From positions 1 to 9,206 of the forward strand of contig CAZYLT010000042.1 in NCBI GenBank assembly GCA_964648855.1: a stretch of DNA of 9,206 nt. The letters run 5' to 3'. This DNA is from an uncultured archaeon (GTDB lineage: Archaea; Asgardarchaeota; Thorarchaeia; Thorarchaeales; Thorarchaeaceae). This document shows positions 1 through 9,206 of this stretch, one piece after another. The notes beneath the pieces are model-generated. The model was not told the DNA's origin and made no database searches. It worked only from the letters and a program-made list of their open reading frames with translations. Both the position numbers and the translations under genes were made by a program. Each line of letters begins with the position of its first letter. Within the stretch, counting starts at the first letter, position 1.

Positions 1-1
1 G

Positions 2-82
2 AAGGAGGAGGACTTACACCGCATTCTGAACACTAGAAACCGTGACTATTTGCAACAACCAAACGCATCTACGATTTCCTGA
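2..82 (+). CDS. Possible 3' end of an upstream gene (partial, KEEDLHRILNTRNRDYLQQPNASTIS*)
   Basis: Longest + frame open from the window edge, ending at TGA 80-82; no recognisable motif. Confidence 0.25.
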   Translation, partial: KEEDLHRILNTRNRDYLQQPNASTIS

Positions 83-306
83 GTGTGAGTGGTGTCCAGC
101 AATATTCTGCATCATTCTTTCGGAATCTTCGGCGAGTTGAACAAGGAACCTGAGGTATATTGAGCGCACAGAGATTCAATATCCATAACACCACCATAGG
201 AGGAAGTTGGTTTACATGCGCCTCTGTGATCCAATTCAGAATCCCCGGATGTTGAAACGGGATTTCCTTAAATGGCAAATCTGAGAGATGCAATCGGGGT
301 GGCATA

Positions 307-1155
307 TTGGGCACACTAAGAACAATTGGATGGATATTTTTCTTAGTTAGTGGAACTGCTTTATCTGCGTTGCCCTTGATTCTGCTTATACTGCTTATTC
401 AGTGCAGCTGGACATCTTTAAGCGACATGGTCTACTTTGAATATCTTCTTTATGCCTTTAGCATCATCATACTGCAATTTGCGGTCTCGACAGCCTTTCT
501 GGGAACAGATTATGACCAACAAAAAGACACTAGAACTGCTATCAAGATATTCTGTCTGCTGCCGTTCTTTCTCCAAGTATTCATATTATTAAGTGGGCTT
601 TATTTCGGCCTGGATTCAGATTATGCCTTTATAGTAATCCTGAGCATCATTGTCTTTCATGCAATGCGACGCGCGCCTTCATTCCTAATACCCGTCATCC
701 CAAGAAACCCATCAAGCTTCAGAGACCCAGGCAATCAAATCAACAGGTCATGGCTCGGGAAAGCTCAGAAAGCACTGAATAAGAAAAATCTACACGGGTT
801 CTACATGAACCTCGGAAAGAGCATGGAGCAGGCTCTGAAGCATATAGAGGGTAGCAGGAGTAAGTTCTCACTGTGGACGCGAATATCTATGTGGAGAACG
901 CACTTTGGAGGAGGTTTGTTGAGTGATCTCAAAGCTGCAGAGAGATTCTTTCATGCGAAAAGGCTGAAGCTCACAAAATGGAGATTGAAGAGTCTGTGGG
1001 ATAGCGCACACCGGGCTCGCAAGGAACGCAATACGGCGAGTCACTCCAAGGTCAAACCTTTACAGAAGAATGGAACTGGTAATCTCCTCAACGATGTTAG
1101 ACAACTGGTCTTGGCATTAGAGAATTGGAGAGTTGACCAATATAGCAATCAATAG
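307..1155 (+). CDS. Membrane protein (~4 TM helices) with C-terminal HEPN-like domain, putative RNase
   Basis: TTG start preceded by GGGGTGG (296-302). The first ~120 aa hold four hydrophobic stretches. The C-terminal half has the HEPN-type helix WLGKAQKAL...FYMNLGKSMEQALK and an RxxxxH motif (RKE-RNTASH). Confidence 0.75.
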   Translation: MGTLRTIGWIFFLVSGTALSALPLILLILLIQCSWTSLSDMVYFEYLLYAFSIIILQFAVSTAFLGTDYDQQKDTRTAIKIFCLLPFFLQVFILLSGLYFGLDSDYAFIVILSIIVFHAMRRAPSFLIPVIPRNPSSFRDPGNQINRSWLGKAQKALNKKNLHGFYMNLGKSMEQALKHIEGSRSKFSLWTRISMWRTHFGGGLLSDLKAAERFFHAKRLKLTKWRLKSLWDSAHRARKERNTASHSKVKPLQKNGTGNLLNDVRQLVLALENWRVDQYSNQ

Positions 1156-1176
1156 GGCATATTATGTCCGGGACAG

Positions 1177-2253
1177 TCAATCTGTTTTGAGTATGATACG
1201 CTTATCTTCAACAATAGCCATAACCCTTCCCAGTCGACTCTCTTCAGGACCCATTGCTTCCCAAGCACTAGCAAGGTATGCGTCAACATCACCTGATGAT
1301 ATCTTTATGCACGGTGAGTAGACAAGAAGTTCTTCAATCAGCCGACCTATATTGGATATCTTAAATCGAGATTTTTCAATTTTCTTCAGATTGCCACCAT
1401 ATGTGGGCTGTTGGACATAGAGAGTTTCCATGCCTTCATTCTGTGCGGACTGACGTTGGTGCTTGTCAGCGGTAAGAAAGATTATTCTCGTGTTAGTATT
1501 CTTCTGAAGAAAGCTCACTTCATACCGAATCAGGCTGTCAAAAACCGCATCGACGAACTTGGTTTCAGTCTGAATGCGTTCTGAATAATACAAATGTGCG
1601 GGCATACTAATGATGACGCGATGCTTCTCCTGTAGCCGCCTCATCTCCCGCAGCCCCTTGATTCCAATTCGTCCCTGGTGTGATGCAACTCGATAGATTG
1701 GATCTTGCGAGTCGAAGGTTGGTTCTTTGTAACTGCCAGTCATTAGCCGATAGTAGTTTTGGTCACGGTTGTGAATACCTTCTAGTCGGTCAACAAAGGC
1801 GGATTTACGAAAAGTGTTGCTCAGCTTGTAATGGAGCTCATGGTCCACTCCTGATGGTACTACAAGGAAGTGAGGTAGTCGCTTATACGGTTCTGGATGA
1901 TGGAGATTCATGTAATTGGGATAGAAGTGACTTATCACGAGATTGGTGTCTAGTGCCAATGCAACTGTTCGATTGCCCGGATTCTCCAAGGCGTCGTCAA
2001 TAACCTTCGAAAGCTCTTCATCGTTCTTCGAAGGAATCATGCCGGCACGCCAGACCATCTGCACGAGTTCTCTGGTTTCTAATTTGCGTTCGATTTCCAG
2101 AAGGCATTTACCAAAATCTATAGACAACCTAATGACATGTCCATTGTACTCGTTCCATCCTCTTACCTCCAGAATCTTGCTCTCAGAGTATAAACCATTG
2201 AGCAAGTCTGTCAATGTTTCAGGCTGCGGGCTCGATCTTTTTGACTTCGGCAT
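1177..2253 (-). CDS. PIN-domain protein (putative RNase) with N- and C-terminal extensions
   Basis: PIN motifs: ALALDTNL (first Asp), VVPSGVDHEL (Glu), FDSLI (Asp), FLTADK...AQNEG (last Asp). Start uncertain (GTG 2268, ATG 2262 or ATG 2253); it overlaps the upstream CARF gene, suggesting translational coupling. Confidence 0.8.
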   Translation of the reverse strand: MPKSKRSSPQPETLTDLLNGLYSESKILEVRGWNEYNGHVIRLSIDFGKCLLEIERKLETRELVQMVWRAGMIPSKNDEELSKVIDDALENPGNRTVALALDTNLVISHFYPNYMNLHHPEPYKRLPHFLVVPSGVDHELHYKLSNTFRKSAFVDRLEGIHNRDQNYYRLMTGSYKEPTFDSQDPIYRVASHQGRIGIKGLREMRRLQEKHRVIISMPAHLYYSERIQTETKFVDAVFDSLIRYEVSFLQKNTNTRIIFLTADKHQRQSAQNEGMETLYVQQPTYGGNLKKIEKSRFKISNIGRLIEELLVYSPCIKISSGDVDAYLASAWEAMGPEESRLGRVMAIVEDKRIILKTD

Positions 2254-2788
2254 CCAAATCATCCACACTGATTAGTATCGTTTCAGCATCATCCAACCCC
2301 AGTTCATAGGCCTTCTTTGCCAGCTTCTCTCTTGAGAAGTCATGAAGGAGATAATACGAGATGAAGACCTCACGACCGTATTTTTGATGCACAAGAAGCG
2401 AGGCAACCAAGGCACTGCCCGTCATCATCTTCCGTCCGGCCGTCGTGTCTACAACCACTTGGCATCCCTCGGGGCATCGCTCCAACAATGCCTTTGCTAT
2501 GATTTTTGTGGCTACTGGAAGGTCTGCCTCAGGAATCCAGATGATATCGTCTGTCCTGAATTCAATCTTCTCAAATGCTTTCGGAGCCATTCGCGATGAT
2601 ATTTGTTTGCTCAGGTCACATACTTGCTGGATGATGTTCTCTCCCTTTGCGGATGGCTCTCCGTCATCCCAGGAGGTTATGAAGTACACCTCATCGATTT
2701 CAGGATCATTTTCTGACCTGAGATACCAAGATAACGAGTTTGCACACGCCTGTGGCGTCACACCAACCGTCATGAAATATTTCGACAT
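2219..2788 (-). CDS. Stand-alone CARF-domain protein (Crn1/Csx14-like; cyclic oligoadenylate binding or ring nuclease), ~189 aa
   Basis: ATG at 2788 preceded by a strong SD (AGGAGGT), so shorter than the 2866 ORF call. CARF motif I YFMTVGVTP, second strand IDEVYFITS, and motif II VVDTTAGRKMM (DxTxGRKxM). No HTH or nuclease domain fused. Confidence 0.82.
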   Translation of the reverse strand: MSKYFMTVGVTPQACANSLSWYLRSENDPEIDEVYFITSWDDGEPSAKGENIIQQVCDLSKQISSRMAPKAFEKIEFRTDDIIWIPEADLPVATKIIAKALLERCPEGCQVVVDTTAGRKMMTGSALVASLLVHQKYGREVFISYYLLHDFSREKLAKKAYELGLDDAETILISVDDLDAEVKKIEPAA

Positions 2789-2876
2789 CCAGTTACCTCC
2801 TAAACCTACCTCCCTTGGTGTGAATGATTGTATTAAAGCATTCGGGAATTGCACCTTTGTGACCAATTCTCAAAAC

Positions 2877-2966
2877 ATTGCAAAACAAGATATAACTAGA
2901 GGAGAATGAAATAATTGTAAATATGAGTGTCTTGCAGAACCAAAATATCATAGATAGAGCAAGAAC
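2877..2966 (+). repeat. Pair of degenerate CRISPR-repeat-like 36-mers separated by 18 nt
   Basis: ATTGCAAAACAAGATATAACTAGAGGAGAATGAAAT (2877-2912) and CTTGCAGAACCAAAATATCATAGATAGAGCAAGAAC (2931-2966): about 26 identities with 3 gaps by hand alignment. Both start with xTTGCA like the repeat at 3303. Confidence 0.35.
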
Positions 2967-3194
2967 CGTATCTTTCATGCGTGCTAACACCTGTCTTGAA
3001 GCATAAATAGAATCTGATGACCTCTCCCAAATGCAATCTCGTGTCCTTGGGTGACCTGAGTCTTCGGGCACAAAACACATTAGACCTCTCACAGGATAGT
3101 AACCCTAGATGGAAATGAGCACAAGAAATCAATTTATTTTGCATAACTCAAGAATTCGATTTTATTCCTATTTTTCTAGTATAATTTCACGAGT

Positions 3195-3239
3195 TGCGAT
3201 GCCCTTTATAAGCGACAGCAAGTTTGAGGGGGCATCGCA
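3195..3239. promoter_or_regulatory. Inverted repeat enclosing a TATA-like box, in a putative CRISPR leader
   Basis: TGCGATGCCC (3195-3204) / GGGCATCGCA (3230-3239) are perfect 10-bp arms. TTTATAAG lies directly inside the left arm, with an AT-rich tract at 3125-3190 upstream. Confidence 0.45.
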
Positions 3240-3302
3240 TGGCATGCCTGGAAGCGGAGTTATGCGGGCTCGTATGGGCAAAATTGATATGTTTGACGGG
3301 CT

Positions 3303-3338
3303 ATTGCAGAAGTGAATCCCGAAGAAAGGGAATTAGAC
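3303..3338 (+). CRISPR. Single CRISPR-type repeat ATTGCAGAAGTGAATCCCGAAGAAAGGGAATTAGAC (orphan repeat or mini-array)
   Basis: 36 nt with a CCC-gaagaaa-GGG hairpin followed by an 8-nt tail, the layout of Cas6-processed repeats. 24 nt (3310-3333) match 9183-9206 exactly in reverse complement, next to cas1/cas2. Confidence 0.6.
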
Positions 3339-3469
3339 ACTAAAGGTAGCCTTCTGTTCCTCTTAATATACGAAGATGAAAGACCGGTCTTAGGTAGTCG
3401 ATATGCCCCATTATTTCTGACGTTGCGAACCAGATCCTCTTCTCTATCTGATTTTCTCTAAATGACCAA

Positions 3470-3495
3470 GAAATCAAAGAATCTGCTTTGATTTC
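3470..3495. other. Perfect 10-bp stem hairpin/palindrome
   Basis: GAAATCAAAG-aatctg-CTTTGATTTC. Confidence 0.6.
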
Positions 3496-3555
3496 AGATT
3501 GACAGCAAAGTTATCGCATTCGTTTTCCTCTTGGAACTGGAAGTTGAATGATGTA

Positions 3556-3582
3556 GATGGAAAGTTTCAGGGTACTCTCTTA
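3556..3582 (+). repeat. 27-bp direct repeat, copy 1 (upstream of micro-ORF)
   Basis: GATGGAAAGTTTCAGGGTACTCTCTTA; 26/27 identical to 5178-5204. Confidence 0.85.
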
Positions 3583-3617
3583 ATAGTTCAATATTCCATA
3601 TTATTTACAATGGTAGG

Positions 3618-3761
3618 ATGACCAAAATGGGCGATGAAGACATAATCTATATCGATGAAGAAGGTAACATTATTGAATCGAACGTTGTGGAGTCCTCAAC
3701 GGACGAGGAAAAGGGACCTACGACTGCCATAAGGGACAACTTGGGGGAGTTCGCGTTATAA
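3618..3761 (+). CDS. Small acidic peptide (47 aa; 44 aa from ATG 3627), candidate modifier/substrate of the E1-E2-JAB module
   Basis: MTKMGDEDIIYIDEEGNIIESNVVESSTDEEKGPTTAIRDNLGEFAL*. It has 13 D/E, protein-like composition, GGTAGGATG upstream of ATG 3627, and lies just downstream of the 27-bp element. Too short for the ORF track. Confidence 0.6.
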   Translation: MTKMGDEDIIYIDEEGNIIESNVVESSTDEEKGPTTAIRDNLGEFAL

Positions 3762-3912
3762 TCTTGATTGCATGAATTCAACGTCTGCAGTCCAAAGTGG
3801 AGCGTAATTCTAGCGCAACATTCGTGCTGTAGAAATATTGGCGACCAATGCGATAGCTCCGGTCATCATTGGTTGCATTTGCTTCAAGGAAGCAGCTGTT
3901 GAGGGAAAACAA

Positions 3913-5124
3913 GTGCTCGACTATGGAACAACATACACGAATCACGCGAAGATTTCGGGATTTCTATTTTCATTTCTTGTAAGCTATGTTTTGAGGTCAT
4001 CACCTCTCATATTATCACATCTATTCAATGAGTCAACACTTATGCTCTATTTATTCCCGTTCTGGATCGGCATCGAACTATTCCTCATCTCTGTTTTTGC
4101 TGTCTATGGATGGACAGGAGTTGTCCTATCAATACTGATAGACGCAAATCTAAGGCCAACTCTGCAAATTGACCCTATTGTCTTTTTAGTGTCAGAAGCG
4201 ATCACGGTGACGATTATAGCAATTAGCCATGCAAATAGATGGTACAAGGGAATAACCCCTAGATGGAAATCCATGCTAGTGGCGGCAATAGCACCGTTCC
4301 CAGGAGTACCAGTAGTAAGCCTAATCTTTCTCAAGCTGTTGGAGGTTCAAGTCACTACAACTGAAATCTTCCATCTTGCCTTAATGTGGATTGATTCTCT
4401 AGTTTTCATATGCATAACTGCACCAATATCTCTTCACATCTTCCTGAAGCGGGGTGGCAGTAGAAGAAATTGGGCACCGATATGGCTCATTCATTTTATT
4501 GAGGGCCCAATCCGGCCCAGCAGAGGGGTAGCCAATCCTGTTGAACAGGCATACTCGTCTCGCGTCGAGAGAAACTCGGCTCAGAAATATCGTATTTGGT
4601 GGGATTTTGAAAATGTATCCATGCCACCGAATGAAATACGTGATTTCATAAATAAGATACAGGGAGAAATGATTCCGGGGATGGTTTTTGCTGATTGGAA
4701 TCGCTTCTCCGACGGAATGTTGAAGGCGCTGTATCGGGCCATGGTGACTCCAGTTCATGTGCCGGATGACAGAGAAGATGCTGCTGACAAAGTAATGAAA
4801 TCGAAGATGGCACAGGTGAGGCATGAAGGAAATATTACCGAAGTAGTTGTGACAGGTGATCAAGGATTCTATGGGATTGTTCGCGATTGGGTTGAGGCTG
4901 GAGTGAGGGTATGGATTGTGACTCAAAACCAATGCTACAGCAGAAGCTTGGCACAAGTTGCTACTCTCCATTCAGAGATCTCAACATTTCCCAGATGTTC
5001 TTCAATTGGAGAAGCGGGTTATCAGTCTTCGATTGAAGATAATGTACGAATAATCTGTGACGCGTGCAATCATGATAATAACATTGGGAATCAAGTTTGT
5101 GAACGATGTAATACCAGGTTCTAG
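3913..5124 (+). CDS. Multi-pass membrane protein (MASE1-like) fused to a NYN (LabA/DUF88) RNase domain and a C-terminal zinc ribbon
   Basis: N-terminal ~5-6 hydrophobic helices with MASE1-like patterns (FPFWIGI...YGW; MWIDSL...TAP). NYN motifs IWWDFENV, FADW, EDAADK, VVVTGDQGF...GVRVWIV. C-terminal CDAC...CERC. Start is either GTG 3913 (GAGGG at 3901-3905) or TTG 3838. Confidence 0.8.
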   Translation: MLDYGTTYTNHAKISGFLFSFLVSYVLRSSPLILSHLFNESTLMLYLFPFWIGIELFLISVFAVYGWTGVVLSILIDANLRPTLQIDPIVFLVSEAITVTIIAISHANRWYKGITPRWKSMLVAAIAPFPGVPVVSLIFLKLLEVQVTTTEIFHLALMWIDSLVFICITAPISLHIFLKRGGSRRNWAPIWLIHFIEGPIRPSRGVANPVEQAYSSRVERNSAQKYRIWWDFENVSMPPNEIRDFINKIQGEMIPGMVFADWNRFSDGMLKALYRAMVTPVHVPDDREDAADKVMKSKMAQVRHEGNITEVVVTGDQGFYGIVRDWVEAGVRVWIVTQNQCYSRSLAQVATLHSEISTFPRCSSIGEAGYQSSIEDNVRIICDACNHDNNIGNQVCERCNTRF

Positions 5125-5177
5125 AATTATCGTGGTGTATGGGATTGTTCCAAGATAGTATCAATTTATGCAGATTG

Positions 5178-5204
5178 GATGGAAAGTTTCAGGGTGCTCT
5201 CTTA
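5178..5204 (+). repeat. 27-bp direct repeat, copy 2 (upstream of E2-E1-JAB operon)
   Basis: GATGGAAAGTTTCAGGGTGCTCTCTTA; 26/27 identical to 3556-3582. Confidence 0.85.
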
Positions 5205-5271
5205 TTTGTAAAGGGGTATACTGAGTATTGTAGGAACATGGAGGAGAAGAGCATGACAAAGGTGAAACACT

Positions 5272-5712
5272 TTGACTAAATCAGATTATCACCTGGCTGT
5301 GAATAAAGGGCTACTAATTACTGGTCGGGATCTCAATAGGACTCGATGGCGAGTGGAGTCAGAACGGCTCAGGCTATACTGTCCCGGCTGGAAACTGGAA
5401 TTAAGAAGACAGAATGGCGAAAAGACCATGACAAAAACGATGGGCTCGGTGAAGTGTGGTAGGAAGGCGTTCGACTTGATTATTAAGATTCCAAACCACT
5501 ATCCATACAAGATTCCCACAGTATTTACTCACAGATGGAGCACAGGAGACTCGCCTCATGTATACAACAATGGAGCACTCTGTGTTATGAAATCAGACCA
5601 GTGGAGGTCTATCTACTCACTTGCTTTAGTTGTCAAGAAGGCGACTGTCTGGATCCATAAATACCTCTCTTGGAAGAAGAAGAGTAGATGGCCAGGCAGG
5701 GCACAGGACTAG
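5272..5712 (+). CDS. Prokaryotic E2/UBC-like ubiquitin-conjugating enzyme
   Basis: UBC-fold signature IKIPNHYPYKIP, PHVYNNGALC (catalytic Cys), downstream W, and a W..KY..W....WPG tail typical of prokaryotic E2s. TTG start with GGTGA at 5261-5265. Confidence 0.8.
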   Translation: MTKSDYHLAVNKGLLITGRDLNRTRWRVESERLRLYCPGWKLELRRQNGEKTMTKTMGSVKCGRKAFDLIIKIPNHYPYKIPTVFTHRWSTGDSPHVYNNGALCVMKSDQWRSIYSLALVVKKATVWIHKYLSWKKKSRWPGRAQD

Positions 5713-5723
5713 GGGGAACCACG

Positions 5724-6551
5724 ATGGATTACAAGAGAATAGAATACATTCTTACGCCGGAGGAATTGGAATCAAAGGAAGTTCTCGTTGTCGGTCTTGG
5801 CAGCGGAGGAGCACCAGTTGTACAACATATGGGAATGAATGGTGTTCGGAATTGGCTGCTGTACGACCCAGATCGACTCGATGTGGTCAATCTTGTGAAG
5901 CACCCAGCCATGAGAAGTGAATTGGGCGAACTAAAAGTCAATATCATGGAGAAGTGGTTGCTAGATAGAAATCCCGAATCCAGAGTAAAGAGTTGTCCTG
6001 AGGATGTAATGCAGTCACCTGCTTTTGAGGAGGATGTAAAGGCTGCAGACATAGTAATATCAGCCTCCGATAGCATGCAAGTTCGGCAATATGTGAATCG
6101 GATTTGTGTTGATAACTCGACCATGTGTGTCACTGCAAACGTTTTCAGAACCGGGTTTGGTGGGGAGGTATTTAGCTACATTCCAGGTAAGACTGGCTGT
6201 TTTCAGTGTCTTCTCTTTATTAGCCAGAAGCAGGGATGGCATGCATTAGATTCATCAATAGACCTGTTGCCTGAAGAAGAAGAACATATTTACGGACTTG
6301 ATGAACGGGAATTCAAAGCGTCAGGTTTATCGATGGACATCGCGATTATATCATCCATTGCAGCAAAAAGGGCCCTTCGTCTGATTCTGCGGAACCCCAA
6401 CCCAAAGTTCTATCCCGAAGACCGTTCGAATTATATCATATTCTACATGAGAAGCATCTCTGGGTATCAAGCATTCTCAAGCGATAGATACTTCATTTCT
6501 CCACAGGCTCAATGCTTTTGCGCCCACCTAGAAGAAGGTGAGCCAGATTGA
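5724..6551 (+). CDS. ThiF/MoeB-family E1-like adenylyltransferase
   Basis: VLVVGLGSGG nucleotide-binding loop, DPDRLDVVNLVKH, GELKV, ASDS, GCFQC and a C-terminal CFC. ATG 5724 follows GGGGGA, 11 nt after the E2 stop. Confidence 0.92.
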   Translation: MDYKRIEYILTPEELESKEVLVVGLGSGGAPVVQHMGMNGVRNWLLYDPDRLDVVNLVKHPAMRSELGELKVNIMEKWLLDRNPESRVKSCPEDVMQSPAFEEDVKAADIVISASDSMQVRQYVNRICVDNSTMCVTANVFRTGFGGEVFSYIPGKTGCFQCLLFISQKQGWHALDSSIDLLPEEEEHIYGLDEREFKASGLSMDIAIISSIAAKRALRLILRNPNPKFYPEDRSNYIIFYMRSISGYQAFSSDRYFISPQAQCFCAHLEEGEPD

Positions 6552-6596
6552 TTCGAAAGCGTAATTTCCGGTTCACGGAAGGATTGGAGGACGGGG

Positions 6597-7607
6597 GTGT
6601 ATAAGCTGCAGCACAAATCACCATTCATGACCTTAAACAGAAGACAAATGAGGATTGTAGTGGGGCTAGACCAAGTCAAAGTTAGCGACCGAATCCTGAG
6701 AAAGGCAATCGAACGAGCCCGATACAACAGAACAGTCGAAGTAGGTGGAATATTAATCGGCTTTATCGATGAAAGATCTTCTAGATTCGATTCCTATGGA
6801 ACACTCCGAGTCATAAACGAGATTCCCAGTGGCCCGAGAGCAGAACGAACTGCCACAAGTCTACATGGGGATTTAGAGTATCAAGAAAAGCAATTCGAGC
6901 GAGTTTTTCAGAGAGATAGAAGGGTGCACCATTTAGGAAGCTGGCACAGTCACGTAGCTAACGGAATGCAACATCTGAGCAATGGAGATTTGCAATCCTA
7001 TCAGAATATGGTCTGCTCTGAAAGGCATAGACATTCTTACTACTTTGCTTTGTTGCTTCTGCGGCTCCCAGTCTTCGGCATTTGTGACCATTCGGTTTTC
7101 AATTATTTCCGGTTTTATCTAATCCATCGTGACTTTCATACAATATGCTTTGAATTGGGCAGGGACTGCATTACCATAGAAGAACAACCAGAAGATTACT
7201 CGAATCTGATTCAGGATTATGAAGTATTTCAGCAACAAAGAATCACAGTCTTGAACAAGGAGCCAGCAGGCTGGGTTAATTCTAGCACTGGAAGGAAGTT
7301 TCTGAAAAACGATTCAAAGATTATGGATTCGTTGACAGAAACTATACCAATCCTTGAACAGGGCCCAATTCTTCTGAGAAGGGGAAGCACCTCCGGCCGT
7401 ATAGTCAGGACATTCTTTCTAGGAAGCCACAGGATTGAATATCAATATCCCGAAGAAACGCTAAATGGACGCATAACGATTGAAGTATTCATGAGTGGGG
7501 ATAGAACCGACTATGAGCGAGTTCTTAGAGTAAAGCTGAGTCCTGTTCCCTTACGATTTAAGATCTTTAGGATCATAATTCAGACCCTATCAGAAATGAA
7601 CGAGTAA
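6597..7607 (+). CDS. JAB/MPN+ (JAMM) metalloprotease with an uncharacterised C-terminal extension
   Basis: EVGGILIG, GPRAER, GSWHSH...LSNGD (E-x-HxH-x-SxxD). GTG start with GGAGG at 6586-6590. Confidence 0.9.
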   Translation: MYKLQHKSPFMTLNRRQMRIVVGLDQVKVSDRILRKAIERARYNRTVEVGGILIGFIDERSSRFDSYGTLRVINEIPSGPRAERTATSLHGDLEYQEKQFERVFQRDRRVHHLGSWHSHVANGMQHLSNGDLQSYQNMVCSERHRHSYYFALLLLRLPVFGICDHSVFNYFRFYLIHRDFHTICFELGRDCITIEEQPEDYSNLIQDYEVFQQQRITVLNKEPAGWVNSSTGRKFLKNDSKIMDSLTETIPILEQGPILLRRGSTSGRIVRTFFLGSHRIEYQYPEETLNGRITIEVFMSGDRTDYERVLRVKLSPVPLRFKIFRIIIQTLSEMNE

Positions 7608-7748
7608 AGAAGGTAATAATCGAGAACCAATTATCAGTGAGTTGAGTGAAGAAGGTTTATCGGATGTTGAGAAGGGGGCTTAGCTTTCCTGATAGCCATC
7701 AAGTTAGGACAATACATACAGACCCAAGACTACTGGAGAAAGAAGTGA

Positions 7749-8777
7749 ATGAGTTCAACGAAGAGTACAATTATCCTTACAGAGTTTGGCTCTTCCCTAA
7801 GAAAGCAGGGAAAAAGGTTTGTGATTAGCGGAGAGGATGGAGAGAAGAAAAAGATTGCCACCTGCAAGGTAGACAAGATAATGTTGCCTTTGCGAGGCTC
7901 AAGTGTATCAACCGATGCCCTTCTTCTTGCAATGACCGACTCTATTCCAGTATTATTGATACAAAGAAACGGAGCGCCAGTTGGATTTTTGAACAACCTT
8001 CTGAAGAAGGGAAATGTTGACCTACGAAGAAAACAGTATAATTTAAGTAAAAAGGACCGAGCAGTTGTGTTGGCCAAGTCATTCGTGCTGGGAAAGGTAC
8101 AGAATCAAATAGGGCTGCTAAAGCGAAAGGCTGCCAATAGAAAGAAATCCAAACCAGCCCTCACGAAAGAGCTTTTGCAAAACACAGAAAAAATGCAATC
8201 CATACTGGATGGATTAAGTGAACATGCAAGTCATGGAACTGAAGTGATGGATCGACTGTTTGGGATCGAAGGCAGCATTGCGGCACGATATTGGCAGTCC
8301 ATCCGGAGAATACTGCCCGATTATCTTTTATTCAAAGGACGCACAGGTCGCGATGCAAATGACCTAGTTAATTGCATGCTGAATTATGGCTATGCCATTT
8401 TGCAGAGTGAAATATTGATAGGTATCCTGGCAACCGGACTTGACCCATCTGTTGGAATCCTTCATTCTGACAAAAAGGGTAGAAATTCTTGCGTTCTTGA
8501 TTTGATGGAGGAGTTTAGACCTATTGTTGATAGTGCGATACTGAAAATTATTGTAACGAGTAATGAAAATCTCAGTCAACATATCGATGGTGGGCGGTTG
8601 AGTAGAGAAATGAGAAGGATGATTGCAGGTGCCATTACAAACAGGCTCTCTACTGAGACTCGATATGGGACAAACTCAAGGAAAATCAAGGCTATCATAT
8701 CAAAACAGGCACAGAAGCTTGCGGAATGCATTGGGCATGAAGAGAAAGAATACTCACCTTTCGTGGTTAGGTGGTGA
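7749..8777 (+). CDS. cas1: CRISPR-associated endonuclease Cas1
   Basis: SVSTDAL, LFGIEGSIAARYW, NCMLNYGYAIL, GLDPSVGILH, LDLMEEFRP; catalytic E/H/acidic residues are present. Confidence 0.97.
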   Translation: MSSTKSTIILTEFGSSLRKQGKRFVISGEDGEKKKIATCKVDKIMLPLRGSSVSTDALLLAMTDSIPVLLIQRNGAPVGFLNNLLKKGNVDLRRKQYNLSKKDRAVVLAKSFVLGKVQNQIGLLKRKAANRKKSKPALTKELLQNTEKMQSILDGLSEHASHGTEVMDRLFGIEGSIAARYWQSIRRILPDYLLFKGRTGRDANDLVNCMLNYGYAILQSEILIGILATGLDPSVGILHSDKKGRNSCVLDLMEEFRPIVDSAILKIIVTSNENLSQHIDGGRLSREMRRMIAGAITNRLSTETRYGTNSRKIKAIISKQAQKLAECIGHEEKEYSPFVVRW

Positions 8778-9073
8778 ACCAGATCCACCACATTGCCATC
8801 TATGACATCTCGAAGGATTCTCTCAGGAATCGAGTCGCAAACAAGCTGCTTGACTATGGCATGCAGAGAATACAGTTTAGTGCATTCATGGGTATTTTGT
8901 CATTATCCCAGAGGGAGCAGCTTACAAGAGAATTGAAGGAGATTTGCAACAACGCAAATGATAACGATTCGGTTTTTATTGTGCCCATCTGTGAGGTTTG
9001 CCTTGGCAAGTCTACCATCTTGGGATCTATTGACTTACAAAGCCTTGAACTCCCTCCTGTGATCATGGTATGA
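8771..9073 (+). CDS. cas2: CRISPR-associated endoribonuclease Cas2
   Basis: IAIYDIS...RNRVANKLLDYG MQRIQFSAFMG...DSV...PICEVC. Overlaps the cas1 stop (GTG at 8771 or 8774). Confidence 0.96.
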   Translation: MVNQIHHIAIYDISKDSLRNRVANKLLDYGMQRIQFSAFMGILSLSQREQLTRELKEICNNANDNDSVFIVPICEVCLGKSTILGSIDLQSLELPPVIMV

Positions 9074-9182
9074 CATATCCGTCATGGATTTCTTGGTCAT
9101 GCATCAATCTCAAGCAATCCCCCATCAAAGATCCAAATCTCAAGTTAGAAAGTTGATAGACAATTGTTCATTGGGCATGGAT

Positions 9183-9206
9183 ATTCCCTTTCTTCGGGAT
9201 TCACTT
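9183..9206 (-). CRISPR. Partial CRISPR-type repeat, probably the degenerate terminal repeat of an array continuing beyond the window
   Basis: Minus strand reads AAGTGAATCCCGAAGAAAGGGAAT, identical to 3310-3333, then diverges (ATCC vs TAGAC). It lies 110 nt after cas2 and is truncated by the window end. Confidence 0.55.

What the first reader, a model, noticed from the sequence alone, without database searches (positions are those of the whole stretch)
3556..7607. Candidate new ubiquitin-like conjugation system: micro-peptide + membrane NYN RNase + E2 + E1 + JAB, embedded in a CRISPR-cas locus
Seen: co-oriented micro-ORF, TM-NYN-Zn-ribbon, E2, E1 and JAB genes directly upstream of cas1-cas2, with no CD-NTase and no beta-grasp Ubl gene in the window. 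Known: E1/E2/JAB trios act in type II CBASS (Cap2/Cap3 conjugate and release the CD-NTase C-terminus) and in Bil-type systems (Ubl conjugated to phage proteins). Inference: this is a different architecture in which a short disordered peptide is the modifier and a membrane-bound RNase is the effector or target, possibly coupled to CRISPR immunity.
Basis: partly seen in the sequence, partly recalled or inferred. Interest (0 to 1): 0.9.

Follow-up and report, generated by a model that had tools for sequence, protein, structure and literature searches.

The report
Peptide-tag E1-E2-JAB conjugation module
A tiny, unannotated 44-47-residue gene in this archaeal contig belongs to a widespread, unnamed family that almost always sits in front of a particular set of ubiquitin-type enzymes (E2, E1, JAB protease) in bacteria and Asgard archaea, and it is probably a fold-less peptide that these enzymes activate and attach like ubiquitin.

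Summary
The window is a whole 9.2-kb contig of an archaeal, Thorarchaeota-like MAG. It carries, co-oriented, a micro-ORF, a TM-NYN-Zn-finger protein, E2, E1, JAB with an extra domain, cas1 and cas2. There is no CD-NTase or beta-grasp gene.

The micro-ORF is a real gene family:
- A profile built from bacterial copies alone finds it as the only hit among 71,146 ORFs of the genome (E 8e-5).
- In 46 of 47 non-redundant loci with a related E1 (several bacterial phyla and Asgard archaea), a small ORF ending GE[YF] lies just upstream of E2.
- Asgard relatives encode it as a 3x tandem precursor. Seven loci fuse it to E2.
- A complex model puts its tail in the E1 adenylation site (score 0.83, best control 0.02).

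Peptide-E2-E1-JAB is therefore a conserved, unnamed module related to Cap2/Cap3 and 6A-MBL. Its modifier is probably a fold-less peptide.

The NYN domain is specific to this window. The recurrent Asgard partners are the TM-Zn-finger protein (4 loci) and a CARF protein (3 loci). The cas1-cas2 adjacency is not conserved.

I found no paper describing this. The scan had noted analogous peptide-plus-E1/E2 modules of other families on other DNA.

The parts
3618..3761 (+). Micro-ORF, the candidate peptide modifier. 47 aa, or 44 aa from the ATG at 3627. It has an N-terminal hairpin motif (IIYIDEEGNII) and a C-terminal tail AIRDNLGEF followed by the two extra residues AL.
   Evidence: It is homologous to small ORFs directly upstream of E2 in 46 of 47 related loci. 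It is the only genome-wide hit of a bacterial-only HMM. 251 clusters of hypothetical 23-109-aa proteins match the family, none with a Pfam family. No Pfam or NCBIfam hit.
3838..5124 (+). Membrane protein with about 5-6 TM segments (residues ~35-205), an inserted NYN RNase domain (253-375) and a C-terminal RanBP2-type zinc finger (407-424).
   Evidence: Pfam NYN E 1e-6, above cut-off. Hydrophobic stretches and the CX2CX3NX6CX2C pattern. TM plus Zn-finger homologues without NYN flank the module in L006, L010 and L098.
5272..5712 (+). Stand-alone E2 (UBC fold), 146 aa, with a catalytic-type Cys104 and His96.
   Evidence: UQ_con 1e-5, Prok-E2_B 9e-4 and many PADLOC E2 models. Relatives carry PF26395 E2-CBASS. 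H96 and C104 are invariant in A7. Best solved relative by sequence is UBE2W.
5688..6551 (+). ThiF/MoeB/MccB-type E1 adenylating enzyme with a single adenylation domain. Probable start 5724, giving 275 aa.
   Evidence: Pfam ThiF 1.2e-32. The family alignment has an invariant GxGSGG loop, D128 and CxxC...CxC. PDB sequence hits: ThiF 83 bits, MccB 82, MoeB 77, UBA5 67. 142 homologues at 40-64% identity.
6597..7607 (+). JAB/MPN metalloprotease (residues ~10-215) followed by a C-terminal alpha+beta domain (224-336) that is conserved in the family.
   Evidence: Pfam JAB 1.9e-5 and PADLOC JAB 5.5e-11. E48, H117, H119, S128 and D131 are invariant. Model pLDDT 80.7. Z 16.1 to the Caldiarchaeum Rpn11 homologue, 15.2 to Cap3, 13.3 to BilC. 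The C-terminal domain has only generic matches.
3555..3585 (+). Operator-like direct repeat, copy 1 (core GGAAAGTTTCAGGGT), about 35-40 nt upstream of the micro-ORF.
   Evidence: The two copies at 3559-3579 and 5181-5201 are the only ones in the genome. Related GAAA(G/C)TTTC motifs lie upstream of the peptide gene in L006 and L098.
5177..5207 (+). Operator-like direct repeat, copy 2, about 65 nt upstream of the E2 start.
2219..2866 (-). Stand-alone CARF protein (215 aa), divergent from the module.
   Evidence: PADLOC CARF_PIN/Csx1 models, 5e-7. DTTAGRK motif. Model pLDDT 68, with top fold matches to CARF proteins (Sso2081, Csm6, Csa3, Cam1, Can2). Homologues lie next to the module in L006 (39% id) and L099 (57% id).
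1177..2268 (-). PIN-domain protein whose start overlaps the end of the CARF gene.
   Evidence: Pfam PIN_4 4.8e-4 (20.9 bits, just under the 21.9-bit cut-off) and PADLOC CARF_PIN 0.0036. The same overlapping CARF-PIN pair occurs in L099.
7749..9073 (+). cas1 (7749-8777) and cas2 (8771-9073). This is an adaptation module 141 nt downstream of JAB.
   Evidence: Pfam Cas_Cas1 1.3e-66 and CRISPR_Cas2 5.9e-17. The adjacency was not seen in any other locus of the family.
9183..9206 (-). First CRISPR repeat, at the end of the contig.
   Evidence: The same 24-mer occurs 11 times at the start of contig C9 and twice at the start of C1.
3310..3333 (+). Orphan, inverted copy of the CRISPR repeat in the 750-nt gap between CARF and the micro-ORF.
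   Evidence: Exact match.

Best explanation
The window encodes the Asgard-archaeal form of a widespread, so far unnamed four-gene conjugation module: small peptide, E2, E1 and JAB.

Proposed mechanism:
1. The peptide has a short beta-hairpin and a conserved tail ending Gly-Glu-Phe/Tyr. It is made with a short C-terminal extension (AL here), as a 3x tandem precursor, or fused to E2.
2. The JAB protease trims it to expose the aromatic C-terminus.
3. The ThiF-type E1 binds the hairpin against its C-terminal strand and adenylates the C-terminal carboxylate.
4. The peptide is passed to the E2 cysteine and then to an amine on a target. JAB can also reverse the conjugate.

The core is combined with lineage-specific cargo:
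- a small MBL hydrolase in most bacteria;
- CD-NTase plus patatin in some bacteria;
- a multi-TM Zn-finger protein in Asgard archaea (here with an inserted NYN RNase domain), often with a CARF protein.

The context is a defence island, so an immune role is likely. The cas1-cas2 adjacency is probably incidental.

What is shown: gene content, family conservation, synteny, repeats, fusions and intact catalytic motifs. What is inferred: adenylation, thioester transfer, conjugation, the targets, and the roles of NYN and CARF.
For: (1) Conservation and synteny.
- A peptide HMM finds a same-strand small ORF just upstream of E2 in 46 of 47 non-redundant loci with a related E1 and enough upstream sequence.
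- The last three residues are GEY in 36, GDY in 5 and GEF in 4.
- 26 end exactly at the motif, 13 have 1-25 extra residues and 7 are fused to E2.
- Titled hosts include Desulfobacterales, Cyanobacteria, Gemmatimonadetes, Acidobacteriaceae, Dehalococcoidia, Planctomycetota, Verrucomicrobiae and actinomycetes, plus Thorarchaeota.

(2) Ubiquitin-like gene forms.
- 3x tandem precursors occur in L006 and L098, each unit ending AIRDNLGEF.
- Repeat-E2 and single-peptide-E2 fusions occur: P0246, P0248, P0335 and L056-L075.
- These parallel polyubiquitin and the BubAB Ubl-E2 fusion (PMC11601596).

(3) Complex model of E1 with the peptide.
- Score 0.83; best of 3 controls 0.02. This mark was reached by 58 of 80 solved complexes and 2 of 110 mismatched pairs. 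The counts hold only roughly, because my own alignments were used.
- The runs agree in at least 87% of contacts. The partner's pLDDT is at least 59.
- Peptide residues 36-47 touch E1 residues 36, 38-41 (GxGSGG loop) and 126-130 (D128). Hairpin residues 7-16 pair with E1 266-274.
- E1-Ubl and MccB-peptide complexes have been solved, so part of this pass may come from likeness to them.

(4) The enzymes look active.
- E2 has invariant His96 and Cys104.
- E1 has the invariant nucleotide loop, D128 and the zinc cysteines.
- JAB has the complete JAMM motif and an MPN fold close to Rpn11, Cap3 and BilC.

(5) The cargo varies while the peptide does not. MBL lies upstream in 23 loci, SMODS in 3 and LuxR in 2, and Asgard loci carry TM-Zn-finger and CARF proteins. 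The C-termini of the MBL and CD-NTase neighbours do not carry the GEY tail.

(6) Defence-island setting. The window has CARF, PIN, cas1 and cas2. The array continues on C9 next to cas6, a Csa3-like CARF, and Mokosh- and Lamassu-like genes. AbiEii lies beside a bacterial copy. The distribution is patchy: 2 of 61 related genomes.
Against: - There is no biochemical evidence for adenylation, a thioester or a conjugate.
- A C-terminal aromatic residue is unlike every characterised Ubl, which end in Gly. Its fit in an E1 pocket is untested.
- The E1 alignment has no invariant cysteine outside the zinc site, so an E1 thioester step is doubtful.
- By sequence the E1 is as close to MccB, which makes a peptide antibiotic, as to ThiF.
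- The peptide is only moderately confident in the complex model (pLDDT 59-63).
- An analogous peptide-tag claim made earlier in this scan on another family was later priced low (e1-2382593).
- Roles for NYN and CARF rest on 3-4 related Asgard loci.
Confidence: 0.6

Rival explanations
1. The peptide is not a tag. It is a regulator or pseudo-substrate of the E1/E2: a decoy, brake or chaperone. The moiety actually conjugated is the C-terminus of the cargo protein (MBL, CD-NTase, or here the NYN membrane protein), as in type II CBASS and MBL pathways.
For: - The E1 and JAB give weak hits to the 6A-MBL cap2_3 model, and the E2 of relatives is Pfam E2-CBASS.
- MBL or SMODS genes sit immediately upstream in 26 loci.
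- Published work says Cap2-type enzymes conjugate their signalling enzyme (PMC11601596).
Against: - The cargo differs or has no recognisable equivalent between loci, while the peptide is near-universal.
- Cargo C-termini are not conserved and lack the GEY tail.
- Tandem precursors and E2 fusions make sense for a consumable substrate.
- Canonical 6A-MBL loci lack the peptide, so it is not needed for cargo conjugation there.
Confidence: 0.17
2. The locus makes a modified peptide product, RiPP-like or microcin-C-like. The E1 adenylates or otherwise modifies the conserved C-terminal residue of a ribosomal peptide. JAB is the maturation protease, and no protein conjugation occurs.
For: - MccB, which adenylates the C-terminus of the MccA heptapeptide, is among the best solved sequence relatives of the E1 (82 bits against 83 for ThiF).
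- The substrate is a short ribosomal peptide with a strictly conserved C-terminus.
- The tandem repeats resemble multi-core precursors.
Against: - A UBC-fold E2 with invariant Cys and His is always present and is sometimes fused to the peptide.
- No exporter or immunity gene is conserved in the loci.
- The neighbours are defence genes.
- The ~45-aa unit is conserved over its whole length, not only in a short core.
Confidence: 0.08
3. In Asgard archaea the module is an accessory of cyclic-oligoadenylate (type III CRISPR-like) signalling. The CARF protein senses cOA and controls the conjugation machinery or the membrane NYN/Zn-finger effector, so the cas adjacency is functional.
For: - CARF homologues (39-57% id) flank the module in 3 Asgard loci, in three different arrangements. 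Twice they come with the same overlapping PIN gene.
- cas1-cas2 and a CRISPR repeat follow the module here, and Cas6 lies 7 kb from it in L006.
Against: - No Cas10 (two TIGRFAM models) was found in the 94.6%-complete genome.
- The cas1-cas2 adjacency is unique to this contig.
- L010 and L098 show no CARF in the sequence available, and the bacterial loci have none.
- The three loci are related by descent and lie in defence islands.
Confidence: 0.15

Closest known systems
Type II CBASS Cap2 (E2-E1 fusion) / Cap3 (JAB)
   Same: - It uses a minimal E1 adenylation domain, a UBC-type E2 and a JAB peptidase. Relatives' E2 is Pfam E2-CBASS.
- The JAB model matches Cap3 at Z 15.2.
- Some bacterial members of this family sit next to a SMODS cyclase and a patatin.
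- The substrate's flexible C-terminal tail enters the E1 site.
   Different: - E2 and E1 are separate genes.
- JAB carries an extra C-terminal domain.
- There is no CD-NTase in the window or the genome.
- A dedicated ~45-aa peptide gene is present in 46 of 47 loci, and its tail ends in Tyr or Phe.
6A-MBL anti-phage system (Iyer 2006 type 6a; NCBIfam NF058523 cap2_3 plus MBL)
   Same: - E2, E1 and JAB domains occur in the same order.
- An MBL hydrolase lies immediately upstream in 23 bacterial loci of this family.
- E1 and JAB give weak hits to NF058523.
   Different: - The three domains are three genes, not one fusion.
- Scores are 51 and 34 bits against a cut-off of 320.
- The MBL is ~245 aa rather than ~400 aa.
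- Canonical 6A-MBL loci (L109-L111) have no peptide ORF.
- The window has no MBL.
Bil (type I/II BilABCD) and Bub (BubAB/BubCD/BubE) bacterial ubiquitination-like systems
   Same: - A free modifier gene sits beside E2, JAB and E1.
- JAB is predicted to pre-process extensions.
- Modifier-E2 fusions occur, as in BubAB.
- Tandem modifier units occur.
- The E1 has no invariant catalytic cysteine but has an invariant Tyr in the post-CxxC segment, reminiscent of Bub (PMC10557695, PMC11601596).
   Different: - The modifier is ~45 aa and cannot form a beta-grasp. It ends in GE[YF], not Gly.
- The E1 is a single 275-aa adenylation domain, whereas BilD has IAD, AAD and CYS domains.
- The gene order is peptide-E2-E1-JAB.
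- There is no DUF6527 protein.
- The E2 keeps a cysteine, whereas Bub uses a serine.
Pup-PafA pupylation (actinobacteria)
   Same: A small, intrinsically unfolded peptide serves as a covalent protein tag. Its C-terminal residues are processed before ligation (general knowledge).
   Different: The enzymology is entirely different. PafA and Dop are glutamine-synthetase-like and ligate through a Glu side chain. Here the machinery is of the E1/E2/JAB type.
MccA-MccB (microcin C7 biosynthesis)
   Same: An E1/ThiF-type enzyme recognises a short ribosomal peptide and adenylates its C-terminal residue. MccB is a top solved sequence relative of this E1.
   Different: MccB has an N-terminal peptide-clamp domain and no E2 or JAB partners. 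Its product is a secreted antibiotic. Here a UBC E2 and a JAB are always present and there is no exporter.

Membership tests
Type II CBASS | CD-NTase (SMODS) cyclase gene in the operon | tested here: not met
   No SMODS hit on any main ORF of the window, and none in the whole 94.6%-complete genome. Three bacterial relatives do have one.
Type II CBASS | Cap2: E2 and E1 fused in one protein | tested here: not met
   E2 (5272-5712) and E1 (5688/5724-6551) are separate ORFs here and in the related loci.
Type II CBASS | Cap3-like JAB peptidase | tested here: met
   JAMM motif intact. Model matches Cap3 (9ild) at Z 15.2, rmsd 2.4 over 143 residues.
6A-MBL | cap2_3 triple E2-E1-JAB fusion reaching the NF058523 cut-off | tested here: not met
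   E1 scores 51.1 bits and JAB 33.8 bits against a cut-off of 320. They are separate genes.
6A-MBL | Adjacent metallo-beta-lactamase gene | tested here: not met
   No Lactamase_B hit in the window. One is present upstream of the peptide in 23 bacterial relatives.
Bil (BilABCD) | Beta-grasp Ubl (BilA) ending in a conserved Gly | tested here: not met
   The only conserved small gene is a 44-60-aa peptide ending GE[YF]. No ubiquitin-family Pfam hit.
Bil (BilABCD) | Multidomain E1 (inactive plus active adenylation domains and a CYS domain) | tested here: not met
   The E1 is 275-287 aa with one ThiF domain. No invariant Cys outside the CxxC...CxC zinc site.
Bub | DUF6527 (BubE) protein, and an E2 with catalytic Ser | tested here: not met
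   No DUF6527 hit on the window ORFs. The E2 has an invariant Cys104.
E1/E2/JAB ubiquitin-like conjugation systems (general kind) | E1 adenylation motifs, an E2 catalytic Cys/His and a JAMM metalloprotease motif, all intact and in one operon | tested here: met
E1/E2/JAB ubiquitin-like conjugation systems (general kind) | Covalent transfer of the modifier to targets | not testable with these tools
   There is only a complex model: score 0.83, best control 0.02. Biochemistry is needed.
CARF effectors of type III CRISPR signalling (for 2219-2866) | CARF fold with the ligand-loop motif | tested here: met
   PADLOC CARF models at 5e-7. DTTAGRK motif. Top Foldseek matches are CARF proteins, though the model's pLDDT is only 68.
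CARF effectors of type III CRISPR signalling (for 2219-2866) | A Cas10 cyclase in the same genome to make the ligand | tested here: inconclusive
   TIGR02577 and TIGR02578 found nothing in the genome, which is 94.6% complete and in 62 contigs.

The most novel reading that the evidence does not exclude
A fold-less peptide of about 45 residues, ending in an aromatic residue, is a genuine ubiquitin-like covalent tag. It is activated by a minimal E1, carried on a UBC E2 and trimmed or removed by a JAB protease. The module is shared by many bacterial phyla and Asgard archaea. In Asgard archaea it is made as a polyubiquitin-like 3x precursor and is wired to a membrane Zn-finger/NYN protein and a CARF sensor. 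That would make it a missing form between self-conjugating Cap2-type systems and free-Ubl systems.
Probability: 0.45. Interest if true: 0.9.

Novelty: new variant of a known kind. Interest (0 to 1): 0.8.

Why it matters
All characterised E1/E2 conjugation systems use one of two substrates: a beta-grasp Ubl ending in Gly (ubiquitin, SAMP, Bil, Bub) or the tail of a whole enzyme (CBASS, Pycsar, MBL). A universal, separately encoded 45-aa peptide with an aromatic C-terminus would be a third solution.

- It would show that E1/E2 chemistry does not need the ubiquitin fold.
- It would explain what the split MBL-type E2-E1-JAB operons act on.
- It would add an unannotated gene to hundreds of loci.
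- Its presence in Asgard archaea as a tandem precursor bears on how polyubiquitin-style precursors and free modifiers arose.
- The system is small and directly testable: four genes, with cultured actinomycete hosts available.

Tried and rejected
- The word-index search with the JAB protein returned only itself. It was not found in 40 related genomes.
- The first metagenome scan, with the single E1, confirmed no relative. The alignment-based scan then worked.
- The peptide has no Pfam, NCBIfam or PADLOC family.
- Long repetitive proteins among the hits of the peptide profile match only the hairpin part. I set them aside as look-alikes of a YD/RHS-type hairpin.
- Canonical 6A-MBL loci (L109-L111, only 1.5 kb of flank) show no peptide hit.
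- A PDB sequence search with the CARF alignment found nothing meaningful. The fold search did.
- The C-terminal domain of JAB matched only generic alpha+beta folds (Med17 Z 9.6, frataxin/CyaY Z 8.3). I assign no fold. My first guess of an RWD/UEV-like domain is not supported.
- The Cas10 and SMODS family searches of the genome were empty.
- Literature searches found no description of this peptide or of a peptide-E2-E1-JAB module: on JAB/ThiF/anti-phage, Bil/Bub/CBASS, Cap2/Cap3 with small protein, 6A-MBL, the motifs RDPEGEY and RDNLGEF, and short peptide with adenylation. The final version of Ledvina et al. 2023 is not in the searchable library.
- No RNA holder was listed among the sequencing runs. 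The DNA is held by microbial-mat metagenome runs that may be its source. I did not lay reads.
- I dropped the idea that the 46-aa ORF at 5139-5279 is a second peptide gene. It has no similarity to the family.

Full report
WHAT IS IN THE WINDOW.

The window is the whole of contig C42 of a 3.1-Mb MAG in 62 contigs, 94.6% complete. The MAG has an archaeal SSU rRNA. The closest relatives of the E1 are annotated Candidatus Thorarchaeota. I therefore treat the host as an Asgard archaeon; this is an inference. The DNA is held by microbial-mat metagenome runs.

Genes on the + strand:
- Micro-ORF 3618-3761.
- A 428-aa membrane protein at 3838-5124. It has Pfam NYN above the gathering score and a C-terminal CX2CX3NX6CX2C zinc finger.
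- An E2 at 5272-5712.
- A ThiF-type E1 at 5688-6551, probably starting at 5724.
- A 336-aa JAB protein at 6597-7607.
- cas1 and cas2.
- The first repeat of a CRISPR array, at the contig end.

On the minus strand upstream lie a stand-alone CARF gene (2219-2866) and an overlapping PIN gene (1177-2268). No CD-NTase was found in the window or the genome.

THE MICRO-ORF IS A GENE FAMILY.

The E1 has more than 140 homologues at 40-64% identity. Their contigs show a constant E2 (Pfam E2-CBASS), E1, and a ~310-390-aa third gene.

The micro-ORF recurs in the Thorarchaeota loci:
- In L010 a 43-aa ORF homologous to the window's micro-ORF lies directly upstream of E2.
- In L006 the corresponding gene encodes three tandem copies of the same unit, each ending AIRDNLGEF. 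L098 does the same.
- In L008 three units are fused to the N-terminus of E2.

An HMM of the archaeal copies then found small ORFs at the same position in bacterial loci from many phyla.

With 57 further metagenomic loci the count is as follows. Of 47 non-redundant loci with a strong E1 match and at least 700 nt upstream, 46 have the peptide on the same strand upstream of E1.
- The last three residues are GEY in 36, GDY in 5 and GEF in 4.
- 26 stop right after that residue, 13 carry 1-25 extra residues and 7 are fused to E2.

In reverse, an HMM built from 14 bacterial peptides only has a single hit among all 71,146 six-frame ORFs of this genome: the window's micro-ORF (E 8.1e-5).

The family comprises at least 251 clusters of 23-109-aa hypothetical proteins without any Pfam family. 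A profile search of 1.84 billion representatives returned 213 hits at E up to 0.001. They are a mix of small proteins, a few E2 fusions, and long repetitive proteins that match only the hairpin and that I regard as spurious.

ENZYMES.

- E2: the family alignment has an invariant His96 and Cys104 in a PH.Y..G.LC motif, and the UBC YPY..P motif.
- E1: the GxGSGG loop, D128 and CxxC...CxC are invariant. No other cysteine is invariant. An invariant Tyr202 lies in the segment after the first CxxC. By position, and from my own knowledge, this segment corresponds to the crossover loop of MoeB/ThiF. The published Bub E1 uses a crossover-loop tyrosine (PMC11601596). This parallel is an inference only.
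- JAB: E48, H117, H119, S128 and D131 are invariant. The AlphaFold model (pLDDT 80.7) has an MPN domain that matches the Caldiarchaeum Rpn11 homologue (Z 16.1), Cap3 bound to a CD-NTase (Z 15.2) and BilC (Z 13.3). Its family-conserved C-terminal alpha+beta domain (224-336) has only generic matches.
- By sequence, the nearest solved E1 relatives are ThiF, MccB, MoeB and UBA5. The nearest E2 relative is UBE2W.

DOES THE PEPTIDE BIND E1?

A complex prediction of E1 (19-row alignment) with the peptide (19-row alignment) gave a score of 0.83, against 0.02 for the best of three controls.
- That mark was reached by 58 of 80 solved complexes and 2 of 110 mismatched pairs in the tool's calibration. The counts hold only roughly with my own alignments.
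- The runs share at least 87% of contacts, and the partner's pLDDT is at least 59.
- The interface puts the peptide tail (residues 36-47) against the nucleotide loop (36, 38-41) and the D128 region (126-130). It puts the hairpin (7-16) against the last E1 strand (266-274).
- E1-Ubl and MccB-MccA complexes are solved, so likeness may contribute to the pass.

The result supports binding but does not show it.

WHAT TRAVELS WITH THE CORE.

- The commonest bacterial form is MBL (~245 aa, also hitting the Apyc1 family), then the peptide, E2, E1 and JAB. This is seen in 23 loci.
- Three loci have a SMODS cyclase, one of them with a patatin.
- Cyanobacterial loci have a LuxR-type gene.
- The C-termini of the MBL and cyclase neighbours do not resemble the GEY tail.

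NCBIfam places the E1 and JAB weakly near 6A-MBL cap2_3 (51 and 34 bits, cut-off 320). Three canonical 6A-MBL loci have no peptide. So the peptide marks this split clade rather than all Cap2-like systems.

In Asgard loci the partners differ.
- A multi-TM protein ending in a Zn finger (cluster c5) occurs in the window, L006, L010 and L098. Only the window's copy contains the NYN domain.
- A CARF protein (c6) occurs in the window, L006 and L099 at 39-57% identity, in three different arrangements. In L099 it has the same overlapping PIN gene. Its model (pLDDT 68) matches mainly CARF proteins.
- The cas1-cas2 adjacency is not seen elsewhere.

The genome's array continues on contig C9 beside cas6, a Csa3-like CARF, and Mokosh- and Lamassu-like genes. 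No Cas10 was found. The E1 family is present in only 2 of 61 related genomes.

INTERPRETATION.

The simplest reading is a ubiquitin-like conjugation module whose modifier is the peptide.
1. JAB exposes the aromatic C-terminus. It would remove AL here, cut between tandem units, and cut the E2 fusions.
2. E1 adenylates that C-terminus.
3. The E2 cysteine carries the peptide.
4. A target amine receives it, and JAB reverses the conjugate.

I give this 0.6.

Rivals:
- The peptide regulates an enzyme that really conjugates the cargo's C-terminus (0.17).
- The locus is an MccB-like peptide-product pathway (0.08).

The proposed CARF/cOA coupling is a separate question about the Asgard partners. It does not compete with these three, and I give it 0.15.

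The NYN protein may be an effector or a target. Only its membrane and Zn-finger parts recur, so the RNase activity is a local addition.

LITERATURE.

- Iyer et al. 2006 (PMC1779556) list five E1/E2/JAB operon types, 6a-6e. None has separate E2, E1 and JAB genes with a small non-beta-grasp peptide.
- Later work names type II CBASS, Pycsar, MBL, Bil I/II and Bub I/II (PMC10557695, PMC11601603, PMC11601596).
- 6A-MBL is cited as anti-phage (PMC13276650).
- I found no paper on this peptide. The library is incomplete.

EARLIER NOTES OF THIS SCAN.

The scan's earlier notes describe analogous peptide partners of Cap2-like or JAB-E1 enzymes in other genomes, from different families. One of them was later priced low. 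None matches this peptide by sequence. They are leads, not support.

Noticed in passing
window 3555-3585 and 5177-5207; L006:7040-7090; L098:830-1000: A near-perfect ~27-nt direct repeat with core GGAAAGTTTC precedes both the micro-ORF and E2, and occurs nowhere else in the genome. Similar half-palindromic GAAA(G/C)TTTC motifs lie upstream of the peptide gene in two diverged Thorarchaeota loci. This suggests a shared operator for an unknown regulator.
   Followed up: partly
window 3310-3333 and 9183-9206; G000 C9:32-795; C1:207-303: An orphan copy of the genome's CRISPR repeat lies inverted in the 750-nt gap upstream of the micro-ORF. The true array starts at the contig end and continues on C9 (11 repeats, then cas6, a Csa3-like CARF, and Mokosh-like, PLD and LmuB-like genes) or on C1.
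   Followed up: partly
window 1177-2866 (-); L099:3394-4174: A stand-alone CARF gene whose end overlaps the start of a PIN gene, as if a CARF-PIN effector had been split. The same overlapping pair, at 57% and 48% identity, lies downstream of E2-E1-JAB and a radical SAM gene in L099.
   Followed up: partly
window 307-1155 (+): A 282-aa ORF with N-terminal hydrophobic segments and a basic C-terminal half. It has no hit in Pfam, PADLOC or NCBIfam. Another first-stage note calls it a membrane HEPN; I did not test this.
   Followed up: no
L027:5416-5616, L033:5407-5619, L036:5323-5610: Bacteroidales loci with a more distant E1 (30% identity, inside a 411-aa protein) also have a 67-96-aa ORF directly upstream. 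It has a VELVxxxDGEL hairpin-like motif and a tail ending KKDYY plus 2-3 residues. A JAB-like 315-aa gene and a 140-aa gene precede it. This may be an analogous tag in a second clade.
   Followed up: partly
L008:721-6984: One metagenomic contig carries two E2-E1-JAB modules in tandem, separated by a transglutaminase-like gene. Only the first has the peptide, as three units fused to E2.
   Followed up: no
L129:5664-6413; L130:5702-6451: The small MBL partner of the bacterial modules also hits the Pfam family of the phage anti-Pycsar nuclease Apyc1. This hints at cyclic-nucleotide phosphodiesterase chemistry.
   Followed up: no
window E1 residues 171-210 (alignment A2): The E1 family has no invariant cysteine outside its zinc site, but it has an invariant Glu197 and Tyr202-Gly203 in the segment after the first CxxC. 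This recalls the tyrosine oxyester mechanism reported for the Bub E1.
   Followed up: no

Follow-up and report, generated by a model that had tools for sequence, protein, structure and literature searches.

The near-perfect direct repeat GATGGAAAGTTTCAGGGTRCTCTCTTA, which occurs twice on the plus strand of the window (the whole 9206-bp stretch, itself the entire contig C42 of a 3.1-Mb Asgard archaeal genome in 62 contigs, 94.6% complete), is probably a duplicated promoter module, better described as 32 bp than as 27 bp, on which a Csa3-like regulator is predicted to dock and through which two transcription units would be controlled jointly. The shared promoter/operator that had been proposed from the sequence of the window is thus supported by the palindromic core of the repeat, by its match to csa3 promoters and by its conserved position before a small peptide gene.

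The initial annotation described a 27-bp near-perfect direct repeat with both copies in intergenic DNA, and this is borne out: the copies at 3556-3582 and 5178-5204 agree at 26 of 27 positions, and at 29 of 32 when extended to 3587 and 5209. Two such copies are far beyond chance, and none of 200 dinucleotide shuffles of the window yields two matches to the 27-mer. The search for further genomic copies that had been suggested as a check returned no third copy at up to six mismatches across the 3.1 Mb, and none of the family's other 85 genomes contains the 27-mer at up to three mismatches. When metagenome contigs were scanned for exact copies of the 21-nt core, a single match turned up, within a thiolase gene, which we set aside as a chance match; a DNA search with positions 3150-5300 against 40 relatives gave matches confined to the CRISPR leader and repeat. 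The likeness of the two copies ends sharply at 32 nt, and local alignment of their flanks stays at chance level, the surroundings being unrelated. Identity does continue across a 7-nt spacer inside the repeat; because this is not required of an operator alone, it points to recent duplication as well as constraint.

As read from the letters, the shared 27-32 nt is an operator, a spacer and the start of a TATA-like box (Table 1). The putative operator, ATGGAAAGTTTCAGG, is a near-palindrome with dyad symmetry of 11/14, and its perfect counterpart is ATGGAAAGTTTCCAT. The AT-rich box that follows the spacer in both copies has the same spacing as in csa3 orthologues, but makes a weak TATA. Downstream of copy 1, the sequence at 3590-3610 may be an alternative or second TATA-like element. 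A GTAGG word had been noted before the ATG that follows each copy, and both words are present, at 3613-3617 (abutting ATG 3618) and at 5230-5234 (3 nt before ATG 5238). The second of these ATGs, however, opens a putative upstream ORF and not E2, whose start is TTG 5272, preceded by the Shine-Dalgarno-like motif AGGTGA and in agreement with E2 homologues.

Other starts were also revised. The micro-ORF assigned to ATG 3618 holds up as a real conserved gene, but homologue comparison makes ATG 3627 the more likely start, giving a peptide of 44 aa instead of 47 aa. The membrane-NYN gene, second in the first unit, starts at GTG 3913 and not at 3838; neither a word search nor a search of genome contigs found relatives of its NYN protein, and as homologues of the membrane-NYN protein, G095 has one that lacks NYN (45% identity) and G063 has a weak one. 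The JAB protease carries a long C-terminal part, and the closest E1 homologues bear the NCBI name Candidatus Thorarchaeota; for the genome, the archaeal SSU model gives 1279 bits and the bacterial model 960 bits. A canonical BRE/TATA-like sequence before cas1 suggests that cas1-cas2 has a separate promoter as well and may be transcribed independently. The CRISPR array after cas2 carries on into contig C9. The minus strand upstream holds a CARF-like gene and a PIN gene, with a HEPN gene at the left end of the window. A conserved protein of ~200 aa that the loci share (2219-2866, minus strand) was weighed as a possible local regulator or binder and rejected, as it has a CARF-type motif (DTTAGRK) and no room for a winged helix.

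Table 1. Features of the window, with positions in the 9206-bp stretch
Feature	Position	Strand	Description
Predicted promoter box, copy 1	3556..3587	+	Putative operator ATGGAAAGTTTCAGG 3557-3571, centre 3564; 7-nt spacer; TATA-like AT-rich CTTAATAG 3579-3586
Predicted promoter box, copy 2	5178..5209	+	Putative operator ATGGAAAGTTTCAGG 5179-5193, centre 5186; 7-nt spacer; AT-rich CTTATTTG 5201-5208; upstream of E2-E1-JAB
Upstream element GGAAGTTGAAT	3541..3551	+	Copy 1 only; matches AAGTTGAA of csa3 promoters
TTCAATA..CATATTATTTA	3590..3610	+	Kept in the G063 peptide promoter; read from sequences
Peptide gene, acidic	3627..3761	+	..DIIYIDEEGNII..AIRDNLGEFAL; homologues in G063, G095, L058, L061
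Membrane protein with NYN domain and C-terminal zinc ribbon	3913..5124	+	Pfam NYN
uORF, 13 codons	5238..5279	+	Putative, read from sequence; stop 5277-5279 overlaps E2 start
E2 5272-5712, E1/ThiF 5688-6551, JAB protease 6597-7607	5272..7607	+	Pfam; homologues in relatives
GAAGGTTTATCG, canonical BRE/TATA-like	7650..7661	+	Before cas1; same word is BRE/TATA in csa3 orthologue promoters
cas1 7749-8777, cas2 8771-9073	7749..9073	+	Followed by CRISPR array from about 9177

The core of the dyad, GAAAGTTTC, has 28 exact copies in the genome, which is the level expected by chance. Only four of them fall between genes: both copies in the window, one at C1:223710, where palindromy ends with the core, and one at C32:2473-2487. 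The last is also the single genomic occurrence of the perfect 15-nt palindrome ATGGAAAGTTTCCAT, and it lies between csa1 and a Csa3-like gene, adjoining csa1-cas6-cas3-csc2. With a position weight matrix from whose construction the window copies were left out, both copies score 14.6 bits. Scores of at least 14 bits occur at 23 of 3.1 million positions, six of them intergenic and five of these upstream of a gene, namely the csa3 site, both copies in the window and a further two; matches inside ORFs (C1:5544, C19:5167 and others) were set aside as chance. Loose genome-wide dyad counts equal those of a reversed-pattern control, so that the dyad does not act as a promoter word of general use. It is largely confined to CRISPR-associated promoters, in company with csa3, which is present in both G000 and G063.

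The cas operon of contig C32 is of type I-D (Cas10d-like HD protein, Csc2, Cas3 helicase, Cas6 and Csa1), and the contig further encodes Cas1, Cas4 and a Cas2-like ORF homologous to the Cas2 of the window. The Csa3-like gene (216-227 aa; C32:1773-2423, minus strand) stands at the end of this operon. Its product matches the Pfam families HFX_2341_N (36.7 bits) and MarR_2 (30.1 bits), with a weak match to Csa3_N, and a PDB sequence search returned only a weak ArsR match. The best structural matches of its AlphaFold model (pLDDT 85) are the S. solfataricus Csa3 structures 6wxq, 2wte and 6w11, over the full length (TM 0.65-0.70 over 221 columns, E about 5e-11). As modelled, the protein has the Csa3-family fold, with an N-terminal CARF/Rossmann-like domain and a C-terminal winged helix. 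Comparison of orthologues places its start at MKLHIATLG, so that the palindrome is centred 58 nt before the ATG.

Homologues of csa3 are found in 47 of the 86 genomes of the family. The closest orthologues carry GGAAASTTTC, or a variant with one or two mismatches, at a matching position, with 7-8 nt between it and a GAARNTTTAT BRE/TATA downstream, and the element AAGTTGAA stands about 3-7 nt upstream of the palindrome. The dyad thus keeps a fixed promoter place in csa3 orthologues of several genera, and the 30 csa3 orthologue loci contain no other exact copy of the core. The one csa3 homologue detected in G095 (43% identity) is an exception, as its promoter reads differently. Searches of the 94.6%-complete genome with NCBIfam TIGR02577 and TIGR02578 gave no Cas10 cyclase, which leaves the usual Csa3 ligand without an evident source.

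Relatives of the locus were collected in two ways. G063 and G095 are the only 2 of 400 genomes in a phylum sample with a full-length JAB homologue, and the loci L058 and L061, both from Thorarchaeota MAGs, were added through E1 homologues. A homologue of the micro-ORF is present in all of these loci (five genomes or contigs including the window), with the motifs ..VVYIDEEGNV.. and ..AIRDNLGEF, and this sequence comparison identifies the micro-ORF as a genuine peptide gene that has been conserved. In G063 and L058 the peptide consists of three tandem units. Where such poly-peptide repeats occur, each unit ends in ..RDNLGEF.

The same palindrome lies 58-63 nt before the peptide ATG in four of the five genomes or contigs. 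Measured from the dyad centre, the distance is 63 nt in the window (ATG 3627), 60 nt in G063 (with a second site at -79), 62 nt in G095 and 58 nt in L058 (with a second site further upstream). In L061 a variant, GGGAAAGT(T)(T)CCC, is part of a module of ~70 nt that occurs four times in 9.5 kb, in the same orientation and always between genes. The contig L060, which resembles G095, has the dyad core upstream of E2 too, so that separate boxes for two units are not peculiar to the window. G063 has further sites: one before a RAMP gene cluster/operon next to cas6, a perfect palindrome before nurA-herA-mre11-rad50 beside cas1-cas2, and one in the divergent promoter of a unit encoding an MBL nuclease and a Csa3-like paralogue. 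This paralogue sits inside the E2-E1-JAB locus of G063, downstream of that dyad-bearing divergent promoter.

Together, these findings suggest the following arrangement. A 15-bp near-palindromic operator (ATGGAAAGTTTCAGG, ideally ATGGAAAGTTTCCAT) would be followed by a 7-nt spacer and an AT-rich TATA-like box, with transcription predicted to start ~25 nt past this box, near the GTAGG words, at about 3605-3612 and 5227-5234, so that leaders would be short and carry G-rich Shine-Dalgarno-like words. By docking on the dyad, immediately before the core promoter, a dimeric regulator of the winged-helix type would set two units together: the peptide and membrane-NYN genes on the one hand, and E2-E1-JAB, perhaps reading on into cas1-cas2, on the other. 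The most likely binder would be the Csa3-like CARF-wHTH protein of C32, since its own promoter carries the perfect palindrome.

The same operator and promoter box could be served by a different binder, either a 535-aa multi-wHTH protein or another factor. Two wHTH regions are present in the 535-aa protein, whose gene lies immediately downstream of csa3, and the G095 homologue of csa3 without the dyad in its own promoter would also fit. We nonetheless consider another binder unlikely, given the fixed place of the dyad in csa3 orthologue promoters of several genera and the Csa3-like paralogue that G063 keeps within its E2-E1-JAB locus behind a dyad-bearing divergent promoter. A reading of another sort, also raised by the initial annotation, has Cas6 cutting between G and ATGGAAAG to release a tag and an 18-nt guide; regulatory RNAs of the CreA/CreR type would be the model for such units. 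The CRISPR repeat, in crRNA orientation, reads ATTGCAG...GGGAATTGAAAC with the tag ATTGAAAC, which ATGGAAAG matches at 6 of 8 positions; 217 nt upstream, the same strand has an orphan leader with a single degenerate repeat, and the 37 nt ending at the 'tag' of copy 1 match the repeat at 18 of 37 positions, an agreement that 0.3% of genome positions attain. Copy 2, by contrast, matches at 12 of 37, which is chance level, as is local alignment of the CRISPR repeat with the upstream regions. The small stem noted before copy 2 folds at -4.6 kcal/mol, as well as or less well than 38 of 200 shuffles, and copy 1 has no such stem. The 'guide' has no genomic target at up to two mismatches, and its best off-site matches have three, as chance predicts. 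Relatives keep a symmetric GAAA-S-TTTC across the supposed border between cut and guide, and the central base flips between G and C, so that the element behaves as a DNA dyad and not as a tag with a guide. CreA/CreR regulators of type I systems likewise involve short CRISPR-repeat-like words in a cas locus, and here too an orphan leader and repeat are nearby, but flanking pseudo-repeats, a Cas6 hairpin and a matching target are lacking, and the conserved unit is the dyad. With this dyad spanning the border of tag and guide, and with neither a repeat or hairpin common to the copies nor a target, crRNA-like units are scarcely credible.

Two further readings start from the duplication itself. The copies had also been seen as recombination sites that make the peptide and NYN block an exchangeable cassette, and homologous recombination might then be their main significance. 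The arrangement of the box-bounded units does vary between the window, G095 and G063, and L061 has its four ~70-nt dyad modules in one orientation between unrelated genes; promoters, however, are found at the borders of units anyway. When relatives were compared for the bracketed block, as the annotation had proposed, the bracket proved not to be conserved: in G095 the peptide and membrane unit has a single site and occupies another position with respect to E2-E1-JAB, and the peptide gene of G063 stands immediately before E2. The window encodes no recombinase except Cas1, similarity stops at 32 nt with unrelated flanks, and a deletion between the copies would lose the conserved peptide gene. 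We found no support for a cassette and judge it quite improbable, though the differing order of units and the multi-copy modules of L061 suggest that recombination at shared boxes may occur as a by-product. Alternatively, the repeat could be what is left, without any function, of a local duplication that took place recently, when the NYN gene was inserted between the peptide gene and E2. Identity through the spacer would agree with this, as would the peptide gene abutting E2 in G063, L058 and L061, with no gene and no second box between. It is at odds with the retention of only 32 nt that hold recognisable promoter parts, both flanks being at chance level, and with the conservation of the dyad across genera, and we regard such a remnant as very improbable.

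The preferred reading, a shared operator-promoter, has close precedents. In Sulfolobales, Csa3a and Csa3b sites are imperfect palindromes that adjoin the BRE/TATA of cas promoters and are bound by the product of the neighbouring csa3 gene (PMC4333418, PMC5389559, PMC8699464), although in vitro S. solfataricus Csa3a showed no more than non-specific binding to its palindrome (PMC8699464). Like the Csa3a operator/CAPPa (PMC4333418, PMC5587795, PMC8699464), the element described here is an imperfect palindrome in CRISPR-associated promoters, seldom occurs in other promoters and is found together with a neighbouring csa3; it precedes a clear BRE/TATA in csa3 orthologues and would stand in the same relation to the weak TATA-like box in the window. 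The link to DNA-repair genes has a counterpart in the G063 site that precedes nurA-herA-mre11-rad50. The two differ in sequence (GGAAA-S-TTTCC here, TCCC-N8-GGGA for Csa3a) and in setting (Asgard and type I-D here, Sulfolobales and type I-A there). Unlike the Csa3a operator, the site is not found in CRISPR leaders here, and the genes concerned are the peptide/E2/E1/JAB module and the membrane NYN protein, not the acquisition cassette alone. With the Csa3b operators RI/RII of the type I-A interference promoter (TTTTC-N8-GAAAA), at which Csa3b represses together with Cascade (PMC5389559), the element has GAAA/TTTC half-sites in common, but their orientation and spacing are inverted (GAAA-N1-TTTC). 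In kind, then, the element appears to be a Csa3-type operator, one that differs in sequence, lineage, cas subtype and regulon.

The regulatory element is of a familiar kind, and the module that it would control is the more remarkable. The micro-ORF emerges as a real, conserved and apparently co-regulated gene, which is relevant to study of the conjugation system, and Csa3-type control would be widened from type I-A in Sulfolobales to type I-D in Asgard archaea and to genes other than cas. One site, one candidate regulator and two promoters also offer a testable handle on how an unusual CRISPR-linked peptide/E2/E1/JAB module is switched on. A bolder proposal, which we put forward tentatively and as possible but doubtful, is that a CRISPR sensor of the Csa3 family is the master switch of a mini ubiquitin-like pathway in Asgard archaea, with an immune signal inducing, through the identical promoter boxes, an acidic peptide of ~45 residues, the E2-E1-JAB proteins that process and conjugate it, and membrane RNases. 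If this is true, peptide tagging would be under the control of an immune signal in the closest prokaryotic relatives of eukaryotes.

The micro-ORF of the window, which encodes an acidic peptide, belongs to a conserved peptide family defined by the motifs ..D-V-V-Y-I-D-E-E-G-N.. and ..A-I-R-D-N-L-G-E-F (see table). Two genomes carry three tandem peptide units immediately 5′ of E2, an arrangement resembling a poly-precursor. Because every unit ends in LGEF, the sequences suggest that JAB could process the peptide, exposing a C-terminal residue for E1/E2. The 13-codon uORF of the window may be translationally coupled to E2, replacing the peptide-E2 coupling found in the related genome G063 and in two Thorarchaeota MAG loci (L058 and L061).

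Further genes of the locus also have counterparts in relatives. Each of the three E2-E1-JAB loci inspected encodes a conserved protein of ~190-215 aa that carries a CARF-type motif (DTTAGRK) and lacks an effector domain; its gene overlaps a PIN gene. The membrane protein encoded at 3913-5124 has a homologue in G095 (L020 6497-7258) that keeps the transmembrane part and zinc ribbon; since this homologue has no NYN domain, the domain is, on sequence comparison, an insertion or a loss within the membrane-protein family.

Features of the window and related loci (L019, G063; L020, G095; L058 and L061, Thorarchaeota MAGs)
Feature	Locus	Position	Strand	Remark
Peptide gene	window	3627-3761		conserved peptide family
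Peptide gene	L019	11127-11528		conserved peptide family
Peptide gene	L020	6205-6354		conserved peptide family
Peptide gene	L058	1027-1455		conserved peptide family
Peptide gene	L061	272-403		conserved peptide family
uORF MEEKSMTKVKHFD	window	5238-5279		13 codons; TAA stop overlaps TTG start of E2
CARF-motif protein	window	2219-2866	-	
CARF-motif protein	L020	3493-4068		
CARF-motif protein	L019	13895-14506		
CRISPR leader + one repeat	window	3170-3339	+	third leader copy, with TTTATAA
~70-nt dyad module	L061	147, 6831, 7656, 9424		

The orphan leader and its single repeat, whose final 6 nt are degenerate, are oriented toward the peptide unit. This leader recurs at the far end of each array on contigs C9 and C1 of the same genome, so the 5.9-kb block has inverted leader/repeat copies on both flanks. 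The 9-mer CTCTTAATA occurs twice in the window, just past the orphan repeat (3359-3367) and within copy 1 of the proposed promoter box (3576-3584), which may reflect chance or a second TATA-like word.

Dyads also recur in relatives. In L061, the four copies of the module around a GGGAAAGTTTCCC-type dyad share one orientation and separate unrelated genes, among them a HicAB pair. In G063, the perfect palindrome TGGAAACTTTCCA (L057 6720; G063:C105:28719) separates cas1-cas2 from a nurA-herA-mre11-rad50 operon, echoing the published link between the Sulfolobales CRISPR regulator Csa3a and DNA-repair genes.

What the first reader, a model, noticed from the sequence alone, without database searches (positions are those of the whole stretch)
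3618..3761. Unannotated acidic micro-protein whose C-terminus (DNLGEFA-L) resembles an E1-activated tail
Seen: 44-47 aa, 13 acidic residues, likely disordered, ending GEFAL*. Known: type II CBASS CD-NTases are activated at flexible tails ending in a small residue, often F-G/F-A (I recall Enterobacter cloacae CdnD ending ...TGRFA), and JAB proteases trim extensions to expose that residue. Pup is a precedent for a disordered acidic modifier, though it uses another ligase. Inference: JAB removes the Leu, E1 adenylates ...GEFA-COOH, and E2 transfers it, giving a fold-less ubiquitin-like tag. Alternatively it is a RiPP-like precursor for the ThiF enzyme.
Basis: partly seen in the sequence, partly recalled or inferred. 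Interest (0 to 1): 0.85.

Follow-up and report, generated by a model that had tools for sequence, protein, structure and literature searches.

The report
Mini peptide tag for archaeal E1-E2-JAB
The tiny acidic gene is real and conserved, is found only beside one ubiquitin-type E2/E1/JAB enzyme set in Thorarchaeota (Asgard archaea), and most likely encodes a ~40-residue non-ubiquitin peptide tag that relatives make as triple repeats or fused to the E2.

Summary
Observation confirmed. Window 3618-3761 (+) is a 47-codon ORF (probably 44 aa from the ATG at 3627) with 13 acidic residues, ending GEFAL.

It is a gene. Against its orthologue in another genome, 27 of 36 differences fall on third codon positions (pS 0.97, pN 0.11). 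In 400 genomes of the phylum, it occurs in exactly the three that carry the close E2.

Relatives show the unit in three forms: single, three tandem units in one ORF, and three units fused in front of the E2. Each unit has an N-terminal hairpin (IDEEGN) and an invariant tail, AIRDxxGE[F/Y], followed by a small residue in 15 of 17 units. Free forms stop 1-4 residues after the tail.

E2 (invariant Cys), E1 and JAB (full JAMM motif) look active. A co-fold put the hairpin on an E1 beta-strand and the tail in the adenylation site (0.75 against 0.03 for the best control).

Best reading (about 0.55): a non-beta-grasp peptide modifier that JAB trims, E1 activates and E2 passes on. Whether the mature end is ...GEF or ...GEFA is open. 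No experiment exists and I found no paper.

The scan reached the same reading for the triple form in another genome.

The parts
3618..3761 (+). Micro-protein gene: one 'hairpin + tail' unit, 47 aa (44 aa if started at 3627). Hairpin IDEEGN around residues 9-21, acidic linker, tail AIRDNLGEF, then A-L-stop.
3556..3587 (+). 32-nt element holding the palindrome GAAAGTTTC, about 60 nt before the micro-gene start. Candidate shared operator or promoter element.
   Evidence: Direct repeat D1, 91% identical to 5178-5209. GAAA(G/C)TTTC lies at -57 to -64 before the micro-gene in G387 and G348 as well.
5178..5209 (+). Second copy of the 32-nt element, about 90 nt before the E2 start.
3838..5124 (+). Multi-pass membrane protein with a cytosolic NYN RNase domain and a C-terminal CxxC...CxxC zinc ribbon. 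Candidate effector or target. Relatives keep the membrane part and the ribbon but lack NYN.
   Evidence: Pfam NYN E 1e-6. Homologues sit next to the unit gene in G387, G348 and L036. The ribbon resembles the RanBP type only weakly.
5272..5712 (+). E2 (UBC fold, CBASS-type) with invariant PH.Y....LC.M, the catalytic Cys.
   Evidence: Pfam UQ_con and Prok-E2_B, both weak. PF26395 E2-CBASS on relatives. PADLOC E2 and E1-E2 models. Invariant Cys. Confident fold matching E2 enzymes.
5724..6551 (+). Minimal ThiF-type E1 (275 aa; the ORF is open from 5688) with a GSGG nucleotide loop, invariant Asp116 and Arg142, and two Cys pairs.
   Evidence: Pfam ThiF 1e-32. Alignment A4. Nearest PDB relatives are MccB, ThiF, MoeB and UBA5. 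PADLOC Cap2-type E1-E2 6e-24.
6597..7607 (+). JAB/JAMM metalloprotease with a conserved ~190-aa C-terminal domain of unknown fold.
   Evidence: Pfam JAB. PADLOC JAB 5e-11. E48, H117, H119, S128 and D131 are invariant in 5 homologues.
7749..9073 (+). cas1 and cas2 (context), followed by a leader and the first CRISPR repeat at 9183-9206.
3302..3480 (+). Lone CRISPR repeat (about 3302-3334) plus a leader-like stretch, an inverted copy of 9082-9206. Context only.
   Evidence: I1, I4. The same repeat forms arrays on contigs C9 and C1.
1177..2866 (-). CARF-like (2219-2866) and PIN (1177-2268) gene pair: CRISPR type III-style ancillary genes (context).
   Evidence: PADLOC CARF models 5e-7. Pfam PIN_4. 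The same pair is present in G387.

Best explanation
The micro-protein is the modifier (substrate) of a stand-alone E2 / E1 / JAB conjugation cassette of Thorarchaeota. It would be a ~40-residue acidic 'hairpin plus tail' peptide that takes the place of a ubiquitin-like beta-grasp protein.

Proposed steps:
1. The gene is transcribed from a promoter that carries the same 32-nt element as the E2-E1-JAB operon (element shown, regulation inferred).
2. It is made as a precursor with a 1-4-residue C-terminal cap. In relatives it is made as three head-to-tail units, free or fused to the N-terminus of the E2. The JAB protease cuts at or just after the invariant GE[F/Y] to expose the reactive C-terminus (inferred, by analogy with BubCD cutting BubAB).
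3. The E1 homodimer holds the N-terminal hairpin by beta-strand pairing with its strand 254-262. The tail enters the adenylation site of the partner protomer and is adenylated (predicted by co-folding only).
4. The peptide passes to the invariant E2 cysteine and then to a lysine of a target. The target may be the neighbouring membrane / zinc-ribbon (NYN RNase) protein or a viral protein (inferred).
5. JAB can reverse the conjugation (inferred).

The setting next to CARF, PIN, NYN and cas1-cas2 genes suggests an antiviral or stress role.
For: Real, selected gene: codon-position differences 7/2/27, pS 0.97 against pN 0.11, and synonymous turnover of the tail motif across 14 units.

Strict linkage: in 400 genomes of the phylum, the unit occurs in exactly the three genomes that have a close E2 homologue, in three different gene orders.

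Three architectures: single; three units in one 133-aa ORF; and three units fused to the E2 N-terminus in P0006, P0007, P0046 and P0047. The fused units sit where type I Bub systems carry their Ubl, which JAB cuts off (PMC11601596).

Unit features: every unit ends AIRDxxGE[F/Y] followed mostly by A/S/T. Free forms stop 1-4 residues later, as polyubiquitin caps do. In the fusion, the units are unstructured beads (pLDDT about 30) ahead of a confidently folded E2.

Enzymes look active: E2 Cys invariant, JAMM motif invariant, E1 nucleotide loop and Asp invariant.

Co-fold of E1 x2 + ATP + unit residues 4-45: score 0.75, best of 3 controls 0.03. That mark was reached by 58 of 80 solved complexes and 2 of 110 mismatched pairs. 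The runs agree in at least 52% of contacts, and partner pLDDT is at least 50. The tail residues E44 and F45 touch G26-G29, A114-D116, A138-V140 and R142.

Type II CBASS cyclase tails, handled by the same E2 and JAB families, typically end in Ala or Gly, e.g. ...GGFA (PMC11153139).
Against: There is no biochemical or expression evidence.

Only about seven distinct loci are known, so the statistics are thin.

The co-fold used my own shallow alignments and a peptide that I cut at F45. It therefore cannot tell GEF from GEFA. It may also owe part of its score to likeness with solved E1-tail complexes (Cap2 with the cyclase tail, MccB with MccA).

The partner pLDDT is only 50-55, and the AIRDNL part has no confident contacts.

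The residue after F is E in G387 and R in the last G348 unit. That fits badly with an Ala/Ser C-terminus. A bulky Phe or Tyr C-terminus would be unusual for an E1.

No target is known, and no E3 is present.

The nearest solved E1 relative is the RiPP enzyme MccB.
Confidence: 0.55

Rival explanations
1. The unit is a non-covalent docking or regulatory module. Its hairpin tethers the E2 (when fused) or a regulator (when free) to the E1, and the tail occupies the adenylation groove as a pseudo-substrate or inhibitor. It is never conjugated.
For: The confident part of the co-fold interface is the hairpin on the E1 strand. In four relatives the units are part of the E2 polypeptide, and this minimal E1 has no E2-recruiting UFD domain. 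The residue after F is not strictly small.
Against: Free forms always stop 1-4 residues after the tail, which points to a need for a near-terminal carboxylate. Three tandem copies are not needed for tethering. In G387 the unit gene lies 4 kb from the E2. A conserved active JAB has no obvious substrate in this model.
Confidence: 0.2
2. The unit is a RiPP-like, multi-core precursor. The ThiF/MccB-like enzyme adenylates or otherwise modifies the peptide C-terminus to make a small bioactive product, and JAB acts as the leader or core-releasing protease.
For: The best solved relative of the E1 profile is MccB (E 4e-22), which adenylates a ribosomal peptide. The tandem repeats resemble multi-core precursors.
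Against: A UBC-fold E2 with an invariant Cys is always present and is sometimes fused to the units. The E1 lacks the N-terminal peptide clamp of MccB; the match starts at MccB residue 107. No exporter, immunity or tailoring genes are conserved across the loci. The enzymes also match CBASS Cap2/Cap3 models.
Confidence: 0.12
3. The ORF is a chance open frame in a CRISPR-leader-adjacent spacer region and is not translated.
For: Short ORFs are abundant in the window. No RNA data exist.
Against: The third-position bias and pN far below pS, conservation in six other loci in other arrangements and as part of longer ORFs, and gene calls in public collections.
Confidence: 0.02

Closest known systems
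Type II CBASS conjugation module (Cap2 E1-E2 fusion, Cap3 JAB) acting on the CD-NTase C-terminal tail
   Same: The E2 belongs to the same Pfam family (PF26395 E2-CBASS), and E1 and JAB match PADLOC Cap2 and Cap3 models. In both, the substrate is not a beta-grasp protein but a flexible conserved tail, and that tail ends in an aromatic plus a small residue (...GGFA in B. cereus). JAB antagonises or processes.
   Different: There is no cyclase and no cyclic-nucleotide effector. E1 and E2 are separate genes. The 'substrate' is reduced to a 40-residue hairpin-plus-tail peptide that occurs in tandem arrays and as E2 fusions. The host is archaeal (Asgard).
Type I Bub operons (BubAB Ubl-E2 fusion cut by the JAB domain of BubCD; PMC11601596)
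   Same: The modifier is encoded as an N-terminal fusion to the E2 and must be released by a JAB peptidase. Four relatives here have that layout.
   Different: BubA is a two-domain beta-grasp protein that ends in Gly, BubB uses Ser rather than Cys, and JAB is fused to E1. Here the units are ~43-aa unstructured repeats, the E2 has Cys, and JAB stands alone.
Polyubiquitin and ubiquitin-fusion precursors of eukaryotes
   Same: Both have head-to-tail repeats with an invariant C-terminal motif at each junction, a variable cap after the last unit, and a need for a deubiquitinase-type protease.
   Different: The units have no beta-grasp fold and no Gly-Gly; they are half the size.
Pup (prokaryotic ubiquitin-like protein) of actinobacteria
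   Same: Both are small, acidic, largely disordered modifiers.
   Different: Pup is ligated by the glutamine-synthetase-like PafA through a side-chain carboxylate. It involves no E1, E2 or JAB.
MccB-MccA (microcin C7) peptide adenylation
   Same: A ThiF-fold enzyme activates the C-terminus of a short ribosomal peptide. MccB is the nearest solved relative of this E1 by sequence.
   Different: MccB has an N-terminal peptide clamp, acts on a C-terminal Asn, and has no E2 or JAB partners.

Membership tests
Type II CBASS (Cap2/Cap3/CD-NTase) | A CD-NTase cyclase whose C-terminal tail is the conjugated substrate | tested here: not met
   No nucleotidyltransferase or cyclase hit in the Pfam or PADLOC scans of the 10 main ORFs of 100 aa or more plus the micro-ORF, nor in the Pfam scans of the related loci.
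Type II CBASS (Cap2/Cap3/CD-NTase) | E1 and E2 domains fused in one Cap2 protein | tested here: not met
   E2 (5272-5712) and E1 (5724-6551) are separate genes in all loci seen.
Type II CBASS (Cap2/Cap3/CD-NTase) | CBASS-type E2 fold with a catalytic Cys, and a JAB (Cap3-like) peptidase with the JAMM motif | tested here: met
   PF26395 on relatives. PADLOC E2 and JAB hits. Invariant Cys. Invariant E, HxH, S and D.
Bil (BilABCD) and other Ubl-conjugation systems | A beta-grasp ubiquitin-like modifier ending in Gly | tested here: not met
   No Ubl domain appears in any ORF. The unit is 40-45 aa and is modelled as one hairpin plus coil. Its end is GE[F/Y]+A/S, not Gly.
Type I Bub | Ubl-E2 fusion, JAB-E1 fusion, and a catalytic Ser in the E2 | tested here: not met
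   The E2 has Cys. JAB and E1 are separate. Only the 'modifier fused before the E2' layout is shared.
Pup-PafA | PafA/Dop ligase and a C-terminal GGQ/E | tested here: not met
   No Pup-ligase family hit in the window. The tail differs.
MccB-type RiPP adenylation | ThiF-fold enzyme with an N-terminal peptide clamp; precursor ending in Asn | tested here: not met
   The E1 aligns to MccB only from residue 107 on, so there is no clamp. The units end in F/Y plus a small residue.
Functional class: E1-activated protein or peptide modifier | C-terminus adenylated by E1, thioester on E2, isopeptide to a target | not testable with these tools
   There is only a co-fold that places the tail in the adenylation site (0.75 against a best control of 0.03). 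It needs biochemistry.

The most novel reading that the evidence does not exclude
Asgard archaea use a ~40-residue, non-beta-grasp 'hairpin-plus-tail' peptide as a true covalent protein tag. The tag is made as a poly-tag or E2-fused precursor and trimmed by a JAB protease. A minimal E1 activates it at an aromatic or small C-terminus, and a CBASS-type E2 transfers it. This would be a minimal ubiquitin-like system in which the E1-docking element and the reactive tail are all that is left (or all that was first there) of a modifier. Here it is wired to a membrane NYN RNase and a CRISPR locus.
Probability: 0.4. Interest if true: 0.9.

Novelty: new variant of a known kind. Interest (0 to 1): 0.75.

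Why it matters
If the reading holds, the minimal needs of an E1/E2-conjugated modifier shrink to a docking hairpin plus a conserved tail, with no ubiquitin fold. That bears on how ubiquitin-type tagging arose, in the archaeal lineage closest to eukaryotes. It also links the tail-only logic of bacterial CBASS to the poly-precursor logic of ubiquitin. It adds a defence-island cassette next to CRISPR genes, with a clear and cheap set of bench tests using four small proteins. A 40-residue genetically encoded tag with its own ligase set could also be useful as a tool.

Tried and rejected
- Pfam, PADLOC, Rfam and ESM Atlas give nothing for the micro-protein or its DNA.
- Sequencing runs: no RNA holder listed. 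The only DNA holders are one microbial-mat study that is probably the source of this DNA.
- The sigma-70 promoter and terminator scan is uninformative for an archaeon.
- A word-index search with the E2 for longer (fused) forms found none. The fusions came from the exhaustive profile search and from an alignment query.
- Most hits of the exhaustive search (long proteins matching only profile positions 5-30) are generic 'YVDEEGNVI' hairpin repeats. I rejected them as non-family.
- The idea that the C-terminal zinc ribbon of the membrane protein is a ubiquitin-binding RanBP2/NZF finger has only sub-threshold Pfam support (E 0.003-0.006). I keep it as a lead only.
- A similar 47-aa ORF before a distant E2 in G119 has no second copy in its family, so I did not use it as evidence.
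- The opposite-strand ORF 3647-3781 is rejected because the third-position pattern fits the + frame.
- Foldseek on the fusion model gave only weak E2 matches (E about 1e-3). That is enough to show a UBC fold, not enough to place the subfamily.

Full report
**What is there.** The window is a whole 9206-nt contig of a 94.6%-complete MAG. A sister genome's contig is titled Candidatus Thorarchaeota, which fits earlier scan notes on this genome.

The gene map comes:
- an unknown 282-aa protein, whose G387 homologue weakly resembles a RiboL-PSP HEPN;
- a PIN gene and a CARF-like gene on the minus strand;
- a lone CRISPR repeat with a leader-like stretch (about 3302-3480);
- the micro-ORF (3618-3761);
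- a membrane protein with an NYN RNase domain and a C-terminal zinc ribbon (3838-5124);
- an E2 (5272-5712), a ThiF-type E1 (5724-6551) and a JAB protease (6597-7607);
- cas1 and cas2, then a leader and the first repeat of an array.

**Is it a gene?** A short ORF is not evidence by itself; the window has 93 ORFs of 30 aa or more. A six-frame search of 400 genomes of the phylum found two real relatives, both in the same family.
- G387 has a single unit at 78% identity.
- G348 has three head-to-tail units in one 133-aa ORF.

Between G000 and G387, the 36 nucleotide differences over 41 codons fall 7/2/27 on codon positions 1/2/3. Synonymous sites are saturated (pS 0.97) while pN is 0.11. Flanking DNA aligns poorly. 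Across 14 units with DNA from six loci, the tail motif is kept while 63% of the identical-residue codon pairs use different codons. This is protein-level purifying selection in the + frame.

**The family and its three architectures.** An exhaustive profile search of 1.84 billion representatives found two 320-aa proteins (P0006, P0007). In each, three units are fused directly in front of an E2 domain homologous to the window's E2. A pattern scan of metagenomes and an alignment query added two more such fusions (L036 = P0046, and P0047). The other hits are generic hairpin repeats, not family members.

Each unit has three parts:
- an N-terminal hairpin motif (V-x-I-D-E-E-G-N-V-I);
- a variable acidic or polar linker;
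- an almost invariant tail, T-A-I-R-D-x-x-G-E-[F/Y].

The next residue is A, S or T in 15 of 17 units. It is E in G387 and R, followed by the stop, in the last G348 unit. In all three free forms the ORF stops 1-4 residues after the F. In the fusions, the E2 domain starts 2-4 residues after the last unit.

AlphaFold2 models the single unit as a hairpin plus coil (pLDDT 70). In a fusion, it models the units as unstructured (pLDDT about 30) ahead of a confident E2 (pLDDT 80-95). That E2 matches UBC enzymes, though weakly.

**Linkage.** In the same 400 genomes, close homologues of the E2 (E 1e-39 or better) occur only in G000, G348 and G387, exactly the three with the unit. The same-genus genome lacks both. 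The three loci have three gene orders.
- G000: unit, membrane protein, E2, E1, JAB.
- G348: membrane protein, triple unit, E2, E1, JAB.
- G387: E2, E1, JAB, radical SAM, CARF-like, PIN, HEPN-like, unit, membrane protein, cas1, cas2.

The metagenomic fusions are followed by E1 and JAB. The constant set is therefore unit + E2 + E1 + JAB. The membrane / zinc-ribbon protein is constant in the four Thorarchaeota-type loci.

A 32-nt element with the palindrome GAAAGTTTC lies before both the micro-gene and the E2 in the window. The palindrome recurs about 60 nt before the unit gene in G387 and G348. This suggests shared control.

**Are the enzymes fit for conjugation?**
- The E2 keeps an invariant PH.Y....LC.M, including the catalytic Cys. 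Its relatives carry PF26395 (E2-CBASS).
- The E1 keeps the GSGG loop, Asp116, Arg142 and two Cys pairs. Its nearest solved relatives are MccB, ThiF, MoeB and UBA5, with Cap2 further away. It also matches PADLOC Cap2 models at 6e-24.
- The JAB keeps the whole JAMM motif in five homologues, plus a conserved C-terminal domain of unknown fold.

**Does the unit fit the E1?** I ran one co-fold: two E1 copies, two ATP, and unit residues 4-45, using my own alignments. It scored 0.75 (runs 0.74, 0.78 and 0.75) against 0.03 for the best of three controls. That mark was reached by 58 of 80 solved complexes and 2 of 110 mismatched pairs. The runs share at least 52% of contacts, and partner pLDDT is at least 50.

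Residues 5-18 of the hairpin pair with E1 strand D254-A262 of one protomer. E44 and F45 touch G26-G29, A114-D116, A138-V140 and R142 of the other protomer, which is the adenylation site.

Caveats:
- the alignments are shallow and ATP rode along, so the calibration holds only roughly;
- solved E1-tail complexes exist, so likeness may help the score;
- I chose the cut at F45, so the model cannot tell GEF from GEFA.

**Comparison with known systems.**
- Type II CBASS uses the same E2 and JAB families on a flexible cyclase tail whose last residue is typically Ala or Gly. The B. cereus cyclase ends ...GGFA, and A331E abolishes immunity (PMC11153139). The cyclase C-terminus sits adenylated in the Cap2 E1 site (bioRxiv 2022.03.31.486616).
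- Type I Bub systems encode their Ubl as an N-terminal fusion to the E2, and a JAB domain cuts it free after a conserved Gly. JAB peptidases of these pathways are described as exposing reactive C-termini (PMC11601596).

The present family combines the tail-only substrate of CBASS with the fusion and poly-precursor logic of Bub and polyubiquitin. It has no cyclase, no beta-grasp, separate E1, E2 and JAB genes, and an archaeal host.

Full-text searches found no paper on it. The scan reached the same reading for the G348 triple form, and it noted other peptide-type cassettes in other Asgard genomes. Those are notes, not independent evidence.

A JAB-trimmed, E1-activated, E2-carried peptide modifier is the best reading (about 0.55), but nothing is shown biochemically.

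Two options remain for the mature end:
- ...GE[F/Y] has no exceptions among the units.
- ...GEF[A/S/T] matches CBASS tails, but G387 and one G348 unit do not fit it.

The rivals are a non-covalent E1/E2 docking or regulatory module (0.2), a RiPP-like precursor (0.12) and a chance ORF (0.02).

Noticed in passing
window 3302-3480 and 9082-9206: A lone CRISPR repeat with a leader-like stretch lies in inverted orientation to the leader and first repeat after cas2, so the unit-NYN-E2-E1-JAB-cas1-cas2 block sits between two inverted leader-repeat units. The same repeat forms arrays on contigs C9 and C1 of the genome. The simplest reading is a decayed second array.
   Followed up: partly
window 3556-3587 and 5178-5209; L029 about 7045-7065; L030 about 6148: A 32-nt direct repeat with the palindrome GAAAGTTTC lies before both the micro-gene and the E2. 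The palindrome is kept about 60 nt upstream of the unit gene in two other genomes. It is a candidate operator for an unknown regulator; one metagenomic locus has a winged-helix gene just upstream.
   Followed up: partly
window 1177-2866 (-): A CARF-like 215-aa gene overlaps the start of a 363-aa PIN gene by 50 nt. The same split pair occurs in G387 (L030 3493-5116). It looks like a two-gene version of CARF-PIN ancillary effectors of type III CRISPR.
   Followed up: no
window 3838-5124; L029 6164-7015; L030 6497-7258; L036 300-1139: The conserved membrane protein ends in a C-x2-C-x3-N-x6-C-x2-C ribbon that weakly resembles RanBP2/NZF-type fingers (E 0.003-0.006, below threshold). Only the window's copy has an NYN RNase inserted between the membrane part and the ribbon.
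   Followed up: partly
L040 318-461 (G119, another Asgard family): A 47-aa ORF sits directly before a distant E2, followed by a long E1. It has a similar I-Y-I-D-K-N-G-R-I hairpin motif and ends in Trp-Tyr-stop. No second copy was found in its family, so it is unverified, but it hints at a wider class of hairpin-plus-aromatic-tail micro-ORFs.
   Followed up: partly
L031 4636-6984: A second E2-E1-JAB-like cassette without units lies 0.9 kb downstream of the unit-E2-E1-JAB cassette on the same metagenomic contig. The paralogous enzyme sets may share one modifier.
   Followed up: no
L030 2321-3370 (G387): A radical-SAM, MoaA-like gene directly follows the JAB in G387. It is absent from the other loci.
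   Followed up: no
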